DNA of 64,000 bases, taken from contig JBBDUI010000002.1 in NCBI GenBank assembly GCA_040903985.1, positions 454,038-518,037 of the forward strand. Reading direction: 5' to 3'. Position numbers and translations under genes: made by a program. The notes under the pieces were generated by a model. That model did not search any database, was not told where the DNA came from, and saw nothing but the letters and a program-made list of their open reading frames with translations. This DNA comes from Candidatus Saccharimonadales bacterium (GTDB lineage Bacteria; Patescibacteriota; Saccharimonadia; QS-5-54-17). This document shows, one piece after another, positions 1 through 64,000 of the stretch; the stretch's first letter is position 1; every line of letters starts with the position of its first letter.

Positions 1-669
1 GTGGTTAACTCCTTTTGGGATATGGAGACCTCCGGCCTGACAACCAGCGCCGGCGGGGAAGGCAAGTCTACAGCTGATATGCTAGATGTCGCTACGTATA
101 CCACAGATCTGGCTAGTGCGGCTTGGGATTTCGATATGATTTGGCGTATCGATCCTTTATTTAACGATGGCTATCCTTACCTTTGGTGGCAGGCTGTCGA
201 GCCGGATCCGGAGTTGCACCGCTACGGTTTTACCAATCCGATTACCGGCAACTATGTAGTTCTAGAGGCCGACGTCGGTTGTGAGATTATCTCAGCTACT
301 ATGACACCTGAGACCAGTAATCAGCTAAAGGACGTGGCTTTCGATTACCCTCACGGTTTAATGAATTTTGTAATCGATTGCCGCACGCCGGGCTATACGA
401 CTACAATCACGCAGTATCACTACGATGTAGTTGGGGAGTACAATCTGCGTAAATATGATCCTAATATTCCCGCCTATTTTACGGTGAGTGATTCGACTCT
501 AACGGCCACTACTAACTCTGGACAGCCAGTCCTAGTAGTAGTTCACCAGGTGACGGATGGCGGCGAGCTCGATATCGATAGTATAAGCGATGGTATCATC
601 ACCGACCCGATCGGCCTGGCCGTTAATGTAGTCGGGGTACCTAATACTGGCCTCGGTGGGGGCAGGTAA
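1..669 (+). CDS. hypothetical secreted/surface protein, C-terminal part (5' end outside window); C-terminus contains VPNTG
   Basis: ORF open from the window edge, with no database-recognisable motifs. It ends GVPNTGLGGGR and sits directly upstream of, and overlapping, a sortase gene. Confidence 0.4.
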   Translation: MVNSFWDMETSGLTTSAGGEGKSTADMLDVATYTTDLASAAWDFDMIWRIDPLFNDGYPYLWWQAVEPDPELHRYGFTNPITGNYVVLEADVGCEIISATMTPETSNQLKDVAFDYPHGLMNFVIDCRTPGYTTTITQYHYDVVGEYNLRKYDPNIPAYFTVSDSTLTATTNSGQPVLVVVHQVTDGGELDIDSISDGIITDPIGLAVNVVGVPNTGLGGGR

Positions 670-1324
670 TGATTTGGTAGTCCAGTCTAAGTTATCCCCG
701 CTGCAGTCCGAAACCGTGATAAGTCTGGTGCTAATTTTACTCACTGTAGTTGTGCTAGGTTACTTACCTTCGCCCAACACGACCAGCGAGGCCACGGCCC
801 CTACGCCCCTTACTTATTCGACCGATCGGCCGAGCGAAGAGCGGCCCACTAAGGACCGTTACCAGTGGCGCGGTGGGGCGGCAGACCCTAAATATATCGA
901 GCTACCGACCATTAAGAGCGAAGGCTTCATCCAGCCGGTGGGCGTAGACCAATATGAGCAAGTCGCGGTACCGGACAACATTCACCTGGCCGGCTGGTTC
1001 AGCGAGAGCGTACGGCCAGGTAAGCCAGGGTTGAGCATTATCGACGGACACGTCGATGGTCGCAGCAGTGACGGTATATTCAAACGGCTGGCTCAGTTAG
1101 CGGTGGGGGACAACTACAATATCGAGCTTGGTGATGGACGCAAAGTGTCGTTTAAGGTTACTGCCGTGCAAACAGTCGCTACTCACGCTGCTGCCGATGT
1201 ATTGTTCTCGCAGAGCCCCGGTATCAAACGTCAGCTTAACTTAATCACTTGCGGGGGTAGCTTTGACTCCGGCGCACGGGAGTATGAGCAGAGGGTGATC
1301 GTTAGCTCAGAAGCGCAGCTTTAA
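656..1324 (+). CDS. sortase family transpeptidase (class E/F-like)
   Basis: N-terminal TM anchor (ISLVLILLTVVVLGYL), then a catalytic domain with a conserved His region (IIDGHVDG) and the active-site motif LNLITCGG (TLxTC-type). Confidence 0.7.
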   Translation: MGAGNDLVVQSKLSPLQSETVISLVLILLTVVVLGYLPSPNTTSEATAPTPLTYSTDRPSEERPTKDRYQWRGGAADPKYIELPTIKSEGFIQPVGVDQYEQVAVPDNIHLAGWFSESVRPGKPGLSIIDGHVDGRSSDGIFKRLAQLAVGDNYNIELGDGRKVSFKVTAVQTVATHAAADVLFSQSPGIKRQLNLITCGGSFDSGAREYEQRVIVSSEAQL

Positions 1325-1338
1325 TATTTATAAGTACA

Positions 1339-1367
1339 TTGACAATATGTCAAGCTTATGCTAATAT
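1339..1367 (+). promoter_or_regulatory. sigma70-like promoter TTGACA-17 nt-TAATAT; the -35 lies in the inverted repeat TTGACA-N3-TGTCAA
   Basis: TTGACA at 1339-1344 and TAATAT at 1362-1367 with a 17-nt spacer. An SD (GAAAGGA) and ATG at 1406 follow. Confidence 0.45.
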
Positions 1368-1405
1368 CTAAGAACAATCAACTTAAAACAAACAGAAAGG
1401 AATCG

Positions 1406-1645
1406 ATGGAAACACTAACGCAAACTAACGCAGATAATTTAGAACTAAATGATCCTGATCGTGTAGCGGAAGGAGCCGCCGATCGCGCCGAAGCCGATGG
1501 TCGCTGGGCGGCCTGGGCTGAGAGTCACGGAACGGAATTCCAGTCTCCTACTGACGCACCTGGCTCTGGGGAGCAGGAGCAGTCCGAACTTAGTCTAGCT
1601 AGCTCTGATAGGGATAGCACTGGGGTCGAAGAGCTAACTCAGTAG
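1406..1645 (+). CDS. small acidic hypothetical protein (start moved to the internal ATG that has an SD)
   Basis: The track ORF 1358-1645 begins inside the promoter -10. The internal METLTQ start at 1406 is preceded by GAAAGGA. The protein is acidic and low-complexity. Confidence 0.4.
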   Translation: METLTQTNADNLELNDPDRVAEGAADRAEADGRWAAWAESHGTEFQSPTDAPGSGEQEQSELSLASSDRDSTGVEELTQ

Positions 1646-1664
1646 GACACTTGGAACTTACCCT

Positions 1665-1692
1665 AAAGGGGCCGGACATTCGGTCCCTTTTT
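1665..1692. terminator. rho-independent (bidirectional) terminator hairpin
   Basis: AAAGGGGCCG-GACATT-CGGTCCCTTT gives a 10-bp stem followed by TTTTT. It sits between convergent genes. Confidence 0.5.
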
Positions 1693-1729
1693 AGTTTGGT
1701 TAGATAATTGCGATTACTTAACCGCCAAA

Positions 1730-2425
1730 CTAGTCCTGATAGAAATAGACGAAGTTGTAGTTACCGTAATAGTAGTTGCCATCCAGTGCCGGTACCCAGG
1801 CGCTGTCGACGCGGTGGGGCGTATAGCTGTACAGTGCCGCTGTAGCGCAACTGCCGAGTCGGGTAGCCCGACCATCGATCATGGTAACGTGGCCGCGATA
1901 CCAGCGCGGTGCGACTCTCCAGCCTAGCCAGCTCGTTTTATCTCCACAGGCACGGTCATAACCGACGCGTAGTAGGGTGGCACCGAGCTGGATCTGATTA
2001 GAAAACCCGAAGAAGTCGGCCGCACAGTCTGCCCCATCCGGGCAGCCATAGCCCATGGCCGTCCGGTACTGCCAGGTTTGAGGGTCTTTGGCCGTGACCA
2101 GGGAGTTTTCTTTCTGTAGGGTTATCAGGATAACCTGGGGGTTGAGGCCGATCTCTGCAGCGGTGGTGGCGATAATCTCCGCCGCTGTCCGCCCGGTAGT
2201 TGGATCTTGGTAGCTCTTCAGACATAAGCTACCTTCACAGTCAGCCCCCTTAGCCTCTAGAAAGTTCTGGATGGCGGTGGCATTAAAGCTAAGGTCACTA
2301 GTGAAAAACCGGTCATCGATGATGTGGTGGGTGTGAGCAGGCTCGACTCGAGGCGAAATAGCGTTTATACCGCTAGGGTTAGGTAGAAGGAGCGCTAGGA
2401 TTAGTAGGAGAGTTGGCTTCCACAT
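1730..2425 (-). CDS. secreted hypothetical protein (signal peptide, several Cys)
   Basis: N-terminal MWKPTLLLILALLLPNPSG signal-like segment. No recognisable catalytic motifs. Confidence 0.45.
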   Translation of the reverse strand: MWKPTLLLILALLLPNPSGINAISPRVEPAHTHHIIDDRFFTSDLSFNATAIQNFLEAKGADCEGSLCLKSYQDPTTGRTAAEIIATTAAEIGLNPQVILITLQKENSLVTAKDPQTWQYRTAMGYGCPDGADCAADFFGFSNQIQLGATLLRVGYDRACGDKTSWLGWRVAPRWYRGHVTMIDGRATRLGSCATAALYSYTPHRVDSAWVPALDGNYYYGNYNFVYFYQD

Positions 2426-2620
2426 AATCTAATTATACGTTTCTTGTCTTAATTAAGTTGGATTAAACTTCTTCCTATCTGTCCGCCCTAAAATTAGCCG
2501 ACAGCAAGTACCTCCCTAGTCGCTGGCACCCGCTATGCGGTATTATAGGGGTAGTGAACGCTTACGGTTAAAGTTAATATTCATGCTACAAACGTTAGCT
2601 AAGAAGGTAGTAGTATCATA

Positions 2621-2971
2621 ATGAGTAAGTTCAGATTTAAGCGTACTAAGACCAGCAGGCCGACAGCTCAAGCGGCGCTGAATTGGAGCGGTCTGCAACC
2701 TTTAGCAGATGAAACGCCGGGCTATCTATTCGACACGACTGAACCACTCGAGAGGGTGGAGCCAACGACTCCAAGTGAGACAGTCGGTCGTAGTGGTCTG
2801 CAGCCAATTTTTATTGATTCAATCGGTACTTCAGCTACCTCAAGCACTATCTCCGATCTGCCTCCTTCTAGTCCCCCTCGACCAGTCCATAACCCGGAGC
2901 CGTCGCCACAGACTACCCCGCCACCCACTCGGCCAGCGTGGCGACCGCATCGTCTAGACGGACTGTCTTAG
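2621..2971 (+). CDS. hypothetical Pro/Ser/Thr-rich protein
   Basis: ORF only. Low-complexity proline-rich C-terminus and a weak RBS. Confidence 0.25.
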   Translation: MSKFRFKRTKTSRPTAQAALNWSGLQPLADETPGYLFDTTEPLERVEPTTPSETVGRSGLQPIFIDSIGTSATSSTISDLPPSSPPRPVHNPEPSPQTTPPPTRPAWRPHRLDGLS

Positions 2972-3014
2972 CTTAATATCTGAGTTGGTCCGTTAGCTTT
3001 GTTATACTGGGGCC

Positions 3015-3824
3015 ATGAGAAAGCTACGTCTTATAAGCGGTGTAATCCTAGTCTTTGCAGCTCTAGCATACGGTAGTTGGTGGTATACCGATCAGGCTAA
3101 CACTGCCACGGCTAATTCTCGGCCAACAAGTGACGTTACTATTACGGCTAGCCAAGCCGAGCAGTGGGTGGCCGCTTGGTATGCGGCTGACCTAGCCGCC
3201 GCAGAACTTCTGACCACTCCGCCGGCTATTACCGGTGATAATGCAGCCGATACGCGCATTCAGCAACTAGCTGAGCGCCGTGGTTATCGCCTCCAGCCTG
3301 TAGCGGAGGGCGAGTTGGTCGAGTATGAAGGGGTGGAGCTACAGCCGGTGGTGATCCCGGCATGGAAAGAGCTAAGAGCTATAGCTGAGGCCGAGGGTTT
3401 ACGTCTCGGTCTGGCAGCCGGTTACAGCTCGATCGAGACAGAGCGTCAGCTGTTCTTAGCCGAACTAGAGGCGCGGGCAGAGGCACTTATCGGCCGAAGT
3501 TATACCTCGGCTCAGATTGCTAGTGGTACGGCCGATGTCATAATTAACGATATCCTGCGCTCTCAGCCCGCGCCGGGCTACTCGAAACATCACGCTGGTT
3601 ATGCTATAGATATTAGCGACTTGAGCCTAGAGGGCTCTGAGCTCAATTTTCGTGATGGTCCGGTCTATGCTTGGTTAGCAGCCGATGCTTATGCTAACGC
3701 TCGGCGCTTCGGTTTTCTACCTAGCTATCCGGCTGGTGGGCCAAGTCAGGAACTGGATAGGGGTGAGCCAAATGAGTTTATCTGGGTGGATATAATTTGC
3801 ATCAATGCGGAGTGTAGCGAATAG
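3015..3824 (+). CDS. D-alanyl-D-alanine carboxypeptidase, VanY/peptidase M15B-like, membrane anchored
   Basis: N-terminal TM segment. SKHHAGYAIDI matches the SxHxxGxAxD zinc-binding motif of VanY/LAS-family peptidases. Confidence 0.7.
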   Translation: MRKLRLISGVILVFAALAYGSWWYTDQANTATANSRPTSDVTITASQAEQWVAAWYAADLAAAELLTTPPAITGDNAADTRIQQLAERRGYRLQPVAEGELVEYEGVELQPVVIPAWKELRAIAEAEGLRLGLAAGYSSIETERQLFLAELEARAEALIGRSYTSAQIASGTADVIINDILRSQPAPGYSKHHAGYAIDISDLSLEGSELNFRDGPVYAWLAADAYANARRFGFLPSYPAGGPSQELDRGEPNEFIWVDIICINAECSE

Positions 3825-3916
3825 ATCCCGAGGGATTGCTGTGTGGCTAGGGGATAGTTTACTTGCTGTTATGGATTATATATTGTATAGTAACTTAAGA
3901 TAAGAGGTTACAAGCT

Positions 3917-4201
3917 ATGTCAACGCCTGAAGGATTGAGCAACGAAACATATTCGGATCCTATAATAGTTACAGGAGATTTAGACCCCTCGCAATTGCCC
4001 GGTGCGTTAAAATCGGGTCTATTAGGGAGGACTGCATGCCTACCTTTCTCAGAAGGTCGTAGTCCAGCTTCGGTTGAAAAAGAACTTGAAGTCTACGCTG
4101 CAGTATCTACTTCTTGGACCATTAATGAAACTAAAATTACTGCCGATAGTAAGTGTCCTCGTTGGCGTAAATGTTCAGATTGTCCTAACGCTAATTCGTA
4201 A
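3917..4201 (+). CDS. hypothetical small protein
   Basis: ORF followed by a strong hairpin. No recognisable motifs. Confidence 0.3.
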   Translation: MSTPEGLSNETYSDPIIVTGDLDPSQLPGALKSGLLGRTACLPFSEGRSPASVEKELEVYAAVSTSWTINETKITADSKCPRWRKCSDCPNANS

Positions 4202-4243
4202 GCTCATACAGTTGTTAGGAGTATATTAATTCCATAAATAACA

Positions 4244-4269
4244 AACCTCCGCTAAAAAGCGGAGGTTTG
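4244..4269. terminator. bidirectional terminator hairpin
   Basis: AAACCTCCGC-TAAAAA-GCGGAGGTTT, a perfect 10-bp stem between convergent genes. Confidence 0.5.
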
Positions 4270-4291
4270 TCTTAGCTTTAAGCTTAAAGGC

Positions 4292-4540
4292 TTATTGCTT
4301 AGGTCGAGCGAGGTCAACCCGTAGGTTGCGGCCTTCAAACTCTTTTTCGTTCAACTGAGCAACGGCTGCTTCAGCTTCTTCATCGCTGGACATTTCCACG
4401 AATCCGAATCCCTTTGAGCGTCCGGTCTCACGGTCAGTGATGACCGCTACTGAAACGACAGTTCCAGCTTGAGCGAAGTGCTCTCCGAGGGCTTCCTCAG
4501 TTGTTCGATACGGCAGATTGCCGACATATAGTTTTGCCAT
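4292..4540 (-). CDS. RNA-binding protein with a single RRM (RNP-1/RNP-2) domain
   Basis: LYVGNLPY (RNP-2) and KGFGFVEM (RNP-1) motifs. About 82 aa. Confidence 0.8.
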   Translation of the reverse strand: MAKLYVGNLPYRTTEEALGEHFAQAGTVVSVAVITDRETGRSKGFGFVEMSSDEEAEAAVAQLNEKEFEGRNLRVDLARPKQ

Positions 4541-4724
4541 TATTTGGCTCCTTTTTAATTAGCGCTAACTCGTTCGGTTCGGTGTTAGGCTAATGAGAGC
4601 CAATAACGATACGCGAGACCTTTAAGTCAGTCGAGCTTATTGTAGGTGTTTTATAGCGGTTTGGCAAGCAAGTTATTTCTGGACTAATTGCCGCTAGTCT
4701 CAAAGGCGGTATATATAGCCCAAC

Positions 4725-6203
4725 CTAGGGGTTAGATTGCTGCAGCCAAGTAGTAGCGAATTTGTGCGCCTCCTCGGCATTATCAATCTCGTGGTTAAGG
4801 TAGGCGTCCTCGAGGGCCATTAGCACTTCGCCAAGAAGTGGGCCCGGGGAGAGATCGAACTGCTGCTGCAGCCATTTGCCATCGATACCAAGGTCGTCCT
4901 TCAGCGAAGGGGGGTGGGTTTTACGCTGTCGCTGGAACTCCTGCCAGAGCCGCTCTAAGCGGCTAAAGTCCCCGGGACCATCATCGATCACGCCACTGGC
5001 GGTCTTGCTCCAAGCGGCATGGGCGTCGGCCCGATGTAGCTCCAGGAGATCTGCAAAAGCGGAATGGTGCATAAAGTTCTCCGCTCGTCGCGGCCGCATC
5101 TGAGGCAGCTCATCGATAGCTAGATGGTAATGAATCATCCAAGCCACCTCGGATTGAAAGCTGGTAGAAAAACGCAGCCGCTCAAGTACCGTGCGGGCTA
5201 GCTCGGCTCCTAGACGGTGGTGGTCATCGAATCGAATTCGGTCGCCGGTCTCACTCTGACTGCGATAAGACGGAACCTTACCGATGTCATGTAGTAGAGT
5301 CGCCCAGGCCAGGCGGGGCGAAACGATATCAGGTAGATAGCCGATACTAAGCAAGCTATGGGTAAATACGTCGCCTTCGGCGTGCAGATTGTCCGGTTGA
5401 GGTACGGCTTTAGTGGCGGATAGTTCGGGTAGTAGCTGTTCTAACCCGCCCAACCGATCGAGCTCTTCAATCGCCTGACGACGGCTAGGGTGCATTAGTA
5501 GTCGGCTGAGTTCAAATTTAACCCGATCGACGGCGATATCGGCAAGTTTGCCGTGAGCTATAGCTGTTTGGAGGGCAGTTTCCGTCTGGGGGTCGAAACT
5601 GAAATCGAGCTGAACCTTAAGTCGGATACCGCGGAGAATGCGCAGCGGGTCCTCTTGAATTCGCTGCTCTGGGTCGCCGATGAAGCGGACTACTTTACGG
5701 CCAAGGTCTTCGATACCCCCGGTCTGGTCGACTACTTGGTCGCTAATGGGGTCAAGCGCTAGAGCGTTAATAGTAAAGTCGCGGCGCTGCAGATCGTCAA
5801 TTAGGGAAGCGAAAGCAATCTTGGTTTGAGTGCGTCCTAGGTGCGCTTCGATATCCTGCCGGTAGGTAGCTATCTCGAGCTCGATCTCATGCGTGCTAGA
5901 GCTGTCGGCCTTCGGGACAGAGACGTAGACGCGCGTCACCCCGTAGGCTTGGGCAGTATCTTTGTAGTGAGAGCGCACAAACTCAGGACAAGCTAGGATG
6001 TCTTCCGGTCGGGCATTAGTGGCTAGGTCGAAATCCTTTGGGGTGCGTCCGAGTAGGATATCCCGGACGGCACCGCCGATGATGTAAGCCTCAAACCCGG
6101 CACTATTTAAGATATCGGCCGCTCGCCGGGCGGCCGCATAGTGGGGCCAGTCGGTTTCAGGGTGGTTATGCAGGGCTGTATCCATAGTGTCATTGTACCG
6201 CAC
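4725..6203 (-). CDS. cca: CCA tRNA nucleotidyltransferase / poly(A) polymerase family with C-terminal HD domain
   Basis: GGAVRDILLGRTPKDFDLATNARP head-domain motif. An HD-type C-terminal region is present (HD..H..HD pattern). Confidence 0.75.
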   Translation of the reverse strand: MRYNDTMDTALHNHPETDWPHYAAARRAADILNSAGFEAYIIGGAVRDILLGRTPKDFDLATNARPEDILACPEFVRSHYKDTAQAYGVTRVYVSVPKADSSSTHEIELEIATYRQDIEAHLGRTQTKIAFASLIDDLQRRDFTINALALDPISDQVVDQTGGIEDLGRKVVRFIGDPEQRIQEDPLRILRGIRLKVQLDFSFDPQTETALQTAIAHGKLADIAVDRVKFELSRLLMHPSRRQAIEELDRLGGLEQLLPELSATKAVPQPDNLHAEGDVFTHSLLSIGYLPDIVSPRLAWATLLHDIGKVPSYRSQSETGDRIRFDDHHRLGAELARTVLERLRFSTSFQSEVAWMIHYHLAIDELPQMRPRRAENFMHHSAFADLLELHRADAHAAWSKTASGVIDDGPGDFSRLERLWQEFQRQRKTHPPSLKDDLGIDGKWLQQQFDLSPGPLLGEVLMALEDAYLNHEIDNAEEAHKFATTWLQQSNP

Positions 6204-6536
6204 AACCCTTGTGCTTATATGCCACGTAGCAGCAGAGATAAGAGAGTTGTGTCCCAGACTGTATAATCATATTATGTCGCACAGTCATAAGGTATTCGTA
6301 GCTACTATGATGGCTATAGTAGTGGCCAGTGTAGCGGCCTATCTCCTACTTGATGAGGGGTGGTTTCAGGCTTTACTGCCGTTTTCTATCAATCAGCGGG
6401 TCGAGACATTTAGTGTGTTTGCCGTCTTCTTTATCTTCATTTTTGACGTTTTGGTATTTGCTATCGAGACACCGGTTAGCCAACGCACTAAGTAAGTGCT
6501 TGACGAGTATAATCGGCCAGCGTAACGTAGAGTCTT

Positions 6537-7133
6537 ATGGCTCAGCTTATCATCTCATTCTTAGTCTTAATGAATCCGTTCGCGCTTTTTGTCTATCTGT
6601 TGCCGTTAAAGCGGGAGTTAGGGCTGTCAAGCTTTATCCAGATTCTGTTGCGGGCCAGCTTAATCTCTTTCATCATCTATGTCCTCTTTGCTCTATTTGG
6701 ACAGCAGATCTTCAGTACACTATTGAAGATAGACTTTGATTCATTTCGGATCTTCGGTGGAATAGTGGTGGCTAGTTTTGCCCTTAGCTTTATTCTACAA
6801 GGGAAAAAATCGTTGATTACGACTCGTGGCGAGCTATCCTCGATCGCAGCTGAAGTAGCGCTACCGTTTATGGTTGGTGCCGCTACTATTACTCTTAGCA
6901 TCTTAATCGGTCGCTCACTCTCAGTTATAAATGCAATCGCTACCATCGGTGCCGCCATGAGCATTAACGCAATCATCATCGTGCTATTAGCTCTATTCCG
7001 TCAAACTTTAAAGAACCGCATGCTGGAGGTGTTCGATAAGAATATGGATATCGTTTTACGGGTGAACGGTTTTTTTGTCGGCGCCATTGGGGTCGACTTA
7101 ATTATCACTGGTATCCGTGGCTTGACGGGATAG
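6537..7133 (+). CDS. MarC-family (UPF0056) integral membrane protein
   Basis: About 198 aa and polytopic. It has the N-terminal NP-containing first helix typical of the MarC family. Confidence 0.5.
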   Translation: MAQLIISFLVLMNPFALFVYLLPLKRELGLSSFIQILLRASLISFIIYVLFALFGQQIFSTLLKIDFDSFRIFGGIVVASFALSFILQGKKSLITTRGELSSIAAEVALPFMVGAATITLSILIGRSLSVINAIATIGAAMSINAIIIVLLALFRQTLKNRMLEVFDKNMDIVLRVNGFFVGAIGVDLIITGIRGLTG

Positions 7134-7135
7134 CG

Positions 7136-8332
7136 CTACTCTGCTGCCGGCCAGATAGCAGTATCCTCTAGCTCTTGGGGTAGAAAGCCGGCTTCGGGCT
7201 TAAAATCGGCCTGCCACTTATAGTCTTGGCCGTAACCGAGATCTTTCATTAGTTGGGTCGGGGCGTTACGGACATGTAGAGGAACTGGAGCGTCCGGGTA
7301 GGCTTTGGCCGCCTGTAACGCTGCTCCCATGGCATCGGCTACGGCACGGGACTTGGGCGAACGGGCCAGCACACTAGCACAGTGAAAAAGACTGTACTGG
7401 GCTTCCGGCAGACCGATGCGCTCGACCGCTTCGAAAGTTGCTACGGCTAAGTTCAGCGCGCCGTTTACCGCGATACCGATGTCTTCGCTGGCAAATATGA
7501 CCAGACGGCGGGCGATAAATTTGGGATCCTCTCCGGCCGCTAACATGCGGGCTAGATAGTAGAGCGAAGCGTCGATATCACTACCGCGCAGTGATTTTAT
7601 AAAGGCGGAGATAAGGTTGTAGTGCATCTCGCCAGCCTTATCGAAGCCAGGGATACGAGTCTGTGCCGCCGTCTTTACTATCTTTGGGGTCACCTGCTTA
7701 CCCTGACTAATCTGCAGACTTAGTTCTAGGGTGTTAAGAGCGGTCCGAGCGTCTCCGGCTGAGACCTCTACTAGATATTCCAGTCCCTTGGAGCTGAGAC
7801 GGCTAAGCGACTTTAGCCGTTTAGCCGCACTGCGGACGATCGTTTTAATCTCTTCTGGCTTGAGCGGCTCTAGCACTAGTACACGGCTGCGGGAGAGTAG
7901 TGGACGGATAACTTCGAAACTGGGATTCTCAGTGGTAGCACCAATGAGAGTGATAAGCCCGCTTTCTACGTGGGGCAGGAAGGCGTCTTGCTGAGCCTTG
8001 TTGAAGCGATGGATTTCATCGACAAAGAGGATAGTGTTGAGCTGTAAGCGTTGGTTCTCCTCGGCTCGCTTAATCACTTGGCGTACATCTTCCAGTCGAG
8101 CGGTGACTGCACTGACCTCGACAAAATCGGCCTCGGTGATCTGGGCTAGAATGCGGGCCAGTGTCGTCTTGCCACTGCCCGGTGGTCCCCAGAGGATGAG
8201 CGAGCTGAGCTGCTTCTGCTCGGCCAATTGACGGACTAGTCCGTCTGGGCCCAAAAGATGTTCTTGGCCGATAAAGTCGCTTAGCTCCTGTGGGCGCATC
8301 TGTTCAGCTAGTGGGGTGTACGTCGACTCCAT
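7136..8332 (-). CDS. rarA: replication-associated recombination protein A (AAA+ ATPase RarA/MgsA)
   Basis: Walker A LWGPPGSGKTTLA, an AAA+ core, and the characteristic RarA C-terminal domains. Confidence 0.85.
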   Translation of the reverse strand: MESTYTPLAEQMRPQELSDFIGQEHLLGPDGLVRQLAEQKQLSSLILWGPPGSGKTTLARILAQITEADFVEVSAVTARLEDVRQVIKRAEENQRLQLNTILFVDEIHRFNKAQQDAFLPHVESGLITLIGATTENPSFEVIRPLLSRSRVLVLEPLKPEEIKTIVRSAAKRLKSLSRLSSKGLEYLVEVSAGDARTALNTLELSLQISQGKQVTPKIVKTAAQTRIPGFDKAGEMHYNLISAFIKSLRGSDIDASLYYLARMLAAGEDPKFIARRLVIFASEDIGIAVNGALNLAVATFEAVERIGLPEAQYSLFHCASVLARSPKSRAVADAMGAALQAAKAYPDAPVPLHVRNAPTQLMKDLGYGQDYKWQADFKPEAGFLPQELEDTAIWPAAE

Positions 8333-8407
8333 ATCGTCCAGTATAGCATTCCATTCGCTTTATGTTCGCCTAATTCTATACATGCGACCTCCTGCCCCAC
8401 CACCCAA

Positions 8408-8447
8408 AATCTTCAAAAAGTGTCCGATCGGACACTTTTTGAAGATT
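8408..8447. repeat. 40-bp perfect palindrome, copy 1 (AATCTTCAAAAAGTGTCCGATCGGACACTTTTTGAAGATT)
   Basis: Perfectly self-complementary. It lies in the divergent rarA/helicase intergenic region and is immediately followed by TATAAT. Confidence 0.8.
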
Positions 8448-8547
8448 ATTTATAATCCTAGCACTGGCAATGGGTGATAACGTGCTCGAGAGGGTAGGAA
8501 TTAGTAGGGATAGATACGGGTAGGCCATAGTTTATACTAGGCTTTAC

Positions 8548-11500
8548 ATGATGGATTTTGAGCAAGAGTATAAGAAGCTGAATCAGGCCCAAGCGGCGGC
8601 GGTCGATGCTATCGACGGACCGGTCATGGTGGTGGCTGGTCCTGGTACCGGTAAGACACAGCTTTTGAGTATGCGCGTGGCGAACATCTTGCGTCGAACC
8701 GATGCGCTGGCGCGTAACATTCTCTGCCTGACCTTTACCGAGTCGGCCGCTACAGCTATGCGGGAGCGCTTGCTGAGCTTAATCGGCTCCGAAGCTCATA
8801 AAGTTGCTATTCATACTTTTCACAGTTTCGGGGTAGAAGTGATCAATCAATACCCCGAGTACTTTTATAACGGTGCCCGTTTTACTCCATCAGATGAAGT
8901 GCTGCAGATCGAAGTGATCGAATCTATCCTGCGCTCCTTACCGCACGATAGTCCACTAGCTGCCACTATGAATGAGAAATTTGTCTATTTGCGCAGTATT
9001 AATATGGCGATTGGGCACTTGAAGAAAGCCGGTCTGACACCGACAGACTTGCGGCAGATTCTAGCGGATAATCGGCAGGCTTGTGATATGGCTGAGCCTA
9101 TTTTGCAGGAAGCCTTCGCTCTACCGCGGTTGAGTAAAAGCCATCTACCGCGCATCCGCGAGTATTACGACCAGCTGCCGAGCGGTAACGTAAGCGATCT
9201 ACCGGAGCCATTCCGGCCGTTGTTTGAAATCATGATCCACTCACTATCAGAAGCTCTAGCGGAGGCGGAGGAACTGGGGAAGACGACTCCGATAACGGCT
9301 TGGCGACTTAGTTGGTTAGAGAAGAATACCGCCGGGGATTACGTCTTTCGTGACCGTAAACGCGATCAACGTCTGAGTGCGCTGGTGGAAGTTTATGAAG
9401 GTTATAACGCAGAGCTTCTCGTCCAGGAACGCTACGATTTTTCCGACATGGTACTTCAGGTTTTGCGCGCCCTCGAGCATGAAGATGGTCTCCGCTTTAG
9501 TCTGCAGGAACAGTATCAGTATCTGATGGTCGATGAGTTCCAGGATACAAACGACGGCCAACTTCGCTTACTCTATCTTCTAGCTGATCACCCCGTACAC
9601 GAGGGCAGTCCTGATGTGATGGTGGTGGGTGACGACGACCAGGCAGTGTACAAGTTCCAAGGAGCGGAGGTGAATAACGTCCTGCATTTTCAGCGTAAAT
9701 ATGCCGGGCTGCAGCTAGTGACCTTGACGGAGAACTATCGCTCTCACCAGGCTGTATTAGAGGCAGCTAGGGAGGTGATCACCCAGGGTGAGGTACGGCT
9801 GGAGACGGAACTAGAAATGATAGATAAATCACTCCGCGCAGTAAATAGGAGCGTTCCGATCGGTGAGATCAAGCTCTCTCGACTGGAGACGGCCGAGCAT
9901 GAGTATGGTTTTGTGGCCAGTGAGATTAAACGGCTGATCGCTAGTGGTGTCCCGGCTGGCGAGATCGCCGTGCTCGGTCGTCAACACCGCTATTTAGAGG
10001 AGTTGATGGCTCACCTGCGCGCGGCCGACATCCCGGTAGTGTATGAGCGGCGCAGTGACGCCTTGCGTGAGTTTCATATCGAACAGTTAATCGATATGGC
10101 CACACTAGTGCATCTGCTTAGTCAGGGTGATCAGACTGCGGCAAACGAATATCTTTCTCGAGTCTTAAGCTATCCCTTCTGGGAGCTCGACCCGGTAGTC
10201 CTTTGGCGCTTGAGTCGACAGGCCTATGAAGAGCGGCGACTGTGGCTCGACATCATGTTGGAGGGTGGAGGTAGATTAGAGCGAATTGCACGTTGGCTGC
10301 TCGAGATCGCTCAAGCAGCTCAGGCCGAACCGGTCGAGTATGTACTGGATAGGCTGATCGGCGTCGAAGCGAAAAAAGAGTTTGTCTCGCCTTATCGCAG
10401 CTATTATTTCTCTGCAGATCGGTTCGAGCACGCCCGTGGCGAGTATCTGGTCTTTCTCTCCTCCTTGCGTTTGCTACGTAATCGCCTGCGCGAGTATCGG
10501 CATGGACAAACGATTTATCTGAGTGATTTTATCGATTTCATCGAGGTGCATCGCACTAATCATATGCCCATAGTGGATGAAACACCTTTTGTCAGCACGG
10601 ATGACGCCGTGCACGTGATGACGGCGCATAAATCGAAAGGGCTTGAGTTTCATACTGTCTTTATTATCAGCGCCCAAGAATCGGTTTGGACTAGTAGCGG
10701 TGGGCGGCAGGAGATTACCTTTCCGGTTAACCTGCCGATTACTCCACCGGGCGACGCCTTCGATGATCAGCTACGCCTCTTCTTTGTCGCTATGACTCGG
10801 GCTAAGTCAAACCTCTACATTACCAGCTACCGCCATGGTAGCGGCGGTAGAGAGGTGTTACCAGTGCCGTTTCTACCACCAGAACGGTTTGTCGATATCG
10901 ATGGGATTGCGGCGCCAGAGAGCATTGAAGTGCTGGAGACGGCCTGGCAGTCATATCATCCGCTGCCTAAGAGCGCTGATGCGCAGGCCGTGCTTAATCC
11001 GGTACTTGAGACCTATCAGCTTAACGTCACACACTTCACTAAGTTCCTAGATTTAATCAATGGCGGTCCGCATCGCTTCCTGCTCGAAAGCTTGCTGCAG
11101 TTTCCGCAGGCAAAGAGTCCGGTATCGGCATATGGCACGGCTGTGCATGCTGCACTACAGGAAGCCTACACAGAGCTGAAGCAGGGTAATCGACTCAGTG
11201 TAGCCGAGGTAATCAGCTGCTTTGAGCGACAGCTATTAAACCAGCGCTTAAAAGAGCCGGATTATTTGAAGTATCTCGATCTTGGTCACCGTGAGCTAGG
11301 CATATATCTAGAGCAACGTTACGAGCTATTCGCGTCAGAGCACTTGGTCGAGACTAGCTTCGCTAAACAAGGTGTAGCGGTGGGCGCCGCACGGCTTTCC
11401 GGTCGGCTAGATAAGATCATTTTGGATAAAGATAACCGGCGGGCTGAAGTGTACGACTTTAAGACTGGTAAGGCACTGCAGTCTTGGAGCCGCCGTTCGG

Positions 11501-11808
11501 GGAGCGAGGGGCTAAAGGCTTGGCGCTACCAGAAACAGCTAATTTTTTATAAGTTATTGGTCGAACAGTCGCGTACGTGGGGCGAATACAGGGTTGATCT
11601 TGGCTACCTCGAGTTTATCAAGCCGATCGAGGGTAAGGTCATCCTGCTCGAATACAGCATGGAGGCAGATGAGGTAGAACGGACCACCCAGTTGATTCAG
11701 GCTGTTTGGGGCTGTATCATGGCGCTCGATTTCCCGGATGTGACGCAGTATGAGAAGAGTCTAGCCGGTATCCGTCTGTTTGAGAACGATCTGCTTAAGC
11801 GGAGCTAG
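8548..11808 (+). CDS. UvrD/PcrA-family ATP-dependent DNA helicase with C-terminal PD-(D/E)xK-like nuclease domain
   Basis: N-terminal helicase Walker A VVAGPGTGKTQL and UvrD-like motifs. A C-terminal region with YDFKTGK resembles the AddAB/Cas4-type nuclease motif. Confidence 0.75.
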   Translation: MMDFEQEYKKLNQAQAAAVDAIDGPVMVVAGPGTGKTQLLSMRVANILRRTDALARNILCLTFTESAATAMRERLLSLIGSEAHKVAIHTFHSFGVEVINQYPEYFYNGARFTPSDEVLQIEVIESILRSLPHDSPLAATMNEKFVYLRSINMAIGHLKKAGLTPTDLRQILADNRQACDMAEPILQEAFALPRLSKSHLPRIREYYDQLPSGNVSDLPEPFRPLFEIMIHSLSEALAEAEELGKTTPITAWRLSWLEKNTAGDYVFRDRKRDQRLSALVEVYEGYNAELLVQERYDFSDMVLQVLRALEHEDGLRFSLQEQYQYLMVDEFQDTNDGQLRLLYLLADHPVHEGSPDVMVVGDDDQAVYKFQGAEVNNVLHFQRKYAGLQLVTLTENYRSHQAVLEAAREVITQGEVRLETELEMIDKSLRAVNRSVPIGEIKLSRLETAEHEYGFVASEIKRLIASGVPAGEIAVLGRQHRYLEELMAHLRAADIPVVYERRSDALREFHIEQLIDMATLVHLLSQGDQTAANEYLSRVLSYPFWELDPVVLWRLSRQAYEERRLWLDIMLEGGGRLERIARWLLEIAQAAQAEPVEYVLDRLIGVEAKKEFVSPYRSYYFSADRFEHARGEYLVFLSSLRLLRNRLREYRHGQTIYLSDFIDFIEVHRTNHMPIVDETPFVSTDDAVHVMTAHKSKGLEFHTVFIISAQESVWTSSGGRQEITFPVNLPITPPGDAFDDQLRLFFVAMTRAKSNLYITSYRHGSGGREVLPVPFLPPERFVDIDGIAAPESIEVLETAWQSYHPLPKSADAQAVLNPVLETYQLNVTHFTKFLDLINGGPHRFLLESLLQFPQAKSPVSAYGTAVHAALQEAYTELKQGNRLSVAEVISCFERQLLNQRLKEPDYLKYLDLGHRELGIYLEQRYELFASEHLVETSFAKQGVAVGAARLSGRLDKIILDKDNRRAEVYDFKTGKALQSWSRRSGSEGLKAWRYQKQLIFYKLLVEQSRTWGEYRVDLGYLEFIKPIEGKVILLEYSMEADEVERTTQLIQAVWGCIMALDFPDVTQYEKSLAGIRLFENDLLKRS

Positions 11809-12350
11809 GCAACTTCGCCCGCGGCTTTTCGCTGTTGGTGCTGGGCAAGGAACCGCTCGCGCTCGGCCCTACCGGCCTCATTACGGTAGTAATACTGCTT
11901 GATGCTACCGAGGCTAGGCAGCTCCTCGCGGTGAGTTCCATCCGGGTCCTTGCGCCCCAGCCAGGTCTCGTAGTGCATCTTAGCGATCTCTTTGTGATCG
12001 GCGGCGGTAGTTCTTACGCGACTAGCAGCTGCTGGGGCGCTTAACCCTTTTCTCTCAGCTAGGGCGTGCAGTCCCGCTCGGGCAGGACTGCCGGCGAACT
12101 TAGAGTTTACCGCTAAGGATCCGGCGCTACTAGCCAGGCTGAGTGTGAGTAGGAGCTCACCCAAAGCGTAGTCGGCCGTATCGCAGTAATCTTCAGTCTC
12201 AGTTTGTACCTCAGTAGCGGTCGGTACTGAGGGATTCAAGTCGTAAGTCAAAGTTTCACGTTGGGCGGCAGCCGGGTCCGTGCCGACGTATGATACTTCA
12301 CGTTCGATAGTGAATAGGCTGCCTTGGTCGGATGGTTCTAATCGGCTCAT
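11805..12350 (-). CDS. hypothetical protein
   Basis: ORF only. Confidence 0.35.
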   Translation of the reverse strand: MSRLEPSDQGSLFTIEREVSYVGTDPAAAQRETLTYDLNPSVPTATEVQTETEDYCDTADYALGELLLTLSLASSAGSLAVNSKFAGSPARAGLHALAERKGLSAPAAASRVRTTAADHKEIAKMHYETWLGRKDPDGTHREELPSLGSIKQYYYRNEAGRAERERFLAQHQQRKAAGEVA

Positions 12351-12423
12351 GAATCATACTATAGCATAAGCAGCACATAAAATCAACTGAAGTAGGTGAG
12401 GGGAGAGAGGGTATAATCAAGTC

Positions 12424-12813
12424 ATGAAACATGTACTGATACTAGAGGATAGATTAGAGGTGCTGGCCGCTTTATTACTTGAGTGTGATCGTTTGGAGCA
12501 AGAATCTGGTGTGCTTCTGCGAGTGACGGTTTACTCAACCGCCACAGACGTGATTGATTTCGTTAACCCGCAGGCGGGGGAGGCATTTGACGCTATCGTT
12601 CTCGATCGTAACTGTAAGCGGGGTGATTCGTTTCATATAATCGACCTCGAGCACTTCGGACCAGATAAAATCATCTCCATCTCTTCCCTCCCCCGCTTTA
12701 ACGCTGAAGTCCGCGCGCGTGGCGTGAGCCGCAGTGTAGAGAAGGGTGAGGGCGAGCTCGGCTCTTTCGCCGCTGAAGTAGTGGCTGAGTTAGCCCAAGT
12801 ACTCAAACTCTAG
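12424..12813 (+). CDS. response-regulator receiver (REC)-like single-domain protein
   Basis: Shows the REC alternation (HVLILED, DAIVLDRN, IISISS). It is possibly degenerate. Confidence 0.35.
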   Translation: MKHVLILEDRLEVLAALLLECDRLEQESGVLLRVTVYSTATDVIDFVNPQAGEAFDAIVLDRNCKRGDSFHIIDLEHFGPDKIISISSLPRFNAEVRARGVSRSVEKGEGELGSFAAEVVAELAQVLKL

Positions 12814-12877
12814 TTTTTGGCATAAACGTAAGCTTTTTTGCTACACTTACAGTCAGGAAAGGGCGGGAGCAGTTAAT

Positions 12878-13885
12878 ATGCAAAAGATCGTTTTCTTCGA
12901 TACGCATGGTGGCGATAGCCGTTATTTTAAGCAGGCTTTAAAGAACCTGTTTAAGTATGAGGTAGTCACGACCCCTCAGCCGTTAAATGAAACAACTGTG
13001 ACTGAGTATGCTGACGCTGCCATAGTTTCGGTATTCGTCACCTCTGCCGTTACCGCAAAGGTGGTGGCTGCACTCCCCCAGCTCGAACTAATAGCAGCTC
13101 GCTCGACCGGTTATGATCACATCGATTTAGCGGCGGCGGCCCACCAACACACTCTAGTTAGTGTCGTTCCGAGTTATGGCGATAAGACAGTGGCCGAGTA
13201 TACCTTCATGTTGCTTTTAAGTGTGATGCGCCGCCTGGATGAGAGTCAGCGCCAAATTGAACTAGGCGTAATCAAATATCGAGAGCTGATCGGCTCCGAC
13301 TTAAACGGTAAGACCATCGGGCTGATCGGTTGTGGGCAGATCGGTCGCCAGGTGGCTAAGATAGCCCGGGGCTTTGAGATGGAAGTGATCGGCTTTGATA
13401 TCAATTCGAAAGAGTCGGAGCACATTAACTATCGTGACTTCGATACCGTTATAGCCGAGAGTGATATCATCTCGCTTCATCTGCCGGCTACCAAGCAGAC
13501 CCGGCATATTATCGATAAATCCGTACTGGAAAAGATGAAGAGTGGAGTTGTCATCCTCAATACTGCCCGGGGCGAGCTGATCGATACCAGCGCCTTAATT
13601 GAAGCACTCTACTCCGGCCGGGTCGGTGCGGCCGGGCTTGATGTAGTAGAGGGAGAGAATCTGCTGCGTCGGGAGGAGGAGATAGCTCTACTACATCCGG
13701 AAGCAAGAATGCAGGATCTGGTGCATCAGACCGAGCACAGTGTACTGCTCCGTATGCCTCAGGTAGTTTTAACGCCCCACAACGCCTTTAATTCGCGCGA
13801 GGCACTAGCCCGGATCCGCCAGACTACTAGTGAGAACATCAAGCAATTTCTCCTGCACTCACCGCAGAATATAGTCAAACCCTAG
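12878..13885 (+). CDS. D-isomer-specific 2-hydroxyacid dehydrogenase (D-lactate / phosphoglycerate dehydrogenase family)
   Basis: NAD-binding GLIGCGQIGRQVA motif, plus the catalytic R...E...H region near the C-terminus. Confidence 0.75.
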   Translation: MQKIVFFDTHGGDSRYFKQALKNLFKYEVVTTPQPLNETTVTEYADAAIVSVFVTSAVTAKVVAALPQLELIAARSTGYDHIDLAAAAHQHTLVSVVPSYGDKTVAEYTFMLLLSVMRRLDESQRQIELGVIKYRELIGSDLNGKTIGLIGCGQIGRQVAKIARGFEMEVIGFDINSKESEHINYRDFDTVIAESDIISLHLPATKQTRHIIDKSVLEKMKSGVVILNTARGELIDTSALIEALYSGRVGAAGLDVVEGENLLRREEEIALLHPEARMQDLVHQTEHSVLLRMPQVVLTPHNAFNSREALARIRQTTSENIKQFLLHSPQNIVKP

Positions 13886-14114
13886 TCTTAAGCCTGACAC
13901 TGGCTTTATCCCTGGCTTGAGAATGGTAGAATAGTGATATGAATAAGCGCCTGCTTCAGCTCCTAGCTACGAGAAACATAGCTACTTTCAGCGGTATCGT
14001 GGTACTCGCCAGCGGTGTCGGCTTGATTTTCGACCTCTTAGTAGCCGGCTTTCTCATCGGTCTCGGTGCTGCCCTGATCGTGGCCGGTAATAAATTACAG
14101 GATAGCAAGCGCCA

Positions 14115-14408
14115 GTGATGCTCGGACTACATATTATTGGCGGCACAATAAGCTTCGGGGCCGTGCTGTACGGTTTAGTTGGGCTGGCGCGTCATAGGGT
14201 TCCGGCTCAGCTGATGTGGTTACTGCCCCTCTTAGCCGGCTGGCAGCTCCTTAGTGGTATCGGCCTAGTCTTAAGCGGTGGTAGCTGGGTACGTATTTGC
14301 GGTAGCGGTAGCATCTATCTTGTAGTAATGGGGCTGCTCTACTTACGACTGCGTCAGGCCGCCCCGGGCGACAGAAAAGCTCTGAACTTCAGTAACCAAA
14401 GAGAGTAG
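14115..14408 (+). CDS. small hydrophobic membrane protein
   Basis: Predicted TM helices only. A second 60-codon hydrophobic ORF lies just upstream (about 13938-14117). Confidence 0.35.
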   Translation: MMLGLHIIGGTISFGAVLYGLVGLARHRVPAQLMWLLPLLAGWQLLSGIGLVLSGGSWVRICGSGSIYLVVMGLLYLRLRQAAPGDRKALNFSNQRE

Positions 14409-14414
14409 TCATTT

Positions 14415-15578
14415 ATGGCCGAGTTTATCACCTTCTTTATTATCATCTTCGCTGGACTGTTGTTCTCCGAGTTCTTCAATCGGTTGCATCTGCCTTGGGT
14501 GACGGCCCTGATCCTGTCGGGTATCGTTTTTGGTACCGAAGGCTTTAACCTAATTCAGAGTAACGAAGTCACCGACTTTTTCTCTCAGATCGGCCTGGTA
14601 TTCCTCATGTTTATGGCCGGTTTGGCGATCAACTTCTCTACCTTCCAAAGGGTCAAACGCGAAGTCGGTATCGTGAGCTTAATTAATGGTCTCGCTCCGT
14701 TGGGAATGGCACTGCTGATTGCCTCCTGGTTTAACCTCGGCACTACGGCCGGTCTTCTGCTGGCGGCCGCCCTGGTCTCCTCTTCGATTGCGGTCGTTCT
14801 ACCATCTCTTGAGGGCCGGGCGATTCTGCGGCGGAAGGCAGGGCAGACAATCTTGGCCTCGACCATCGTGCTTGATATCGTCTCCGTCACCTTCTTTTCG
14901 ATCTTAATCCAGCAGGCTACCGATACGCAGTTGCCACTACTCGTTCTCTATGTCTTCTTGGCTCTCGCCTTAGCTCTCCTTCGCATTGCCGTACCGCGGC
15001 TGGAGTCATACCTGGGGCGTAGGGATCGTCAGAAGTTTGAACAGGAGCTGCAGCTGATAGTGGGAATCTTACTCGGCACCGTTGTCCTGTTCGGGCTATT
15101 GGGCTTACATCCAGCCGAAGCTGGATTCTTCGCCGGGTTGGTCTTAAGCGATTCGGTCAACTCTCAGGTGACGCGCGCGAAACTACATGCGATCGGCTAT
15201 GGTATTTTCATTCCCGTTTTCTTCGTAATGGTCGGGGCCGAGATGCAGCTGGAAGTATTTGCTAATAACCCAACCGCTGTTTGGTTAGCCGCTGCTGTAC
15301 TAATCGGTTCAGTTACGACTAAATTCTTCAGTGGTTGGCTAGCGGGTCGATTGGTTAAGTTCACCAATCGGGAGAGCTGGTTACTGGGAGCGGCTACCAT
15401 CCCGCAGCTTAATGTGACCCTAGCGATTGCGGCTACCGGATTTGCCTATGGTTTAATCAACGAAGAACTGCTGGCCGCTATGATCATTCTGACCATTGGT
15501 ACGACCCTAGTCGCTCCGCCATTAATGAACCGTCTGGCGGCGCGCGAAGAGGCCGAGTACGTGGAATCTGCGGCTTAA
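14415..15578 (+). CDS. cation:proton antiporter (CPA1/2 family, Na+/H+-exchanger fold)
   Basis: About 387 aa, polytopic, with the typical Na_H_Exchanger helix pattern. Confidence 0.7.
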   Translation: MAEFITFFIIIFAGLLFSEFFNRLHLPWVTALILSGIVFGTEGFNLIQSNEVTDFFSQIGLVFLMFMAGLAINFSTFQRVKREVGIVSLINGLAPLGMALLIASWFNLGTTAGLLLAAALVSSSIAVVLPSLEGRAILRRKAGQTILASTIVLDIVSVTFFSILIQQATDTQLPLLVLYVFLALALALLRIAVPRLESYLGRRDRQKFEQELQLIVGILLGTVVLFGLLGLHPAEAGFFAGLVLSDSVNSQVTRAKLHAIGYGIFIPVFFVMVGAEMQLEVFANNPTAVWLAAAVLIGSVTTKFFSGWLAGRLVKFTNRESWLLGAATIPQLNVTLAIAATGFAYGLINEELLAAMIILTIGTTLVAPPLMNRLAAREEAEYVESAA

Positions 15579-15760
15579 GTTGTGCTAGCCCGAGCTAAGA
15601 CTTGCAAAGCATAAGCCTTTATGAAATACTGAGATTACAGTTCTCAAGTCGGTCAACCGCTTGATAGCAAAATCAAAAACTTAAAATAGCATGTATGAGA
15701 TTAGAGCTCCGGTTATCACCGGGGTAGCTTGCATATATACGCCCAAAAGAGGAGCCAATA

Positions 15761-15820
15761 ATGGCAATTCGTGTAACCCAGCACACTAGTGCTGAAAAAA
15801 TCCAAGTTCGCTTCCAGTAA
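15761..15820 (+). CDS. 19-codon upstream ORF with consensus SD (candidate leader peptide)
   Basis: AAAGAGGAG sits 6 nt before the ATG. The uORF (MAIRVTQHTSAEKIQVRFQ) lies in the 278-bp leader of the KefB/C-like gene. Confidence 0.25.
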   Translation: MAIRVTQHTSAEKIQVRFQ

Positions 15821-15856
15821 GAAGCGTAACTGAAATGTGCGGCGCATAAACAACCT

Positions 15857-17530
15857 ATGGATGTATTCTTAGAGATTAGCCTTATCTTAGTAGTGGCCAC
15901 GGTAGTGGCCGCTATCATGCAGCTCTTACGTCAGCCGCTGATTATCGGACACATAATCAGCGGACTACTGGTAGGTCCAGCTGTCTTCAATCTAGTGCAG
16001 TCGACCGAAACGGTCGAGCTGTTTTCACATATGGGTATCGCGCTACTACTTTTTATTATCGGTCTCGGTCTCAATCCGCGGGTGATTCGCGAGGTGGGGA
16101 AGGTAGCGATCTTAACCGGAGTTGGTCAGATCTGCTTTACTATAACTCTTGGCTTCTTAGCGGCCCAAGCGCTCGGTTTCGCTACTACCGCTTCTATCTA
16201 TATCGCTCTTGGACTTGCCTTCTCTAGCACGATTATCATTCTGAAGCTGCTCTCAGACCGGAAAGATACGCATCGCCTCTACGGTAAGGTCGCTACCGGC
16301 TTCCTGCTAGTACAGGACATCGCTGCCGTGCTGGTCTTGGTAGCGGTGACGGCCCTAGGCAAGGATATGCCGGTAGCAGAGATCTTAACCTCTACCTTAG
16401 TTAGTGGCGCACTTTTCGTGGGGGCTATCGCACTAGTCTCGCTGTATGTACTGCCGCGTCTGACAAAGTTCCTTGCCCGTTCACAAGAATTCCTCTTCCT
16501 TTTCGCTATCGGTTGGGGCTTCGGTGCCGCCGCTCTAGCCGCCACTGTTGGTTTTTCGATCGAGATCGGCGCCCTAGCTGCCGGCGTGGCCCTAGCCGGT
16601 TCGCCCTATGCCTTTGAGGTCGCCTCGAAGATGCGGCCTTTGCGCGATTTCTTCATCGTGCTTTTCTTCATTATTCTCGGATCTGAGCTCGATCTCGGTA
16701 GTATCGGTGCTGGTTTTGTCCCGGCCATAGCCTTCACAATCCTCATTCTCATCGGCAATCCGATCATAGTTATGAGTATCATGGGCTTCCTTGGCTTTAA
16801 ACGTAAGACTAGTTTCAAGGCCGGTTTGACGGTAGCCCAGATCAGTGAGTTCTCTCTTATCCTGCTCCTGCTCGCCCGTGAGGTCGGTCATATCGACGAT
16901 CAGATTGTAGCCATGATGACCCTAGTAGCCATGGTGACGATCGCCGCTAGCACTTACATGATCTTGTATTCGGATAAACTTTATACCTGGTTTGAGCCGT
17001 ATCTGCGAGTTTTCGAGCGTAAATCACCGCGTGAAGGCAAGGAGAAGAGCGAGGAGTATGACGTGATAATGTTTGGCTTTAAACCGGGCAGTCGCGCTCT
17101 TCTTGATGGCTTTAAGCAGCTGGATACTCGGTGTCTAGTGGTTGATTACGATCCAGAAGTGGTAGATGACTTAGCTAGTGAGGGAGTAGCTGTCCTCTAC
17201 GGTGACGCTAACGATATGGAGTTTCTCAGTGATTTGCCACTCGAGGCAGCTAAGTTAATAGCGGTGACCGCGACCGACTATGCTACTAACGCGCTAGTCG
17301 CTACCCACGTCTTACAGCGTAATCCGAAGGCCATAGTTATTGTCAGGGCCGATGAGCCCCAGGAAGCGCATGAGCTGTATGAGATCGGGGTAAACTACGT
17401 GATGATGCCTCATTACTTGGGCAGTCTCGAGATTAGCCGGCGTATCACCCGGCATGGTTTGAGCGCCCGCTTGCACTTTAAGCAGGCCCGCACGGAGCAT
17501 CTAAACTACTTGCGCCGTGGCTCTAAATAG
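15857..17530 (+). CDS. K+/H+ antiporter of the KefB/KefC type (CPA2 membrane domain plus C-terminal RCK/TrkA-N domain)
   Basis: N-terminal Na_H_Exchanger helices and a C-terminal Rossmann-like KTN domain (IMFGFKPGSRA...VVDYDPE). Confidence 0.75.
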   Translation: MDVFLEISLILVVATVVAAIMQLLRQPLIIGHIISGLLVGPAVFNLVQSTETVELFSHMGIALLLFIIGLGLNPRVIREVGKVAILTGVGQICFTITLGFLAAQALGFATTASIYIALGLAFSSTIIILKLLSDRKDTHRLYGKVATGFLLVQDIAAVLVLVAVTALGKDMPVAEILTSTLVSGALFVGAIALVSLYVLPRLTKFLARSQEFLFLFAIGWGFGAAALAATVGFSIEIGALAAGVALAGSPYAFEVASKMRPLRDFFIVLFFIILGSELDLGSIGAGFVPAIAFTILILIGNPIIVMSIMGFLGFKRKTSFKAGLTVAQISEFSLILLLLAREVGHIDDQIVAMMTLVAMVTIAASTYMILYSDKLYTWFEPYLRVFERKSPREGKEKSEEYDVIMFGFKPGSRALLDGFKQLDTRCLVVDYDPEVVDDLASEGVAVLYGDANDMEFLSDLPLEAAKLIAVTATDYATNALVATHVLQRNPKAIVIVRADEPQEAHELYEIGVNYVMMPHYLGSLEISRRITRHGLSARLHFKQARTEHLNYLRRGSK

Positions 17531-17562
17531 TTGCTAGCTAACTTCGCTAAATTAGTCTTCTA

Positions 17563-18207
17563 CTACTCGCTAGTTTCAGCTAGGGCGCTATCGATGATTT
17601 CGCGCCAGACCTCGATCGAGGTCGGATTTTGCTCTAAGGCTTCGCCATTAAGGTAGAAGGTAGGAGTACTGTTAACGCCTAGCTGTTGGGCGATAGCGGT
17701 ATCGCGATCGACGCGGGAGTTAACGGCGGCGAAATCACTCTCGTACTGCTCGAGATCGAGGCCTAGCTCTTCAGCGTAAGATTCGAATGTGGTTCGAGCC
17801 TGGGCGTCGCCACTCCAGTTTTGCTGTCGTTCAAACAGGAGGTCGTGCATCTCCCAGAAACGATCCTGTCGCCCGGCCGCTTCGCTAGCCCGGGCGGCAT
17901 CGTAAGCCTGGGCATGAATCTGGGTTAAGGGGAAGTGACGGTAAACCAGTCGGACGTCGTCAGGGTACTCGGCTAGCATTTGCTGGATTAGGGGCTCGGC
18001 TCCTCCACAGGCTGGACATTGGAAATCGCTATATTCAATTAGAGTGAGGGCAGCATCTTCGGGGCCGCGAGTGTGGTCTTCAGCCGTGATAGCGTGTGGC
18101 TCATCCACGTTAGCGGCGGGAGCGTTGGCATTATCGCCAAATAGCCAGACCGCACCGATCATGACGATTACTACTGTTGCCAGTGCTACCCAAAAACCTT
18201 TCCCCAT
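17563..18207 (-). CDS. DsbA-family thiol:disulfide oxidoreductase, membrane anchored
   Basis: N-terminal TM segment and a CPAC active-site motif in a thioredoxin-fold context. Confidence 0.7.
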   Translation of the reverse strand: MGKGFWVALATVVIVMIGAVWLFGDNANAPAANVDEPHAITAEDHTRGPEDAALTLIEYSDFQCPACGGAEPLIQQMLAEYPDDVRLVYRHFPLTQIHAQAYDAARASEAAGRQDRFWEMHDLLFERQQNWSGDAQARTTFESYAEELGLDLEQYESDFAAVNSRVDRDTAIAQQLGVNSTPTFYLNGEALEQNPTSIEVWREIIDSALAETSE

Positions 18208-18326
18208 GACTTCCCAGCTCCCTTATTTAGGCCTAATTATAGCTCGAGGGGTGGTCTAAGTACAGGTTTATAGTAGTCGCTTTCTTCAACCCTTAGGCTC
18301 AATACTTTATACTTATTATTAACCTT

Positions 18327-19691
18327 ATGTTCATCAACCGCCAAAAACATAAACTAAAACGCAACATCGGCCTCTTCATGCTTTGTGTTATCGGTATCGA
18401 CGGCACGATCGGGGGAGGAGTCTTTGTGCTTCTAAGCCACGGAGCCGGGGTGGCCGGTCAGTTTTTACCCTTGTCTTTCCTACTGGGGGGCATACTGGCC
18501 TTTCTCGGAGCTTTGCTTTATGCCGAACTAGGCACCACCATACCCCGCTCTGGGGCCGACTTGCAGCTAGTGTTTAACGCTACGCGACATCGCTATTACC
18601 CTTTCATATTCTCTTGGTTGGTACTACTGGGTGATGTCGGTTATCTAGCTATTAATGCATTCGGTCTGGCTTTCTATGCTAACTTCTTCTTCAGTGTTAG
18701 TCCGTTCATAATAGCTCTTGGTGCGCTACTAGTAGCGGTAGCTATTAACCTCTGGGGCAGTTCTAAGGCCGGTGGGAGCGAAGTCGTTACCGGACTTAGT
18801 CTGCTCGGTCTATTACTGCTATATGCCGTGCTGGTGCTTCTCAGCCCAGGCTTTAGTTTTGCTCCGGGCGAATTTATCGCCCTAGTACCGGCTAATACTT
18901 TAGCGATCATCGCTGGCACCTCACTGATCTTTACTACTTTCGTGGGTTATGAATATATTGCCTCGATCGCCGAAGAAGTGAAGGATCCAGGGAAAAATAT
19001 TCCCCGGGCGTTGATGATTACGATTGCCGTAGCTACTACTGTCTTCGTCCTAGTATCTTGGGTTACGGTTAATGCCGTACCGGTTACCGAGTTGGCGGCT
19101 TCCGGTGCTCCATTCCTGCTAATCGCCGAACAGCTCGGTCCAATCGGTCTTTATGTGGTGATTCCGGCCGCCCTAATCGCTACCGCCGGTTCGCTCCTCG
19201 CTGCTACTCTAGTCTCCTCTCGACGAATATACGCCCTTAGCGAACAGGGCTACTTCAATAAGTTCTTCTCCCGTCTGAGTCGTACTCAGGTGCCTTACCG
19301 AGCCGTACTGGCTGTGGCCGTACTGGCTGTCTTCTTGCTTATGAGTAACTCGATCACTTTCGTCGCCTATATCAGCAATACGGTTTATCTTCTAGGACTG
19401 ATCGTCATCGCTATCGCTCTCATGAATCTGCGGCGCCAACGTCCATATCTGGCTCGACCCTTTAGGGTGCCATTCTTTCCCTGGATTCCTATAATCTTAA
19501 TCATCACTTCCATTGGAGTACTATTTTTCATTGGAGTACAATCGTTAGCCGCTACTTTAGTCTGGGCGTTGATCGGCTACTTTATCTACCTTACGACTAG
19601 GATTCAGGCTGCTCGACTGTACTGGGCGATGTGGGGGGCGATGGTGTTCTTGCTGCTGGGCGGTGGTGCGAGTGTTTGGTACCTACTCTAG
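18327..19691 (+). CDS. APC-superfamily amino acid/polyamine permease
   Basis: About 454 aa with 12 predicted TM helices and APC-like N-terminal helices. Confidence 0.65.
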   Translation: MFINRQKHKLKRNIGLFMLCVIGIDGTIGGGVFVLLSHGAGVAGQFLPLSFLLGGILAFLGALLYAELGTTIPRSGADLQLVFNATRHRYYPFIFSWLVLLGDVGYLAINAFGLAFYANFFFSVSPFIIALGALLVAVAINLWGSSKAGGSEVVTGLSLLGLLLLYAVLVLLSPGFSFAPGEFIALVPANTLAIIAGTSLIFTTFVGYEYIASIAEEVKDPGKNIPRALMITIAVATTVFVLVSWVTVNAVPVTELAASGAPFLLIAEQLGPIGLYVVIPAALIATAGSLLAATLVSSRRIYALSEQGYFNKFFSRLSRTQVPYRAVLAVAVLAVFLLMSNSITFVAYISNTVYLLGLIVIAIALMNLRRQRPYLARPFRVPFFPWIPIILIITSIGVLFFIGVQSLAATLVWALIGYFIYLTTRIQAARLYWAMWGAMVFLLLGGGASVWYLL

Positions 19692-20204
19692 AATCAGGAG
19701 TATGCCAGCCAACAAGTTGAGCACACCATACATACCACTAATTATGGCTAGATACAGCTGTAGGTCGGTGGTGATGCCGATATCTATCAGCCCGGTCATA
19801 AGGCTAGTGGCGAAGACTACTAGCAGGAAGCCGCTGAGCAGACTGGCCCCGCCGATAACCGGCTGGAGGCGGCGGGCGTTACTAGCATCGTAGAGCTCGG
19901 AGACAACCGCCTCAGCTTTAGTGGTTTCTTTTTCCACGTCTCGTAAGAGTTTATTGACGTCTTCTTGATCGGTGAGAGTACCAGCGTAGGTGTGTAAGGC
20001 CTGGGTGTGGATGGCGGTGTTAGCTTGCACCTCACGTTTGAGCTGATCCCATTCGGCATCTTCGGCAAATTTTTGCTCGTAGGTGGCGTTAAGCCAGTCG
20101 ATAAAATCTTTCTTAGCGGCGTGGTTGGCGATGAAGTCTAAGGCGCGTTCCCTTTCCTGCTGTTTTTTTAGGGCACGGCGTTTACTGTTCTTAACTAATT
20201 TCAT
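19683..20204 (-). CDS. hypothetical protein with C-terminal TM helices
   Basis: ORF. The N-terminal half is coiled-coil-like and hydrophilic, and the C-terminal third is hydrophobic. Confidence 0.35.
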   Translation of the reverse strand: MKLVKNSKRRALKKQQERERALDFIANHAAKKDFIDWLNATYEQKFAEDAEWDQLKREVQANTAIHTQALHTYAGTLTDQEDVNKLLRDVEKETTKAEAVVSELYDASNARRLQPVIGGASLLSGFLLVVFATSLMTGLIDIGITTDLQLYLAIISGMYGVLNLLAGILLILE

Positions 20205-20373
20205 GAGCGAGAAGGTCCTTCGGTTACTTTTATAGCTTGTCTAGATAATACCATGGTGCGCCCTATTGCGGTGGCGGCATCAGGCTGGTCGACCGGTTAA
20301 CTCTACAGGGGCTATACTTGATATATAGCCAATATTTTGGCATAGTAATAGTTGAATGATGTAAGGAGTAATT

Positions 20374-20706
20374 GTGATGATGCAACGACGCAACGTAGAA
20401 GTAGTAGAGACTGTACCTCGTGAAGATCGAGTCACTCAAGTAGTCTATTTTCTAATCAGTTTAGTGCAAGTCGTCTTACTATTCCGCTTAATTCTTCGTC
20501 TTTTCGGTGCCTCCCCGGCCGCCGGATTCGTTGAGTTTATTTACGATGTAACCGCACCTTTAGTGGCACCGTTTTTCGGTATCTTTCGGAGTGACTTTGA
20601 CTTCGCTCAGGGGGTGCTAGAGATTGAGACATTAGTCGCGATGCTGGTCTATGCTGTGGTTGGCTATCTTCTCCTGGCTTTAATCGATATTATCCGTACC
20701 CGCTAA
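20374..20706 (+). CDS. YggT-family membrane protein
   Basis: About 110 aa with two TM segments and the characteristic L..R.L....L spacing of YggT. Confidence 0.5.
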   Translation: MMMQRRNVEVVETVPREDRVTQVVYFLISLVQVVLLFRLILRLFGASPAAGFVEFIYDVTAPLVAPFFGIFRSDFDFAQGVLEIETLVAMLVYAVVGYLLLALIDIIRTR

Positions 20707-20743
20707 TTTGCACTCCAGCGGATAATCACTGATACTAGAACAG

Positions 20744-22111
20744 ATGAACTACACCCCTATTGCCAGTACCACCGATCTGACTGGAGAATTGACTACGGTC
20801 TGCGGTTGGGTACATAGCGTGCGTGATATGGGTAAGATGGCCTTTATCGATCTGCGCGACCACACTGGGTTGCTGCAGGTGGTGGTGGCTAGTGATGAAC
20901 TACCGCGCTTGGGCGTAGAGTGGGTGGTAGCTGTCACGGGAGAGGTTAAGGCTCGCGGCGAGCGCTTCGTGAATCCTAAACTTACCACCGGCACTGTCGA
21001 GCTTAAGGCCAGCAAGATCGAGGTGATTAATTCGGCGGCCGAGTTGCCGATCGAGATTAAGAAAGATACGAGTGCTATTAACGAGGATACCCGACTGCGT
21101 TACCGCTACCTAGATCTAAGGAGTGAGCGGATGCAGGCTAACTTGCGCTTGCGTCACCGAGTAATGCAGTTTGTACGCAACTTCTTATCCAACGCCGACT
21201 TTATCGAGATCGAGACCCCGATGTTAACCAAGGGTACGCCCGAAGGGGCGCGCGAGTATCTCGTACCGTCTCGCCTACATCCGGGTGAGTTTTTCGTTCT
21301 ACCGCAGTCACCTCAGCAGTTTAAACAACTATTAATGGTCGCCGGTTTCGGTCGCTACTTTCAATTAGCTAAAGCAATGCGGGACGAGGATCAGCGCGGC
21401 GATCGTCAGCCAGAGTTTACTCAGATCGATCTCGAGCTGTCTTTTGTCGATCAAGAAGAGATCTTACGTATCAATGAAGCGATGATGATCGAGCTAGTAG
21501 AGCAACTCATGCCGGAGCATAGGATTACGGGCATACCGTTTCCGCGCTTGACCTATGCCGAGGCGATGGAGAAGTACGGCAGTGATAAGCCCGATTTACG
21601 GGTGGATAAGAGTGATGATAAAGAGCTAGCCTTCACCTGGATTCTCGATTTCCCTATGTTCGAGACAGGAAAGGATGGCATCGCCGCTGTCCACCATCCC
21701 TTTACGTCACCGCATCCGGAGGACGCCGCTAAACTAAGCAGTGAGCCTTTAAGTGTTCGGGCTCAAGCCTACGACCTAGCCTTAAACGGCTTTGAAATGG
21801 GTAGCGGCTCAATTCGAATCGCTGATGCCAAGCTGCAGCGCCAGGTGTTTGAAATTCTGGGCATGGAAGAGGATGAGATCACCACTCGTTTTGGTCATAT
21901 GCTGGAAGCTTTTCGCTTTGGTACTCCACCGCACGGTGGCTTCGCCTATGGTTTCGACCGGCTCGTTATGGTGCTGGCTGGCGAACCCAACATTCGGGAA
22001 GTCATCGCTTTCCCGAAGACGGGAGATGCGCGCGACCCCCTGATGGGAGCGCCCTCACCAGTAGCTGAGGATAAGTTGGCTGACGTCCATATCACCTCAA
22101 TTGAGGAGTAG
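20744..22111 (+). CDS. aspS: aspartyl-tRNA synthetase (bacterial-type core but lacking the GAD insertion domain)
   Basis: N-terminal OB fold. The stretch QSPQQFKQLLMVAGFGRYFQLAKAMRDEDQRGDRQPEFTQIDLE matches AspRS motif 2 almost residue for residue. KPDLR runs directly into the FPMFE region with no GAD domain, giving 455 aa. Confidence 0.85.
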   Translation: MNYTPIASTTDLTGELTTVCGWVHSVRDMGKMAFIDLRDHTGLLQVVVASDELPRLGVEWVVAVTGEVKARGERFVNPKLTTGTVELKASKIEVINSAAELPIEIKKDTSAINEDTRLRYRYLDLRSERMQANLRLRHRVMQFVRNFLSNADFIEIETPMLTKGTPEGAREYLVPSRLHPGEFFVLPQSPQQFKQLLMVAGFGRYFQLAKAMRDEDQRGDRQPEFTQIDLELSFVDQEEILRINEAMMIELVEQLMPEHRITGIPFPRLTYAEAMEKYGSDKPDLRVDKSDDKELAFTWILDFPMFETGKDGIAAVHHPFTSPHPEDAAKLSSEPLSVRAQAYDLALNGFEMGSGSIRIADAKLQRQVFEILGMEEDEITTRFGHMLEAFRFGTPPHGGFAYGFDRLVMVLAGEPNIREVIAFPKTGDARDPLMGAPSPVAEDKLADVHITSIEE

Positions 22112-22185
22112 GCCGCCCAGCTTTTTACTTGGCTAAGAACTAGTTGGTATAATCCTAACTAACGTTTAAAGAATAGGTAGTAGTT

Positions 22186-22914
22186 ATGTCCGGTCATTCG
22201 AAATGGCATTCGATCAAACACAAGAAAGGTGCAGCCGACGCCAAGCGGGGTAAGGAGTTCACCAAGCTAGGTAATATGATTGCTATTGCTGCCCGGGAGG
22301 GTGCCGATCCGGAGACTAACTTTAAACTGCGTCTCGCTATCGATAAGGCTAAAGGTGCTAACGTGCCTAACGCTAATATCGAAAAGGCAGTTCTGCGTGG
22401 TAGCGGCCAGCTAGAAGGTGAGCAGTTGCAGGAGATCGTCTACGAAGGCTACGGTCCTGGCGGTATCGCCGTCATCGTCGAGGCTACGACGGATAATAAA
22501 AATCGAGCTTATTCCGATATCCGCGCAGCTTTCTCGAAGAACGGTGGTAATGTGGCTGAATCCGGCGCCGTTGCTTACCAGTTCGATCGGCGCGGCATCA
22601 TTACTATCGATTCCCCTGATGTGGAAACGTTGACGTTAGCTGCCATCGATGCTGGCGCTCTCGATATCGCTGAGGATGAGGACACTGTGACAATCTATAC
22701 CGACCCCAAGGAGCTAGCCCAGGTAACTGATAAGTTAGCTGCAGTCTATGAAATTGCCTCTTCTGAGTTGGGCTTTGTGCCCCAAAACGTAATCATGATT
22801 GAAGACAGCTCTACGGCCGGCAAGGTGATTCGCCTGATGAACGCACTGGATGAGCTCGATGACGTCTCAAACACCTTCAGCAATTTCGACATTGCCGAAG
22901 GTGTAGAAGTTTAG
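22186..22914 (+). CDS. yebC: YebC/PmpR-family transcriptional regulator
   Basis: MSGHSKWHSIKHKKG N-terminus. Conserved position upstream of ruvC. Confidence 0.85.
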   Translation: MSGHSKWHSIKHKKGAADAKRGKEFTKLGNMIAIAAREGADPETNFKLRLAIDKAKGANVPNANIEKAVLRGSGQLEGEQLQEIVYEGYGPGGIAVIVEATTDNKNRAYSDIRAAFSKNGGNVAESGAVAYQFDRRGIITIDSPDVETLTLAAIDAGALDIAEDEDTVTIYTDPKELAQVTDKLAAVYEIASSELGFVPQNVIMIEDSSTAGKVIRLMNALDELDDVSNTFSNFDIAEGVEV

Positions 22915-22918
22915 TTCG

Positions 22919-23389
22919 GTGCGCATTTTCGGTATCGACCCCGGTACGGCCATCACGGGCTTTGGGGTGATCGATGGTAAAGACAGCCCAACTCTAGTAA
23001 CGGCCGGGGTGATACGAACCCCGGCCAAGCAGGCGCTGGAATTACGACTAGAAGCGATCTATGCTGACTTGCTGGAGTTAATTCGAGAGTATCGACCGGA
23101 CGAGATCGCTATCGAACAGATTTTCTTCGCTACAAATGCAAAAACCGTTATCTCGGTCAGCCACGCGCGTGGGGTAGCTATGCTAGCAGCTATTCATGCC
23201 GGCGTAGCCATCGCCGAGTATACACCGCTGCAGATTAAACAGGCTATTACCGGGTACGGTCGGGCCGATAAGCAACAGATCCAGGAGATGGTGCGAGCCA
23301 TGCTGAAGCTAGAGACTGTACCAAAACCGGATGATGCGGCCGATGCTTTAGCAGTAGCGATTTGTCATTCGCAGGTACTCACCGCATAA
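22919..23389 (+). CDS. ruvC: crossover junction endodeoxyribonuclease RuvC
   Basis: MRIFGIDPGTAITGFGV N-terminus (catalytic Asp). About 156 aa. Confidence 0.85.
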   Translation: MRIFGIDPGTAITGFGVIDGKDSPTLVTAGVIRTPAKQALELRLEAIYADLLELIREYRPDEIAIEQIFFATNAKTVISVSHARGVAMLAAIHAGVAIAEYTPLQIKQAITGYGRADKQQIQEMVRAMLKLETVPKPDDAADALAVAICHSQVLTA

Positions 23390-23397
23390 TATGTACT

Positions 23398-23961
23398 ATG
23401 ATTGCTACCTTATCCGGAGTCGTAACTGAGAAGATTGGCCAGCAGCTGGTAGTGGAAACCGGTGGGGTCGGTTACGGCGTAGCGGTAGCCCGGAGCGATC
23501 TCGAAGCGCTCCCAACCGGTCAGGAAATCAGATTCTATATTTATGAGGTTGTTCGCGAAGATGCTCATGATCTCTACGGTTTTTCAGAGTTTTTAGGCCG
23601 GGAGCTGTTCGAGCAGCTGCTCAGCGTATCCGGAGTAGGACCGAAGGTGGCCCTAGCAATTCTATCTATCGCGAATATCGATCAGGTACAGCGCGCTATT
23701 AGCACCGGAGATGTCGCTTTCTTGCAGTCGGCCAGCGGTGTCGGTAAGCGGGGAGCGGAGCGAATCGCGGTAGAGCTGAGGAACAAGGTAATAGCTAGCG
23801 GTTATCATCCGAGTGGTAGTGAAACGGCCAGTGCCGATGCGGCGCTAGAGGCACTTGAATCTCTCGGTTACTCTCGTCAGGCGGCTATGACGGCTCTGGC
23901 TAAGATACCTACCGATCTTAGTGATGAAGAACGGATAAAGCGAGCCTTAAGTGAGGTGTAG
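23398..23961 (+). CDS. ruvA: Holliday junction branch-migration protein RuvA (start moved to MIATLSG)
   Basis: MIATLSGVV... N-terminal OB domain, a helix-hairpin-helix region (GVGPKVALAIL) and a C-terminal domain. The track start 23362 overlaps the end of ruvC. Confidence 0.85.
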   Translation: MIATLSGVVTEKIGQQLVVETGGVGYGVAVARSDLEALPTGQEIRFYIYEVVREDAHDLYGFSEFLGRELFEQLLSVSGVGPKVALAILSIANIDQVQRAISTGDVAFLQSASGVGKRGAERIAVELRNKVIASGYHPSGSETASADAALEALESLGYSRQAAMTALAKIPTDLSDEERIKRALSEV

Positions 23962-24023
23962 ATGCAGCTACTAAATCCAGCCTCAAGTTTCAGACGCTCT
24001 CTTGCTAAGAATGGAGTGCAATC

Positions 24024-25049
24024 ATGATTGAGCGCATAGTCGACAGCCAAGCCAAGCCGGATGACACCGAAGAGGAGCAGCAGGGTCTTAACTTGCGCCC
24101 GACCGTATTTGACGAGTATATCGGCCAGGAGCAGGCTAAGCGTAATCTTAAACTAGCCATCGCTGCCGCTAAACAGAGAGGCGAGGCCGTCGACCATGTC
24201 TTACTGCACGGACCACCTGGATTGGGTAAGACGACCCTAGCCGGCGTGATTGCTCGAGAGATGGGTGCTAATCTGCGTATAACTTCCGGACCGGCCATCG
24301 AACGCGCCGGAGATCTGGCCTCCCTACTCACTAACCTTAAAGACGGTGACATTCTCTTTATCGATGAGATTCATCGCTTGCCCCGCACCGTGGAAGAGGT
24401 GCTATATCCAGCGATGGAAGATTTTAATCTTGACATCATGATCGGCAAAGGCCCCTCAGCTCGCAGTCTGCGCCTCGATCTGCCCCGGTTTACCATTATC
24501 GGCGCCACTACGCGCATCGGGGCGCTTTCGGCGCCGCTGCGAGATCGTTTCGGTATGATTCATCGGCTTGAGTTCTACACTCACGAGGAGATGGTAGAGA
24601 TCATCGAACGCTCCGGCCGTATCATTGAGATTGAGCTAGAACTGGCCGCCGCCCAAGAGATCGCTAAACGGGCTCGTTTAACGCCACGGGTAGCTAACCG
24701 ACTTTTACGTCGAGTACGCGACATGGCAGAAGTTAATGGCCAGGGTGTGGCCACCCATGCTATCGCCAAGGACGCCTTGGCACTACTTGAAATCGATGAA
24801 CTGGGACTAGACACTGCCGATCGTAGTTTACTGAGTGCTATTATCGAGAACTACGATGGCGGCCCGGTTGGGATCGACACCATCGCAGCGTTGATATCGG
24901 AGGAGCGTTCGACTATTGAGGATGTTTACGAGCCTTATTTGATGCAGATTGGATTTCTGGAGCGCACGCCCAGAGGACGGAAAGTTAGTCAGAAGGCCTA
25001 TAGGCATCTCAGCTTCGACACTAAGAACGAACCCCAGCCGCTACTGTAG
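24024..25049 (+). CDS. ruvB: Holliday junction ATP-dependent helicase RuvB
   Basis: [13 protein letters not shown] Walker A, the AAA+ sensor motifs, and a C-terminal winged helix. Confidence 0.9.
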
Positions 25050-25080
25050 AGGGCCCATAGTTAAGCGCGAAGTAGCTTAA

Positions 25081-25374
25081 CTATGGGCTAAATGGGTCGC
25101 GAGTACCGAGATTGTTGGCTTCGGCGTCGACCTTAGTCTCAAGCAGTCCCTCGATTCGCTGCTGTAGCTCGGTGTCGATGTTGATGGTGGTACTGGGCAG
25201 TTCTGTTTGCTGTCGGCGCAAGTAATCAGGGTCGTGAGTTGGGTCGCTGATACTCTGCGCTTGCCACAGAGTGAAACCGAAAAGACCGAGAATGACCAGC
25301 CAAGAGATGATTAACCGATGACGATTAAGTAGGATAGGCAGTCGTTTAAGTTGTTGTATGTTAGGTATACTCAT
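25081..25374 (-). CDS. small membrane-anchored protein at the end of the T4P pilMNO operon (PilP-like position)
   Basis: About 97 aa with a single TM segment. Overlaps pilO by 4 nt. Confidence 0.35.
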   Translation of the reverse strand: MSIPNIQQLKRLPILLNRHRLIISWLVILGLFGFTLWQAQSISDPTHDPDYLRRQQTELPSTTINIDTELQQRIEGLLETKVDAEANNLGTRDPFSP

Positions 25375-25925
25375 GGTTTTAAGAACACCTCTAAATTGAC
25401 ATTAAACTGCAGCTGATTACTACCGGCTCGGGATATACTCAGGTCATTAATCTGCATATAGCGCTGTTGATTCTCGATCTTCTGTAAGAGCTCTACGAAC
25501 TGCGCGTAAGAACTGGTAATCTGAAACTGCACTGGCATGACCAGTACACCCGGTACCTCAGCGGCTAAGGTCTGACTGATTTCTCCTGGCCGGCCGGAAG
25601 TTGACTGAAAGTTAAGCCCACTCAGCTGCACCCCGATACTATCGACGATCGAGTCTAGCTGCAGAGTTACTTCCGTCTGACGCTTCTCCGTTGGTAACAC
25701 CTCATAAACCTGCTCTTGCAGTGGTCCGATCTCTTCGTACTCTGCTTCGAGTCGATCGAAGCTTTCGAGTTGCTGGTTAACTAGCATGATGTCTGAGAGG
25801 ACGGCTGAGAGGCGGGTGCTTTTTTCGTTTAAGGCTTGATGGGATAGCCAGAAGCTGGTCAGACCGACTAGTGACAGCAGTGCCACTAGTCCGGCTAAGA
25901 GTAGGGTTAATTGGCTCGGCTTCAT
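25371..25925 (-). CDS. pilO: type IV pilus assembly protein PilO-like
   Basis: N-terminal TM, coiled coil, and a periplasmic-type domain. Placed between the PilN-like and PilP-position genes. Confidence 0.55.
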   Translation of the reverse strand: MKPSQLTLLLAGLVALLSLVGLTSFWLSHQALNEKSTRLSAVLSDIMLVNQQLESFDRLEAEYEEIGPLQEQVYEVLPTEKRQTEVTLQLDSIVDSIGVQLSGLNFQSTSGRPGEISQTLAAEVPGVLVMPVQFQITSSYAQFVELLQKIENQQRYMQINDLSISRAGSNQLQFNVNLEVFLKP

Positions 25926-26464
25926 TGGGCGCTTCCTGGAGCAAAGGCCATTACTACGCTGACACTGTAGTCTCCTTCACCGGTCTGATTAATGCTTTGG
26001 ATATCGACCGATTCGATTCTTTCACTAGCAGAGAGGGCATTCTTGATTCGCCCGGCGGCGGCGAAAGTGTCGGCCGTGACCAGTAGTTGGACCGGTTGTT
26101 CGACCTCACCGGTTAGGACGATGCTGTTGATGTAGGCACCTTGAGGCAAGGTGGCAGCTAAATCCTGAAGTAAGGTGCTGAAGAGTGTCTGTTGGGTGTA
26201 GAGACTATCGATGGTGGTAAGCCGGGAGTTTAACTGGCTTAGCTCACCCTTTAGCGCATCGTACTCTCTTAGTTCGTCCTGGCGTTCACTGAGGGCTAAC
26301 TCGTAGTCGGCTATCTGCTGATCAGCATAGCGATGGGTCAGCCATAAAGTAGCCCCGAGCAGCCCACCGGCTAAAATTATTAGCAGGGCATATCGTACTA
26401 GTATTGTGTTATAGCGGGAATACTGGATCTGCGTAGAGATTTCGGGTGGCAATAGGTTGATCAC
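25922..26464 (-). CDS. pilN: type IV pilus assembly protein PilN-like
   Basis: Short cytoplasmic N-terminus, a TM segment and a coiled coil. It lies immediately downstream of pilM with a 4-nt overlap. Confidence 0.55.
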   Translation of the reverse strand: MINLLPPEISTQIQYSRYNTILVRYALLIILAGGLLGATLWLTHRYADQQIADYELALSERQDELREYDALKGELSQLNSRLTTIDSLYTQQTLFSTLLQDLAATLPQGAYINSIVLTGEVEQPVQLLVTADTFAAAGRIKNALSASERIESVDIQSINQTGEGDYSVSVVMAFAPGSAQ

Positions 26465-27522
26465 GACTCCATCTCCTTAAGCGCTAGGCCGACGGCTGTA
26501 GTATAAAGTGTAGTCTCTAGCTGGTGCGGCGGCTGGAGGGGGGCGATATTTAGATTCTGCCACGGGTCACAGGTGCTAACGGCCAGCCCGGTTAGGTGGG
26601 CTAGGAAGTCGCTCAAACCGGGCAGGTTAGCCCCGCCCCCGACGATGACGATCTCTTCGATCGGCTGATCGAAGTTAGTATGGTCGTGGTGATAACGCAG
26701 CATTTTTTGGACTTCATCAGCTAGTCGACTGAGAATGGGTGCGAGGGCAGGAGCTAACTGCTCCTGCCATTTACTTTTCTTAATTCCGACTCGGCTCATG
26801 ATGTCTTCGGCTTGATGGGCCTCGATATTAAGGGTCTCGGCAATCTGGCGACTAATGTGCATTCCTCCGGTAGTGATGGTGCTGGTTAATTGGACGTTAC
26901 CGTCATAGATGGCTAAGTCGCTGGATTCGGAGCCGAAGTCGATGACGACCTTAGGTGAGCTATTAGCGCGCGCATGGTTAACGGCGCGCATGATAGCAAA
27001 TAGACTTGGTTCCATAGCGTAGACCTCGAGATCTAGCTGGTCTAGGAGATCGATGTAGGAAGCAACTATCTTCTTCGGAGCTGCTACCATCAGTACCATC
27101 GTCTCTGGGTGTTCGTCGGTAGATTCGGAGGTGACGGTGTAGTCGAGATGAACTTCTTCGGCCGGTAATGGGACGTACTGGTCGGCTTCCAGCTCTACCG
27201 CAGTCTCTAGGTCGGTATTCTCGATAGTTGGCAGGGTAATGACCCGAGTGAAGATATGGGCTGTAGGGATAGCTACGACGGCTCGGTCGGTAGTTAGCTC
27301 GCCGATGACGACCTGCTTCAGCAATGGTTTAAGCGCCTTAACTAGCAGGTCTGGTTTAGTAATGACTCCTTTTTCGACGGCACTTGGATCAAAGTCGGCA
27401 TAGCCGTAACCGATTACTCTGATGCCCGTTTTATCACGCTGGAGCTGCACTACCTTAACGGTAGAGTGCCCGATATCGATCGCGAACAGTGGTTTGTCTT
27501 TATAGAGGAGTGGAGTATGCAT
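26461..27522 (-). CDS. pilM: type IV pilus assembly protein PilM (actin-like ATPase fold)
   Basis: FAIDIGHSTVKVVQL N-terminal phosphate-1 motif and, later, VVIDFGSESSDL/IVIVGGGANLPGL motifs. Confidence 0.75.
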   Translation of the reverse strand: MHTPLLYKDKPLFAIDIGHSTVKVVQLQRDKTGIRVIGYGYADFDPSAVEKGVITKPDLLVKALKPLLKQVVIGELTTDRAVVAIPTAHIFTRVITLPTIENTDLETAVELEADQYVPLPAEEVHLDYTVTSESTDEHPETMVLMVAAPKKIVASYIDLLDQLDLEVYAMEPSLFAIMRAVNHARANSSPKVVIDFGSESSDLAIYDGNVQLTSTITTGGMHISRQIAETLNIEAHQAEDIMSRVGIKKSKWQEQLAPALAPILSRLADEVQKMLRYHHDHTNFDQPIEEIVIVGGGANLPGLSDFLAHLTGLAVSTCDPWQNLNIAPLQPPHQLETTLYTTAVGLALKEMES

Positions 27523-27635
27523 AAATATCTTTAGTTAACCACTAGCATTATAGCAGCCTCTCGGTCACCTCTCTGTTTTGATTCAGCCTAATCGCTTTGA
27601 GTCTAAGTGGCACGTCTAACTCCCCCGTTATGTTG

Positions 27636-28988
27636 CTATTCAAATATCTGCTGGTAGTTTTTGATCGACCAGATACTGGAGCCGGAAGAGAGTTCGGTAC
27701 CGAAGACGATATTACCGGCTCCACGCAGTTCGACCGTCTGACCGATGGTTCCTCCGGTGGTACCGCTACCTAGGACCGTCACTTTGCTCCAGCGGGCGTA
27801 GAAGAGTGAGCCGGGAGCCTGGGCAGCACCGCGAATAGTTATCGTTTCGTTATCGCGTGAGCTGTGTAGTTCACTACCACTTAAACTAGTACAGTCTGGA
27901 CTACAGCTGCCATCGCTGTGATAGGTGATAATGGTAGCGGCAATGCCGCTACCATTAGGTATGATTCGGGTAGAAGCACCGATGTCGGCTCCACCGGAAC
28001 CGTCAATCATAATAACCGGCGACTCAGTGGCCGCATCGGAGATGTGGATACTGGAAGCACCACCGGTATTGAGGTTGCCGTCGATCCAGATATCACCGGT
28101 GATGGTGAGCGTACAGCTTCCACCGGTGTTAAGGTTCCCGGTGACGTGAAGATTAGCTGGCAGGGTAGCGGTAGTGCTGCCATTGCAACTGGCTTGGGCG
28201 GAAGTATAAGTAGAATTAACAGTATCGATCTGACCTTGTCGATCGTAGGGTGGCATCTCTAACTCTTCAGCTACACATCCCTCAGCGACACCGGAATGGC
28301 TAGTAAAGTTCGGTGTAGTCAGTGTCTGGTGGGTGGCACAGACGTCACCGTAGATTCGGTTCGACCAGACGTTTGCGGTGATTGGGTTGCCCATATTGGC
28401 GGGACAGAGTGATGGGTAGGAGGTGTAGGGGGCGGACACTGGACAACGAATATTAGCCACTCTAACGTCTACCGGATTGGAGCTGTTACCGATACGGGCC
28501 GAGCCAGACATCTGAATGTAGCCGTTGACGTGGACTGGACCGTTGGAGATAGTGGCTGAGCCTGTCAATATAAGCCCCCCTGCGCCGGCGCGTACGGCAT
28601 GATTCTCAGTAGTCGAGGTGCCGACCACAATTACTCGAGCGCTCCGTACTACTGCCGCTTCTTCATCATCGGGATCTATATAGCTCCGGCCGGTTGCGGT
28701 GATGATCTTCTCATTATCGAGACTACCGTTTGTCACGGTAGTCTGATAGGTTGTCCGACCTTGGTTAGTGTTATTGATGAACTCGGTCTCGGTATTGAAG
28801 CCGGGAAAATCAGGGTCTTCGTTAAGCATAAACAAACTCTGCTCGATACCAGCCTCAGCAGTGAGCATGGCGTTAGCAGCTACTACCCCGCGACTAGTAC
28901 GGTCGAGCTGGGCGAGAACGAGGGCAGAGAGTGAGAGGCCGAGAGTAAGGACGATCAGCATGACGATTAACATCGTCGGTAGTATCAT
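27636..28988 (-). CDS. PilX-like minor pilin / pilus-tip protein with large Gly/Ser/Thr-rich beta-repeat C-terminal region (start moved to the TM-containing Met)
   Basis: MILPTMLIVMLIVLTLGLSLSALVLAQ...AEAGIE resembles the PilX N-terminal domain. The C-terminus is rich in G/T/S/N repeats. The track start 29222 overlaps the previous pilin gene. Confidence 0.5.
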   Translation of the reverse strand: MILPTMLIVMLIVLTLGLSLSALVLAQLDRTSRGVVAANAMLTAEAGIEQSLFMLNEDPDFPGFNTETEFINNTNQGRTTYQTTVTNGSLDNEKIITATGRSYIDPDDEEAAVVRSARVIVVGTSTTENHAVRAGAGGLILTGSATISNGPVHVNGYIQMSGSARIGNSSNPVDVRVANIRCPVSAPYTSYPSLCPANMGNPITANVWSNRIYGDVCATHQTLTTPNFTSHSGVAEGCVAEELEMPPYDRQGQIDTVNSTYTSAQASCNGSTTATLPANLHVTGNLNTGGSCTLTITGDIWIDGNLNTGGASSIHISDAATESPVIMIDGSGGADIGASTRIIPNGSGIAATIITYHSDGSCSPDCTSLSGSELHSSRDNETITIRGAAQAPGSLFYARWSKVTVLGSGTTGGTIGQTVELRGAGNIVFGTELSSGSSIWSIKNYQQIFE

Positions 28989-29172
28989 CCCCTCAGCGCT
29001 AGCTAACCGTGCTGGCGCTGTCCACCGATTCTGCCAACGCTCTTTGTGTATCGCTATCTCAGAGGTGTCCAGCGCTCGTGCAGCGTCCCACTTCGTACGT
29101 TTTAGTGCGCGCTTCACACTCGCCTTGCACTGAGCACACGCGCATAAGCTCTGGCCGGTGGTAAGGCCTAGA

Positions 29173-29907
29173 TCAATCATTTCTAAATACCGATCGCATG
29201 GTGTAGTCGGCCGTGACATCACGGCCGTAGATGTTAGTGGTAACGGCTAGGGTAACGGCTACCGAACGGGCGTTTTCCGGATCTACCTCCATATCCTCGG
29301 CATCGTAGTAGACTAGCTCGAAGTTGCTAACGTTCTCCGCTAACATGATGTCGTCACTACATTCACTGATCTGAGCCGGACAGGTCAGCACTGCGGCATT
29401 ACCGGCCTCATCGGCCGGAAGGATACGTTTATATAGCACGTTATCTGTGACGAAATAGATCAGGTTATTCTTATGGGTGATGTAGGCGAACGGGTCTTCG
29501 TAGAGGAACTCATTTTCACTGTTCAGCGCCGGAGAGGCCAGGACAAGTACGTCGTTATCGGACGTCCAGCTGTACGGATCGCTTGGTCCGTCTGGGGCGT
29601 GCTCATCGGCCCAGCGATTGCTCGCATCGACCTTAGCTGCATGTTTGACGTCACGATTAATTACATCGAGTGAGAGCTGGGTATCTAGTAATAATTCGGC
29701 TCGGGCATTCTGAGTAGCATTAGCCCGCAGCTGGTTACCGAGAAAGCTCATCAAGACCGCTAGCAGGATACCTGTGATGGTGGTGGCTACCAGCAGCTCT
29801 ACTAAGGTAAATCCTCCGGCTCTGCTTACAGCTTGAGCTTGTCGGTGTCTGTCCCTCACTGCACTATAGCGGCGGACCACTACTGGTCTTAAGTGGTTTA
29901 GGGTCAC
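29173..29907 (-). CDS. type IV minor pilin (prepilin N-terminal cleavage/methylation domain)
   Basis: SRAGG|FTLVELLVATTITGILLAV has Gly at -1 and Glu at +5. The predicted leader is about 31 aa. Confidence 0.65.
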   Translation of the reverse strand: MTLNHLRPVVVRRYSAVRDRHRQAQAVSRAGGFTLVELLVATTITGILLAVLMSFLGNQLRANATQNARAELLLDTQLSLDVINRDVKHAAKVDASNRWADEHAPDGPSDPYSWTSDNDVLVLASPALNSENEFLYEDPFAYITHKNNLIYFVTDNVLYKRILPADEAGNAAVLTCPAQISECSDDIMLAENVSNFELVYYDAEDMEVDPENARSVAVTLAVTTNIYGRDVTADYTMRSVFRND

Positions 29908-30389
29908 TGGGCGATTCCAATCGAGCCAATCAGTCCGGTCAGAGTTACGGTTTTGGCGCGAGGCAACTGAGCGTAGGTGACGCTCACCTCAATTTGTTTC
30001 AAGCCTGGTGTCGGTTCGGTAATGACGACTTCACCACTGCGTGGTGGTGGTAGCTCTTCCGGTAGCTCGGCGCTGAAATCGACAGTAGTGTCGGGCTCGA
30101 GCGAGTTGTAGTGGCTGTTGCGTAGTGATTCTATCTTAGCTTCAGCTACGCGGGTAGCTATCTCGATCCTCTGTGCTCGTCGCTGTAGGGTGTCGATGCC
30201 GATGAAGAGGTTGACGGTGCCGATGGCCATGATACTGATTAGGGCTGAAGCAATCAAAAGTTCGATTAGGGTGAACCCTCCGGCTCGGCTGACTTTATGT
30301 GCTTCAGCCGCCTCACTAACCGCTAGGCTGTAGCGTTGAGTGGTAGCTGGATGGGATGACCGATTGATAAATGTGAGTAACTGCTTCAT
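29904..30389 (-). CDS. type IV minor pilin (prepilin N-terminal cleavage/methylation domain)
   Basis: SRAGG|FTLIELLIASALISIMAIG. The predicted leader is about 36 aa. Paralogous N-terminus to the previous gene. Confidence 0.65.
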   Translation of the reverse strand: MKQLLTFINRSSHPATTQRYSLAVSEAAEAHKVSRAGGFTLIELLIASALISIMAIGTVNLFIGIDTLQRRAQRIEIATRVAEAKIESLRNSHYNSLEPDTTVDFSAELPEELPPPRSGEVVITEPTPGLKQIEVSVTYAQLPRAKTVTLTGLIGSIGIAQ

Positions 30390-30490
30390 GACTGTTTTAA
30401 CCGTAGTTTTAGATGTGACTTATATGTTAAATAGCCGGCTACCTAGGACGGTAACCGGCTATTTAAAGGTGTAACGCTACGACTCTGTGT

Positions 30491-30916
30491 CTAGCGGTTA
30501 GCACTTTCCTGGATGAAGACGTAGTCGTCACCGGAAGTTTCACCGTCAGGGTCGTTCTCATTTTCGAGTACGGCTACCAGTGTGTAGGTCGCACATGGTT
30601 CAGCGGCACAGTCTACACCGGCTGCATCCAGCGGGTTGTAGTCGTAATCGCTGTCATCCTGTGGATCGACCGGTACTTCGTCCAAGTACTCTTCAGTGGC
30701 TAGTGTAGCTAGATCAACTGGGTAGCTATTGTTGTCGTTGTAGTAAGTCTCTAGCTGCTGCGATACGTTACGTAGGTCATTTTTACGCTCAGTGTCCCGG
30801 GCGCGTTCCTGGTAAGAAAACAGGTTAGGTATGGTCAGGGCTAGCAAGATGCCGATCACCACGATCACTACCAGTAGCTCGATCAGGGTGAATCCCTTTT
30901 GGTTTTTAAGTATCAT
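30491..30916 (-). CDS. pilA: type IV major pilin PilA-like
   Basis: MILKNQKG|FTLIELLVVIVVIGILLAL is a classic type IVa prepilin with a short leader and E+5. About 141 aa. Confidence 0.75.
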   Translation of the reverse strand: MILKNQKGFTLIELLVVIVVIGILLALTIPNLFSYQERARDTERKNDLRNVSQQLETYYNDNNSYPVDLATLATEEYLDEVPVDPQDDSDYDYNPLDAAGVDCAAEPCATYTLVAVLENENDPDGETSGDDYVFIQESANR

Positions 30917-31003
30917 TCTACTTCCTCCTAATTGTTGTTAAATTTACTTACTTTATATCTCTGAGAGTATAACGGCTATGGTTTAAAGTCAATGTCGTGG
31001 CCT

Positions 31004-32215
31004 CTACATAATCTGGGTTAGCTCGGCCAAGGGACCGAAGATACTGGCTACGATTAAGCCGACCACTCCGCCTAAGCCGACGATTAAGACCGGCTCGATT
31101 ATCGAGCTAATTCCTTCGATGGTACGATCGACCTCTTTGCTGTAGAATTCGGCCACTTTTTCTAGCACCGTATCGATCTGACCGGTCTCCTCACCAACCG
31201 CTGTCATCTGAGTCACGATGGCGGGGAAGATGTTGGTTTCGGATAGGGACTTTGAGATCGGCTGACCGTTCGTAATCTTTTCTACACTTTCGCTGATGCC
31301 CCTTTTAATAACTGTGTTAGACAGGGCCCCGCTGGTAACTTCCAGGCTTTTTACTACTGATACGCCGGCACTGGTCAGCGAGCTGAAGGTGTTAGAAAAG
31401 CGGGCGACGTTAATCTTGAGGAGGACCGGCCCGAAGATAGGCGCTTTTAGCAGTAGTGAGTCGAAGATAAAGCGACCGCGTTCGGTCTTGACGAACCGTA
31501 GGGTAGCTATCGCGGTCAAGACGATAGCTCCTAGTAGTAGTAGGCCGTAGTTAATTAAAAAGTCACTTAGCCCTAGCATCATTCGGGTCTGAATCGGCAA
31601 CTCAGCTCCTACCTGGTCGAAGATAGCACCGAACTTAGGGATAATATTTGTGACTAGGAAGGTGACTGCGCCGATAGCCACCACGGTGATTACGCCGGGA
31701 TAGATGAGGGCACTACGCAGCTTGCCCTTGATCTCGGCGTCCTTCTCGACCTGGCCGGCTAGCCGTTCCATGATCTGGTCTAGAATTCCGCCCTCTTCAC
31801 CGGCTCGAATCATATTGGTATAGACCCCAGAGAACACCTTCGGGTGGTTAGCTAGAGCTTCAGAGAGCTGGATGCCACCTTCGACTTTAGCGGTAACGTC
31901 ATCGAGGATACTGCGTAATGCCGGTGAGTCGGTCTGGTCACGCATAGTGGAAAGTGATTTCACCATCGGGACACCGGCATTAATCATAGTGGCGAACTGA
32001 CGGGTGAAGATAACTAGGTCGTTAGCCTTCACCTTCTTCTGTCCCGGCAGAGCGATGGTGATGTCTTTGAGCGACTTCTTGGCCTCAGTCACCGATAACG
32101 GTCGTAGCTCTCGAGCTTGGAGCGCACTTAAGGCTGCCGCTTTAGTATCGGCCTCTACGCTACCTCTTTGGATTTGGCCATCGCTAGCCTGGGCGGTGTA
32201 GGTGTACTGGGGCAT
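31004..32215 (-). CDS. pilC: type IV pilus platform protein PilC (GspF family)
   Basis: Two GspF-like repeats, three TM segments, about 403 aa. Directly downstream of pilB. Confidence 0.8.
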   Translation of the reverse strand: MPQYTYTAQASDGQIQRGSVEADTKAAALSALQARELRPLSVTEAKKSLKDITIALPGQKKVKANDLVIFTRQFATMINAGVPMVKSLSTMRDQTDSPALRSILDDVTAKVEGGIQLSEALANHPKVFSGVYTNMIRAGEEGGILDQIMERLAGQVEKDAEIKGKLRSALIYPGVITVVAIGAVTFLVTNIIPKFGAIFDQVGAELPIQTRMMLGLSDFLINYGLLLLGAIVLTAIATLRFVKTERGRFIFDSLLLKAPIFGPVLLKINVARFSNTFSSLTSAGVSVVKSLEVTSGALSNTVIKRGISESVEKITNGQPISKSLSETNIFPAIVTQMTAVGEETGQIDTVLEKVAEFYSKEVDRTIEGISSIIEPVLIVGLGGVVGLIVASIFGPLAELTQIM

Positions 32216-32217
32216 AT

Positions 32218-34002
32218 CTACTCTCTAGTTACTCTTAGTATCTCTTCGATTGTGGTGGCACCTTCGAGGCATTTAAGGAAACCATCGAGCTGCATAGTAA
32301 TCATGCCGTCTTCGATAGCTTGGAGCTGGATGTCGTCACTGGTGGCGTTGGAAACGATCAACTTAGAGATCGCCTCATTCACTTCTAGTACTTCATAAAT
32401 TCCTAGTCGTCCCCGGTAGCCGATGCCGCCGCATTCGTCGCAGCCCTCGCCCGGCTTGTAGATATTAAGGTGCTCAATATCTAGCTCATCGGGCAGGGAG
32501 GCAGCTTCATGCTTGGCTGGCGCCTTACTACGTTTGAGCTGTTCGTTACGTTTACGTAGGTTTTCGTTGATGTGAGGTAGAGCAAGATCGATCTTAAAGT
32601 CGGTCTTAAGATGGGTCAGCTCGTCTCCGCTGGGGTGGTATTCCTGGCGGCAGTTGCGGCAGAGGCGGCGAACTAGGCGTTGGCCCACTACAACCCGTAC
32701 GGTAGAGGCGATCAGGAAGGGCTCTGCTCCCATGTCGAGTAGACGCGGCAGGGTGGTCGCAGCGTTGTTAGTGTGTAGGGTTGAGAGAACGAGGTGACCG
32801 GTCAGGGCGGCCTGAATGGCAAGGTTAGAGGTCTCACCATCTCGAATCTCCCCGACCATGATGATGTTCGGATCCTGGCGTAGTAAGGCCCGTAGCCCGC
32901 TGGCGAACGTCATACCGGCCTTGGGGTTGACCTGGGTTTGGTTAACTCCCTGCATACGGTATTCGACCGGATCCTCGATAGTGGAGATGTTTACTTTAGG
33001 TGAGTTTAGCGTGCTCAAGGTCGAGTACAAGGTGGTCGATTTACCGGCTCCGGTCGGACCGGTAACTAGAATCATGCCATGGGGTTGGCGCATGGCCCGC
33101 TCCATCCGTTCCAGGGCGGTGGCGTTAAAGCCAAGTTCTTCTAGCGTTAGTGCGCGAGAGGTTTCGTCGAGCAAGCGCATTACTACTTTCTCGCCATCCA
33201 TAATCGGCAGGGTCGACACCCGCAGGGCTACGGTGCCGGCCGGAGAGTGGATCTTAAACCGGCCGTCCTGGGACTTGCGGTGCTCGTCGATTTTGAGATT
33301 GGCCATGATCTTAATTCGGGAGACTAAAGCTAGCATTAAGTTGCGAGGTAGGGTGTTGGCTTCACGTAGGACGCCATCGACCCGATAGCGGATCTGCACT
33401 AGCTGTTCGCGTGGCTCGATGTGGATATCAGAGGCACCTTCCTTGATAGCGTATTCGATGAGCAGGTTAACGGTCTTGGCGATCGGTGAGTCCTCAGCTA
33501 CCTCGTCGGCGCTGACCTCTTCCGTGTTCTCACCGTCGGTCTCGGGTATTACCTTGGTAATCTCGCTGTCTAAATTGCCTTTATACTGATCCAGAATCTT
33601 ATTGACATCGCCGTCGGTCGCGAGATAGATAGTGACGTTCTTTCCTAGCAACTTCTCCAGAGCGTCGACGGCCGGCAGGTCGCCGGGATCTGACATGGCG
33701 ATTTTGCTGTGACCGTCCTTATCCATCTCAAACAGGACGGCTCGGTAACGGCGAGCGATGTGCTCGGGGATGAGGCCGAGGACTTGCGGTTCAATCTTCT
33801 CATTAGACAGCTCGATAAATTCGGCACCGATACTCTTTGCGTACAGTCGGGCCAGCTCTTTTGCGCTGATCAGCTTCCGTTCGAGTACCAATTCTTGGAG
33901 TGGCTTTTTCTGTTTTTTAGCCTCTTCGGTTAGCTCGGTCAGGGTTTTAGCCTCTACCGTATCCTTAAGTAAGCCCTGAAGAGTGCTGTCGTTTAACTGC
34001 AT
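32218..34002 (-). CDS. pilB: type IV pilus assembly ATPase PilB (GspE family)
   Basis: N-terminal GSPII_E_N domain, Walker A GPTGAGKSTTL, the Asp box, Walker B and a tetracysteine-like CxxC...CxxC region. Confidence 0.85.
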   Translation of the reverse strand: MQLNDSTLQGLLKDTVEAKTLTELTEEAKKQKKPLQELVLERKLISAKELARLYAKSIGAEFIELSNEKIEPQVLGLIPEHIARRYRAVLFEMDKDGHSKIAMSDPGDLPAVDALEKLLGKNVTIYLATDGDVNKILDQYKGNLDSEITKVIPETDGENTEEVSADEVAEDSPIAKTVNLLIEYAIKEGASDIHIEPREQLVQIRYRVDGVLREANTLPRNLMLALVSRIKIMANLKIDEHRKSQDGRFKIHSPAGTVALRVSTLPIMDGEKVVMRLLDETSRALTLEELGFNATALERMERAMRQPHGMILVTGPTGAGKSTTLYSTLSTLNSPKVNISTIEDPVEYRMQGVNQTQVNPKAGMTFASGLRALLRQDPNIIMVGEIRDGETSNLAIQAALTGHLVLSTLHTNNAATTLPRLLDMGAEPFLIASTVRVVVGQRLVRRLCRNCRQEYHPSGDELTHLKTDFKIDLALPHINENLRKRNEQLKRSKAPAKHEAASLPDELDIEHLNIYKPGEGCDECGGIGYRGRLGIYEVLEVNEAISKLIVSNATSDDIQLQAIEDGMITMQLDGFLKCLEGATTIEEILRVTRE

Positions 34003-34110
34003 ACGACCAGTATACCGTAAGCGGTATTAGAGCCCCAAAATGTTTAAGTTTTGACGTTCGCTTTTTGTACGCTATAATAATAAAAAGATGCAAATATAAT
34101 AGGAGCAATC

Positions 34111-35136
34111 ATGGCAGATAAACCAACAACCCCGAAGGCTAAACCGGTCGCTAAAGACGGTCGACACCAGGCACTCGATCTCGCCGTATCTCAAATCGAA
34201 CAGCAGTTTGGTAGTGGTTCGATTATGAAACTGGGCGATAAATATAACATCGATGTCGAAACTATTTCAACTGGTAGTTTGAGTCTTGATATCGCTTTAG
34301 GTGGAGGTATTCCTAAAGGCCGTATCGTTGAGATTTACGGTCCGGAAGCAAGTGGAAAGACCACTCTAGCTCTGCATACCATCGCTGAAGTCCAGAAAAA
34401 CGGTGGTACGGTCGCTTTTGTCGATGCCGAGCACGCGCTCGACCCGGAGTATTCGAAGAAGATCGGTGTGCAGCTCGATTCACTCTTAATCTCCCAGCCT
34501 GATACCGGTGAACAAGCCCTAGAGATTACCGAGACACTGGTTCGCTCCAGTGCCGTCGATGTCGTCGTCGTCGACTCAGTCGCTGCGCTCGTCCCACGGG
34601 CGGAAATAGAGGGCGAGATGGGCGACGCTCACGTCGGCTTGCAGGCTAGGTTGATGAGCCAGGCTCTGCGTAAGCTGACCGGTGCAGTCTCGAAATCTAA
34701 AACGACCGTTATCTTCATCAACCAGTTGCGCATGAAGATCGGCGTTATGTTTGGCAATCCGGAAACCACTTCCGGTGGCCAGGCCTTAAAATATTATGCT
34801 TCGGTCCGGATCGAGGTCCGTCGTACTCAAGCTATTAAGCAGGGAGAAGAGACAGTCGGTAACCACGTTAAAGCCAAGATCGTGAAGAATAAAGTCGCCC
34901 CACCTTTCAAGATCGCCGAGTTCGACATCATGTACAACGAGGGTATCTCCACTTCCGGCGACTTGATAGATCTAGCCGTGAAGCACGAACTAGTGCGTAA
35001 GGCAGGGGCATGGTACGAACATGATGGCGAGAAAATCGGCCAGGGCCGGGAGGCGGCTAAACAGTATCTGCGGGAAAATCCACAGGTAGCTAAGAAGCTC
35101 GACGCCGCTATTCGTAAAGAAACTTTTGGCAAATAG
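34111..35136 (+). CDS. recA: recombinase RecA
   Basis: [20 protein letters not shown] Walker A, the L1/L2 loops, and near-canonical RecA sequence throughout. Confidence 0.95.
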
Positions 35137-35180
35137 CCGTTGCTTACTTTTAGCCGGGTCAGGGGCATAGTTTACAGCAC

Positions 35181-35789
35181 ATGAAGATCACCGCCATCAA
35201 ACAACAGCAGAAACGACCCGATCGTTATTCGATCTATGTTGACGGACGGTTTGCTTTTGGGCTGAGCGAGAATGATATATTGCGGCTGGGCTTACGTCGA
35301 GAACAAGAAGTCACTACTGTGGAACTAGCCGAGTTCCAGGTATCTGCGACAGTCGGCAAAGCCTATGAACGAGCGCTAAGCTACCTCGGCATCCGACCGC
35401 GAAGCGAGAAGGAAGTCCGGGACTATCTCTGGCGGAAGGAGTATGAGGCAGCGGTCATTAATCAAGTGATAACCAAATTGCAGACTCTAGAGCTATTGAA
35501 CGATACACAGTTTGCCCGGGAATGGATAAGTTGGCGCCAGAGTGGCCGACCGCGCAGCCGGCGTAAGCTGCAACAGGAGCTAGTTCAAAAGGGAGTAGCT
35601 CGGGAGGTTATCGAGGCGGTACTCGCTGATATTGATGATGAGACAGAGCTCGCTCAACTTAAGGAACTTATTCTTCGTCACGCGCACCGCTACGACACCC
35701 AAGAGAAGCTAATGGCTTATCTTGCTCGACAGGGTTATGGCTATGGTGTAATCAAACAAGCATTGCAGGAACACGAAGAAGGGGTATAA
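35181..35789 (+). CDS. recX: RecA regulator RecX
   Basis: About 200 aa of helical repeats. Lies immediately downstream of recA. Confidence 0.7.
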   Translation: MKITAIKQQQKRPDRYSIYVDGRFAFGLSENDILRLGLRREQEVTTVELAEFQVSATVGKAYERALSYLGIRPRSEKEVRDYLWRKEYEAAVINQVITKLQTLELLNDTQFAREWISWRQSGRPRSRRKLQQELVQKGVAREVIEAVLADIDDETELAQLKELILRHAHRYDTQEKLMAYLARQGYGYGVIKQALQEHEEGV

Positions 35790-35796
35790 TCCTGTT

Positions 35797-36180
35797 ATGA
35801 AGCCAGAATCAGGTATCAGGATTGAAGATACTCCGGTTGGCATAGTAACTACTAGTGTCGGCACTCTCCCCTACGGGCGTGAATATCCCGCTCGTCAAAC
35901 TACCATCGAGTTTAGAGAGCCGATTCCAGTGGCATCGGTTGCTTACGAGATAGCTCTAGCGGAGAAACCATTCATGGACCAGCTAGTCGAACTGAAGGCC
36001 GAACCTGCCCCGGCTTGGTGGCAGCGTGGTGCCGAAGCGCGTAGACAGCGGTGGGATCGTTCGCAAGAGTGTGGCCAGCTTATACTCAATGCCCAAGCAG
36101 CAAGCAGGGATAGGAGTAGAGAATTGGTACGAGAAACCCCCTACCTTGAGCCTATACTGTTCCGAGCCGCCCAAGATTAG
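35797..36180 (+). CDS. hypothetical protein
   Basis: ORF only. A weak-RBS start 8 nt after recX. Confidence 0.3.
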   Translation: MKPESGIRIEDTPVGIVTTSVGTLPYGREYPARQTTIEFREPIPVASVAYEIALAEKPFMDQLVELKAEPAPAWWQRGAEARRQRWDRSQECGQLILNAQAASRDRSRELVRETPYLEPILFRAAQD

Positions 36181-36268
36181 TTTCAAGGCCAGCTCTACAT
36201 AGCTAGTCTAGCCTCGCAAGCATACTGGTATAACTATCTAATACAACCATTGTCATAGTCACAGCGAT

Positions 36269-36308
36269 AATCTTCAAAAAGTGTCCGATCGGACACTTTT
36301 TGAAGATT
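36269..36308. repeat. 40-bp perfect palindrome, copy 2 (identical to copy 1)
   Basis: Identical 40-mer between convergent genes. Followed by ATTT. Confidence 0.8.
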
Positions 36309-36338
36309 ATTTCGAACTAGACAGAATGGAGCAGCAGA

Positions 36339-36848
36339 TTATACGGTTTGCTGCGGGGCGAGCTTACCGGCGCGCAGAGTGGTGTCTTCTACTGTGACGC
36401 TGTGGTCGTTCACCTCGATGACTTGGCGGCGGTCGATGATGAGAGTGGCCTCCGTCAGACTTTTCCAGATCGGCTGTTTGACGTGCAGCTTCTGCACCTT
36501 CCAGGAGACATCATCAATGACGTAATCCTTGACGTGGCCGAGCTTCTGACCGGACTTGCTTCGAACCTGCTTACCGACCAGTTGGTAGTTAAGCTTAAGT
36601 ACATCTTTCAGGCGTAGGAGATCACCCTCCTCGGCGATAACATCGGAAGAGTCGACGATGAACTGGCCAGCGCCAATCTCACGTATGTCGCTAACTAGTA
36701 GTATTTTTCCTGGGTCTTCTGTGAGGTGGAAGCCAGCCACGCTGAGGTCAAATGGGTTAAGCACGATCGCTCCGACCACATCGATGTCTCGGCCGGTGTG
36801 CAAGCTGGCCACAGTGATGTCTTGCAGTTGGTCTGAACGTTTGAGCAT
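36339..36848 (-). CDS. PRC-barrel domain protein (two PRC-like repeats), start moved to internal Met
   Basis: Two beta-rich repeats with the G..V.D signature (DIDVVGAIV..., GKQVRSKSGQKLGHVKDYVID). Confidence 0.45.
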   Translation of the reverse strand: MLKRSDQLQDITVASLHTGRDIDVVGAIVLNPFDLSVAGFHLTEDPGKILLVSDIREIGAGQFIVDSSDVIAEEGDLLRLKDVLKLNYQLVGKQVRSKSGQKLGHVKDYVIDDVSWKVQKLHVKQPIWKSLTEATLIIDRRQVIEVNDHSVTVEDTTLRAGKLAPQQTV

Positions 36849-36921
36849 AGTCGTATTGTAGCGTATTCGTTTCAGCTCTGCAGTTGCGGTAGCTGGGAAT
36901 GGAGCGCTACTATAAGAGAAG

Positions 36922-37392
36922 ATGAAACCACTCAATACTTACGAAACCGAGCTGGAAACGCTTGATGACACCTTGAGCTTAGGGGCTCGGCTTGGGGCTC
37001 AATTTCGAGGTGGTGAAGTAGTTGAGCTAGTCAGCGATCTAGGCGGCGGAAAGACGGCATTGGTTCGTGGTATGGCTCGAGGTTTAGAGTCGGACGATCA
37101 GGTGATGAGTCCGACTTTTACCGTTTCCCGTATCTATCATGGTAATAAGTGCGATTTGCACCACTTCGATTTTTATCGCTTGAATGAGCCGGGAGTGATT
37201 GCCGAGGAGTTACGTGAGAGTATAGACGATCCTAAGGTCGCTGTTGTCATCGAGTGGAGCGATATCGTGAGTGATGTCCTTCCTTCTGATCGATTGCGAA
37301 TCAACATTACGGTTACAAGTGAAACAGCCCGGCATGTCACGGTTTTAGCTTATGGTCCCCATCACGCTCAGCTGCTGGAGCGGCTGTCATGA
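36922..37392 (+). CDS. tsaE: tRNA threonylcarbamoyladenosine biosynthesis protein TsaE (P-loop ATPase YjeE)
   Basis: LVSDLGGGKTALVRG Walker A and the SPTFT motif. Confidence 0.75.
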   Translation: MKPLNTYETELETLDDTLSLGARLGAQFRGGEVVELVSDLGGGKTALVRGMARGLESDDQVMSPTFTVSRIYHGNKCDLHHFDFYRLNEPGVIAEELRESIDDPKVAVVIEWSDIVSDVLPSDRLRINITVTSETARHVTVLAYGPHHAQLLERLS

Positions 37393-37781
37393 TCTTGGGA
37401 CTAAAGACTGATAACCCTGTAACTGAGCTTTACCTGCTCACACCTAAGGGTGAGATAGCGTATCAGGACATCTGGCGGTCGGATCGTGCACTTTCAGTTC
37501 AGCTCCACCGTCATATCGATGATTTACTGCATCAGGCGGAAATAACGCCGGAACAGCTGGATGGCATCGTTGCCTTTGCCGGCCCCGGCTCTTTCACTGG
37601 TCTGCGGATCGGCCTGAGCGTGGCTAACGCCATGGCTTATGCACTGCAGCTACCGATTGTAGCTATGCGTGGGAATGACTGGCTAACTAACGGTGTGACT
37701 GAGCTTAAAGACACTAAGCCAGGCGGTCAGGTACTACCTTTCTACGGTGGCGAAGCTAACATCACCCAGCCTAGAAAATAG
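37389..37781 (+). CDS. tsaB: TsaB/YeaZ-like protein, N-terminal actin-like half only (130 aa)
   Basis: MILGLKTDNPVTELYL...GPGSFTGLRIGLSVANAMAYAL matches the TsaB N-terminal lobe. The protein ends well before full-length TsaB would. Confidence 0.6.
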   Translation: MILGLKTDNPVTELYLLTPKGEIAYQDIWRSDRALSVQLHRHIDDLLHQAEITPEQLDGIVAFAGPGSFTGLRIGLSVANAMAYALQLPIVAMRGNDWLTNGVTELKDTKPGGQVLPFYGGEANITQPRK

Positions 37782-37803
37782 CGTCATCTCCCCTAGTATT
37801 CGG

Positions 37804-37851
37804 ATATTTGTACTAAATCTCTCACGATCGTAAGAAATTTAGTACAAATAT
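37804..37851. repeat. perfect 15-bp inverted repeat ATATTTGTACTAAAT-N18-ATTTAGTACAAATAT
   Basis: Lies 20 nt after the tsaB stop. No T-tract follows. Confidence 0.5.
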
Positions 37852-38004
37852 TAGCAAGGAAAAGGTAGGGCGAGATTAAAGCATAAGCAGTTGCTTTATC
37901 ACCTCTGGAAGTGTATTAAGGAGTATGGCCTTTTTATAGGCTGGACTACCTTAAGAGAGGTAGTGAATATTCTAAATGTGCCAGAGCGGCGCGTGAGGTA
38001 ATGG

Positions 38005-38574
38005 ATGAGTAGAGAGACGCTCGGTTTCGAGCTTACTAATGATACAGAAAATGACAGCCTCGATGGGGGTCATCTTTCGGTGGTTAACGGCCAATTTGAG
38101 CGGGGCACCTATGTTGCCACCCCCGTCTGGGTTGGAAACTACGTAGTATTCCCCTACAAGCTCTCACCTGAGCTGCAACCATTATTTAAGAATTTTCAGC
38201 CGGCACCACTATCTAAATATGCCGATGTGGAGAGCTTTGTGGCTGATGAACGCCCGGCCGATGATCGACCTGGGACACTAAACTTTATGGCTTACTTCCA
38301 GCCGGCCAGGGTGCTGACCGGAGGATCGCATAAGATCCGTAGTCCATTTCGCCGCTTATTGTTACTAAATCCGAAGTTAGTGCACAAGCTAGAACAAGAT
38401 CTAGCCGACACTTATCGTTACGATTCTATAGCTAAGTTAGAACCACAACCACAAACTCGACTGTTTGAAGCTTATAACTTAATGAGTGAGATGGTAGATA
38501 TCAACGATGAGAATCTATTTCGCACCGAACCAGACGGCACATCAGTCTTCGACCGGGATTATCTCAAGCGTTAA
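38005..38574 (+). CDS. hypothetical protein
   Basis: ORF of 189 aa, hydrophilic. Confidence 0.4.
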   Translation: MSRETLGFELTNDTENDSLDGGHLSVVNGQFERGTYVATPVWVGNYVVFPYKLSPELQPLFKNFQPAPLSKYADVESFVADERPADDRPGTLNFMAYFQPARVLTGGSHKIRSPFRRLLLLNPKLVHKLEQDLADTYRYDSIAKLEPQPQTRLFEAYNLMSEMVDINDENLFRTEPDGTSVFDRDYLKR

Positions 38575-38729
38575 ATTGCGTTCTGGCGCGTGAGCTTCTA
38601 TAGTAAGTGGTATAGATGTTGTTAATTTAAATTTCCTATGATACCTCAACCTGGCGCAGTTTATACCTTGTATTAGACAGATATCTACACATTACGCCGG
38701 TTACGGGTCCGTAGGGGGAAGGAAGAGAT

Positions 38730-40241
38730 ATGGAGATTGCAGTAATCTTTGCTGTAGTAGGTGCTGCCCTGGGATTTGGAGCTAAGACGGCGCAGACCAA
38801 GCGTGTACTAGGAGATGCCGAGAGTCGGGTTAAGAAACAGCTAAGTGAGGCCGAGGAAAAAGGTAAAGAGATCGTGCGCCAAGCCAAGGAAGAGGCGACC
38901 AAGATTACCGATGAAGCTAAGGTTGAGGAGAAGACGCACCGCAAAGAGCTGACGGAGATCGAGAAGCGCCTGATTAAGCGAGAAGATACTCTGGATGCCA
39001 AACTGGAAGAGTTAGATAAGCGTTCGGAGAAGATTCGTAAATCCGAAGATGAGATTGAGAGTTTTAAGGCCGAACTGGTCGAGATTCGGTCCAAGAGCCA
39101 GGAGAAGTTAGAGAAGATAGCCAAGCTCAGCCGTGAAGATGCCGCTGATCGACTCATGAAGATGACCGAGAAGGACGTGCGGGAAGACCTAGTTGGGCTA
39201 GTGAATAAGATGAAAGAAGACGCCGCTGAGGAAGCGGAAGATAATGCTAAAGCCATCATCGTGGCTGCCATGGAGCGGCTAGCCAGTGACGTCTCGGTGG
39301 AGAAAACGGTGACCTCGGTAGCCCTGCCAAACGATGAGATGAAGGGACGTATTATCGGTAAGGAAGGCCGCAACATTCAGGCCCTAGAACGAGCGACCGG
39401 AGTCGACATCATGGTGGACGATACTCCCGGTGTAGTTGTACTTTCCAGTTTCGACCCTATTCGCCGGCAGGTAGCGCGGGTAGTGATGGAGACTTTGATG
39501 AAAGATGGCCGCATCCACCCCGGTCGTATCGAAGAGGTGGTCAATAAAGCCCAAGCTCAGATCGATAAAGAAGTCATCGCAGCCGGTAATGAGGCCGCTC
39601 GTGATGTCGGTATAGTCGGTATCCCGAAAGAGATTATTCATCTTATCGGTGAGCTTAAGTTCCGTACTTCCTACGGTCAGAACGTGCTTAAGCACTCCGT
39701 CGAGATGGCCCATATGGCCGGTATGATTGCCGAGGAGATCGGTGCTAATGTGCGGGTGTGTAAATATGCCGCTCTAATCCACGATATGGGTAAGGCTTTG
39801 ACCCACAAGATGGAGGGTAAGCACCACCACCTATCGGGCGAGATGGCTCGTAAGTATGGTATCGAGGAGGCGGTAGCACACGCCGCCGAGGCCCACCATG
39901 ATGATGTGGAAGCCACTACGGTCGAGGCACTGGTTATCCGGGTGGTAGACGCCCTCAGTGCCGCTCGACCAGGCGCTCGCAACCAGTCGATGGAGAACTT
40001 CATCCAGCGTATGCAAGAGCTGGAGAACGTGGCTAACGGCTTCAAGGGCATTGAGAAGTCCTACGCTATATCGGCCGGTCGTGAGATTCGTGTCTTCGTC
40101 CGACCGCAAGAGATGGATGATCTTTCCTCCATCAAGCTGGCCCGCGATATCGCGGATAAGATCGAAAGTACTTTGCAGTACCCCGGTACGGTAAAGGTTA
40201 ACGTCATTCGCGAGACTCGTTCGATTGAGTACGCTAAGTAG
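38730..40241 (+). CDS. rny: ribonuclease Y (N-terminal TM, coiled coil, KH domain, HD domain)
   Basis: MEIAVIFAVVGAALG TM segment. KH GxxG in IIGKEGRNIQALE. HD motifs at HSVEMAHMAGMIA...LIHDMGK. Confidence 0.9.
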   Translation: MEIAVIFAVVGAALGFGAKTAQTKRVLGDAESRVKKQLSEAEEKGKEIVRQAKEEATKITDEAKVEEKTHRKELTEIEKRLIKREDTLDAKLEELDKRSEKIRKSEDEIESFKAELVEIRSKSQEKLEKIAKLSREDAADRLMKMTEKDVREDLVGLVNKMKEDAAEEAEDNAKAIIVAAMERLASDVSVEKTVTSVALPNDEMKGRIIGKEGRNIQALERATGVDIMVDDTPGVVVLSSFDPIRRQVARVVMETLMKDGRIHPGRIEEVVNKAQAQIDKEVIAAGNEAARDVGIVGIPKEIIHLIGELKFRTSYGQNVLKHSVEMAHMAGMIAEEIGANVRVCKYAALIHDMGKALTHKMEGKHHHLSGEMARKYGIEEAVAHAAEAHHDDVEATTVEALVIRVVDALSAARPGARNQSMENFIQRMQELENVANGFKGIEKSYAISAGREIRVFVRPQEMDDLSSIKLARDIADKIESTLQYPGTVKVNVIRETRSIEYAK

Positions 40242-40252
40242 GGTTCGCGTAT

Positions 40253-41047
40253 ATGAAGCTGCTCTACATCGGTGATGTGATGGGTCGCCCTGGCCGAGAG
40301 CTGGTAGCGACTCATCTGCCGCAGTTGAGAGACCGCTTTTCTCCGGACATCGTCTTAGCTCAGGCCGAGAACGTCACCCATGGCAAGGGTATGAGTGTAG
40401 CCCACTATCATGAGCTACGTGGCTGCGGCATCGATGGTTTTATGAGCGGAAACCACATCTTTGAGGCGGCCGATCTGATCCCGCTGTTAAAAGACCCGAA
40501 CAGTCCCGTGACTCGACCAGCTAACTATCCCGAAGGTACCCCGGGCATGCAGTATAAGTATCTCGATACCGCATGCGGAAAGTTGCTACTAGTCAGCCTG
40601 ATGGGCCAGATTGTCGGCAAGGATGCTGATAAGCCGATCGACAATCCCCTCCACGTCATCGACGAGATCTTAGCGGCGCACCACGCAGAAGCTGTAGCTA
40701 CTATCGTTAATTTCCACGGTGATTATTCCAGTGAGAAGGTAGTCATCGGTCAGTATCTCGACGGTCGGGTTGCTGCCGTAATCGGAGATCATTGGCACGT
40801 ACCGACGGCCGATGCTCGGATCTTGCCCCAGGGTACGGCTCACATGAGTGATGTCGGTATGGTCGGCACGCTTAACTCATCTCTGGGAGTAGCTAGCGAT
40901 GTCATTATTAAGCGTTGGCGCGGTGAGCGCCAAGGGCGCAATGAACTGGCTCACGACTCACCTTTTCAGTTTTGCGCCGCACTAATTGAGATTAATCCAG
41001 ATACTGGCTTGTCGGAGTCAATAACCCCGATTGTCGATTACCTCTAG
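40253..41047 (+). CDS. ymdB: YmdB-family metallophosphoesterase (2',3'-cNMP phosphodiesterase-like, TIGR00282)
   Basis: MKLLYIGDVMGRPGR N-terminus and GNH, GDHWH metal-ligand motifs. In the conserved position after rny. Confidence 0.8.
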   Translation: MKLLYIGDVMGRPGRELVATHLPQLRDRFSPDIVLAQAENVTHGKGMSVAHYHELRGCGIDGFMSGNHIFEAADLIPLLKDPNSPVTRPANYPEGTPGMQYKYLDTACGKLLLVSLMGQIVGKDADKPIDNPLHVIDEILAAHHAEAVATIVNFHGDYSSEKVVIGQYLDGRVAAVIGDHWHVPTADARILPQGTAHMSDVGMVGTLNSSLGVASDVIIKRWRGERQGRNELAHDSPFQFCAALIEINPDTGLSESITPIVDYL

Positions 41048-41103
41048 CTTGATGTTAAGCGCATTACGGCTTATAATAGCCATTATAGGAATAGGAGGCA
41101 GCA

Positions 41104-41376
41104 ATGACGAAACGCGAACTTATTAATACTCTGGCCCGCCGACAAAAGGTGAGCAAACGTCAAGCTGAGGAGTGGCTCGACACTTTTACCGGACTAGTAG
41201 TCGAGGAAGTATCTAAGGGCAATAAAGTGTCTATCACCGGTTTTGGTGTGTTTGACCTAGGTAAGCGTGCTGCCCGCCGCGGCGTCGATCCTCGTACCCA
41301 AGCGGAAATTCACATTCCCGAAATGAAGATGCCTCGCTTTCGAGTCGGTAAACGTTTCAAAGAAGCTGTTCGCTAA
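41104..41376 (+). CDS. hup: DNA-binding protein HU
   Basis: About 90 aa. GFGVF...RAARRGVDPRT arm motif. Confidence 0.85.
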   Translation: MTKRELINTLARRQKVSKRQAEEWLDTFTGLVVEEVSKGNKVSITGFGVFDLGKRAARRGVDPRTQAEIHIPEMKMPRFRVGKRFKEAVR

Positions 41377-41903
41377 TGTCTCCGGAAGGTGGCTACCGTG
41401 GTAACGGCGAGATTTCGTCCCCTACAATAGCAGCCCGAGAAATTTACGAGCAAATTGAGACCGAAAGTGTGAGCGATGTGCTCCGAATCGGTTTAGCCCG
41501 AGCACCATATACGGCGTGGGGATACGATGTGTTTGCCGTCGAGATGCACGGTGCCCAGCCACCAATTACCGGCCTTGATCCGCGTACAGCTCGTTTGCTT
41601 CTCTTGGAACACTGCGAGGATGCTAGTTTTGGCGGGTGCACGACTCCGGTTCAATCGCTTGTTCGCCGCACTGTCTCTGCCTTCGATATCGATAGCGGAG
41701 CAGCTTGGCAAGGAGTCGATGAGGTAGAAGGAAATACCTTTTTGACATCAGGGAGATTAAAACAAGCTTACAGTAAGGACAACCAAGGTCAGCATTTCAT
41801 GCTACAGGTTGAGTTTGTTTATGCTGATCAAGGTCAAGGCCGGCTAGTTGATGAGGAGACATTACGAGTATTAGCGCAAATTCATGCGCGTACTACACTC
41901 TAG
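41376..41903 (+). CDS. hypothetical protein
   Basis: ORF of 175 aa. ATGA overlap with the hup stop. Confidence 0.4.
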   Translation: MSPEGGYRGNGEISSPTIAAREIYEQIETESVSDVLRIGLARAPYTAWGYDVFAVEMHGAQPPITGLDPRTARLLLLEHCEDASFGGCTTPVQSLVRRTVSAFDIDSGAAWQGVDEVEGNTFLTSGRLKQAYSKDNQGQHFMLQVEFVYADQGQGRLVDEETLRVLAQIHARTTL

Positions 41904-41983
41904 TGTAGATTTATTACCCCTGAATAGTTATAATCAACAACCGTACGTCAGATTAATCAGTTCCTCCGCTGGAATCACGGGAC

Positions 41984-42023
41984 AATCTTCAAAACCTGTC
42001 CGATCGGACACTTTTTGAAGATT
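41984..42023. repeat. 40-bp palindrome, copy 3 (two substitutions in the left arm)
   Basis: AATCTTCAAAACCTGTCCGATCGGACACTTTTTGAAGATT. Lies 33 nt upstream of the tRNA-like fragment. Confidence 0.75.
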
Positions 42024-42056
42024 AAAGTGGCGGAAGGTGCCGATCAATGTGTACAC

Positions 42057-42103
42057 CGGGGTGTGGCCTAGTGGCTAAGGCGTCCGCCTGAGGCGGAAGA
42101 TCG
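42057..42103 (+). pseudogene. 5' tRNA gene fragment (acceptor 5' strand, D arm, and an anticodon arm with a 5-nt loop)
   Basis: 26 nt identical to the 5' end of the downstream tRNA-Pro (CGGGGTGTGGCCTAGTGGCTAAGGCG). The anticodon arm TCCGC-CTGAG-GCGGA is defective. It shares AGATCG, then diverges. No T arm is present. Confidence 0.5.
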
Positions 42104-42115
42104 GGGGTAAGAAGC

Positions 42116-42355
42116 GTGTTTTGTGTATATGTGCTTCAGAATTCAATAACCCGCAAAAGATACATTGGATATACTTCTAGTCTCGAAGAGCGTATCAGAA
42201 AGCATAATACGAATCACAAAGGCTACACTGGCCAGGCCGGTGTCTGGTCTGTGATTTATAGCGAATATTATGAGAGTAAAAGAGATGCGATCTATCGCGA
42301 GAAGTTTCTTAAATCAGGAAAGGGTAGAGAATTTCTTGATAGTTTGACAGAATAA
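42116..42355 (+). CDS. GIY-YIG nuclease family protein (YhbQ/UPF0213-like, 79 aa)
   Basis: VYVLQN...RYIGYTSSLEERIRKHN matches the GIY-(x10)-YIG core, with a downstream conserved Arg/Glu region. GTG start immediately after the tRNA fragment. Confidence 0.65.
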   Translation: MFCVYVLQNSITRKRYIGYTSSLEERIRKHNTNHKGYTGQAGVWSVIYSEYYESKRDAIYREKFLKSGKGREFLDSLTE

Positions 42356-42367
42356 GTGAGTACCTAT

Positions 42368-42443
42368 CGGGGTGTGGCCTAGTGGCTAAGGCGCCTGCTT
42401 TGGGAGCAGGAGATCGTGAGTTCGAGTCTCACCACCCCGACCA
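42368..42443 (+). tRNA. tRNA-Pro (anticodon UGG), CCA encoded
   Basis: A cloverleaf can be built by hand. Acceptor CGGGGTG/CACCCCG, anticodon stem CCTGC/GCAGG with loop TTTGGGA, T arm GTGAG-TTCGAGT-CTCAC. Confidence 0.8.
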
Positions 42444-42516
42444 CATCAGAATATATTTAGCCTTATGCCCATCGTGATAGCGGCTTACGCCTTGCTTACC
42501 GTGGGCTTTTTTTAGG

Positions 42517-43752
42517 CTACTTTTTAAACAGGCTCGATAGCTTTAGGCGATCGTTGAACTCGAGCGCACCGAGACGGAAGAGTTTGGCTGCGAGCAAGAA
42601 GGCAAGTACAGTGGAAGCGATTAAGACCGTGATAGCAGCAGCGGCTTCAGGAGCATCGATATTGCCGAAAGTATTACGGAACAGCAAGGTGGTGGGCGAA
42701 GTGATCGGGAAGAAGGTGAGGAATTTCACTAAGGCACTTCCTGGCGCAGTAGTTATTACTCCGAAAGAGTAGAAGGGGAGGAAGGGTAAGATAAAGAAGA
42801 CGCTGGAGAAGGAGTTAGCTTCTTTGACACCGGGTACCATTGAGGCCACGCCACTCATGAGGGCGGCAAAGAAGAGAAAACCGAAGACAAGGACGAGAAA
42901 GCCGATAATAATCGCCATCGGGTCGAAGACTAGGGTTGAGAAGTCGATATCGAGCGGGAGACCGATCTGGTCTTCAAACCTGCGGGCAGTAAAGATACCA
43001 GTCACGGTTAAGGTAAGGAAGAAGAGTAGCTGGGTGAGAGCTACTAGGCTGACACCGAATAGCTTACCCGTTATCAAAGTCCGAGGTCGGACATAACTTA
43101 GTACCATCTCCATCGATCGGTTCTCTTTCTCTTCGGCGACACCTAGGAGCATATACCCCATAGAGAAGAGCAGGACGATGAAGAATATAGCTAGGAATAC
43201 TCCCGGTACGATGTAGCCGGCAGCGCCAGGAAGTCGCTCCCCGTCTTCATACGTTGTCAAATCACCAGTAGTACCTTGCTGAATCAGGGCTACAATCTCT
43301 GGATCCCCGATGGGCGCGATCAAGCTACTGTGTAAGAGCTGACTCGCAACTTCCGATATAGCCGAGGAGACCACAAAGTCATCACCACCGCTGATAATCA
43401 CTTCAAACTGGCGGGTCTCCTTGAGCTTCTCCGGGTAGATAATTACGCCACTTAGCTCCTCATCTATGACTGCCTCAACGGTAGCTTCTTTGGCTGCAGT
43501 CGGACGCAGTTCAAGGTTAGAGGCGGCAACTATATCCGGGTCTATGAGGCCACTTTCGTCTATTACCACTACATTCTCGACTCGTTCGGCAGCCTCATCG
43601 ATATTGCTGTCGGCCGTATGCTGAGCAAAGTAGCTGAGGCCGAAGATGGCCGCCATGAAAATGGGTAGGGCTAGCATAGTGAGCAAGAAAGCAGGTTGCT
43701 TGACGATAGTCAGGTACTCATGGCGAATGACTGATTTGAGTTTATGGCTCAT
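42517..43752 (-). CDS. ABC-2 type exporter permease with large extracytoplasmic loop
   Basis: N-terminal TM, a loop of about 150 aa, and a C-terminal bundle of 5 TM helices. It follows the ATPase gene with a 4-nt overlap. Confidence 0.6.
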   Translation of the reverse strand: MSHKLKSVIRHEYLTIVKQPAFLLTMLALPIFMAAIFGLSYFAQHTADSNIDEAAERVENVVVIDESGLIDPDIVAASNLELRPTAAKEATVEAVIDEELSGVIIYPEKLKETRQFEVIISGGDDFVVSSAISEVASQLLHSSLIAPIGDPEIVALIQQGTTGDLTTYEDGERLPGAAGYIVPGVFLAIFFIVLLFSMGYMLLGVAEEKENRSMEMVLSYVRPRTLITGKLFGVSLVALTQLLFFLTLTVTGIFTARRFEDQIGLPLDIDFSTLVFDPMAIIIGFLVLVFGFLFFAALMSGVASMVPGVKEANSFSSVFFILPFLPFYSFGVITTAPGSALVKFLTFFPITSPTTLLFRNTFGNIDAPEAAAAITVLIASTVLAFLLAAKLFRLGALEFNDRLKLSSLFKK

Positions 43753-44477
43753 GATTTATCTCCCCGGTAGAGTGCGACGAAGGCCTCTTCGATCGATTTG
43801 GCTTTAAACTCTTTCTTAACCTCAGGGACACTACCGTAAGCTACTCGTTCGCCGTCACGGATGATAATCAGTCGATCAGCGATACGTTCGACCTCTTCCA
43901 TTAGGTGGGTGATGTAGATAATAGCGGTACCCTTATCACGCAGTTCGTTCACTGTATCCATCAGTAACACTCGGTTGACCGGGTCTAGGCCCTTCGTCGG
44001 TTCGTCTAAGATCAAAAGTTTAGGATCGTTCATAATAGCTACCCCGAGTTGTACTTTTTGCTGTTGACCGCCAGAAAGTTTTTTCACCTTGGTGGTAGCT
44101 AGGTGATCGAGATCGACGCGTTTTAAGTAATCGTGCGAGAACTCTTTAGCAGCAGCCCGAGTCATACCCTTAAGCTCCCCGAAGTAGGTCATAGTATCTA
44201 TTACTTTGCTACGGGTATATAGGCCGCGCTCTTCCGGCAGATAGCCGACGATGTCAGACATATGAGGGCCGTACTGCTCACCGTTGACGTGTAAGTGGCC
44301 GCTGGTGGGACGATAGATACCGAGTAAGCTACGGATAGTCGAGGTCTTACCAGAGCCGTTAGCTCCGAGAAAAGCAAACACCTCACCGGGCTGCACCTCG
44401 AAATTCATATCACGTACGATACTTTTACCGCCGAGGGTGAGGTTGAAATCCGCTACTTTTACTATCGGTTTTGCCAT
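43749..44477 (-). CDS. ABC transporter ATP-binding protein
   Basis: Walker A GANGSGKTS, signature LSGGQQQK, Walker B LLILDEPT. Confidence 0.85.
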   Translation of the reverse strand: MAKPIVKVADFNLTLGGKSIVRDMNFEVQPGEVFAFLGANGSGKTSTIRSLLGIYRPTSGHLHVNGEQYGPHMSDIVGYLPEERGLYTRSKVIDTMTYFGELKGMTRAAAKEFSHDYLKRVDLDHLATTKVKKLSGGQQQKVQLGVAIMNDPKLLILDEPTKGLDPVNRVLLMDTVNELRDKGTAIIYITHLMEEVERIADRLIIIRDGERVAYGSVPEVKKEFKAKSIEEAFVALYRGDKS

Positions 44478-44491
44478 AACTATTTACTAGC

Positions 44492-45145
44492 CTACACCAC
44501 ATAGCGGAGAGCAACAAATCCGCCTACCAGCAGAGCGATAAAGGCCAGGCCGAGGATATCGATATAGCGCTCAATTTTAGCTTTATACTTCGCCCCCAGC
44601 TTCTGGGAGAGCCAGGCCACGATGAAGAATCTCCCCCCACGGCTAAGCAGAGAGGCAAGGATCAGGGTAATGATATTAACGTGAAAAAGGCCACTAGCGA
44701 TGGTAAAGACTTTAAAGGGAATCGGTGTAAAGCCAGCGGTGAAGATAGTGATAAAGGCGTTACGTTCGTAACTCTCACCAACCGAGTCAAAGTCTTCCTG
44801 TAGACCATAGGAGTCGATGATGGGTTGACCTAAAGTCTCAAATAGGGCGAAGCCGATGAAGTAACCCAGCAGTGCGCCTAGGACAGAAGCGACGGTGGTT
44901 ATAAGCGCTAGTCGTACCCACTTTCGGGCGTTGGCCATAACCATAGTAATTAATAAAGGGTCAGGGGGAATGGGAAAGAATGAGCTTTCGGTAAAAGAGA
45001 AGCCGAAGAGAGCTTTCTCAGCCTGAGGGGAATCACCCCATTTCATCATCCAGGCGTACAAGCGCTTAATGATAAGTCGAGGCCAGTTTAATATCGCATA
45101 TAGCCAAGAGAAACGCGGTTCGCGGGCAAAATCGTTTTTACTCAT
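44492..45145 (-). CDS. DedA/TVP38-family membrane protein (YqaA-like)
   Basis: The ESSFFPIPPDPLLI re-entrant loop motif is typical of the DedA family. Confidence 0.6.
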   Translation of the reverse strand: MSKNDFAREPRFSWLYAILNWPRLIIKRLYAWMMKWGDSPQAEKALFGFSFTESSFFPIPPDPLLITMVMANARKWVRLALITTVASVLGALLGYFIGFALFETLGQPIIDSYGLQEDFDSVGESYERNAFITIFTAGFTPIPFKVFTIASGLFHVNIITLILASLLSRGGRFFIVAWLSQKLGAKYKAKIERYIDILGLAFIALLVGGFVALRYVV

Positions 45146-45187
45146 CCCTGCATTATAGCAATTTAAATGCTAGTGATAAGTAAGATT

Positions 45188-46057
45188 CTATTTCTTCAAT
45201 TTTGATATATGGGCCTCTGTCCCTTCAGCCTCGTGGACGACGCTTTGGGGGAATGGGATGACGATACCGGCCTCGTCGAAGGCGAACTTCAGCCGCTTAC
45301 GTAGCTCGCCGGCCACCTCCCACTGAGCTAGCGGTTTGGTTTCACCGATGATTTTTATCACGATGGCGCTGTCGGCAAAATCGTTGATACGCAGGAACTG
45401 CGGTGGCGTAATGATTCGCTTCTGCCAGTCTTCATCCTGGGCCAGCTCAACCCCGACCCGATTGACCACCTCGATAACTTTTTTGATATCTGAGCTGTAG
45501 TCGACACCGATATCGAGGTTAACCCGAGCGTACTCTTTAGAGAGGTTCTTCGATCGCTGCACGGTACCGTGGGGTACGTGGTGGACGGTACCGTCGAGAT
45601 CACGCAAGACAGCCATTCGGAGAGAGATGTCTTCCACCGTACCGACGTCTCCGTCGAGATCGACTACATCACCGATCTGGTACTGGTTCTCGACTATGAC
45701 ATAGAGACCGGCGAAGATATCCTGCATGACTTTCTGCGCGCCGAAAGCAATTACTATACCGACTAGTCCTCCGGCGGCTAGAAGTGGCCGGAGATCGATC
45801 TCGAGCTGGGAGATGATGGCCGCAATCGCGATCATCCAGACCAGTAGACTGAAGACACCGGCGGACACATCGAGCAGGGTCTGTTCACGCTGTTTGTGCT
45901 GGGCTTCGGTCTGGAAGCGACTGGTCTTGACTGCCCGGCGGATAAAGCCTTCGAGCGGCACCATACCAAAACGACGGGTTAGTATGGCCAGGGCGATGAT
46001 AAACAAGATAGCCAGAGCGTGTTCGTTAATCCAGGTAGTTAAGAAATCCAGTTCCAT
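45188..46057 (-). CDS. small-conductance mechanosensitive channel MscS family
   Basis: Three N-terminal TM segments, then the conserved beta-domain IGDVVDLDGDVGTVEDISLRMAVLRDLDGTVHHVPHG. Confidence 0.75.
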   Translation of the reverse strand: MELDFLTTWINEHALAILFIIALAILTRRFGMVPLEGFIRRAVKTSRFQTEAQHKQREQTLLDVSAGVFSLLVWMIAIAAIISQLEIDLRPLLAAGGLVGIVIAFGAQKVMQDIFAGLYVIVENQYQIGDVVDLDGDVGTVEDISLRMAVLRDLDGTVHHVPHGTVQRSKNLSKEYARVNLDIGVDYSSDIKKVIEVVNRVGVELAQDEDWQKRIITPPQFLRINDFADSAIVIKIIGETKPLAQWEVAGELRKRLKFAFDEAGIVIPFPQSVVHEAEGTEAHISKLKK

Positions 46058-46157
46058 TACCCCGATAGTAACAGATAGGGAAGTTGATTGCTACGCATTG
46101 ATTCTGGCATGATAGGGGTGATATTTAGTTTAGGTACAGACAAAAAAGGAGACCCGT

Positions 46158-46469
46158 ATGCGCGAAGAATTACGTGGATTTGCAGATTTTATCCGCAGCA
46201 AGGGAGTGATCGGACTTGCTGTCGGTATCATTATCGGAACTGTCGTCACCGCCACGGTACAGTCGCTAGTGAACGACATCTTTAACCCGTTAGTCGGGCT
46301 ACTACTGGATGTTGATAATCTAGCTGCGGCTACATTTACGATCGGTGAGGCGGAGCTACGCTGGGGCAATTTCGTCAGTACGCTAGTTGATCTCCTCATT
46401 ATCGCCGCTGTCGTTTACTTTGGGGTTAAGTGGTTGCGCCTGGATCAGGTGGATAAATCGGCTAAGTAG
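46158..46469 (+). CDS. mscL: large-conductance mechanosensitive channel MscL
   Basis: FIRSKGVIGLAVGIIIGTVVT...IFNPLVGLLL matches the MscL TM1/periplasmic loop signature. Confidence 0.75.
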   Translation: MREELRGFADFIRSKGVIGLAVGIIIGTVVTATVQSLVNDIFNPLVGLLLDVDNLAAATFTIGEAELRWGNFVSTLVDLLIIAAVVYFGVKWLRLDQVDKSAK

Positions 46470-46504
46470 TCCCGTCCACTGCGTACAAGTGGTAGGATAT
46501 ATAT

Positions 46505-47053
46505 ATGAAAGCTAGATATTTCGTCGCCCTAACCGTTATTTTACTTGGCGTAGCCATCCTAGGGCTGCGACATAACAACATTACAGCTAATAATATGAAG
46601 CTACGCTTAATCGAGCGTGACCGGAGCGGAGAAGATGTTCGTCCCGAGGTGGAAGGTACGTTGCGTGATTTCGTCTTTACTCACATGAATGCCAGTATCA
46701 ATATCGTCTTAGTCGGTGAGCATGCGCGAGCTAGTGCTCAAGCTCAGGCCAGTACGGATGATACTGTCGACGGCAGTCTCTACGATGAGGCAGTACGGGT
46801 CTGTGAAGAGGACCGCGGACATGTAACGGAGAACGCGCAGTGTGTACTAGAGTACGTGGACAGTCGTAGTAGTGAAGTAGCGGAAGTCGAACTACCTGAT
46901 ATTAAAAACTTTAGCTATACCTACCACTCACCTTTGTGGATATGGGATACACCCGGTCTCGCTCTGTTTGGTGCAGTGTTAAGTACCGTTATTGCACTTT
47001 GGCTCTACGCTCGTTATCACACTCGTCGCTTACTACATAAAACAGGCCGGTAG
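46505..47053 (+). CDS. hypothetical membrane-anchored/secreted protein
   Basis: N-terminal and C-terminal hydrophobic segments. No recognisable motifs. Confidence 0.4.
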   Translation: MKARYFVALTVILLGVAILGLRHNNITANNMKLRLIERDRSGEDVRPEVEGTLRDFVFTHMNASINIVLVGEHARASAQAQASTDDTVDGSLYDEAVRVCEEDRGHVTENAQCVLEYVDSRSSEVAEVELPDIKNFSYTYHSPLWIWDTPGLALFGAVLSTVIALWLYARYHTRRLLHKTGR

Positions 47054-47071
47054 TTTCCTACCGGCCTGTTT
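47040..47071. terminator. bidirectional terminator hairpin
   Basis: AAACAGGCCGGTAG-TTTC-CTACCGGCCTGTTT, a 14-bp perfect stem between convergent genes. Confidence 0.55.
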
Positions 47072-47098
47072 AGGCTGCGAAAGAGATAGGGGTCTAAA

Positions 47099-47659
47099 CT
47101 ACTCTTCCTCTTCCTCGGCGGCTGCCGGGTTAGTACCGTTCTCACGGAAGGTTTCGATAGCCTGCGAGACATCGCCTTCTACACGCAAGTTCTCCCAGAA
47201 GATAATCTCTTCCGGTGAGATAAACATCTGATCTTCCGGTCCGTGTAGCTCGTTACCGAGCTTAGCTAGGCTGACTTGAGGTTCTTCGCTGCTAGCCTCT
47301 TCCGGCTGCAGCTGTTGATCGACCTGTAGGTAGTAGATGTCCTCTAGGACTACCGTTTGGCTACTCATCGAGCTGATCTTACCGAAGTAAACTTGGCCAT
47401 TAGTCAGGAAGACGGCCTGGTATTGGTCCTCGTTAATGTGGCTAGCGGCACCATTCTTGCCACTGAAGATAGCCATAGCAAACGCGATTAATACTATTAA
47501 TGCTGCTGCCGATATCAAGATCACGGCGATCTTACTCTCTAGGGTCGGGCGGTACCATTTATTGGTTGAAGACGATTGACCTTGAGCTGCTGACTGCCCT
47601 GCATTGTCATACTGCGCTTGTTGGCCACGCACTTGGTGTGGTTGTCCTAATCCTTCCAT
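47099..47659 (-). CDS. hypothetical single-pass membrane protein with acidic C-terminal tail
   Basis: ORF. Gln-rich N-terminus, one TM segment, poly-Glu C-terminus. Confidence 0.4.
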   Translation of the reverse strand: MEGLGQPHQVRGQQAQYDNAGQSAAQGQSSSTNKWYRPTLESKIAVILISAAALIVLIAFAMAIFSGKNGAASHINEDQYQAVFLTNGQVYFGKISSMSSQTVVLEDIYYLQVDQQLQPEEASSEEPQVSLAKLGNELHGPEDQMFISPEEIIFWENLRVEGDVSQAIETFRENGTNPAAAEEEEE

Positions 47660-47814
47660 TACTCTTCCTTTTCTTATGCTTATTTATACTGGTGTTTATT
47701 GTAGATTAGCCTGCGTATAGGTGCAAGACCCTTATGCTTCAGTGGTGAATAATTTGACATCAGGGGTGTCTCAGGTATATTCTGGGGTCAGTCATAAGTA
47801 ATAAGGAGAGAGAC

Positions 47815-48015
47815 ATGGCATATTCACACGTGAATTCAAAGGGAGTTACTTACTACCTTCATTCAAAGGACGTAACTCTACGCGGTGGACGTCAACAGCG
47901 AATCTACTACTTCGCTAAAGAAGCTAAACCAGGTGAGTCAATCGACGCACTACCAGAAGGTTTCGTCGTTACTGAGAACCCACGCAACGGCTTCCTTACT
48001 CTCAAGCGCGCTTAA
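47815..48015 (+). CDS. small hypothetical protein (66 aa)
   Basis: ORF with an RBS-like GGAGAGAGA upstream. A clean terminator follows. Confidence 0.35.
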   Translation: MAYSHVNSKGVTYYLHSKDVTLRGGRQQRIYYFAKEAKPGESIDALPEGFVVTENPRNGFLTLKRA

Positions 48016-48036
48016 GTTAACCCTTCAAGCGACCAA

Positions 48037-48070
48037 TAGACACTCTCTTCGGAGGGTGTCTATTTATTGA
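48037..48070 (+). terminator. rho-independent terminator with UUCG tetraloop
   Basis: TAGACACTCTC-TTCG-GAGGGTGTCTA is an 11-bp stem with one G-U pair, followed by TTTATT. Confidence 0.6.
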
Positions 48071-48123
48071 GCGGGTCATTTTGCATTGCTCCCAGTGATA
48101 TGACGGTGTTATATTTAATTGTA

Positions 48124-48882
48124 ATGGCAAAAACGATTCTCAAAGTCGACAATCTAGTTAAACACTACAGCGATATCACAGCGGTAGATGGTGTTAGTTT
48201 TACGGTTAAGGCCGGAGAGGTGTTTGGGATCTTAGGGCCGAACGGTGCCGGCAAGACGACTACCTTAGAGATGATCGAGACGATTCGCGAGATCGATGGG
48301 GGCACTGCCGTACTGGACGGTTTGAATGTAGCCGAGCAGCCACAGCAGGTTAAAGAGATTATTGGTGTTCAGCCTCAGACCCCTTCCTTTGAAGAGAAAA
48401 CTAAACTAACTGAACTGCTTGAGTTTTTCGCCTCTACTTATGGGCGGCGAGTCGACCCACTTGCTCTCTTAGAAGAGGTTCAACTGGCGGAGAAGGCTCA
48501 GAGCTACCCAGAGAAGCTCTCCGGCGGGCAACGACAACGCTTTTCGATCGCCACAGCCTTAGTTAATCAGCCTAAGGTACTCTTCTTAGATGAACCGACT
48601 ACCGGACTTGACCCACAGGCGCGACGCAATCTTTGGGGTTTAATTCGCGAGATTAAGGCGCGGGGCGTAACAGTTATCTTAACTACGCACTATATGGAAG
48701 AAGCGGAGAAGTTGTGCGATCGGGTGGCCATCATGGACAATGGCCGCATCATCGCACTCGATACGCCGAAAAAGCTGGTGGCAGATCTACTCAAGCGTGG
48801 TTTTAAGAAAGAGCAACACGTCGAACAGGCCGACCTTGAGGATGTCTTTATCGACCTGACCGGGAAGGATCTACGCGAATGA
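48124..48882 (+). CDS. ABC transporter ATP-binding protein (start moved to MAKTIL, downstream of the terminator)
   Basis: Walker A GPNGAGKTT, signature LSGGQRQR, Walker B LFLDEPTTGLD. The track start 48067 lies inside the upstream terminator. Confidence 0.85.
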   Translation: MAKTILKVDNLVKHYSDITAVDGVSFTVKAGEVFGILGPNGAGKTTTLEMIETIREIDGGTAVLDGLNVAEQPQQVKEIIGVQPQTPSFEEKTKLTELLEFFASTYGRRVDPLALLEEVQLAEKAQSYPEKLSGGQRQRFSIATALVNQPKVLFLDEPTTGLDPQARRNLWGLIREIKARGVTVILTTHYMEEAEKLCDRVAIMDNGRIIALDTPKKLVADLLKRGFKKEQHVEQADLEDVFIDLTGKDLRE

Positions 48883-49991
48883 TTAAGCGCAGTCTACTAC
48901 CTATACTAACTTTTGCTAAGATCGATATTAAGCGGCTGTTTCGGGATAAGGTCGGCATCTTTTTCGTCTTCATCTTCCCGCTTATCTTTCTATTGGTTTT
49001 CGGTGGCCTCTTCGGCCAGGACTCCGGCGTTTCTTTCAATATCGCCCTCATTAATCAGTCCGAGAGCGAATTTGCACAAGACTTCACTGAGCAGCTGGAA
49101 GAGAATGAGATATTTAAGGTTTCCGAGGAGGTGACCGACATAGATACCGCCCAAGAGGAGATGAGTCGTGGCACGATCGACGCCCTAGTAGTGCTAACGA
49201 GTGGCTTCGGTGCAATCCGACCTAGTGATGGCTCTCCGAGTGGTCAGGTTGAGGTAACGTATGATAAGGGCAATGAACAGGCCGGCGTAGCTCTCGGCTC
49301 GATTCTCGAGAGCATTTTCGCCGATATTAATGCCGAGCTAGTGCCGATCGAAACGCCATTTAGTGTAGCAACCGCACCGACTGCGCGTGAAGGCCTGACG
49401 AGTTTAGACTATATTTTCTCTGGTCTCTTAGGGTTTACTATTCTTTCACTCGGTATCTTCGGTCCTACCACTGTCTTTCCCCGCATGAAGGAGAAGGGCA
49501 TCCTGCGGCGTTATCAGACTACGCCGATTAAGGTCTGGCAGTACTTTGCCGGTAATGTGCTCAGTAATGCCGCCGTCGGAGTGATGGCGATCGGGGTGAT
49601 GTTTACTACCGCCCTGCTATTCTTCAACGTCAGTATGCGCGGCGACTACATTAGTCTAGTCTTACTAGCTATTCTCGGTACCATAGTGCTGTTCGGTGTG
49701 GGGCTAGCTGCCGGTGGTTGGGCCAAGAATGAGAATCAGGCCGCTCCGCTGGCAAACCTGATCGCATTCCCGATGATGTTCTTAAGTGGGGTTTTCTTCC
49801 CGCGTTTTCTAATGCCCGAGTGGTTACAAACGGTTTCCGGCTTCTTTCCACTTACACCACTAGTCGATGGTTTACGTCTAATCATCACCGAGGGTCGGAC
49901 GATTCTTGAGCTCGGTCTCGAAGTTGGCTTGCTGGCCGTCTGGGCGGTAGTGATCTACGCTATCGCTTTCCGCGTTTTCCGCTGGGAGTAG
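48879..49991 (+). CDS. ABC-2 type transporter permease
   Basis: N-terminal TM, an extracytoplasmic loop, and a C-terminal 5-TM bundle. 4-nt overlap with the ATPase gene. Confidence 0.7.
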   Translation: MIKRSLLPILTFAKIDIKRLFRDKVGIFFVFIFPLIFLLVFGGLFGQDSGVSFNIALINQSESEFAQDFTEQLEENEIFKVSEEVTDIDTAQEEMSRGTIDALVVLTSGFGAIRPSDGSPSGQVEVTYDKGNEQAGVALGSILESIFADINAELVPIETPFSVATAPTAREGLTSLDYIFSGLLGFTILSLGIFGPTTVFPRMKEKGILRRYQTTPIKVWQYFAGNVLSNAAVGVMAIGVMFTTALLFFNVSMRGDYISLVLLAILGTIVLFGVGLAAGGWAKNENQAAPLANLIAFPMMFLSGVFFPRFLMPEWLQTVSGFFPLTPLVDGLRLIITEGRTILELGLEVGLLAVWAVVIYAIAFRVFRWE

Positions 49992-49995
49992 GTCA

Positions 49996-50952
49996 ATGAG
50001 TATCTGGCAACAACTACCCCGACCATTCTTTATCCTCGCTCCGATGGACGATGTAACCGATACTGTATTTCGCCGTTTAATCGCCGAAACAGCCGCACCA
50101 GACCTATTTTTTACTGAGTTTGCCAATGCTGACGGTCTGCAGAGCCCGGGTCGCAAGGCGGTAGAGAAGAAGCTACAGTTTACTTCCAGTGAACAGCCAT
50201 TGATTGCTCAGATCTGGGGCAAGAAGCCGGAGAGCTACTTCCAAACTGCTCGGGAGCTGGCCGAACGTGGTTTTGCCGGCATCGACCTCAACATGGGCTG
50301 CCCGGTGCGAGCTGTGGTGAAGAACGGTTGCTGCTCGGCCCTGATCGATGACCGAGTACTAGCGGCTGAACTGATTGCCGCTACCAAGGAGGGAGCTGGA
50401 GAGCTGCCGGTAAGTGTGAAGACTCGTCTTGGTTTTAAGCGGGTCCAGACTGAAGATTGGTGTGGCTGGCTGCTGGAGCAGGGTATCGCTGCTTTAACCG
50501 TACACGGTCGCATCGCTGTCGAGCAGTCGAAGTATCCAGCTCAGTGGGATGAGATAGCTAAAGTCGTGAAGCTACGAGATGAAATGGACCGGGAGACACC
50601 GATTATCGGCAACGGCGATGTGACTTCACGCACTTACGGCGAGGAGCTGGTTCGCCAAACTGGAGTCGATGGCATCATGATCGGTCGCGGTATCTTCCGT
50701 GATCCATGGGTGTTTGCACCAACTCCCGTATCGCCGACACCGGTCGAACGCATTGATCTGCTTTTGCGTCACCTCGAGCTGTGGGAAGAAACCTGGGGAG
50801 AGATGAAACCGTTCGAAGTCATGAAGAAGTTCTTCAAAATCTATATCTCTGACTGGGAGGGCGCAGCTAAGATTCGAGCACATCTTATGGAGCTGACCAC
50901 TCTGGATGAAGTAGTGGTGTATCTACAGAGCATGCGGCAACAGCTTATTTAG
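49996..50952 (+). CDS. dus: tRNA-dihydrouridine synthase (Dus family, FMN TIM barrel)
   Basis: FILAPMDDVTDTVFRRL N-terminus, the catalytic Cys region NMGCP, and GVDGIMIGRG near the C-terminus. Confidence 0.8.
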   Translation: MSIWQQLPRPFFILAPMDDVTDTVFRRLIAETAAPDLFFTEFANADGLQSPGRKAVEKKLQFTSSEQPLIAQIWGKKPESYFQTARELAERGFAGIDLNMGCPVRAVVKNGCCSALIDDRVLAAELIAATKEGAGELPVSVKTRLGFKRVQTEDWCGWLLEQGIAALTVHGRIAVEQSKYPAQWDEIAKVVKLRDEMDRETPIIGNGDVTSRTYGEELVRQTGVDGIMIGRGIFRDPWVFAPTPVSPTPVERIDLLLRHLELWEETWGEMKPFEVMKKFFKIYISDWEGAAKIRAHLMELTTLDEVVVYLQSMRQQLI

Positions 50953-50972
50953 CGGTAGTTTCTATTTATGGC

Positions 50973-51617
50973 TTAACTGCTACCGAACAGCTCATTAAAC
51001 ATCTTCGGATCATCAAGGGCATCTAGATCGCTGCTCTCTGCTGCGACCAATCTATCTTCATACAACCTTCTCGCCCCTACTAGTCCAGCTTCAGCTACCA
51101 GCCCGATCCCGGCTCTAAATTGAGGAAAGTAGCGAGCTAGCTCTCGTCCTAGCACTATGCATTCTCTGGATTCGATGATTGGATAGGCCGCGCTGAGACT
51201 AGCTTCGCAGGATGTCTGCCCATCCAGTAATATCGCATCGACCTGACTGATTAATTCGTCACCGTCCATACTGTAGTCGAGTCTAAGGGGCGGGGCTTCA
51301 GTTTTCACAGCCTTAGCTTGTTGGCTAAAGAGTGACTGGTTGGCCGGGAACTGGGCTGATACCATCTCATGACCAGCATAGACACCAAGGAGAAAAGCTT
51401 GCGCCCGTTCAGGGTTGGTGTCGGGCCCGGCGAAGCCCCTTGCTAGCACCCGAGCGATCTCATGACAGAGCGTATATAGTTGAGGATTCGTGTGGCGTAG
51501 ATTGTATTCTGCGGCCGTTAGAAATGCACTTCGGTTGACGGCAGCCTTATCTAGGGTGATCTCGGCAGTTGAAGCCGTGATCTCAATATCATTTGAGCTG
51601 GCAAACTGTTCGTGCAT
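50973..51617 (-). CDS. hypothetical protein
   Basis: ORF of 214 aa. Confidence 0.4.
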   Translation of the reverse strand: MHEQFASSNDIEITASTAEITLDKAAVNRSAFLTAAEYNLRHTNPQLYTLCHEIARVLARGFAGPDTNPERAQAFLLGVYAGHEMVSAQFPANQSLFSQQAKAVKTEAPPLRLDYSMDGDELISQVDAILLDGQTSCEASLSAAYPIIESRECIVLGRELARYFPQFRAGIGLVAEAGLVGARRLYEDRLVAAESSDLDALDDPKMFNELFGSS

Positions 51618-51761
51618 AGTATCTTCCTTGACTATATTTTACAGTATACGTCAACCAGCTGACAAAGCTTAGGGAAGTTCATCTTGTGTGCAAGATAGCG
51701 AAACCAGTAAGTGTAGATAAAAACTATCCCGCTCTTAGGCGGGTGTGGGTGGGATAAGTGT

Positions 51762-51837
51762 GGTGGGGGTGGCTGGAATCGAACCAGCGACCAATTAGTT
51801 ATGAGCCAACTGCTCTAACCGCTGAGCTACACCCCCG
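51762..51837 (-). tRNA. tRNA with CAU anticodon (elongator Met or Ile2/lysidine type), CCA encoded
   Basis: Reverse complement folds as a cloverleaf. Acceptor GGGGGTG/CACCCCC, anticodon stem GTTGG/CTAAT, loop CTCATAA, T arm GCTGG-TTCGATT-CCAGC. Confidence 0.8.
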
Positions 51838-51904
51838 TGTAAACTTTGTCTACCCCAAAAGTATAGCAAACAGCTGCTATACTTTTGATAGATAGGTAGT
51901 AAAT

Positions 51905-52309
51905 ATGAAGAAATGGCTAGCTAAGTTCAAGTTCTCCCCTCGTCAGGCTGTAATGGTCGGTGTGTTGGTGCTACTAGGCTACGTAGCCTTCTCTACCTTG
52001 AATGTCATCGCCCGCAACTACCAGCTGCAGCAGCGCATGGATGAGTTAGCAGCGGAGAATGAGATTCTAGAGCTAGAGAACCGACAACTCGAGTATGAGT
52101 TAGCCTACTACCAGACTGATGCCTTTACCGAACTGGAAGCTCGAGCAAAGTTGGAGTTGCAGGCACCGGGGGAAAAGGTAGTGATATTTCCAGATCGTAT
52201 TCCTGAGCCGGCCGGCCCGCCCCAACCGGAGCCAGAGCCGACCTTCACCCAGACGTTAGCCGATAACGTTCGGGAGTGGCTGTATTTTCTGTTTCGGATA
52301 GAGACTTAA
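51905..52309 (+). CDS. septum formation initiator family protein (FtsB/DivIC-like)
   Basis: Short cytoplasmic N-terminus, a TM segment, a coiled coil (QLQQRMDELAAENEILELENRQLEYEL), and a Pro-rich tail. Confidence 0.55.
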   Translation: MKKWLAKFKFSPRQAVMVGVLVLLGYVAFSTLNVIARNYQLQQRMDELAAENEILELENRQLEYELAYYQTDAFTELEARAKLELQAPGEKVVIFPDRIPEPAGPPQPEPEPTFTQTLADNVREWLYFLFRIET

Positions 52310-52572
52310 GCTAAGCCTAGTGCTGCATCGATCTTCGGCTTGTCGAAGCCGAGTACTTGCTCAGTAGAGCCGTCGTCTTTCTCTATGATGGCAAACGGTA
52401 CGCCAAGCTGACCGCTCTTCTCGTATAGTTCTTTCGCAAGGAGCTGATCCTCATCGGCCCGCTTCTCATCAAACGTGACATCGTGCTCGCTCAAGTAGTT
52501 CTTGAGCATGTGGCAGTAGGCACAGGTAGCGGTGGTATAGATAGTGACTTTAGACATATTGTTCTCCTTCAA
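52306..52572 (-). CDS. glutaredoxin-like protein (NrdH/Grx family)
   Basis: VTIYTTATCAYCHMLKNYL has a CxxC motif at the start of a thioredoxin fold. About 88 aa. Confidence 0.65.
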   Translation of the reverse strand: MKENNMSKVTIYTTATCAYCHMLKNYLSEHDVTFDEKRADEDQLLAKELYEKSGQLGVPFAIIEKDDGSTEQVLGFDKPKIDAALGLA

Positions 52573-52577
52573 CTTAA

Positions 52578-52901
52578 TTATTTGCTTGAGATAAGCTTAG
52601 TAACTTCTTCTACTAGTTCATCTTCACAGCGGAGTAGATAGCATATCTTTTGGCCGGTGCGCTGCTTATCGACCAAACCGAGTCGTTCGAAGTGACGGAA
52701 GTGTTGGGATACGGCCGATATTGAAATATCCAGCTCGGCGGCAATCTCACCGACACAGCGGTCGGAGCCATCAAGTAGTAGTTTAAATATCTTGTACCGG
52801 GTCGCATCACCTAGTAGCTGCATAGTGAATATCAGCCGCTCATCTTGCGGGGTGAGGGTTATTGTAGATTGGTCGCTAACTATTGGGTTCATAATTAGCA
52901 T
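52578..52901 (-). CDS. ArsR/SmtB-family HTH transcriptional regulator
   Basis: LGDATRYKIFKLL...VGEIAAELDISISAVSQHFRHFERLGLV winged-HTH signature. Confidence 0.7.
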   Translation of the reverse strand: MLIMNPIVSDQSTITLTPQDERLIFTMQLLGDATRYKIFKLLLDGSDRCVGEIAAELDISISAVSQHFRHFERLGLVDKQRTGQKICYLLRCEDELVEEVTKLISSK

Positions 52902-52995
52902 TTTAGCAACTACTTAAATATATGACAAGGAGCTGCTCGTAACTTATACGCCGTAGGGCTAGTACTCTACCGGGTGGTGGATAAATTTCTGTGAG

Positions 52996-53598
52996 TCAGT
53001 CAGTTTTATCGGCAAAGACGACTAGCCGGTCCGCGTAGGTTTGGCCCTGTTCATTCCAGGCGCCAGTGCAGGTAATAAGGTTTAGGTGTTGACCAGCTTT
53101 GCTACGAAATACTTCATCAGGTCGGTCATCTTGGGCGTAGGTCTTGATTTTCATGACAGTGAAATGTACGTTCTGGCCCTGTTCGTCTACCACTGAGAAG
53201 TGTTCACCGATCTGCAGCTTATGTAGATTAGCAAATACACCAGGTGTCTTCAGTCCGCCTACGTGACCGGCGATGACAGCGTTGCCCTCATCCCCAGGAT
53301 GCGAGCCGTACTGGTACCAGCCTGCATCTGAGAGCTTCTCGGGTGCCTCCATGTCGCCATCGCTAGTCAGTCCGACGTGTGCTATATCGGCATCTATACT
53401 GAGAGTCGGGATTAGGAGGCGGGTAGGTTTGCTGTGAATGACTCCAGGTGACTCCATTATAGCTTCGGTCTCAGGAGGGATATCGAGACTTACTGCCGAA
53501 GCGGGCGGGTTATCGCTGCTAAGCAGTGTACTCAGTACAGCGATTCCGACTACCAGCCCTACCAGTAAAATACGCTTCAATTTTACCGGCTTCTTCAT
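52996..53598 (-). CDS. sortase family transpeptidase (class E/F-like)
   Basis: N-terminal TM, a conserved His (VIAGHVGG), and the active-site motif LNLITCTG. Confidence 0.75.
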   Translation of the reverse strand: MKKPVKLKRILLVGLVVGIAVLSTLLSSDNPPASAVSLDIPPETEAIMESPGVIHSKPTRLLIPTLSIDADIAHVGLTSDGDMEAPEKLSDAGWYQYGSHPGDEGNAVIAGHVGGLKTPGVFANLHKLQIGEHFSVVDEQGQNVHFTVMKIKTYAQDDRPDEVFRSKAGQHLNLITCTGAWNEQGQTYADRLVVFADKTD

Positions 53599-53609
53599 AG
53601 TTCTAAGGA

Positions 53610-54450
53610 TTAGCGGTTAGTAAGGCGGTCTGACTTGTGAACAGCGTAACCAACTACTGCTAGCACGAAGAATATGGCCAGTAAATTCACGGCTGTTGTC
53701 TCGTCAGTCTCTGCGGTAATGCTAGTGTCCGGTAATCCCGGTGTAGCCGATGCATCAGCAGTAGCTGTACATGTCGGCCCAGTGATGGTGTTGCTGTCTA
53801 AGGTGATTTCGGCGGTACCATCAAGTGCGCGGCCATCGAGTGTGGCACCGGTGGCGAAAGTTATGCTAGTACTAGCCAGAACGTTGCCGACAAACTCAGT
53901 ACCTGCGTCAAATGTAGCGCTGCTGACCACACGCCACCAGACGTTACACGCTTGACCGCCGCCGGTAAAGACGATGTTAGCGGTACTTCCAGTGGTCACC
54001 AAGCTGCTGGCTGATTTGAAGATCCAGACGTCGGTAGCCGCACCGTTGAGGGTAAGGGTTCCAGTAAGCTCAAAAGCATCGGCACAGTAGACACCCGCTA
54101 CCAAGTTCTCTCCGACCAAATCCTTGGTACCGGCATAGGTGGTATCACAGGTCTGTGAGCCGAGGGCAGTAAAGGCTGCACCACGGTCGGCTTGAGCAGA
54201 AAGAGCCGTGCCATTAGCATCGTGAACTGTACCGCCCAAGGTGACGCTGCCGAAACCAGTGGTATGAGGGGCTGATGCCGACATTACCACTGATAGTAGT
54301 GGGTCCGGTATTGGTGACCTCAGAGCCGGCTAGTATGGAGAAGCTAGCGGCTGTTCCGAGTCCTGGTGAAGTGGCAGCTTGGGCGACTGGGACTAGAGTA
54401 ACGAACGTTAATATTATCGAAGCGATACTGAGTTTCAAAAGAGCTTTCAT
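53610..54450 (-). pseudogene. ice-binding-like (DUF3494) surface protein with LPDTS + TM + basic tail sorting signal, split by a frameshift at a G4/C4 run near 54267-54270
   Basis: ORF 54214-54450 carries a signal peptide plus AASFSILAGSEVTNTGPTTISGNVGISP. ORF 53610-54290 continues HTTGFGSVTLGGTVHDANG... in another frame. Deleting one C from CCCC restores GNVGISPHTTGFG. The C-terminus is LPDTS...LLAIFFVLAVVGYAVHKSDR. Confidence 0.5.
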
Positions 54451-54623
54451 GTAGTATATTCATTTCTAGTATCTGCTTATGTATATTGTTAGTTTAATTC
54501 TACCTCTTTTCTGGTATTTTCTCAATTTAATTGATCGATGAATATAACAAAACAAGTAGCCCCACAGAATCAATTTCTACTAGCCAAGAGCGTAGTTAAT
54601 GGAAAGCGGGCTGAGAGGGCACT

Positions 54624-55139
54624 CTACTGCTCTTTAATGAGCTTGACTGCCGCCCTACAAGTACTATCAAGCCTATCTAGAATGGGTACATTAGGACAGT
54701 CCTGGGAGAAGCGCCTACGAATGTACCTTTCGTTACCAAAACCTTTTTCAATTCCTACTACTAGGTTAATCCCGTCTCTCTCATGCTTGAGCTTAGCCTC
54801 AGCTAGTTCAAACCTTGATGTTTGAGCGTAAGCTCTAGAAAATCCTCTCTCATCTGGATCTCCGGCTTCGGCCTGACATGCCAGCCAAAACATTACTGCG
54901 CCAGTTTTAGCTGCGCGTTTAAGGTATTCCGTCTCCCAGTCGACTTGTTTTTCGTATACAAACGTACCTTCTGGGTATTCTCTTCTCGGCGAAGCAATAG
55001 TAATCCCGGATGTAATACCACTAATGATATCAATGGCTTTCTCCTGCCAATCTTCTGCGCCTTGTATCGGTCCGGCTAGGAATAGAACGGGAGTCTCAGT
55101 ATTTACGATCTCAGGCGGTTTGATTACTTCTGTAGCCAT
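54624..55139 (-). CDS. hypothetical protein, possibly nucleoside 2-deoxyribosyltransferase-like fold (start moved to M12)
   Basis: PVLFLAGPIQGAEDW and a later T..FELAEA resemble the NDT/Rcl family G-rich loop and catalytic Glu region. Weak. Confidence 0.3.
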   Translation of the reverse strand: MATEVIKPPEIVNTETPVLFLAGPIQGAEDWQEKAIDIISGITSGITIASPRREYPEGTFVYEKQVDWETEYLKRAAKTGAVMFWLACQAEAGDPDERGFSRAYAQTSRFELAEAKLKHERDGINLVVGIEKGFGNERYIRRRFSQDCPNVPILDRLDSTCRAAVKLIKEQ

Positions 55140-55300
55140 TAAACTGAGTATAGCAAAGAGGTAGCTATACATAGATAAGATTCGGTCTAGGAACCGGGTC
55201 TTCGGTGATAAGTGTCCAACTTGGTAGACGCGATTGTATTCGAACTTTGTTCGCTAGCGGCCTAATATAGGCAATCTGCACTTAAGGGTTAGCGATAGGG

Positions 55301-55957
55301 ATGGGTCTAGAACTGTATAATAGTAGCATGATAAAAGTGTCATATGTAGAAATCAGCCAGAAAGATAAGAGCCGCATAGAGGTGGCTCTGCCAATATGGC
55401 TACAAGAGGTGAGAGAACTCCTGCCACAGGTACCTGAAGTTATAGAAGTCATCTTCGATAATCAATATCTTATCAAGATTACCGGTACGGGTGGATTTGC
55501 CTTAGATAAGGATAAGATCGCACTAGCATTTGACCCTGCTTTCACTAACAAGAATTTACAGTTCAATAATCTGCGCGGAAGCTTCTATCATGAGTGCTTC
55601 CACTTAGTACAAGGCTGGGTGGGTGGAGTAGCCGGAGGCGAGATATCGGCTATCGAGGATGCTTTAATGGAAGGTTCGGCCACTGTTTTCGAGCGGGAAC
55701 GTACAGGTACAAAGCCGCCTTGGAGCGACTATTCCGATATAAAGAATATAGATGAGAAGTTGGCTACGATTAAAGAGTTAGGAGCTAACTATGATTGGCA
55801 GAAGTGGAAGTTCTATGACCCCGAGACTAATACACGTTGGATACTGTATAAAGTAGGTGTTTACCTTACCGAGAAAATCTTGGATAATAACCCAGAATTA
55901 ACTATTGAGGATGTAGCTGGCATGAAGGTTGCGGGTATGCTTGATGCTGCCGATTGA
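55301..55957 (+). CDS. predicted Zn-dependent metallopeptidase (HExxH; DUF2268-like)
   Basis: FYHECFHLVQG contains HExxH with a downstream Glu (MEGSA). Confidence 0.4.
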   Translation: MGLELYNSSMIKVSYVEISQKDKSRIEVALPIWLQEVRELLPQVPEVIEVIFDNQYLIKITGTGGFALDKDKIALAFDPAFTNKNLQFNNLRGSFYHECFHLVQGWVGGVAGGEISAIEDALMEGSATVFERERTGTKPPWSDYSDIKNIDEKLATIKELGANYDWQKWKFYDPETNTRWILYKVGVYLTEKILDNNPELTIEDVAGMKVAGMLDAAD

Positions 55958-55983
55958 TCCATTTCTTTATGTATACTTAACCC

Positions 55984-56444
55984 ATGAATAATCTAGATGA
56001 TTACGCCGTAGATTTATACGAAAACTATGAAGCTGGAGTTCGGAAGCTGGCCGAACTAGTTGCTAACAAGAAAGTGGTCGGTGTGGGCGAATCGACGCAT
56101 GGAACTCATGAATTCTTCCAGCTCAAAGCTGATTTGTTTGTGGAGCTTCACCAAAAACAAACCTGGCTAGCTAACAACATTTATGGGAGAATTGCTTCAT
56201 GGGTCACTATGCTAGCGAAATGGATCCAAATTGGGGAGAACCGACAGCTTCTGAGAGCAAGCTCGCAGAGGTACCGGAAGAAATCAGGGAGTTGGCGCAG
56301 TGCCTTTTTAGGGGGTTTGATAGCATGGCGCATTTGGACTCAATCAATGCAGAGCACGGTATCAGAGTTGCCGCTGCCATCGATGCGCTTGTACAGAAAA
56401 GGATAGTTGAAGCTCTAGCGCAAACTACGAAAGCTCACGATTAG
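55984..56444 (+). pseudogene. short gene remnant in two frames; N-terminal part resembles the start of erythromycin-esterase-like (Ere/ChaN-type) proteins
   Basis: VVGVGESTHGTHEFF resembles the VVALGE.SH motif. The reading frame shifts near 56199, and the combined length is far shorter than family members. Confidence 0.25.
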
Positions 56445-56463
56445 AAACGTTCTCAACTGAGAC

Positions 56464-56499
56464 AAACAGAAACCACCCATCTCTGGGTGGTTTCTGTTT
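56464..56499. terminator. strong hairpin closing the minus-strand candidate defence operon (bidirectional)
   Basis: AAACAGAAACCACCCA-TCTC-TGGGTGGTTTCTGTTT, a 16-bp perfect stem between convergent genes. Confidence 0.55.
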
Positions 56500-56666
56500 A
56501 CTTGGTAGAGCAGACAGGTCTGGAACCCCCAACAGAGGTAAATGAGACAAATGAGACACCTAAAAAAGGCTTGTCTCAAAAAGTTGGCTCTTAGGTTAAA
56601 ATATAGCGTAAGAAGTTTACGTATGAAACTGACTAAAAACGATTTCAACTCACTACAATACCTAAG

Positions 56667-57338
56667 CTAGCTTACCATTGGTTCAGTTCCATTTTCTTCA
56701 ACTATTTCCATAGTGATCTCGTTTGCTACAAGATCTTTATAAAGCCACGGCCAGTCATCCAGCTTATTTTTTGTAGCTTGTTCAATTCGGTCTATTTCCT
56801 CATTGTATTTGTCTTTAAGTCTTTGGTAGTTAGTTTCTGCTCGATTGCGCAGGTCGCCGGTTTCCGCTAACCTTGGTTTTGCGTATTCCAGGTAAGACTT
56901 TTTAAAGTCTTCGTATAGAAAATCTGGGTTTATTATTACCAACTTTTTGTCAGCATATCTCACTAAATGAGTATCATCCCTGTCGCCACGCCTAGTTATG
57001 CCTACCTTACCCTTTGTTACAAAACTGTGAGCAATACCATTTCTAATCAATTCTCTTCCTATGATTCCGAAGGCCTCGTACCTCGAGTCAATATTTTTCA
57101 GATAATTCTTACAGTAGTGTTCGAAAGCAAACGAACCATTAACTTCTTGGCCTTCCTGTGGCTGGCGTAATAAGAAGCCAAGAAATTCGATACCCGAACA
57201 GAGAGCGCTTGTCATTAAATATGAAGCATTACCTGGGTGATTATCCCTAGGGATTTTGTCTTTGATAGTTTTAATGTCGCTAAGTAGATAGCCGTCAATA
57301 TATTTATCAAGAAAGCTATCAAGTATATTTATCTGCAT
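56667..57338 (-). CDS. hypothetical protein with R-x4-H (HEPN-like) motif; candidate effector
   Basis: IGRELIRNGIAHSF contains RNxxxH as in HEPN RNase active sites. Otherwise unrecognised. Confidence 0.35.
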   Translation of the reverse strand: MQINILDSFLDKYIDGYLLSDIKTIKDKIPRDNHPGNASYLMTSALCSGIEFLGFLLRQPQEGQEVNGSFAFEHYCKNYLKNIDSRYEAFGIIGRELIRNGIAHSFVTKGKVGITRRGDRDDTHLVRYADKKLVIINPDFLYEDFKKSYLEYAKPRLAETGDLRNRAETNYQRLKDKYNEEIDRIEQATKNKLDDWPWLYKDLVANEITMEIVEENGTEPMVS

Positions 57339-57354
57339 TAGCTATAAGTATAGC

Positions 57355-58548
57355 TTACAGTATAATATCTCGACCATCTTTGCCTTTGATGGGGTAGGAG
57401 CTCTTTTCTTTGTTTGTCTGGCTACTTGTTTGCTTTGATTTCAAATTCTTGCTCTTCATAACTAATTTCTTGATGTCTTCTTCGTTCTCGTAAGCCCGGA
57501 CTCTTCCGCTTAAATAGCCGAGTCTATAAGTGATGCCGTCACTAGTTAGCCGCCAGTTGGTATCATTAAGTGCTTTATTGACTAGCTTCTTCAAGGTTTT
57601 CCTGCTGTCATAGTCATCTCGGTCGTTCTTGCCGTCTAAACAGCTAAATCCAATAAAGACATCACGTCCCATTTCGGGTTTATCTAGACTAAATTCAATG
57701 TATCCGGCTTTTTCTAAGACTGGGCTTAGTATTTCGGATAGCTCCGGAATCTTTAACTTTTTGATTTGAGCCACAGCATCATAAATGTGCTTATTATCTT
57801 CTTTTTCTTTAAGTTCTTTGTCGAGTTGCACCATACCTTCTAATCTGTGCTTAGCATCGATGTGTTCTTGACGAACCTTTTCGTCCAAGAGACAGAAAGC
57901 TCTGCGGTCGTCTTCAAAATCTGGGTCTGGCTTCTCTTTTTTACGAATCAGATCCAACTTATCTTGATAACTGTGCTGACATTTAGGGCAGCTGTACTTA
58001 GTTTTGATAGCAGTTTTCAGACGAGTAGTCCTTTCTTCCATAATTGCTTTGCATTTAGGGCAGTAGGTGTGCCGGCGCTCCCATTCGGCTCCGTCTTCCC
58101 AAAAGGCACTGTTTTTATCGCAGTGCGGGCACTTGAGCATGAATAGCACTTCTTCGGGATCATCGTACTTATAGTCTTCTCCACGATTCATCAGGGTTTT
58201 ATCAATAATCCGTAGGCCTTGCTTGCCACAGTGCTGGCAATTTGGTTCAACTGATAGCCGGGAAGAACTGATTTGTAAGTCTTTTGCTTCATCTTCCGCT
58301 ATCCACTTGGCGATTGTCTCGTCACGCTTGTAGTAGCGATCAACAAGAGCGTTGCCAACCACCATCATATAGATCCAATTCAAGTGGAACGTGCTACGAA
58401 ATGAGTCTGGTTTTTCATCCGGCATGATTTTGAACCATTCATCGCGGAATTGAAGAAAGTACTTAAAGTCTCGGCGAGCAAAATCAACAGTTATCCGATC
58501 ATAGCGGTCTTCATATTCTTTAAATTTTTTAGGATGCGCATAGTCCAT
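57355..58548 (-). CDS. hypothetical protein with two predicted zinc ribbons (four CxxC pairs)
   Basis: CQHCG...CPHCD and CPKCK...CPKCQ, each pair spaced about 25 residues apart. Lys/Glu-rich, and no enzymatic motif is recognised. Confidence 0.45.
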   Translation of the reverse strand: MDYAHPKKFKEYEDRYDRITVDFARRDFKYFLQFRDEWFKIMPDEKPDSFRSTFHLNWIYMMVVGNALVDRYYKRDETIAKWIAEDEAKDLQISSSRLSVEPNCQHCGKQGLRIIDKTLMNRGEDYKYDDPEEVLFMLKCPHCDKNSAFWEDGAEWERRHTYCPKCKAIMEERTTRLKTAIKTKYSCPKCQHSYQDKLDLIRKKEKPDPDFEDDRRAFCLLDEKVRQEHIDAKHRLEGMVQLDKELKEKEDNKHIYDAVAQIKKLKIPELSEILSPVLEKAGYIEFSLDKPEMGRDVFIGFSCLDGKNDRDDYDSRKTLKKLVNKALNDTNWRLTSDGITYRLGYLSGRVRAYENEEDIKKLVMKSKNLKSKQTSSQTNKEKSSYPIKGKDGRDIIL

Positions 58549-58569
58549 TAACTTATACTAATCCTGTGA

Positions 58570-59589
58570 TTACTCTGCTTCAATGAGGGGCTTATACCAT
58601 TTTGCCAAAGCTTCAAAGCTCGCAAAAGTCTGCGGTACCGGATTGTTGGATATAAACTTGGCTTCCCAATACTGGTTCCAATACGCCTCAATTGATCGCC
58701 GAGGATGTTTGGCAATAAATGAATCATAAAAACTATCCAGTATGTCGTAATGGTGCGTATGAATAAAAGGCTCCCAGGTTTCTCGGAGTTTGTCTTGATC
58801 TGCTCCGGGCCGGTTAATAATTTCGGTTTGTTCCATCGCCCTGTCGTTGTTATCGCCCCAGCCTTTCTTTAGCAAATCAATGGCTTCTTTGTCGGTAGTG
58901 GGAGCGCTATACCCGAAAGCTGTAAATATAAAACAACCCTTAAAATAAAACCGAGCTGCCTCCCACTCACGTTTAATAAAACTATCTGACTGATAGTCTT
59001 TGTTCTCAACCGGATAGAGCAACTTGGAAGGCTTAAATGGCTTGCGACACCGACTACATGGTAGACCGGCAATACCGCTAGTGTTATGTTTCTCGCAGAA
59101 ACCTACAGTCACGTTTCCATGTAAGAAGAATAGTTTCGGGAAGCTTGTGGTAATACCAAGTTTAGCTAGCCGGATTCGGGATTGCATCAAAAATGGGTCC
59201 CAGTTGAAGGTAAAGATCGCATCTTTATCACGCAAAGACAGGTTTATGATGTCGTACAGGTTGGGCTTATCAGGTAGCTCAAGCTCCGAAAAATATTCAC
59301 GTACCAATGAATCAATACTACTTAAACTATCCGATGAGCCCAGGTTGAAGAGTTGTGAGTAAGCAGCCTCAAAATCTTGCGTAGCCAATTCTTTTAGGTT
59401 ATTAGGAAACAAGTCTACAAGTTTCAAATTTTCTGCCACATCGCGAAGTAGCGGTACCGGCCGTCCATTCCTATCGCCATTAGGTAGAGCGGCTTTGCTT
59501 GCTCCGGCACCGAGTAGAAGTATGTGTGGTTTTCCGTGGAACGGATTAGCAATTTCTTGCTGAACACTAACTTCGTTATCTGATGTCAT
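58570..59589 (-). CDS. SIR2-like domain protein (SIR2_2/DUF4020-type, defence-associated NADase-like)
   Basis: HILLLGAGASKA (GAGxS), IFTFNWDPF (compare the TTNYD motif), and FFLHGN (conserved His). 4-nt overlap with the upstream ImmA gene. Confidence 0.7.
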   Translation of the reverse strand: MTSDNEVSVQQEIANPFHGKPHILLLGAGASKAALPNGDRNGRPVPLLRDVAENLKLVDLFPNNLKELATQDFEAAYSQLFNLGSSDSLSSIDSLVREYFSELELPDKPNLYDIINLSLRDKDAIFTFNWDPFLMQSRIRLAKLGITTSFPKLFFLHGNVTVGFCEKHNTSGIAGLPCSRCRKPFKPSKLLYPVENKDYQSDSFIKREWEAARFYFKGCFIFTAFGYSAPTTDKEAIDLLKKGWGDNNDRAMEQTEIINRPGADQDKLRETWEPFIHTHHYDILDSFYDSFIAKHPRRSIEAYWNQYWEAKFISNNPVPQTFASFEALAKWYKPLIEAE

Positions 59590-60098
59590 AGCTTGTTCAA
59601 CAACCCCGTACTAGTAATGCGCCACCAAAAAGCTTCTTCACTTACCGCTAAGTGCTTAATCAAGCCAGCAGTATCGCCACGAAATTTCTTGATGTCTTCC
59701 TTTATCAAATTTAGTGGCATTATTAGTTCAGCAGCAAACGCATTAGCTTCAACTTCAGGCACCCTAGAATCATCGAAGTCAATTGAAGCTCCGGAATGGA
59801 CATGCCCCATATAGAGATGCCCGAATTCGTGTGCAACAGAAAACTTCTGCCGATTGACAGAAGTTTTTTTATTAAAGGCGATATCGATATCTTGACCGTC
59901 TTTATGTGCAATTGCGTAAACAGTACTAGGTAGTTTATCGGTTCCGTAAAATCTTATCCCAGGATGATCTTTTGTGATTACACCAACCAGATCGTTAATT
60001 TTAATTGGTGTCGCAATAATACCAGCACGCTTAATAAGTTGTCGGGCGGAGTTGTGACAACCGCTTATTCGGGCTTTGTTTTTAAATTCCTCCTCCAT
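59586..60098 (-). CDS. ImmA/IrrE-family zinc metallopeptidase (COG2856)
   Basis: HEFGHLYMGH is an HExxH motif in a protein of about 170 aa. It directly follows an XRE HTH gene. Confidence 0.75.
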   Translation of the reverse strand: MEEEFKNKARISGCHNSARQLIKRAGIIATPIKINDLVGVITKDHPGIRFYGTDKLPSTVYAIAHKDGQDIDIAFNKKTSVNRQKFSVAHEFGHLYMGHVHSGASIDFDDSRVPEVEANAFAAELIMPLNLIKEDIKKFRGDTAGLIKHLAVSEEAFWWRITSTGLLNKL

Positions 60099-60434
60099 TC
60101 ACTTTTTCCTCTGGCTTTTCATCCATTCTATATAATTCATAACACCCTTCACGTCTTCTTCGCTAAGGTCTTCATCTGCGCGAAGCGCGATACTGACATC
60201 CTTGTGCTCAGATGCAACCTCGCCATCCAGTAAATAGCCAATTGTCACCGATAACTTTCTACCAATCTCCTCTAATTCGTTGATTTGAACTCGACGTTCA
60301 CCGGATTCTATCAGCGATATAGCAGTACTAGATTTGTAGCCAACAGCTTCTGCAAGCTGTTGTTGTGTGAGTCCGACTCTAATACGAGCATCTCTTATTC
60401 GACCGCCGATTTTTTTATAGCGATTACTATCCAT
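60099..60434 (-). CDS. XRE-family helix-turn-helix transcriptional regulator
   Basis: RIRDARIRVGLTQQQLAEAVGYKSSTAISLIESGERRVQINEL is a canonical HTH_XRE. Confidence 0.8.
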   Translation of the reverse strand: MDSNRYKKIGGRIRDARIRVGLTQQQLAEAVGYKSSTAISLIESGERRVQINELEEIGRKLSVTIGYLLDGEVASEHKDVSIALRADEDLSEEDVKGVMNYIEWMKSQRKK

Positions 60435-60559
60435 GACTACCTCTTTTACGTATCTAAATGATAACTTAGGCGTGACTATTTGACAAACAATTTACGATTT
60501 TGATAAACTAATAATTACTAATAGTAAACCGCCCATTAGGGTAGCAGGAGGGATTTAAA

Positions 60560-60799
60560 ATGGCCAAGAAGAATGTCCATATTACCTACAGTAAAGACTC
60601 CAAAGACTGGGGAGTAAAAAGTCAAGGCGCGCATCGCGCTGCCAGCCGACACCAAACAAAGGCCGAAGCCACACAAGCTGGTCGTGAAATAGCCCGCAAC
60701 AACAAAGGTGAGCTTTTCATACACAATAAGGACAATAAAATATCGGACCGTGACAGTTACGGCAATGACCCGTTTCCACCGCGCGATAGAAAGCATTAG
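60560..60799 (+). CDS. DUF2188-family small protein
   Basis: VHI...DWGVK..GA.RA.S.H.TKAEA..AGREIA.N...EL.IH..D..I...DSYGNDP.PP matches DUF2188 spacing. Confidence 0.55.
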   Translation: MAKKNVHITYSKDSKDWGVKSQGAHRAASRHQTKAEATQAGREIARNNKGELFIHNKDNKISDRDSYGNDPFPPRDRKH

Positions 60800-60811
60800 G
60801 AGGCAGCTATT

Positions 60812-61729
60812 ATGCTCATCATAAAAAAGAGATGGATTCGTTCACTAAACAATAACCTACCCGGCGACCTTAGAGGTGGTGTCGTTAATATCGCTGTTAA
60901 GCTTGAATCTAACGAAAATGTTGCTCAAAAAATTGGCTTCGGGAAGAATCCGAAGATTGGTGACACACTCACACCTAAGCCGGTCGGTCCAGCCACTCGT
61001 TTTAACGCTCATGGTAGAGAAAAAATCTTACGAAACCGAGAAAAAGAGAAACTATATCGCACCCAAGAATGGACACGCGAGGAGTGGGCGGGTCGTGGCC
61101 AGACACGAACGGTAACTTCACTAGTGGATATTCCATATTACCGTTATCCTCGTGAGCACATTGATGGTTTTGATTTAGAGCTAACTATCAGAGAGTTTAA
61201 CGGACAGAAGCACATAGTATTAACTGAAGGTATTCGCTGGGATGACGGCAGCACAGAGAAGCTGATAACTGCCATCAATATCTTTTTAGAGGTGTTTGGA
61301 CAGGCAGAAATTCTAAATGAATCTCTAGAAGAAATCCCAAGTCCGGCTGAAATTCGCCGACTTAACTGGATTGTGCTTCCTAAGGGCGAAAAAATTACGC
61401 AAGAATCGTTGGATGAAATCTTGTCGAAGTCTAGACGCATTCGACCAGTACAAATGCTACGCCAGGAGCGCATTAGTTCATTTAATCCCGACATCCGTGC
61501 CATCGGCATGGGCGGCTTCACTGGCTATGTTGTCTATGTCTTCAAAAAGAAAGGAATCGCGGTCATGGAGAGTGTTAAGTATGGTAACGCCAGCTACATT
61601 ATCGCAGCCGACAATTGGGAGAAACTCTCCAAGATGACAAAACAGCAACTTCTGTCAAAAAGCCTAGTGCAGTCGCGTGAAACTCACACTAAAAAATGGT
61701 TTGCCCGCATCAAAAAGCTACTGGCTTAG
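60812..61729 (+). CDS. hypothetical protein (305 aa)
   Basis: ORF. No recognisable motif. Confidence 0.4.
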   Translation: MLIIKKRWIRSLNNNLPGDLRGGVVNIAVKLESNENVAQKIGFGKNPKIGDTLTPKPVGPATRFNAHGREKILRNREKEKLYRTQEWTREEWAGRGQTRTVTSLVDIPYYRYPREHIDGFDLELTIREFNGQKHIVLTEGIRWDDGSTEKLITAINIFLEVFGQAEILNESLEEIPSPAEIRRLNWIVLPKGEKITQESLDEILSKSRRIRPVQMLRQERISSFNPDIRAIGMGGFTGYVVYVFKKKGIAVMESVKYGNASYIIAADNWEKLSKMTKQQLLSKSLVQSRETHTKKWFARIKKLLA

Positions 61730-61923
61730 CGATTGGCGATGATATACTAAAATTACAATTCAACCTTAGGGAGAGGTACTCCCTGCGGACTCTCTGAGTT
61801 CCAGTGCGCCATATATCGCGAGATAAGCACTTACGCCCGCTGCGTGCAAGAAGCAGTAGACGTAAGTGCATTTTTAATTCTTGCGATGGAGGCACTATGT
61901 CTACAGAGATACAAAACATAATA

Positions 61924-62796
61924 CTAAACTAGGTCTCTGAAAAAGTTAATAATACTCTTCGTGTTCGACCACGCAAGACTGTAGTCAATAGCAAGAAGAC
62001 CAGCGACAGCTATCAAGGCACCAAATAAGCTCTTCACCTTGTGGTTTTCCATGAACCTGTAAATTTTCTTAGTACCAGTGGCAACAAGCCAAAAAGGGTT
62101 TGTGTAATGCCAGACATTCACGTCATTCTTTGTAATGTTTCGAGGTTGATTCTTTTGTAACTCTGCGAGCTTGATAAGCTCGTTAGCTGATTTTAGGTTT
62201 AATTCGATTGCTTTTCCAAATCCTTGACACTCTATATGCGGTGGAACTTGCATGCCTTGATATATAGCTTTTGAATCCCGCGATACGACCTGGCTAGGCG
62301 AACGCGCTTTTATATAGTCACCGATTGAAAAATCCACGTCTATATCATCAATTTTTTTCTTTAAAACATCATTACCAATAACTAACTCTAGTTGGATTTT
62401 CAGGTTACGCATTAACTCCTTCAAGGCTTCTAATTTATCGTTGGCCTCGTCAATGTCGAACCTTTTTGATGCATTACTTATGATATGTTGCCACATTTCA
62501 TCAAGAGTTTTTGTCTGCCAACCAGGATCGTAGCCGTCATTGAACACCCCAGCGCCACCCCATTCCGGATCAAACATCTGGCTTGTATTCGGGACTTCAT
62601 ATTCTTTGAAGTATAAATTCGCATGATAACCAGCCCAGGATCCAGACCAAGATTCATGGAGTCGATTGCATGTCTTTATTGTGTCTTTCGATACCATCGC
62701 TAAATACTCTTTCTCGCTTTGGAGAAAGTCTCTCAAGTTATCTAGTGCCGCATCGAGGCCCTGATTAGTTTTAGCTTTTTGAAATAAACTCTTCAT
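61924..62796 (-). CDS. hypothetical protein with C-terminal TM helix (start moved to MKSLFQ)
   Basis: ORF. Soluble N-terminal domain of about 260 aa, then SLFGALIAVAGLLAIDYSLAW. Confidence 0.4.
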   Translation of the reverse strand: MKSLFQKAKTNQGLDAALDNLRDFLQSEKEYLAMVSKDTIKTCNRLHESWSGSWAGYHANLYFKEYEVPNTSQMFDPEWGGAGVFNDGYDPGWQTKTLDEMWQHIISNASKRFDIDEANDKLEALKELMRNLKIQLELVIGNDVLKKKIDDIDVDFSIGDYIKARSPSQVVSRDSKAIYQGMQVPPHIECQGFGKAIELNLKSANELIKLAELQKNQPRNITKNDVNVWHYTNPFWLVATGTKKIYRFMENHKVKSLFGALIAVAGLLAIDYSLAWSNTKSIINFFRDLV

Positions 62797-62980
62797 ACAA
62801 TAAATATAACAGAGAAACAAACAAGATCTTACAACGATCACGGAACCCGGTCAGAAAATTTATCGTCCAGTCGCTATAGAAGGACAGGTCATACAGGGGT
62901 TAGCGTAAAAATTACAGATGTGCTTATAAAGCAACAAGACCAGGTCATGGAACCCGGTCTTGATCAGATTGTGTACTACT

Positions 62981-63055
62981 TGGTAGCGGGGGCAGGATTC
63001 GAACCTGCGACCTCCGGGTTATGAGCCCGACGAGCTGCCACTGCTCTACCCCGCG
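62981..63055 (-). tRNA. tRNA-Met (CAU) with initiator-like features
   Basis: Reverse complement is CGCGGGGTAGAGC...GGGCTCATAACCCGG...GGTTCGAATCC...CCCCGCTACCA. It has an unpaired 1:72 (C.U) pair and three consecutive G:C pairs at the anticodon-stem/loop junction. Confidence 0.75.
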
Positions 63056-63149
63056 TCACAATATTCAAAATACTACTATTAACTCTATCAGTCAAGGTAG
63101 TAATAAGGGGTAGGTTTCACTTTTCGCTTGCGAGTGGCATACTGGAGCT

Positions 63150-63998
63150 AATGAAACGATTGACGATTCTCCTAGTTCTGTTGAGTCTTTCACTTAGTCT
63201 GTTTGGTGCGAGTCCAGTTCTAGCGGATAACGGTGAGTCTATACTGGAATTCCGGAGCGAAGTAAATATTAATGGTGATGGCCAGGCTGAGATTACCGAG
63301 ACTATTCGGTATGACTTCAACGGTAATGAGAGGCGGGGTATCTATCGTGACATACCGATTCGGTACGAGGCTGAGGATTCGAAGCGTCAATTTTATGAAG
63401 TGAAGCTCGACATACTAGACGTGACTCGCAATGGCAGTGCCGTACCGTACTTGGTGATAAATGAGGACACTTATACCCGACTACGTATCGGTGATAGGGA
63501 TGATACACGCAGTCGTGATATAGAGGAGTACGGCATAACCTACAGGCTCTATCCGGTAGCCTACCAATATGATGATGTAGATGCGGTCCAGCTCGATGTA
63601 GTGGGCAGCCGCTGGGAGATACCGATCAAATCAGTTAGCGTAGAGATTAGTCTGCCGTTTGCTACCACCGAGCGCGAATGTTTTGCGGGTGTATCGGGTA
63701 GTGCACTTAGAGATTGTAGGCTAACGGGGGATGAAGATTCTGTGATCATTACGGCTAATAGTCTCGCTACCGGGGAGGGAGTGACGGCCTACTTTGAGTT
63801 TGCGGAGGGGGTTTTCACTAATTATCTTGAAGCTCAAACCACTCCGTTTCCTTGGGTGTGGGTCGGTGTCGGGCTGGTGCTCTTTATGGTAGTAATCGGT
63901 GGATTAGGCGGAATCATCACTTCTCACATTCGCTACGTGTTACGGAAGCGGCGACAGCTGGTTATATCAGAGTATGAACCTCCAAAAGATTTAACCCC
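63150..63998 (+). CDS. DUF2207-family membrane protein (N-terminal part; continues beyond window)
   Basis: Not in the ORF track because there is no stop in the window. Signal peptide MKRLTILLVLLSLSLSLFG, then NINGDGQAEITETIRYDFNG...RRGIYRDIP typical of DUF2207. A TM helix lies near the window end. Confidence 0.5.
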
Positions 63999-64000
63999 AG

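Follow-up and report, generated by a model that had tools for sequence, protein, structure and literature searches.

REPs are extragenic palindromes of 21 to 65 nt, and in the REP/RAYT system they lie on either side of a dedicated gene (PMC3184786). MITEs are larger, typically about 100–400 bp (PMC3184786). In promoter-coupled terminators, the terminator palindrome has been described as a LexA site as well (preprint 10.64898/2026.08.19.745784). We analyzed a 40-nt palindrome (AATCTTCAAAAAGTGTCCGATCGGACACTTTTTGAAGATT) that recurs in a 64-kb window (the whole stretch of DNA under study, from a Candidatus Saccharimonadales MAG), together with a palindrome family that shares its centre and is found mainly in Patescibacteria. 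To our knowledge, transcription start, stop and regulation are almost wholly uncharted in the Patescibacteria (CPR), very few of which are culturable. In the literature searched, we found no papers tying PaaX-like or Cas2-like proteins or palindromic repeats to Patescibacteria.

The family resembles REPs and the REP/RAYT arrangement in that its members are short stem-loop palindromes, single or clustered, that lie mostly after genes and flank a dedicated gene (PMC3184786); roles in transcript ends and protein binding have been proposed in both cases. It differs from REPs in being perfect through the centre and A/T-rich with internal A5/T5 tracts, and in having a centre common to classes of a phylum whereas REPs are species-specific. 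The GTAG/GGAG 5' tetranucleotide was found neither in the family flank profile nor at the three window copies. The flanked gene encodes a PaaX-like protein (wHTH and Cas2 fold) instead of a Y1 (IS200/IS605-type) transposase, and the genes flanked by the repeats gave no Y1_Tnp match. Like MITEs such as Correia, RUP and BOX, the element is small, non-coding, dispersed, hairpin-forming and gained in a lineage-specific manner, but it is 40 nt long and shows neither target-site duplications nor an internal core between terminal repeats. No parent IS was found for it.

With bidirectional Rho-independent terminators the family shares the A tract, G+C stem, loop and T tract, the strand symmetry and the enrichment between convergent genes. 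Ordinary terminators, however, are not sequence-identical repeats and have no 28-nt centre shared across a phylum and no complementary arms past the U tract. As in promoter-coupled terminators, the T tract is followed by a -10-like box, both at copy 1 and ahead of PaaX-like genes. The likeness to PaaX lies in the associated protein (PaaX_M, N-terminal wHTH plus Cas2-like domain) and in a palindrome that overlaps its own promoter; the differences are a protein of 155–190 aa that lacks the PaaX C-terminal domain, the absence of paa genes nearby, and sites that are long, dispersed, terminator-like hairpin palindromes. The sole literature match to the sequence was rpaO (ACCTGTCCGATCGGACAGTA), the operator of the LuxR-type protein RpaR, which carries the same 14-nt centre TGTCCGATCGGACA. 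This operator serves proteobacterial quorum sensing and lacks both the A5/T5 tracts and the outer arms; we judged the match a coincidence.

Results

Copies of the palindrome in the window

The initial annotation described a perfect 40-nt palindrome in two identical copies and a third copy with two substitutions, and scanning of the window and of shuffled sequences confirmed this (Table 1). In copy 3 the AG>CC change is not compensated on the right side. Matches to the 40-mer were seen in 0 of 100 dinucleotide-preserving shuffles, and no further whole or half copies were found in the window at up to three mismatches. The motif TGTCC-N4-GGACA is restricted to the three palindromes, and every one of the six half-sites in the 64 kb lies inside them. 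The flanks of the three copies have no common sequence outside the 40-mer, and neither a target-site duplication nor a conserved target was found there (flanks AA/AT, AT/AT and AC/AA). The central GATC/PvuI site reported before is present as CGATCG; this hexamer occurs 47 times in the window vs. about 16 expected, an approximately 3-fold excess, so it is not avoided.

Table 1. Features at and near the palindromes (window coordinates).
Feature	Position	Strand	Remarks
rarA	7136-8332	minus	left neighbour of copy 1
Copy 1, 40-nt perfect palindrome	8408..8447	.	centre TGTCCGATCGGACA at 8421-8434
Promoter-like site, right half of copy 1, towards helicase	8429..8456	+	CGGACA, 16 nt, TATAAT (8451-8456)
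UvrD/PD-(D/E)XK helicase	8548-11808	plus	right neighbour of copy 1
orf127	35797..36180	+	ORF without Pfam match
Copy 2, 44-nt perfect palindrome	36267..36310	.	contains the identical 40-mer (36269-36308)
Second palindrome, 48 nt	37804..37851	.	92% self-complementary, CGATCG-centred, 23 nt past tsaB stop
Copy 3, 40-mer with two mismatches	41984..42023	.	AG>CC at 41994-41995 (left arm only)

Copy 1 lies in the divergent intergenic region between rarA and the helicase gene, upstream of both (75 nt to the rarA start and 100 nt to the helicase start), where it had been placed before; the TATAAT box starts 4 nt past the palindrome and not 5 nt as then stated. The right half of copy 1 and this box form a putative promoter, a function suggested by consensus match in a scan (10 of 12 positions matched). 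Copy 2 is indeed located between convergent genes: it begins 88 nt past the stop codon of orf127 and ends 30 nt past that of a PRC-barrel gene on the minus strand, with recA and recX upstream. Copy 3 begins 80 nt past the orf175 stop codon and ends 33 nt ahead of a tRNA-Pro 5' fragment (start 42057), the distance given in the earlier description. No informative Pfam match was obtained for the ORFs adjoining the three copies. In a search of Rfam 15, nothing overlapped the palindromes at the gathering score or at E ≤ 1; the gathering score was reached in the window by tRNAs alone, and two sub-threshold matches at E ≤ 1 (RF04354 and RF02621) are both off the palindromes. By tblastn, the 64-kb window contains no PaaX_M-like gene (E < 0.01) and, in agreement with the initial annotation, no LexA homologue (three queries, E ≤ 1).

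Comparison with the nearest relatives

In the nearest relatives (RecA 85–87% and RarA 72–78% identical) synteny is kept and the copy is absent at all three sites. The rarA/helicase intergenic region measures 215 nt here vs. 75–117 nt in relatives (L072–L076), in which the palindrome is missing and conserved promoter-like boxes (TGCTATACT) adjoin the start codons of the helicase/rarA arrangement. The block from recA to tRNA-Pro was compared with that of two relatives (L082 and L083) on the basis of called genes and intergenic lengths. Here the convergent recX and PRC genes of both relatives are separated by 23–24 nt without a palindrome, and the approximately 525 nt that are extra between these genes in the window consist of orf127 and copy 2. 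Copy 3 is also absent in the relatives, where tRNA-Pro directly follows HU or the following ORF. No family copies were found in about 88 kb sampled from relatives. Since the relatives keep the gene order but are without any of the three copies, these copies are, as shown by sequence comparison, recent and lineage-specific gains. In a distant relative (L018/L023), two family palindromes are found at the same recX/PRC junction.

Outside the window, the exact 40-mer was found in one Logan assembly with an identical RarA, and a same-species Logan contig (L015) starts within the copy 1 palindrome. The window's own 40-mer is absent from GTDB species-representative genomes, and its exact outer arms (pattern CTTCAAAANNTGTCCGATCGGACANNTTTTGAAG) gave 0 matches in JGI metagenomes. 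The exact 40-mer is thus private to the source species. The initial annotation proposed a search for the 40-mer elsewhere; it is the centre, not the exact 40-mer, that turned out to be widespread.

Predicted hairpin fold and terminator features

Folded as RNA, either strand of copy 1 is predicted to form a stem of 18 bp capped by a GAUC loop (-26 to -28 kcal/mol, z = -6.5 to -8.9). The fold energies are -8.1 kcal/mol for the inner 16-mer, -13.3 for the 26-mer and -25.2 for the 40-mer, and the strands fold alike. Copy 3 has a 2x2 internal loop and folds more weakly (-17.6 vs. -25.2 kcal/mol for the 40-mer alone). The inner hairpin is terminator-like, with GGACAC followed by U5 and with A5 on the opposite side. 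The full 40-nt hairpin pairs its U tract, and there is no consistent U-rich run beyond the outer arms, so termination alone leaves the outer arms unexplained. Copies 2 and 3 are placed as expected of predicted terminators, downstream of genes and 30–90 nt past stop codons. Copy 1 is not, and between divergent genes a terminator would have no obvious job. Judging from anatomy and placement, the palindrome probably ends transcription in both directions.

A palindrome family in Patescibacteria

The family centre of 28 nt (C-A5-NN-TGTCC-GATC-GGACA-NN-T5-G; centre pattern CAAAANNTGTCCNNNNGGACANNTTTTG) was found on about 60 other contigs, mainly from Patescibacteria. The pattern AAAANNTGTCCGATCGGACANNTTTT was used for the family scan, which yielded 13 GTDB loci and 56 metagenome loci; nearly all are perfect palindromes with arms of 19–27 nt. 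A looser centre pattern gave 0 matches in IMG/VR. Family copies are intergenic, save one within a doubtful ORF, and many lie 5–50 nt past a stop codon. By orientation of the neighbouring genes, 22 are convergent, 20 tandem and five divergent (chi-square P = 0.0013 vs. 1:2:1). One subfamily occurs on at least 12 contigs of a single metagenome sample (Ga0164318); the density in the window is three copies per 64 kb.

The outer arms (5–13 bp) vary in sequence from copy to copy and keep Watson-Crick complementarity, with pairing of at least 81% as far as position 19 despite the variable sequence there. Paired cells amount to 91.4% vs. 71.0% in shuffles, and two-sided changes were seen in 15 of 20 pairs. 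The covariation score is 0.504 vs. 0.12, a value equalled by none of 500 shuffles (slid controls 0.07–0.13). At the sequence level, the hairpin fold is thereby shown to be preserved through compensatory changes. G-U pairs are rare in the family stems, which is expected if pairing is needed on both strands. The centre TGTCCGATCGGACA was imposed by the search pattern, and its conservation among the loci found by DNA pattern is therefore partly circular. Independent support for a conserved centre comes from five loci that were chosen by protein (see below) and from the C just outside the A tract (position 14), which is present in 104 of 128 half-sites though absent from the search pattern.

A few matches outside Patescibacteria (Anoxybacteroides, Larkinella, Flavobacteriales and Chitinophagaceae) all read AAAAG(C/T)TGTCCGATCGGACA(G/A)CTTTT and resemble simple independent terminators. 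One locus (L054) is a hybrid palindrome with arms of two different types. Two others (L027 and L036) were considered as recombinant palindromes and dropped, as two point differences account for them equally well; only L054 looks truly hybrid.

A PaaX-like protein encoded next to family copies

The sole recurrent neighbour of family copies is a gene for a protein of 155–190 aa with wHTH and Cas2 fold. Eight such genes (products of 155–187 aa) were found in about 50 unique loci, five of them with palindromes on both sides; the association is significant (binomial P < 1e-5) even assuming that 2% of all genes belong to the protein family, which comprises about 4,000 clusters at 50% identity. The GIY-YIG gene beside copy 3 was also considered as a partner but rejected, since it does not recur beside family copies (one distant match, 4.7 kb off in L013).

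The protein matches Pfam PaaX_M (PF20803) at E = 3e-10 to 2e-20, with weaker matches to Cas2 and MarR/PadR, and scores 28–34 bits against NCBIfam PaaX, far under the cutoff of 264. The top PDB matches of an AlphaFold model (pLDDT 88.9) are E. coli PaaX (8A39) and Rv0674, followed by Lrp/AsnC and Cas2. In the FDIPE motif, the invariant Asp corresponds in alignment to the YDV Asp of 3EXC, a Cas2-like protein.

In the reverse test, homologues were selected by protein alone, and all five proved to have a palindrome both upstream and downstream of the gene. At these five loci (L077–L081) the half-site varies with the protein lineage: TGTCC-N4-GGACA is found at L078 (whose right half, GAGCA, is degenerate), L079 and L081 (other central 4 nt), TACGC-GATC-GCGTA at L077, and TCCAC-GATC-GTGGA at L080. 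A palindrome is located 26–86 nt before the start codon of 13 PaaX-like genes, with a -10-like box in or after its right arm. The upstream palindrome overlaps the promoter and the downstream one directly follows the stop codon, with regular spacing. In three distant loci the gene of a 179-aa subfamily comes right after map, and at L079 the 3' end of map (63 nt) is duplicated beside the palindrome-flanked gene. The T5-G flank might serve as a -35 box (TTGnnn), a weak suggestion that suits the promoters of the 179-aa subfamily; the family-wide profile past TTG is unlike TTGACA. Going by the gene association in other Patescibacteria, the palindrome is probably also bound by a small PaaX-like regulator.

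Discussion

On balance we lean slightly towards the explanation that a Patescibacteria-wide hairpin family, combining a bidirectional terminator and a PaaX-like operator centre, takes the species-specific form of the 40-mer here, and that the 40-mer was recently gained. Either strand of the element folds into a hairpin of approximately 18–22 bp. The centre would act as a bidirectional intrinsic terminator, formed by a G+C stem of 6–7 bp with a GAUC loop, U5 tails on both strands and A5 opposite, and in double-stranded DNA the TGTCC-N4-GGACA centre would be the operator of the short PaaX-like regulator (wHTH plus Cas2 fold). Copy 1 has TATAAT nearby in its divergent promoter region and may serve as an operator or insulator and not as a terminator. 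The element would in addition be a small REP-like repeat copied to new intergenic sites. The recent lineage-specific gains indicate such behaviour, and the identity of the three copies across 40 nt goes beyond what a transcription-factor site explains, so that copying is needed. The initial annotation offered a REP/MITE-like repeat, a regulator site and a bidirectional hairpin as candidate roles. Each found some support (absence in relatives, the link to the wHTH gene and covariation, respectively), and the three appear to be aspects of one element.

If the repeat were purely selfish and mobile, with the PaaX-like wHTH/Cas2-fold protein as the mobilizing nuclease, its placement would merely reflect where insertion is tolerated. 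The 40-nt identity of the three copies despite unrelated flanks, the empty syntenic sites of the relatives and the several contigs that end at the palindrome are consistent with this, as are the alignment of the FDIPE Asp to the YDV Asp of 3EXC, the hybrid L054, which hints at exchange at the centre, and the bracketing of a gene by the repeat, as RAYT genes are bracketed by REPs (PMC3184786). We nevertheless consider it unlikely. The nearest structural kin of the protein are transcription factors (PaaX, Rv0674, Lrp/AsnC), not transposases; the fixed position of the 179-aa subfamily after map in three distant loci indicates that the gene is not hopping; the three copies are without target-site duplication or conserved target; and a conserved centre with compensatory arm variation suggests selection on each copy. 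Quite improbable, too, is a recombination or cassette-junction site (integron attC-like, or a cruciform break hotspot) marking inserted foreign segments. All three structural differences found against L082 and L083 in the recA-to-tRNA-Pro block hold a CGATCG-centred palindrome (orf127 with copy 2; the 48-nt palindrome; copy 3 with the tRNA fragment and the GIY-YIG gene), and the map duplication in L079 and the L054 hybrid point the same way. However, the family has no associated recombinase, the GIY-YIG gene does not recur beside its copies, and most family copies are single simple intergenic hairpins after genes. Integron attC sites have extrahelical bases and conserved outer R/L boxes, whereas the palindromes here are perfect and have neither.

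The Saccharibacteria are naturally transformable, which would suit a DNA uptake sequence whose inverted pairs also act as terminators, comparable to those of Neisseria and Pasteurellaceae. Terminator stems are often formed by known uptake sequences, according to PMC1852404. Against this, the density of three per 64 kb compares with about one per kb for uptake sequences, the half-sites are never single and never inside genes, and the centre is common to several Patescibacteria classes whereas known uptake sequences are lineage-specific; we regard the possibility as very slight. A LexA-like operator of a DNA-damage/repair regulon fares a shade worse and is highly improbable, even though the site is a palindrome, the divergent promoter region that holds copy 1 (TATAAT at 8451-8456) separates rarA from a UvrD-type helicase-nuclease gene, and copy 2 is close to recA-recX, which lie upstream of it. 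The same helicase/rarA arrangement occurs without the site in the syntenic relatives (L072–L076). Copy 2 is downstream and not upstream of recA-recX-orf127 and is missing from L082 and L083, copies 2 and 3 both follow genes, family copies elsewhere adjoin unrelated genes, and LexA was not found in the window. The idea of a DNA-repair/SOS operator is thus unsupported. Chance or convergent likeness among ordinary terminators, or an artefact of assembly, is the least probable explanation of all. A few matches outside Patescibacteria do look like independent simple terminators, but convergence cannot yield 40 identical nucleotides in three copies, two independent assemblies of the species contain the element, and many unrelated metagenome contigs carry family copies at consistent positions relative to genes. 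For the window copies, the 40-nt identity and the independent assemblies effectively refute this reading.

Returning to the hairpin family with a terminator and a PaaX-like operator centre, the combination of a phylum-wide centre and one small family of DNA-binding proteins provides a testable candidate regulator-site pair. The element also accounts for assembly breaks at particular points in these genomes and, as it marks recent insertions, could serve as a strain-level marker. A wider and rather doubtful proposal is that of an undescribed Patescibacteria repeat system, in which a small wHTH/Cas2-fold protein would recognize and maintain or spread a hairpin element that is itself terminator, promoter piece and operator. 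If true, it would be a counterpart of REP/RAYT based on a Cas2-fold protein rather than an HUH transposase and would provide these tiny genomes with a transcription-punctuation module that is portable and answers to a single regulator. Propagation of the element by the protein, if it occurs, would make this a domesticated or selfish repeat system of a new kind.

The 48-nt palindrome downstream of tsaB is possibly related to the 40-mer family. At its centre, CTCAC-GATC-GTAAG is similar to TCCAC-GATC-GTGGA, the palindrome on the flanks of the L080 PaaX-like gene. The region that contains it measures 223 nt here vs. 115–120 nt in L082 and L083, in which this palindrome is absent.

The 40-mer and its three copies in the window

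The 40-mer AATCTTCAAAAAGTGTCCGATCGGACACTTTTTGAAGATT is perfectly self-complementary and unchanged in copies 1 and 2, and copy 3 carries two adjacent substitutions, as the initial annotation had claimed (coordinates are listed in the table). The substitutions (AG>CC) are located in the left arm alone, without compensation on the right. In 100 dinucleotide-preserving shuffles there was no match to the 40-mer. At up to three mismatches no further whole or half copy was found in the window, and TGTCC-N4-GGACA is absent outside the three copies. The copy 2 palindrome is longer than the 40-mer and perfect over 44 nt. Comparison of the flanks found nothing in common, so the repeated unit is the palindrome alone. 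The gene contexts agree with the earlier description: copy 1 is found between the divergent rarA and UvrD/PD-(D/E)XK helicase genes, copy 2 between the convergent orf127 and PRC-barrel genes, and copy 3 ends 33 nt upstream of a tRNA-Pro fragment. The TATAAT box reported after copy 1 is present, 4 nt (not 5 nt) past its end.

RNA folding of either strand gave an 18-bp stem capped by a GAUC loop, and the element is a hairpin (65-nt windows, -26 to -30 kcal/mol, z -6.5 to -9.9; 40-mer alone, -25.2 kcal/mol; copy 3 weaker, -17.6). The inner elements, A5, GUGUCC, GAUC, GGACAC and U5 in this order, are built like a bidirectional intrinsic terminator. Outside the U tract are the outer arms AAUCUUC/GAAGAUU, which termination alone fails to explain.

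Palindromes and neighbouring features in the window and on other public contigs (L handles)
Feature	Contig	Position	Detail
Copy 1	window	8408-8447	40-mer
Copy 2	window	36269-36308	40-mer
Copy 3	window	41984-42023	two substitutions
TG-extended -10-like boxes	window	8333-8347; 8530-8547	TGCTATACT or TTTATACT
TATAAT	window	8451-8456	
Short CGATCG-centred palindrome	window	17608-17623	GACCTCGATCGAGGTC
orf127	window	35797-36180	
48-nt palindrome	window	37804-37851	CGATCG-centred
tRNA-Pro 5' fragment	window	42057-42103	first 27 nt (42056-42082) identical to real gene
GIY-YIG ORF	window	42116-42355	79 aa
Intact tRNA-Pro	window	42368-42443	
Palindromes flanking PaaX-like gene	L077		TACGC-GATC-GCGTA
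Palindromes flanking PaaX-like gene	L078		30-nt inverted repeats with TGTCCGATCGAGCA
Palindromes flanking PaaX-like gene	L079		GTCCGATCGGAC, both sides
Palindromes flanking PaaX-like gene	L080		TCCAC-GATC-GTGGA
Palindromes flanking PaaX-like gene	L081		TGTCC-ACCT-GGACA and TGTCC-AGGT-GGACA; half-sites and spacing kept, central four bases differ
Duplicated map 3'-end piece	L079	9803-9866; 10650-10712	63 nt, about 83% identical
Hybrid palindrome	L054	3117-3148	left arm 'ttttgctac' type, right arm 'gaaacaaa' type
Loop-less palindrome	L023	439-476	centre TCTATAGA
Loop-less palindrome	L029	1259-1294	centre CTGCAG
Loop-less palindrome	L046	37-84	centre GCGATCGC
Loop-less palindrome	L063	10467-10502	centre CATATG
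Loop-less palindrome	L037	7748-7779	centre GGCGATCGCC

The palindrome family in other genomes

The initial annotation had raised recurrence of the 40-mer elsewhere, and this holds for its centre only. No match to the exact arms was found in GTDB representatives, JGI metagenomes or IMG/VR, whereas the centre pattern AAAANNTGTCCGATCGGACANNTTTT matched 13 GTDB loci and 56 metagenome contigs. Most named GTDB matches belong to Patescibacteria, under the names Saccharibacteria, Uhrbacteria and 'Patescibacteria group'; the few in Bacteroidota and Bacillota look like simple independent terminators. Nearly all matches are perfect palindromes with arms of 19-27 nt, and the search pattern set just 13 positions per arm. 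The centre TGTCCGATCGGACA was imposed by this pattern, and its conservation among pattern-found loci is partly circular. Outside the pattern, C occupies the position bordering the A tract in 104 of 128 half-sites (64 non-redundant copies). In the same copies, positions 15-19 from the centre show no dominant base yet are paired in 81-91%, and pairing reaches background by about position 24. Among 59 family sequences, paired cells made up 91.4% (71.0% in shuffles), both-sided changes were found in 15 of 20 pairs, and the covariation score was 0.504 vs. 0.12 (shuffles as high, 0/500; slid controls, 0.07-0.13). G-U pairs are scarce in these hairpins, which fits a need for pairing in both strands or in the DNA itself. 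In a single metagenome sample, Ga0164318, there are at least 12 contigs with one common centre and related outer arms, each compensated (ccccgtgc, ccccatgc, cctcgtgc, ccctatgc, cctgatgc and others). A dual constraint could account for this pattern: the centre would have to pair and be recognised, and so stay fixed, and the outer arms would only have to pair, and so drift with compensation.

Each arm of the hybrid palindrome in L054 matches a separate perfect palindrome elsewhere (compare L046 603-648 and L048 630-675), which suggests that copies exchanged at the common centre. GTDB MAGs named 'uncultured Gammaproteobacteria' (L002, L006 and L011) also bear family palindromes; that of L002 adjoins a gene like map, and the Patescibacteria loci L001 and L062 have similar ones. 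The three contigs may be mis-binned.

Recent gain of the copies

In two relatives with 85-87% identical RecA (L082, GCA_040876925.1; L083, GCA_050486185.1), the block from recA to tRNA-Pro is syntenic with the window. It was compared by called genes and intergenic lengths, and all three structural differences found in this way involve a CGATCG-centred palindrome. The distance from recX to the PRC-barrel gene is 23-24 nt in the relatives vs. 549 nt in the window, where orf127 and copy 2 are found. From tsaB to the next gene the distance is 115-120 nt vs. 223 nt in the window, which carries a 48-nt palindrome (92% self-complementary) 23 nt past the tsaB stop. This palindrome is unlike the 40-mer in sequence and similar in its centre to the one flanking the PaaX-like gene of L080; it is absent from the tsaB intergenic region of the relatives, which is about 105 nt shorter. 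In both relatives tRNA-Pro comes right after HU or the next ORF, intact and without a fragment; in the window, copy 3, the tRNA-Pro 5' fragment and the GIY-YIG ORF intervene, and the arrangement at 42057-42443 looks like the outcome of an insertion duplicating part of the tRNA-Pro gene. On the rarA side, relatives with 72-78% identical RarA (L072-L076) keep the divergent helicase/rarA pair with 75-117 nt between the genes, and no palindrome is found there.

In about 88 kb of relatives there is no family copy, vs. three in the 64-kb window; equal density would predict about four (Poisson chance of zero, about 0.02). Since the identity extends over 40 nt, including arms free to vary elsewhere, the three copies arose by copying. 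The comparison shows a dispersed repeat, gained recently at its sites in the window. No target duplication was found at the three copies, no transposase linked to the element was seen, and the family has no recurrent link to a neighbouring GIY-YIG gene. A far more distant relative, L018/L023 (RecX 37% identical), carries a pair of family palindromes, belonging to other subtypes, at the recX/PRC junction, which we read as a favoured site occupied independently.

The window's orf127 matches nothing in Pfam, and L082 and L083 lack a counterpart. It may be an ORF inserted in this lineage alone or no gene at all.

Placement and the probable terminator role

Random placement of copies inside coding sequence had been named as refuting evidence. 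One copy was found there, in a doubtful 107-aa ORF, and the remainder are intergenic. A simple ORF model put 22 copies in convergent, 20 in tandem and 5 in divergent contexts (P = 0.0013 vs. 1:2:1; copy 3, counted as convergent, is truly tandem given the GIY-YIG ORF and tRNA-Pro), and many copies begin 5-50 nt past a stop codon. Such placement is expected of terminators. REP elements are placed likewise, so placement by itself cannot tell function from tolerated insertion. Anatomy and placement together indicate that the centre probably functions as a terminator.

Copy 1 does not fit this role. Its right half-site forms the -35 position of a promoter-like site (CGGACA-16-TATAAT) facing the helicase gene, the layout of the promoter-coupled terminators reported, with terminator/transcription-factor sites, in a 2026 preprint (10.64898/2026.08.19.745784). 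Unlike this site, the likely helicase promoter of the relatives lies beside the start codon; the TGCTATACT box beside each start codon is common to the window and L072-L076. TG-extended -10-like boxes about 10 nt ahead of the rarA and helicase starts, in the window and in L072-L076, suggest very short leaders for both genes.

A PaaX-like protein gene next to the palindromes

By all-against-all comparison of adjoining ORFs, the sole recurrent neighbour of family copies is a protein of 155-187 aa, with eight distinct genes among about 50 unique loci (binomial P = 6e-6, even allowing 2% of all genes in this protein family). In five of these, palindromes lie on both sides of the gene. In Pfam, the protein matches PaaX_M ('PaaX central Cas2-like domain') with E = 3e-10 to 2e-20 and Cas2 more weakly; its N-terminal half is like MarR/PadR, and the invariant residues are FD-PE, two arginines and Q-S. 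The solved structures that the AlphaFold model (pLDDT 88.9) best matched are E. coli PaaX (8A39) and Rv0674, then Lrp/AsnC regulators and Cas2. This large protein family comprises 3,998 clusters (50% identity, E<=1e-10), and public annotations name its members 'hypothetical', 'Cas2' or 'PaaX'. No PaaX_M gene was found in the 64-kb window.

The association was also found starting from the protein. Five homologues on long contigs were picked by protein alone and their DNA was then retrieved; all five genes have a palindrome both upstream and downstream (L077-L081 in the table). L043 shows still another palindrome type. Across these loci the half-site tracks the protein lineage, and the two palindromes flanking one gene agree with each other. 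Such lineage-matched half-sites would be expected of a protein-recognised site and not of terminators nearby by chance. The downstream palindrome mostly starts 0-15 nt past the stop codon (about 55 nt in L079 and L042). The centre of the upstream one is 26-86 nt ahead of the start codon, and a -10-like box falls within its right arm or just past it. A -35-like TTGnnn is formed in the 179-aa subfamily by the T5-G flank and arm, 16-17 nt ahead of a TATAAT-like box. This subfamily directly follows map in three distant loci, and its constant place makes the PaaX-like gene a stable resident.

The centre is thus associated, in Patescibacteria other than the window's source, with a gene for a PaaX-like DNA-binding protein, and we infer that this protein binds the centre. 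The simplest reading would be an autoregulated wHTH repressor with the palindrome centre as its operator, a like palindrome doubling as its terminator.

In L079, a piece of the map 3' end is duplicated beyond the palindrome-flanked PaaX-like gene. This may be an integration footprint left by recombination. The PaaX-like gene comes after map in each of L001, L062 and L079.

Relation to known elements

A dispersed repeat, a regulator site and a bidirectional hairpin had been offered as alternative roles, and one element combines them: the hairpin is borne out by folding and the repeat by comparison, and the regulator site is probable from the gene association. The element behaves like REP sequences or bidirectional terminators, but it lacks the defining features of REPs, a RAYT gene and the GTAG motif. 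There is a smaller chance that element and protein form a new repeat-plus-protein system. Rfam has no family matching the palindrome, and our literature search turned up no report from Patescibacteria of such repeats or of PaaX/Cas2-like proteins; the sole text match for the centre, the RpaR operator, was judged unrelated. An SOS/repair operator, a DNA uptake sequence, chance resemblance and an assembly artefact were each considered and are contradicted by the data.

A Candidatus Saccharimonadales MAG (GCA_040876815.1) encodes proteins identical to the window's RarA and RecA. In a Logan assembly encoding the identical RarA, one contig starts inside copy 1, a typical assembly break at a palindromic repeat. 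Several public contigs have an end inside a family palindrome (start of L015, end of L006/start of L011, start of L068, end of L071), and it seems that short-read assemblies of Patescibacteria often break at these elements. Contigs bearing family copies also carry loop-less perfect palindromes of 32-48 nt with other short palindromic centres, and symmetry unbroken through the centre seems to be usual for hairpins of these genomes in general. CGATCG occurs 47 times in the whole window (about 16 expected at 50% G+C), including a third, short palindrome centred on it.

Follow-up and report, generated by a model that had tools for sequence, protein, structure and literature searches.

A putative tRNA-gene-resident GIY-YIG nuclease cassette with a clade-specific hairpin in Candidatus Saccharimonadales and other bacteria

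A small GIY-YIG nuclease gene was found between a disabled partial copy of tRNA-Pro and an intact tRNA-Pro(UGG) on the forward strand of the window, the whole 64,000-nt stretch of DNA analysed from contig JBBDUI010000002.1 of a Candidatus Saccharimonadales bacterium. The best explanation is that fragment, ORF and tRNA form a single unit in which a working tRNA is preserved by partial tandem duplication. On the main reading, to which a probability of about 0.5 is assigned, this unit is a tRNA-gene-resident GIY-YIG cassette that keeps one tRNA intact, carries a hairpin as the putative cognate DNA element of its nuclease and is spread by recombination. The three-part layout (pseudo-tRNA, here tRNA*, then ORF, then intact tRNA) seems, as far as was found, to be previously undescribed; the cassette was found neither in the full-text literature searched, a limited collection, nor in Rfam.

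The cassette lies among genes for RNase Y, YmdB, HU, a 175-aa protein and ABC transporters; the 175-aa protein, used as query in a homologue search, matched only itself. An inverted repeat at 41984–42023 (20+20 nt, 90% complementary), listed as terminator-like on account of its inner stem and T-run, probably ends the upstream RNase Y-YmdB-HU-175-aa string and probably bounds the transcription unit of the cassette on the left. The tRNA* opens with a segment (42057–42082), comprising the acceptor 5' strand and the D arm, that is identical to positions 1–26 of tRNA-Pro(UGG) at 42368–42393 (26/26 nt, far above chance). It is followed by the hairpin H1, TCCGCC-TGA-GGCGGA (42083–42097; TCCGCCTGAGGCGGA), in place of the 17-nt anticodon arm, and by AGATCG (42098–42103), which is identical to tRNA positions 44–49 (variable loop and start of the T stem) and is the last stretch of tRNA homology in the pseudo-copy. 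A purine-rich 12-nt spacer, GGGGTAAGAAGC (42104–42115), likely the ribosome-binding region, precedes the start codon and showed no conservation among orthologues. The nuclease gene (42116–42355, 79 aa) has a TAA stop and a GTG start that lines up with the ATG of its homologues, and a second 12-nt spacer (42356–42367; 7–14 nt in Layout-A relatives), which would seem to lack room for a promoter of its own, separates it from the tRNA-Pro(UGG) with encoded CCA (42368–42443). The latter, called by ARAGORN and scored at 70.4 bits by the Rfam tRNA model, is the working copy kept by the cassette. A scan for sigma-70 promoters across 41800–42600 found none, and patescibacterial promoters may differ. 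The exact 79-aa protein is absent from records because the ORF is uncalled in the deposited MAG. The initial annotation of this DNA had proposed the 26-nt identity, the shared AGATCG, the 79-aa GIY-YIG ORF with a GTG start and the complete tRNA 12 nt past its stop, and all of these were borne out.

The same annotation had described the middle of the fragment as a degenerate, defective anticodon arm with a 5-nt loop. A hairpin is indeed present, but six base pairs closing a 3-nt loop (TCCGCC/TGA/GGCGGA) describe it better than 5 bp around a 5-nt loop, and rather than being degenerate it is a conserved, selected element, TCCGCC-N3-GGCGGA, inherited with the nuclease clade. The exact pattern CCGCC-N3-GGCGG occurs once in the 64-kb window. 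Run against tRNA models, the fragment (42057–42103), which is without T arm and 3' acceptor strand, reached 16.1 bits in Rfam (cutoff 29 bits, E 2.5) and was not called by ARAGORN; Rfam returned tRNA matches only, and the hairpin belongs to none of its families. The predicted RNA folding of the fragment was no better than that of shuffled sequences (z = −0.10). The orthologous loci L001, L004 and L005 conserve the D-arm part GGC(C)TAGTGGCTAAGGCG, upstream of which the sequence is unalignable, and the tRNA sequence kept 3' of the hairpin in relatives amounts to 5–14 nt (8 in L004, about 12 in L001 and 14 in L055). The tRNA-derived nucleotides adjoining the hairpin are identical to the local tRNA. 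Target-site duplication was assessed in 11 window-type loci by comparing the 20-nt stretches that precede tRNA* and the intact tRNA. No significant duplication of the upstream flank emerged for this layout, similarity exceeding that of mismatched-locus controls in L067 alone. A duplicated tRNA leader in the window is not supported, its score of 6 being equal to the 95th percentile of the controls (6). H1 is proposed as the putative cognate cis element of the nuclease.

The protein is a member of the UPF0213/YhbQ/Slx1-like subfamily and consists of the catalytic domain alone. It matched the Pfam GIY-YIG family PF01541 with 53.2 bits (cutoff 22.6, E 3.8e-14) over residues 1–68, and profile matches were obtained to PDB entries 1zg2 (E 1.3e-13) and 1ywl (E 2.4e-10), both UPF0213, and to Slx1 (E 4e-5). 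An AF2 model (pLDDT 89.8) compared by Foldseek gave 1zg2 (UPF0213) and Slx1 as best matches, with TM values up to 0.70. Residues Y5, Y16, G18, R26, H30, R61, E62 and R71 were invariant among the 31 sequences aligned and, by analogy with known structures, would include the GIY and YIG tyrosines, the Arg and the metal-binding Glu. With the GIY-YIG core taking up residues 1–68 of 79, the separate DNA-binding domain seen in I-TevI and Seg enzymes is absent. The NCBIfam model of group I intron endonucleases scored 18 bits against a cutoff of 56, NCBIfam gave nothing of significance, and PADLOC returned no significant match. A phage origin of the cassette is not supported, no relatives having been found among viral contigs. 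GIY-YIG enzymes, Slx1 included, are DNA nucleases, and the substrates of Slx1 comprise branched DNA and stem-loop DNA.

Homologous loci were collected from Patescibacteria, Bacteroidota and other phyla (165 in all) with a peptide pattern covering the two motifs KSGKGR and KxWKSR alone. Loci L008, L018, L024, L031 and L048 come from the culturable genera Pedobacter, Flavobacterium, Aquimarina and Chryseobacterium. In 105 of the 165 loci a same-strand tRNA gene is no more than 120 nt away from the ORF; the opposite orientation was met once, as an artefact. Most of the 105 also hold a hairpin-bearing pseudo-copy of the same tRNA, and the tRNA genes occupied are those for Pro, Gln, Met, His, Lys, Arg, Ser, Val, Ile and Asn. 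The layout of the window, with the same hairpin set in a pseudo-copy of the local tRNA, recurs at Pro (L001, L004 and L005), Gln (L006) and Met (L022), and further at Pro-CGG (L055), Lys (L069) and His (L083). The mirror layout, tRNA-ORF-tRNA*, was found in more than 35 loci, and the terminator after the tRNA is included in the duplication in 20 of 45 mirror-layout loci. Tandem ORF+tRNA* units also occur (at least five in L070, four in L031), as do two to six copies of truncated tRNA*-hairpin units (L052, L056, L156 and L027), and the ORFs of some relatives read into tRNA*. Among H2-type pseudo-tRNAs, the full cloverleaf is kept and scores about 40 bits as tRNA. Outside the tRNA copies adjoining the gene, the hairpin was seen in a repeat in L116 as the sole exception.

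Two hairpin types accompany the two protein motifs: KSGKGR proteins go with H1 (TCCGCC..GGCGGA) and KxWKSR proteins with H2 (TCCCGA..TCGGGA). Of the 81 loci of the KSGKGR clade, 61 have H1 no more than about 150 nt from the ORF, four of these 61 also match the H2 pattern, and none has H2 only; among KxWKSR loci, 47 have H2 and none has H1 only. Both types are present within Bacteroidota, within Patescibacteria and at several tRNA species. These counts indicate that a hairpin sequence is passed on with its nuclease clade, whatever the tRNA and the host phylum; the correlation nevertheless amounts to essentially one deep split among loci collected with the two-motif pattern, and linkage alone might yield it. 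The H1 stem was perfect in 61 copies against 9 with one mismatch, and compensatory stem variants (among them TCCCGC/GCGGGA and GTCGCC/GGCGAC) were observed. Loops vary from 2 to 9 nt in H1-like and from 4 to 9 nt in H2 hairpins, a variability more in keeping with a stem-loop than with a rigid duplex site, and one that weakens the candidate of a double-stranded DNA palindrome bound by a symmetric dimer. The loop reads TGA 13 times against TCA twice, a bias that cannot be separated from common descent and from the role of the loop as stop codon; the stop codon falls within the hairpin loop in about 22 loci. Upstream hairpins stand 10–33 nt before the start codon in about 20 of 60 loci (the compact layout) and about 64–150 nt before it in the others, and 74 of 85 downstream hairpins fall between −15 and +30 nt relative to the stop.

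Syntenic relatives were found in both states. The window and loci L001, L004 and L005 are filled, and L166–L172 hold tRNA-Pro alone, ORF and fragment being absent from them. Filled L005 and empty L171 share homologous flanks and differ by about 325 nt, and the tRNA-Pro sequence is identical in filled L001, L004 and L005 and in empty L170–L172. Comparison with the syntenic empty sites thus identifies the cassette as an insertion, and these empty sites, the L005/L171 pair and the recurrence at many tRNAs uphold the suggestion that a small GIY-YIG nuclease accompanies a tRNA-targeted insertion or a partial duplication. Transcription of the nuclease from the tRNA promoter had been offered as an alternative to insertion; the co-orientation of the parts and the native upstream flank of the tRNA, which precedes the fragment in filled L005, fit such transcription, but it complements the insertion reading instead of competing with it. 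The pseudo-copies of the relatives are truncated and carry the same hairpin, and are not functional tRNAs of a different fold. Among the orthologous filled loci, the ORF has a dN/dS of 0.12–0.16 (about 0.14) with a saturated dS of more than 1.6, and hairpin and D arm are conserved next to unalignable intergenic DNA, which indicates purifying selection on both ORF and hairpin. A recent insertion in the window was rejected because dS is saturated, and the window cassette is judged from these values to be old and vertically inherited. Closely related ORFs are nearly always found at the same tRNA type which, together with the long vertical inheritance, suggests that active mobility is rare or ancient.

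The main reading can be put as a mechanism in which the hairpin would act in DNA. The upstream copy, tRNA*, is disabled, the 15-nt hairpin replacing its anticodon arm and the nuclease ORF its 3' part, and the ORF would be expressed from the tRNA transcription unit. The Slx1-like nuclease would recognise its cognate hairpin in single-stranded DNA, made available by heavy transcription or replication of the tRNA locus, and would nick or cut nearby, rendering the flanking tRNA repeats recombinogenic. With tRNA* and the intact tRNA as recombination arms, the cassette could then be copied into an uninterrupted tRNA allele, either by homing-like strand-annealing repair or by single-crossover integration of an excised circle, and the same recombination might also produce duplications and arrays. 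An experimental analogue is provided by the GIY-YIG enzyme SegB, which causes a tRNA-Tyr+segB unit to be amplified in tandem and shortens its own 3' end via microhomology with the tRNA (PMC13096335). Against this mechanism, a 79-aa catalytic domain without a DNA-binding domain makes the sequence-specific recognition no more than putative, and the model does not account for the site of cleavage in a naive target, the intact neighbouring tRNA being without the hairpin. Further points against it are the lack of a significant upstream-flank duplication in the window-type layout, the absence of relatives among viral contigs and the rarity or age of any active mobility. The DNA-hairpin model also does not explain the origin of a fixed hairpin between the sequences of a new tRNA.

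The reading that survives best beside the main one places the hairpin in RNA, with a tRNA-derived transcript as partner of the nuclease, and is considered unlikely. Such a transcript could be an operator through which the protein represses its own translation, an abundant decoy or antitoxin that restrains the nuclease by the logic of type III toxin-antitoxin systems, or a guide that pairs with the tRNA gene through its tRNA-derived flanks. The hairpin keeps its distance to the ends of the ORF and not to tRNA coordinates, as such a role would favour, and all parts lie on the transcribed strand along with the tRNA; the nucleotides next to the hairpin still match the local tRNA, and the full cloverleaf of about 40 bits retained by H2-type pseudo-tRNAs points the same way. 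Where two to six hairpin units precede the real tRNA and a terminator precedes the ORF, the arrangement resembles ToxI repeats ahead of toxN, but the window contains a single hairpin with no terminator separating it from the ORF. G-T was the commonest sense-strand stem mismatch (7 of 15 in H2, 2 of 9 in H1), yet the wobble excess is non-significant at these small numbers, and neither the folding of the window fragment relative to shuffles nor the lack of an Rfam family speaks for a structured RNA. An operator after the stop codon would be unusual, a guide directed at the adjacent essential tRNA gene would target its own genome, and the GIY-YIG enzymes, down to the closest solved relatives (Slx1), act on DNA. 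The fuller proposal that the hairpin-bearing, tRNA-derived RNA is a functional partner of the nuclease, the hairpin serving as handle for the protein and the flanks guiding it to tRNA genes or titrating it, is slightly more doubtful again.

A classical, protein-only, free-standing homing endonuclease that cuts the uninterrupted tRNA gene, with the hairpin as a passive immunity scar, is improbable. It would account for presence and absence at the same site and for tRNA* and intact tRNA as two homology arms, and the GIY-YIG family includes the Seg and Tev homing enzymes, SegB being one that targets a tRNA cluster (PMC2330249). A passive scar, however, would be expected neither to retain a 12-nt stem with hardly any variation between phyla and tRNA species nor to be re-installed in the copies of new tRNAs; the intact tRNA adjoining the ORF would stay a target, the DNA-binding domain on which the specificity of Seg and Tev enzymes depends is missing from the protein, and no phage or intron context was found. 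A group I intron in the tRNA was likewise rejected, the downstream tRNA being uninterrupted and no intron family matching at E up to 10 across 41850–42600, as was an integrase-type tRNA island, no integrase being found among the neighbours and the repeat being the 5' 26 nt. That nothing specific is at work, only a decaying tandem tRNA duplication with an unrelated housekeeping YhbQ-like gene that happens to stand in the tRNA leader and uses the tRNA promoter, would suit the commonness of UPF0213 genes (3,236 cluster representatives in the search, clustered at 50% identity), the host-gene-like purifying selection on the ORF and the stability of the cassette in the lineage of the window, but is highly improbable given the three-part layout with the same hairpin at ten or more tRNA species in several phyla, a hairpin conserved where neutral DNA is saturated, empty sites in close relatives, arrays in relatives, and a hairpin that occurs once in 64 kb and hence is no generic host terminator or processing site.

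Several known systems share features with the tRNA-resident cassette. One is SegB of phages T4 and T6, a small GIY-YIG gene among or beside tRNA genes that is present or absent between relatives (PMC2330249; PMC13096335). Its nuclease-dependent amplification of tRNA and nuclease parallels the arrays of L031 and L070, and the truncation or fusion of its 3' end by the tRNA parallels the ORFs that read into tRNA*; in contrast, SegB is phage-borne, exceeds 200 aa with a DNA-binding part and has neither a cognate hairpin nor a hairpin-bearing pseudo-tRNA, whereas the present protein is a chromosomal 79-aa core of the UPF0213/Slx1 branch. Likeness to UPF0213, YhbQ and Slx1 extends to sequence, fold and catalytic residues, and stem-loop cutting by Slx1 fits a hairpin substrate, but Slx1 needs Slx4 and has a RING/PHD domain that is missing here; an association with tRNA genes or a cognate hairpin is unreported for these proteins in the literature searched. 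As in tRNA-targeting integrative islands, insertion is into a tRNA gene, a functional tRNA is preserved because the element brings or duplicates a portion of it, and a partial tRNA repeat stands at the other end. Such islands, however, are kilobases long and rely on a tyrosine or serine integrase with duplication of the 3' end, whereas the cassette has no integrase, a 5' repeat, an insert of about 310–325 nt and a partial copy modified by the hairpin. REP/RAYT systems also combine a clade-specific short palindromic hairpin flanking a single-copy nuclease gene with long vertical maintenance, but RAYTs are HUH/Y1 enzymes and REPs number hundreds genome-wide, against a GIY-YIG protein and the single hairpin of the window. 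ToxIN and the OMEGA systems (IscB/TnpB) likewise have a nuclease gene beside a structured, repeated or element-derived RNA, and the order of hairpin arrays, terminator and ORF in Bacteroidota relatives is like that of ToxIN; the protein families are unrelated, and the window differs in its one hairpin with no terminator before the ORF.

GIY-YIG proteins of the UPF0213/YhbQ type are among the commonest small "hypothetical nucleases" of bacteria. For two large clades of UPF0213, the gene is found inside tRNA transcription units together with a disabled copy of the local tRNA and a clade-specific hairpin, which offers a concrete candidate substrate, be it single-stranded DNA, double-stranded DNA or RNA. 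The cassette likely accounts for the pseudo-copies of tRNAs and the tRNA-like arrays seen in Bacteroidota and Patescibacteria, as well as for assembly breaks at such loci, for unusual tRNA calls (for example "tRNA-Ile(tat)" and "tRNA-Lys(ttt)") and for unusual C-terminal tails in databases (for example GLISA and SEHPD). With the hairpin acting in RNA, nuclease and RNA would form a new minimal pairing and, with a true RNA partner, a minimal RNA-associated GIY-YIG system on a tRNA scaffold, of a kind unknown for the superfamily. If the hairpin acts in DNA, the system would represent a new way for a selfish cassette of about 300 bp to occupy essential genes non-lethally.

At 42057–42082 lies a mismatch-free copy of nt 1–26 of tRNA-Pro(UGG) (gene at 42368–42443), followed by 15 nt (TCCGCCTGAGGCGGA, 42083–42097) in place of the 17-nt anticodon arm and by a shared AGATCG (42098–42103, tRNA positions 44–49), beyond which no similarity was found. 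This fragment (42057–42103) lacks the T arm and the 3' acceptor strand and is not a tRNA (Rfam score 16.1 bits, where 29 is the threshold). A small GIY-YIG ORF of 79 aa (Pfam GIY-YIG, E = 3.8e-14) starts 12 nt past AGATCG with a GTG, aligned with an ATG in homologues, and the complete tRNA-Pro(UGG) follows 12 nt past its stop (ARAGORN; Rfam 70.4 bits). The initial annotation had described each of these elements, but its view of the anticodon arm as defective was not sustained, the hairpin at this place being conserved and selected across loci instead. The ORF (42116–42355; about 2240–2480 in L173) is uncalled in the MAG record GCA_040876815.1, which leaves a 614-nt stretch without genes. Genes for RNase Y, YmdB, HU and a 175-aa protein precede, in this order, the fragment–ORF–tRNA-Pro cassette, and a convergent ABC-2 permease gene follows it, with no integrase, transposase or phage genes near the cassette in the window. 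The proteins encoded in the flanks match those of a Candidatus Saccharimonadales MAG (Patescibacteria/CPR) at 100% identity. The gene string before the cassette is probably terminated between the 175-aa gene and the fragment, at an inverted repeat (41984–42023, 20+20 nt, 90% complementary) whose inner stem is TGTCCGATCGGACA and which has a T-run. In the 64 kb there is a single copy of the hairpin core CCGCC-N3-GGCGG. Two tRNA-Met(CAT) genes are also found in the window (51761–51836 and 62981–63055, minus strand), with no GIY-YIG homologue or hairpin near either (single copy by whole-window tblastn).

Related loci were collected by a peptide pattern search of one-genome-per-species and metagenome collections, yielding 165. 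In 105 of these, ARAGORN calls a tRNA in the orientation of the ORF and no more than 120 nt from it; the single opposite-strand call is artefactual, being made on the reverse strand of a real tRNA. The ORF is thus co-oriented with the tRNA. Many of the loci with no nearby tRNA are located at contig ends. The closest homologues (L001, L004 and L005, 66–76% identity) share the genomic context of the window, with tRNA-Pro 11–12 nt past the stop and, before the start, a 5' pseudo-copy of it that bears the same hairpin. A 54%-identical homologue in another Saccharimonadales genome (L002/L006) occupies a different locus and is followed by tRNA-Gln; upstream lie the first 10 nt of tRNA-Gln, TCCGCCTTAGGCGGA and tRNA-Gln positions 19–28. 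Comparison of the Pro and Gln loci therefore indicates that the hairpin tracks the nuclease and the flanking fragment tracks the local tRNA.

Two layouts were recognised. The window type, found with Pro, Gln, Met, His, Lys, Tyr and Asn tRNAs, has a pseudo-tRNA (5' part plus hairpin), the ORF and an intact tRNA 7–14 nt past the stop. The commoner mirror layout, found with Val, Met, Arg, Ser, Ile, Ala, Leu and Pro tRNAs, has an intact tRNA, often a terminator (also duplicated in 20 of 45 loci), the ORF and a pseudo-tRNA made of the hairpin plus the 3' part. In the latter the ORF usually runs into the pseudo-tRNA, the stop often being the D-arm TAG or lying in the hairpin loop (about 22 loci have a stop codon inside the loop). 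This reading into the pseudo-tRNA explains the C-terminal GLISA and SEHPD(L) tails of many database proteins, which are translated pseudo-tRNA and hairpin 5' arm with the stop in the hairpin loop (ORF 3' ends of L030, L035, L051, L060, L063 and L072).

The cassette is inserted in tRNA genes, and the intact tRNA is kept by partial duplication; the initial annotation had proposed a tRNA-targeted insertion or partial duplication. The evidence comes from syntenic empty sites. Seven of these (L166–L172) have the RNase Y–YmdB–HU synteny and tRNA-Pro(UGG), without GIY-YIG ORF, fragment or hairpin, and the tRNA-Pro allele of three (L170–L172) is identical to that of all filled sites. L166 carries a clearly distinct allele (3213–3289), with changes in the D arm and in the stems of the anticodon and T arms. 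Empty L171 and filled L005 have homologous flanks (about 95% identity downstream) and differ by about 325 nt, comprising a two-hairpin pseudo-tRNA, the ORF and a spacer of 12 nt; in L005 the native upstream flank meets the pseudo-tRNA and the native downstream flank meets the intact tRNA. The cassette may never have been present in L171, or may have been lost via recombination between the repeats. The second hairpin, in the D arm, is common to L005 and L001 and decayed in L001. Judged from these alignments, the window cassette is an insertion relative to its syntenic relatives, and an old one. Comparison of the four orthologous filled loci gives a saturated dS (≥1.6) and a dN/dS of 0.12–0.16, so the ORF has long been kept functional; these loci also retain the block GGC(C)TAGTGGCTAAGGCG-hairpin-AGATC, and the DNA just upstream is unalignable. 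Close ORF relatives are almost always found at one tRNA species, and tRNA switches are therefore rare.

Arrays have formed in relatives, a sign of recombination. Tandem units of intact ORF and hairpin-bearing pseudo-tRNA were found in L070 (2600–4762, at least five units, 395-nt period) and L031 (2992–4352, four units, 370-nt period). Several Bacteroidota loci have, ahead of the real tRNA, arrays of 2–6 units with no intervening ORF, the pseudo-tRNAs being full-length in L027 (2161–2820) and truncated in L052 (1136–1400), L056 (2617–2800) and L156 (1837–2200). The truncated unit consists of a leader, tRNA positions 1–28, hairpin H2 and positions from 46 to about 53, and is a fragment of the type seen in the window. 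Many cassette loci lie at contig ends, and some database proteins are fused double copies; the cluster representatives P0209, P0211 and P0213 (204–214 aa) have two GIY-YIG stretches each and are probably read-through fusions of tandem copies.

The 79-aa protein belongs to the UPF0213/Slx1-like branch of the GIY-YIG superfamily, and is the catalytic core alone. Its AlphaFold model (pLDDT 89.8) has the beta-beta-alpha-beta-alpha-alpha order typical of GIY-YIG, with best matches to the UPF0213 proteins BH0048 and EF2693 and the Slx1 nuclease domain. Aligned homologues all retain the catalytic Tyr, Arg and Glu. A clade-specific motif occupies residues 66–71, after the invariant R61-E62, and in the model would fall where a turn joins the last two helices, beside the presumed active site. 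Slx1 cuts branched and stem-loop DNA, and a hairpin substrate would thus be in character. No relatives of the ORF were found in IMG/VR, and searches for defence-system and NCBIfam assignments gave nothing significant. A possible lead is the UPF0213 gene yazA of Bacillus subtilis, which adjoins the gene for the tRNA-Val m6A37 methyltransferase.

The hairpin is under selection, and its type goes with the clade of the nuclease. Of 81 loci whose proteins have the C-terminal motif REKFLKSGKGR, 61 carry hairpin H1, TCCGCC-N(2-5)-GGCGGA, close to the ORF (4 of the 61 also fit the H2 pattern), and none of the 81 has H2 alone; proteins with REKQIKxWKS[RK] have H2, TCCCGA-N(4-9)-TCGGGA, in 47 of 73, none having H1 alone. 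Both pairs are found within Bacteroidota (H1 at tRNA-Met in Chryseobacterium and Aquimarina, H2 at tRNA-Val in Pedobacter, Flavobacterium and Polaribacter) and Patescibacteria (H1 in the window, H2 at tRNA-Met in a Gracilibacteria MAG), and Arg and Asn tRNA copies also carry H2. Hairpin type therefore follows the protein, not host or tRNA; the contrast is one deep split and the search pattern covered exactly those two peptide motifs, so the correlation alone does not prove direct recognition. Stems are near-invariant (61 perfect copies versus 9 with one mismatch for H1, 65 versus 15 for H2), non-canonical loci show compensated variants (TCCCGC/GCGGGA, TCCCGG/CCGGGA, TTCCGA/TCGGAA, GTCGCC/GGCGAC, TGCGCC/GGCGCA and ACCGCC/GGCGGT) and loop length varies, which together favour a stem-loop formed by pairing within one strand over a fixed site in duplex DNA. 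H2 always replaces positions 29–45 of the tRNA copy; H1 replaces 7–17 nt at at least eight places (e.g. 10|19, 21|33, 24|33, 25|38, 26|44, 30|48 and 38|48), often deleting just one anticodon-stem strand. In L116, a repeat of about 110 nt (1181–1290 and 2432–2540, copies 1.25 kb apart) contains three hairpins of H1 type, with no recognisable tRNA around them.

The preferred model, given a probability of about 0.5, is that hairpin-guided cutting and tRNA-repeat recombination spread the cassette. The nuclease would recognise its own hairpin in single-stranded DNA exposed at a busy tRNA locus and cut nearby; the tRNA repeats would then recombine, and uninterrupted alleles would gain a copy, with the pseudo-tRNA as left arm and the intact tRNA as right arm. 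The same recombination would yield duplications and arrays. The ORF would be expressed from the native tRNA promoter, since this now precedes the pseudo-tRNA and the 12-nt ORF–tRNA gap is too short for another. Hairpin position is far tighter relative to the ORF than to tRNA coordinates, 10–33 nt ahead of the start codon in the roughly 20 loci of compact upstream layout and −15 to +30 nt from the stop in 74 of the 85 cases with a downstream hairpin, the few nt between hairpin and ORF agreeing with the local tRNA. This fixed spacing to the start or stop, the constant shared strand and the array–terminator–ORF layouts fit well with a hairpin acting as RNA, as operator, decoy or guide, a reading considered somewhat unlikely. 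Protein-only homing, leaving the hairpin as a passive immunity scar, fits poorly with hairpin conservation and was judged improbable; coincidence is contradicted by the comparative data and very improbable.

Among known systems, the cassette works most like SegB, a free-standing GIY-YIG homing or amplifying gene in a tRNA cluster, although its protein has no DNA-binding domain and it has no phage context. In T-even phages SegB has been shown to drive tandem amplification of a tRNA-Tyr+segB unit, with the segB ORF cut short where its 3' end shares microhomology with the 5' end of the tRNA (PMC13096335), which offers a close experimental parallel. Like tRNA-targeting islands the cassette preserves the tRNA, but it has no integrase and repeats the 5' rather than the 3' part; its hairpin–nuclease pairing recalls REP/RAYT, but the enzyme is not HUH and the hairpins are not dispersed genome-wide. 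The cassette was undescribed in the full texts covered by the literature search, a limited coverage that is not proof of novelty, and Rfam 15 holds no family for the hairpin-bearing pseudo-tRNA. In L018, L019, L027 and L042, ARAGORN labels such pseudo-tRNAs tRNA-Ile(tat), tRNA-Lys(ttt), tRNA-Phe(gaa) or '???', and Rfam gives them about 40 bits versus about 70 for their real neighbours. Hairpin-bearing pseudo-tRNAs are thus a pitfall for annotation.

What the first reader, a model, noticed from the sequence alone, without database searches (positions are those of the whole stretch)
54460..63055. AT-richer genomic island of about 8.5 kb abutting an initiator-like tRNA-Met gene
From about 54.5 kb to the tRNA at 62981-63055 the sequence is visibly more AT-rich than the rest of the window. 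The genes there are all non-housekeeping. They are an NDT-like protein, an HExxH protein, a frameshifted gene remnant, the SIR2 operon, a DUF2188 protein and two unknown 305-aa proteins. A tRNA 3' end is a classic integration hotspot. No integrase or att repeat is visible in the window, so this could be a decayed island.
Basis: partly seen in the sequence, partly recalled or inferred. Interest (0 to 1): 0.6.

Follow-up and report, generated by a model that had tools for sequence, protein, structure and literature searches.

The report
Decayed tRNA-fMet-linked defence island
An 8.5 kb stretch of foreign-looking, AT-richer DNA sits at the 3' end of the initiator tRNA gene of a tiny Saccharimonadales (CPR) genome; it has lost any integrase, keeps a worn-out copy of the tRNA end as an insertion scar, and carries several likely anti-phage genes, so it is an ordinary kind of island with partly uncharacterised cargo.

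Summary
GC drops from 0.512 (1-54450) to about 0.42-0.45 across 54451-62980. Tetranucleotide usage there deviates by 9-15 SD, and still by 3-7.6 SD after removing the GC effect. GC returns to about 0.50 in core genes beyond the tRNA.

The tRNA at 62981-63055 (-) is a true initiator, and its 3' end faces the island. No recombinase gene is present. A 69-nt, 70%-identical copy of the tRNA 3' end plus its terminator hairpin lies at 55177-55245 in direct orientation (0 of 200 shuffles reach its score). It is at 55.2 kb, not 54.5 kb. A weaker second remnant lies at 56499-56527.

Distant relatives carry exact extra copies of the tRNA-fMet 3' end beside the gene, which suggests a recurrent integration site.

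The cargo looks like defence genes:
- an HTH + M78 (ImmR/ImmA- or CapH/CapP-like) pair heading an operon with a SIR2-fold protein, a four-zinc-ribbon protein and an unknown protein
- a divergent DUF2188 + unknown pair
- a modular protein whose relatives carry TIR, PNP or REase effector domains

SIR2-like homologs are 74-87% identical across phyla, while host core proteins find at most about 57%.

Verdict: an immobilised, horizontally acquired defence island. The kind is known; the cargo is moderately novel.

The parts
54451..54623 (.). AT-rich spacer (GC about 0.39) between the NDT-like stop codon and the start of the ice-binding-like gene. This is the compositional left edge of the island.
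54624..55172 (-). Nucleoside 2-deoxyribosyltransferase-like protein (182 aa). It is compositionally atypical (GC3 z -3.4) but lies outside the att remnant. It is either the oldest island segment or an atypical native flank.
   Evidence: Pfam PF15891, 31.6 bits; GC; 40% identical hit in a huge uncultured phage, LR756500.1
55177..55245 (-). Displaced, decayed copy of the tRNA-fMet 3' end (from the T-loop to CCA) plus about 45 nt of downstream sequence, including a weakened terminator hairpin. It is in the same orientation as the tRNA and is the putative distal att site.
   Evidence: 49/70 identical, SW score 24. It is the best hit in the whole window, above the real paralogous tRNA-Met (18). 0/200 block shuffles reach 24 (maximum 19)..
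55301..55957 (+). DUF2268 predicted Zn-protease-like protein with an HExxH motif (HECFH)
   Evidence: Pfam PF10026, 33.6 bits; sequence
55984..56444 (+). Probable decayed gene: two overlapping ORFs in different frames (140 aa and 81 aa) with no family hit
56464..56499 (.). Perfect 16-bp hairpin, a likely bidirectional terminator between the decayed plus-strand genes and the minus-strand operon
   Evidence: the repeat finder I5; -29 to -30.5 kcal/mol, z -6.3 to -6.9
56499..56527 (-). Tentative second remnant of the tRNA 3' end (22/29 identical, with CTACCAAGTA kept exactly), immediately followed by the hairpin, as in the relatives' extra copies
   Evidence: Score 15: reached in 12/1000 island-only same-strand shuffles, but in 48/200 whole-window shuffles.
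56667..57338 (-). 223-aa protein of unknown family, the last gene of the operon
   Evidence: No hit in Pfam, PADLOC, PHROGs, NCBIfam or PDB; not found next to p339/p397 homologs elsewhere
57355..58548 (-). 397-aa protein with an N-terminal helical bundle, four invariant CxxC pairs (zinc ribbons) and C-terminal alpha/beta domains. It is the conserved partner of the SIR2-like protein.
   Evidence: partner conservation in L081/82, L085/86 and L084
58570..59589 (-). 339-aa SIR2-fold protein with invariant GAG, N129/D131, H157-G158 and C178/C181; the likely NAD+-consuming effector
   Evidence: AF2 pLDDT 89.5; the top 31 Foldseek PDB hits are all Sir2/SIRT/ThsA/AVAST5/HAM-SIR2; invariant columns; more than 4,400 homologs, none annotated
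59586..60098 (-). 170-aa M78 (ImmA/IrrE-type) zinc metallopeptidase. It consists of the peptidase domain only, with no GAF domain.
   Evidence: Pfam PF06114, 54 bits; PADLOC capP 67 bits, covering profile positions 7-136 of 242
60099..60434 (-). 111-aa XRE-type HTH repressor (CapH/ImmR-like), the first gene of the operon
   Evidence: Pfam HTH_3; PADLOC capH 41.8 bits
60458..60509 (.). Back-to-back promoter-like hexamers (10/12 matches each) in the 125-nt divergent intergenic region. This is the putative shared control region.
   Evidence: consensus matches only; the total count is not above chance
60560..60799 (+). DUF2188 protein (PADLOC candidate PDC-S16), divergent from the HTH gene
   Evidence: Pfam 73.6 bits; PADLOC 102 bits; same divergent position in L081 and L084
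60812..61729 (+). 305-aa protein of unknown family, co-transcribed with DUF2188
   Evidence: No family hit; 29% identical hit in a phage fragment, MT838181.1
61924..62796 (-). 290-aa protein: a conserved N-terminal domain (about aa 40-215) plus a C-terminal transmembrane helix. In relatives the same N-domain is fused to Pycsar-type TIR, PNP nucleosidase or DpnII/MboI nuclease domains.
62935..62962 (-). 12-bp terminator hairpin 20 nt downstream of the tRNA
62981..63055 (-). Initiator tRNA-Met (CAU) with its 3' end facing the island. It is orthologous to the tRNA-fMet of other Saccharimonadales.

Best explanation
The region 54451-62980 is a horizontally acquired genomic island that is now immobile. 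It lies at the 3' end of the single initiator tRNA gene seen in this neighbourhood of a Candidatus Saccharimonadales (CPR/Patescibacteria) genome.

Origin (inferred). One or more integrative elements recombined into the T-loop-to-3'-end segment of the tRNA gene. Each event regenerated the tRNA and pushed the old 3' end, with its terminator, away from it. The recombinase genes were later lost and the displaced tRNA fragments decayed. The clear fragment is at 55177-55245 and a possible one is at 56499-56527. The part next to the tRNA (56.5-63.0 kb) is intact and probably under selection. The part between the two remnants (55.2-56.5 kb) is older and partly pseudogenised.

Cargo function (inferred from fold, HMM hits, fusion partners and conserved neighbourhoods; nothing was tested experimentally). 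The cargo is best read as anti-phage defence, in three modules:
1. An HTH repressor plus an M78 peptidase head an operon that encodes a SIR2-fold NAD+-consuming effector, a four-zinc-ribbon partner (a likely sensor or adaptor) and a 223-aa unknown protein.
2. The same control region faces a divergent DUF2188 + 305-aa operon. This is the arrangement described for CapH/CapP-regulated 'DUF2188 + hypothetical' systems.
3. A 290-aa protein combines a conserved N-terminal domain with a membrane anchor, in the position where its relatives carry TIR, PNP or nuclease effector domains.

Proposed working (inferred). The repressor keeps the divergent promoters low. A stress or infection signal makes the peptidase cleave the repressor. 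The effectors then rise and abort infection, for the SIR2 module by depleting NAD+.
For: Shown by computation:
- GC and k-mer discontinuity with sharp edges, flanked by core genes on both sides. The left flank holds Dus, DivIC, Grx, sortase and the ice-binding-like gene. The right flank holds tRNA-fMet, DUF2207, TilS, FtsH, MurJ and LepA.
- The tRNA 3' end faces the island.
- A direct, same-strand 69-nt copy of the T-loop-to-CCA segment plus the downstream hairpin is the best match in the window. It exceeds all 200 shuffles.
- The homology stops at the T-loop, read directly from the alignment.
- Relatives carry extra exact copies of the tRNA-fMet 3' end 124-350 nt downstream of the gene: three copies in L016 and two in L023.
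- Island proteins have much closer relatives elsewhere than core proteins do. p339 is 74-87% identical to homologs, including one named Ktedonobacterales (76%) and one named Saccharibacteria (80%). p397 reaches 73-84%. By contrast, Dus reaches at most 57%, sortase at most 53%, and DUF2207 30%.
- None of 73 relatives' loci holds an island gene.
- p339 has a SIR2 fold and invariant motif residues.
- The p339+p397 pair recurs behind a cleavable repressor (S24 LexA/CI-like), and in L081/82 and L084 also with a divergent DUF2188. It sits in a defence island with type I R-M and Bub genes, or next to terminase genes and a tRNA-Leu 3' end. Serine recombinases lie nearby in L081/82. A closer p397 homolog (L226) also lies in a serine-recombinase/R-M element, though neither a repressor nor DUF2188 was called there.
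- capH, capP and PDC-S16 HMM hits.
- The p305b N-domain is fused to TIR, PNP and REase domains in homologs.

From the literature:
- The regenerated tRNA and its displaced fragment mark the ends of tDNA islands (PMC4383910 abstract).
- CapH/CapP-like pairs sit divergent from DUF2188 operons and from other putative defence operons (10.1101/2022.04.27.489752).
Against: - No recombinase is present.
- The att remnant is only 70% identical and lies 725 nt inside the compositional edge, so the NDT-like gene is not accounted for.
- The similarity extends about 45 nt beyond the tRNA end. A simple attP x attB model does not require this, and a local duplication would also produce it.
- The second remnant is not significant window-wide.
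- No close relative was available to show an empty site.
- At least one of the 'extra copies' in relatives (L016 unit 2 and L033) belongs to a conserved, apparently structured element rather than a plain scar.
- The M78 protein lacks the GAF domain that forms the ssDNA-sensing groove of CapP (PMC13228613).
- The SIR2 operon is co-directional with the regulators, not divergent.
- p339 and p397 hit no PADLOC model.
- No function of any cargo gene has been tested.
Confidence: 0.72

Rival explanations
1. The island is the leftover of a temperate phage. Its immunity region (ImmR/ImmA-like repressor and antirepressor protease, with back-to-back promoters) survives together with the 'moron' genes attached to it. 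The SIR2-p397 genes are co-transcribed with the repressor in the lysogen, in the way that rexAB is co-transcribed with lambda cI, and they serve superinfection exclusion. Structural genes, replication genes and the integrase have been deleted.
For: - The HTH, M78 and DUF2188 proteins all hit PHROG families.
- The M78 protein is ImmA-sized (170 aa) and sits in the same operon directly after the HTH gene.
- In L085/L086 the S24 repressor-p339-p397 module lies next to a terminase large subunit and a ParB-methyltransferase, and it abuts the 3' end of tRNA-Leu.
- 17 IMG/VR viral contigs encode p339 relatives.
- ImmR/ImmA control of prophages and ICEs is described in the literature.
Against: - There is no phage structural, replication or lysis gene, and no fragment of one, in the 8.5 kb.
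- There is no DNA or p339 match in 50,697 deposited phage genomes.
- The viral-contig relatives are only 35-44% identical and lack p397.
- In L081/82 the same module sits in a defence island with a serine recombinase, not in a prophage.
- This rival concerns the vehicle and is compatible with the main explanation.
Confidence: 0.3
2. There was no site-specific integration. The stretch is a flexible 'hotspot' between conserved core genes that is filled by homologous recombination after DNA uptake. The 55.2 kb repeat is a decayed local duplicate of the tRNA gene and its terminator, not an att site.
For: - The repeat includes about 45 nt beyond the tRNA end, with the same hairpin family, as a duplication would give.
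- There is no recombinase.
- The NDT-like gene outside the repeat is also atypical in composition, and so, in GC3, is the DUF2207 gene on the other side of the tRNA.
- The elements that carry p339 elsewhere use large serine recombinases, which do not leave tRNA-fragment repeats.
Against: - The homology begins at the T-loop.
- Nothing of the tRNA 5' half remains.
- Relatives show exact 19-21-nt 3'-end copies in tandem beside the same tRNA.
- A possible second remnant lies in the same orientation at a module boundary.
Confidence: 0.2
3. The region is native. It is a lineage-specific block of fast-evolving accessory genes whose lower GC reflects relaxed selection and AT-biased mutation, and the tRNA adjacency is a coincidence.
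For: - Small CPR genomes have variable regions.
- The neighbourhood Dus / tRNA-Met / DivIC ... tRNA-fMet is loosely conserved, and the interval before the tRNA-fMet holds unannotated small ORFs in relatives too.
Against: - The edges are sharp on both sides.
- The k-mer deviation persists after GC normalisation.
- p339 and p397 are 57-87% identical to proteins in other phyla, while core proteins of this genome find at most about 57%.
- A tRNA-fragment repeat is present.
- The genes are of mobile-element types.
Confidence: 0.06

Closest known systems
tDNA-integrated genomic islands (as catalogued by Islander; PMC4383910)
   Same: An intact tRNA gene sits at one end with its 3' end facing the island. 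A displaced fragment of the tRNA 3' part lies in direct orientation at the far side. The composition is atypical, the cargo is accessory, and there is a possible tandem accretion of two segments.
   Different: There is no integrase. The displaced fragment is only 70% identical and does not coincide with the compositional edge. The target is the initiator tRNA of a CPR bacterium.
Defence islands / core defence hotspots
   Same: Several unrelated candidate defence genes are packed together next to a conserved anchor gene. Homologs of the cargo lie beside type I R-M, Bub, TIR proteins and recombinases in other genomes.
   Different: Apart from the regulator pair, the only PADLOC match among the island genes is the unvalidated candidate PDC-S16 (DUF2188). 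Everything else rests on fold, fusion partners and neighbourhood.
CapH/CapP (and ImmR/ImmA, DdrO/IrrE) protease-cleaved repressor pairs
   Same: An XRE HTH gene is adjacent to an M78 zinc peptidase gene, with HMM hits to both capH and capP. A DUF2188 operon lies divergent from them, as in the 'DUF2188 + hypothetical' systems of Lau et al..
   Different: The peptidase is 170 aa and lacks the C-terminal GAF domain, which makes it ImmA-sized. The effector genes SIR2-p397-p223 lie downstream in the same operon rather than only on the opposite strand. In ICEBs1 an integrase follows immA; here a SIR2-like gene does.
SIR2-domain anti-phage effectors (ThsA of Thoeris, DSR1/2, SIR2-HerA, SPARSA, AVAST5, HAM-SIR2)
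   Same: p339 has a SIR2 Rossmann fold with the GAGxS, N..D and HG motifs in the canonical order and a Cys-rich insert. It lies in a defence-type neighbourhood.
   Different: There is no Pfam SIR2 or SIR2_2 hit and no PADLOC hit. It has no SLOG, HerA, Argonaute or STAND partner. Its conserved partner is a 397-aa four-zinc-ribbon protein with no structural relative. TM-scores to known SIR2 structures are only 0.33-0.47.
lambda cI-rexAB type prophage exclusion modules
   Same: The effector genes are co-transcribed directly downstream of a cleavable repressor (S24 CI/LexA-like in L081, L084 and L085; HTH + M78 here), with a divergent small gene in the 'cro' position.
   Different: There is no sequence or fold relation to RexAB, and no prophage around the module in this window.

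Membership tests
tDNA-integrated genomic island | Intact tRNA gene at one end, with its 3' end adjoining the island | tested here: met
   tRNA-Met(CAU) at 62981-63055 on the minus strand; the island lies at lower coordinates
tDNA-integrated genomic island | Displaced fragment of the tRNA 3' part as a direct repeat at the distal end | tested here: met
   55177-55245, same strand, 49/70 identical, score 24 against a shuffle maximum of 19. Caveats: it is degenerate, it lies 725 nt inside the GC edge, and it extends past the tRNA end.
tDNA-integrated genomic island | Integrase (tyrosine or serine recombinase) gene inside the island | tested here: not met
   No recombinase domain in any ORF (Pfam, PHROGs, NCBIfam, PADLOC). 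All gaps are under 225 nt. There is none in the 10 kb beyond the tRNA.
tDNA-integrated genomic island | Composition unlike the host genome | tested here: met
   GC 0.42-0.45 against 0.51; tetranucleotide deviation +9 to +15 SD
tDNA-integrated genomic island | Absent from the same site in related genomes (empty site) | tested here: inconclusive
   No relative above about 57% protein identity was found. None of 73 distant loci has an island gene. L033 has the tRNA-fMet 119 nt from the sortase operon, but in a different order.
CapH/CapP regulator pair | Adjacent XRE-HTH repressor and M78 zinc metallopeptidase genes | tested here: met
   PF01381 and PF06114; PADLOC capH 41.8 bits and capP 67.4 bits
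CapH/CapP regulator pair | CapP C-terminal GAF domain, which with the peptidase domain forms the ssDNA-binding groove | tested here: not met
   The protein is 170 aa and matches capP profile positions 7-136 of 242 only. The domain description is taken from PMC13228613.
CapH/CapP regulator pair | Located upstream of the regulated operon and on the opposite strand | tested here: met
   This holds for DUF2188-p305a (divergent, 125-nt gap). The SIR2 operon instead lies downstream on the same strand.
CapH/CapP regulator pair | Damage- or ssDNA-stimulated cleavage of the repressor | not testable with these tools
   Needs biochemistry
SIR2-domain NADase defence effectors | SIR2 (sirtuin) Rossmann fold | tested here: met
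   AF2 pLDDT 89.5; the top 31 Foldseek PDB hits are all SIR2 family members, with E-values down to 6e-7 and probability 1.00; TM-scores 0.33-0.47
SIR2-domain NADase defence effectors | Conserved NAD-binding and catalytic motifs (GAGxS, N/D, catalytic His) | tested here: inconclusive
   G27-A28-G29, N129, D131 and H157-G158 are invariant in 33 homologs and occur in the canonical order. Residue-level equivalence to the catalytic Asn and His of ThsA or Sir2 was not aligned.
SIR2-domain NADase defence effectors | Recognised by the SIR2 / SIR2_2 or defence-system HMMs | tested here: not met
   No Pfam hit even at E<=10, and no PADLOC, NCBIfam or PDB-sequence hit
SIR2-domain NADase defence effectors | NAD+ hydrolysis and phage protection | not testable with these tools
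   Needs experiments
PADLOC candidate PDC-S16 (DUF2188) | Match to the family HMM | tested here: met
   PDLC04941 and PDLC04942, 102 bits; PF09954, 73.6 bits

The most novel reading that the evidence does not exclude
The SIR2-fold protein and its four-zinc-ribbon partner form a widespread anti-phage system that has been neither named nor tested. More than 4,400 p339 relatives and about 580 p397 relatives were found, and none is annotated. The pair travels directly behind a cleavable repressor (HTH + M78, or S24 CI/LexA-like), and in most contexts seen it faces a DUF2188-led operon. Here it protects an ultra-small episymbiotic CPR bacterium. In addition, the 3' end of the initiator tRNA would be a recurrent integration site in Saccharimonadales, marked in relatives by tandem tRNA-end copies and by a conserved, possibly structured element of about 130-190 nt.
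Probability: 0.4. Interest if true: 0.6.

Novelty: new member of a known kind. Interest (0 to 1): 0.42.

Why it matters
The island itself is a textbook type, so it mainly serves as correct annotation: foreign DNA, immobilised, at the initiator tRNA.

Three aspects carry some value.

1. It documents horizontally acquired defence cargo, and a tRNA-linked insertion site, in a Saccharimonadales genome of under 1 Mb. In a genome this small each accessory gene is costly, and little is known about phage defence in this group.
2. It points to a large, unannotated SIR2-like family with a conserved zinc-ribbon partner and a conserved regulatory layout. This is a concrete candidate for experimental defence-system discovery.
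3. It adds a case in which an ImmA-sized, GAF-less peptidase occupies the CapP position next to a DUF2188 operon. That bears on how these regulators sense their signal.

Tried and rejected
- **Close-relative synteny.** The genome-contig scan with Dus found nothing above 57% identity. The metagenome scan with the sortase gave one hit at 46% in that scan's own table and 53% by tblastn. The protein search with the DUF2207 fragment gave one 30% hit. Exact look-ups return only the same genome, and both assemblies are 100% identical to the window. A true empty-site test was therefore impossible.
- **Repeat at 54.5 kb.** None was found. There are only chance-level inverted matches (score 14).
- **A second initiator tRNA beyond the window.** The tRNA(CAU) at about 65.3 kb has a different sequence, sits next to TilS and has a paired 1:72 end. 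It is probably tRNA-Ile2 and not a duplicate.
- **The two '305-aa' proteins as paralogs.** Rejected (E = 2).
- **p305b as a hidden integrase.** Rejected. It belongs to a modular family with TIR, PNP and REase fusions and has a C-terminal membrane helix.
- **Rfam family for the tRNA-downstream units in relatives.** None was found.
- **attP-bearing viral contigs.** The 19-mer that includes the AGT junction gave no hit. The 17-mer is too widely shared among tRNA-fMet genes to be informative.
- **DNA-level matches of the island in plasmids or phages.** None.
- **Direct repeats of tRNA-Asn or tRNA-Leu ends in L076 and L085.** None within the sequence held.
- **Fold of p397.** No significant PDB match.
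- **Possible erythromycin-esterase origin of the decayed ORF.** I recalled that its N-terminus (GESTHGTHEF) resembles erythromycin-esterase-type proteins. Pfam gave no hit, so this remains an unverified lead.

Full report
**Source and setting.** The window is 100% identical to contig JBBDOY010000002.1 (739 kb) of assembly GCA_040876815.1, and to a Logan contig from run SRR27977662. One of its proteins is named by NCBI as coming from a 'Candidatus Saccharimonadales bacterium'. The nearest Dus homologs among 185,579 species representatives are Patescibacteria, mostly Saccharibacteria, at no more than 57% identity. The host is therefore a small-genome CPR bacterium with no close sequenced relative in the collections I could search.

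**The observation.**
- In 1-kb windows, GC is 0.47-0.55 from 1 to 54 kb, 0.39-0.44 from 55 to 63 kb, and rises again after the tRNA.
- At 300-nt resolution the left edge falls between 54150-54449 (0.54) and 54300-54599 (0.40). That point is the start codon of the ice-binding-like gene.
- Segment values are 0.512 for 1-54450, 0.426 for 54451-55175, 0.445 for 55246-56498 and 0.419 for 56528-62980.
- Against 51 host ORFs (GC 0.519 +/- 0.025), island genes have z-scores of -2.7 to -5.4. The exceptions are DUF2188 and the decayed ORFs.
- The tetranucleotide distance of 4-kb windows from the host part is 9-15 SD above background. After dividing out each window's own GC it is still 3.1-7.6 SD above background. 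The anomaly is therefore not only a matter of GC.
- In the source contig, the 10 kb beyond the tRNA have GC 0.47-0.55 and encode DUF2207, an HD protein, TilS, FtsH, MurJ and LepA.
- The left flank encodes Dus, DivIC, glutaredoxin, ArsR, a sortase and an ice-binding-like protein.
- The low-GC block is thus bracketed by ordinary core genes on both sides.

**The tRNA.** ARAGORN and Rfam agree on tRNA-Met(CAU) at 62981-63055 on the minus strand. Its 3' end therefore points into the island. The sequence shows a C1xU72 mismatch, an A11:U24 pair and three G:C pairs closing the anticodon stem. These are the bacterial initiator hallmarks. It aligns at 94% column identity with the 75-nt tRNA(CAU) of five relatives. 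A 12-bp terminator hairpin follows 20 nt downstream.

**Att-like repeats.**
- A repeat search found two degenerate copies of the tRNA 3' end inside the block, both on the same strand as the tRNA.
- I scanned the whole window on both strands with the last 30 nt of the tRNA plus 51 nt downstream.
- The best hit anywhere is 55177-55245, with score 24. The background is 7.9 +/- 1.5 per 200-nt window, and the real paralogous tRNA-Met at 51.7 kb scores 18.
- In 200 composition-preserving shuffles of the 62.8 kb, the maximum score averaged 14.0 +/- 1.1 and never exceeded 19.
- The match is 49/70 identical.
- It begins at the T-loop (GTTCGAAT), runs through CTACCA, and continues for about 45 nt. That stretch includes a weakened version of the same hairpin.
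- Nothing of the tRNA 5' half remains.
- The second copy, at 56499-56527, is 22/29 identical and keeps CTACCAAGTA exactly. A perfect 16-bp hairpin follows it directly.
- Its score of 15 is reached in 48/200 whole-window shuffles but in only 12/1000 island-only, same-strand shuffles. I treat it as tentative.
- No repeat exists near 54.5 kb.
- Read in the tRNA's direction, the layout is:
  1. tRNA + terminator
  2. intact cargo (6.4 kb)
  3. possible tRNA end + terminator
  4. decayed cargo (1.25 kb)
  5. clear tRNA end + hairpin
  6. NDT-like gene
  7. host genes
- This is the pattern expected from accretion at a tDNA, where the regenerated tRNA and its displaced fragment mark the island ends (PMC4383910).

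**Relatives.**
- Only distant relatives could be compared.
- In several of them, Dus, an elongator tRNA-Met, DivIC and the tRNA-fMet lie within a few kb of each other.
- In L033 the tRNA-fMet is 119 nt from the sortase/ice-binding operon, although on its other side.
- None of the 73 loci contains a homolog of any island gene.
- L016 has three exact copies of CCTGCCCCCGCTACCA and L023 has two. The extra copies lie 124-350 nt downstream of the tRNA, and in L016 and L023 each is followed by its own hairpin. L033 has a degenerate copy at +154.
- This suggests that the tRNA-fMet 3' end is a recurrent recombination site in this order.
- One caution applies. One unit in L016 and the unit in L033 are homologous to each other over about 130-190 nt, with a hairpin that shows a compensatory C:G to T:A change, and they have no Rfam match. 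At least some of these units are conserved elements rather than inert scars.

**No recombinase.** Pfam, PHROGs, NCBIfam and PADLOC scans of all island ORFs found no integrase, transposase or resolvase. Intergenic gaps are all under 225 nt. The 10 kb beyond the tRNA has none either.

**Cargo: the SIR2 operon (60434 to 56667, minus strand).**
- *Regulators.* The operon begins with an XRE HTH protein (PADLOC capH, 41.8 bits) and a 170-aa M78 peptidase (capP, 67.4 bits; profile positions 7-136 of 242). CapP proper has a C-terminal GAF domain that, with the peptidase domain, forms the ssDNA-binding groove (PMC13228613). This protein is too short to have one and is the size of ImmA.
- *p339.* It has no Pfam hit even at E<=10, yet it has more than 4,400 homologs, none of them annotated. 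A 33-sequence alignment gives an AlphaFold model with pLDDT 89.5. The first 31 Foldseek hits in the PDB are all Sir2, SIRT1/2/6, ThsA, AVAST5 or HAM-SIR2, with probability 0.90-1.00 (1.00 for nearly all), E-values from 6e-7 to 1.4e-2, and TM-scores of 0.31-0.47. Invariant residues G27-A28-G29, N129, D131, H157-G158 and C178/C181 lie in the order of the sirtuin motifs.
- *p397.* It has about 580 homologs, four invariant CxxC pairs, and a confident model (pLDDT 83) with no significant structural match.
- *p223.* It has no detectable relative in any library.

**Cargo context elsewhere.**
- The p339+p397 pair recurs at 74-78% and 57-60% identity in L081/82 and L085/86, and more distantly in L084. 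Each time it lies directly behind an S24 (LexA/CI-like) repressor.
- In L081/82 and L084, DUF2188 lies divergent upstream.
- L081/82 is a plain defence island, with a serine recombinase, type I R-M, and a DUF2188-led Bub/ubiquitin-like operon.
- In L085/86 the module lies beside a terminase and a ParB-methyltransferase, and it abuts the 3' end of tRNA-Leu.
- L226 places a 71%-identical p397 homolog, preceded by an unannotated 359-aa gene, in a serine-recombinase/HinfI R-M element.
- In the Saccharibacteria locus L076, a p339 homolog (80%) sits next to tRNA-Asn and a serine recombinase, with different partners.
- A Ktedonobacterales genome has a 76% homolog near TIR proteins.
- So p339 is 74-87% identical across phyla, while this genome's core proteins find at most about 57% (Dus), 53% (sortase) or 30% (DUF2207). 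This is the strongest single argument for horizontal acquisition.

**Cargo: the other modules.**
- DUF2188 (PADLOC candidate PDC-S16, 102 bits) and a 305-aa unknown protein are transcribed divergently from the HTH gene. The 125-nt gap between them holds the two best promoter-like matches of the island, placed back to back.
- Lau et al. report that CapH/CapP-like pairs lie upstream of, and opposite to, the operons they regulate. Those operons include 'DUF2188 + hypothetical protein' and ubiquitin-like systems. The arrangement here fits that description.
- The gene next to the tRNA is more likely 290 aa than 305 aa. It belongs to a family of about 490 cluster representatives that share an N-terminal domain (about residues 40-215).
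- In relatives that domain is followed by a CAP12/Pycsar-type TIR domain (P0346, P0362, P0287), by a PNP_UDP_1 nucleosidase domain (P0292), or by a DpnII/MboI nuclease domain. Here it is followed by a transmembrane helix.
- Swapping of effectors on a constant domain in this way is typical of abortive-infection-type defence proteins.
- The two '305-aa' proteins are unrelated to each other.
- The older segment holds a DUF2268 HExxH protein and two overlapping ORFs that look like a broken gene.
- The NDT-like gene (PF15891, just above threshold) has a 40% match in a 462-kb uncultured phage.

**Interpretation.**
- The data fit a horizontally acquired island that was built at the initiator tRNA, has since lost its recombinase, and is retained for its defence cargo.
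- Shown by computation: the compositional break, the gene content, the tRNA-end repeat, the SIR2 fold, the conserved neighbourhoods, and the cross-phylum identities.
- Inferred: that insertion was site-specific, that two events occurred, that the cargo defends against phages, and that the HTH/M78 pair controls one or both operons through repressor cleavage.
- The vehicle could have been a temperate phage whose immunity region survives (rival 1).
- Alternatively, the block could have been built by homologous recombination at a flexible site, with the repeat being a decayed tRNA duplicate (rival 2).
- A purely native origin is unlikely (rival 3).

**Open points.**
- The similarity between the 55.2 kb remnant and the present tRNA flank extends beyond the tRNA end.
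- The NDT-like gene and, in GC3, the DUF2207 gene are also atypical in composition.

**Verdict.** The island is a new member of a well-known kind. Its SIR2-like/zinc-ribbon module and the modular 290-aa protein are uncharacterised and are reasonable candidates for experimental work. Interest is moderate.

Noticed in passing
window 53610-54450 (-): The ice-binding-like gene (PF11999) bordering the island is split into two overlapping ORFs in different frames. ORF 54214-54450 holds a signal peptide plus profile positions 1-24, and ORF 53610-54290 holds positions 30-208. This is either a frameshifted pseudogene or an assembly error.
   Followed up: partly
L016 17972-18163 (-) and L033 12345-12543 (-): A homologous element of about 130-190 nt lies just 3' of the tRNA-fMet in two distant Saccharimonadales genomes. 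It ends in a decayed tRNA 3' half that carries the same internal deletion in both. One hairpin shows a compensatory C:G to T:A change. There is no Rfam match. It could be a small structured RNA or a miniature integrative element.
   Followed up: partly
L016 17976-18360; L023 17259-17415: Exact tandem copies of the last 16-21 nt of the tRNA-fMet lie within 350 nt of the gene (three in L016, two in L023), each followed by its own hairpin.
   Followed up: partly
L033 10759-10944 (-): Group I intron (RF00028, 72 bits, E 1.8e-16) in a relative, in the region where other relatives have the elongator tRNA-Met upstream of DivIC.
   Followed up: no
window 51761-51836, 62981-63055; L104 7465-7539 (about window 65258-65332, + strand): Three CAU-anticodon tRNA genes lie within 14 kb: an elongator Met, the initiator, and a third next to TilS that is probably tRNA-Ile2. 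The same trio is clustered near Dus in relatives L016 and L007.
   Followed up: partly
window 62838-62852 and 62945-62959: The motif GGAACCCGGTC, part of the tRNA terminator hairpin, occurs twice, 107 nt apart, between the tRNA and the first island gene. A third, degenerate copy lies in the 55.2 kb remnant.
   Followed up: partly
window 63007 and about 42414 (ends of Logan contig SRR27977662_268960): An independent assembly of the same genome breaks inside tRNA-fMet and inside tRNA-Pro. This is probably k-mer sharing with other community members rather than evidence of excision.
   Followed up: no
L085 5584-8001; L086 9330-12220: The S24 repressor, SIR2-like and 397-aa module sits at the edge of a prophage-like region (terminase, ParB-methyltransferase). 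In L085 it abuts the 3' end of tRNA-Leu.
   Followed up: partly
L081 7099-9162: DUF2188 heads a Multi_ubiq-ThiF-BubE (ubiquitin-like defence) operon that is divergent from the repressor-SIR2-like-p397 module. DUF2188 therefore leads different effector operons in different genomes.
   Followed up: no
window 63150-64000 (+), continuing in L104 7934-9646: The DUF2207 membrane protein on the right flank (570 aa) has low GC3 (0.40, z -3.2). Its only homolog in the 5.8-billion-protein search was 30% identical.
   Followed up: no
window 60458-60509: Two overlapping, oppositely oriented promoter-like sites (10/12 matches each) share the TTGACA/TGTCAA core between the HTH gene and the DUF2188 gene.
   Followed up: no
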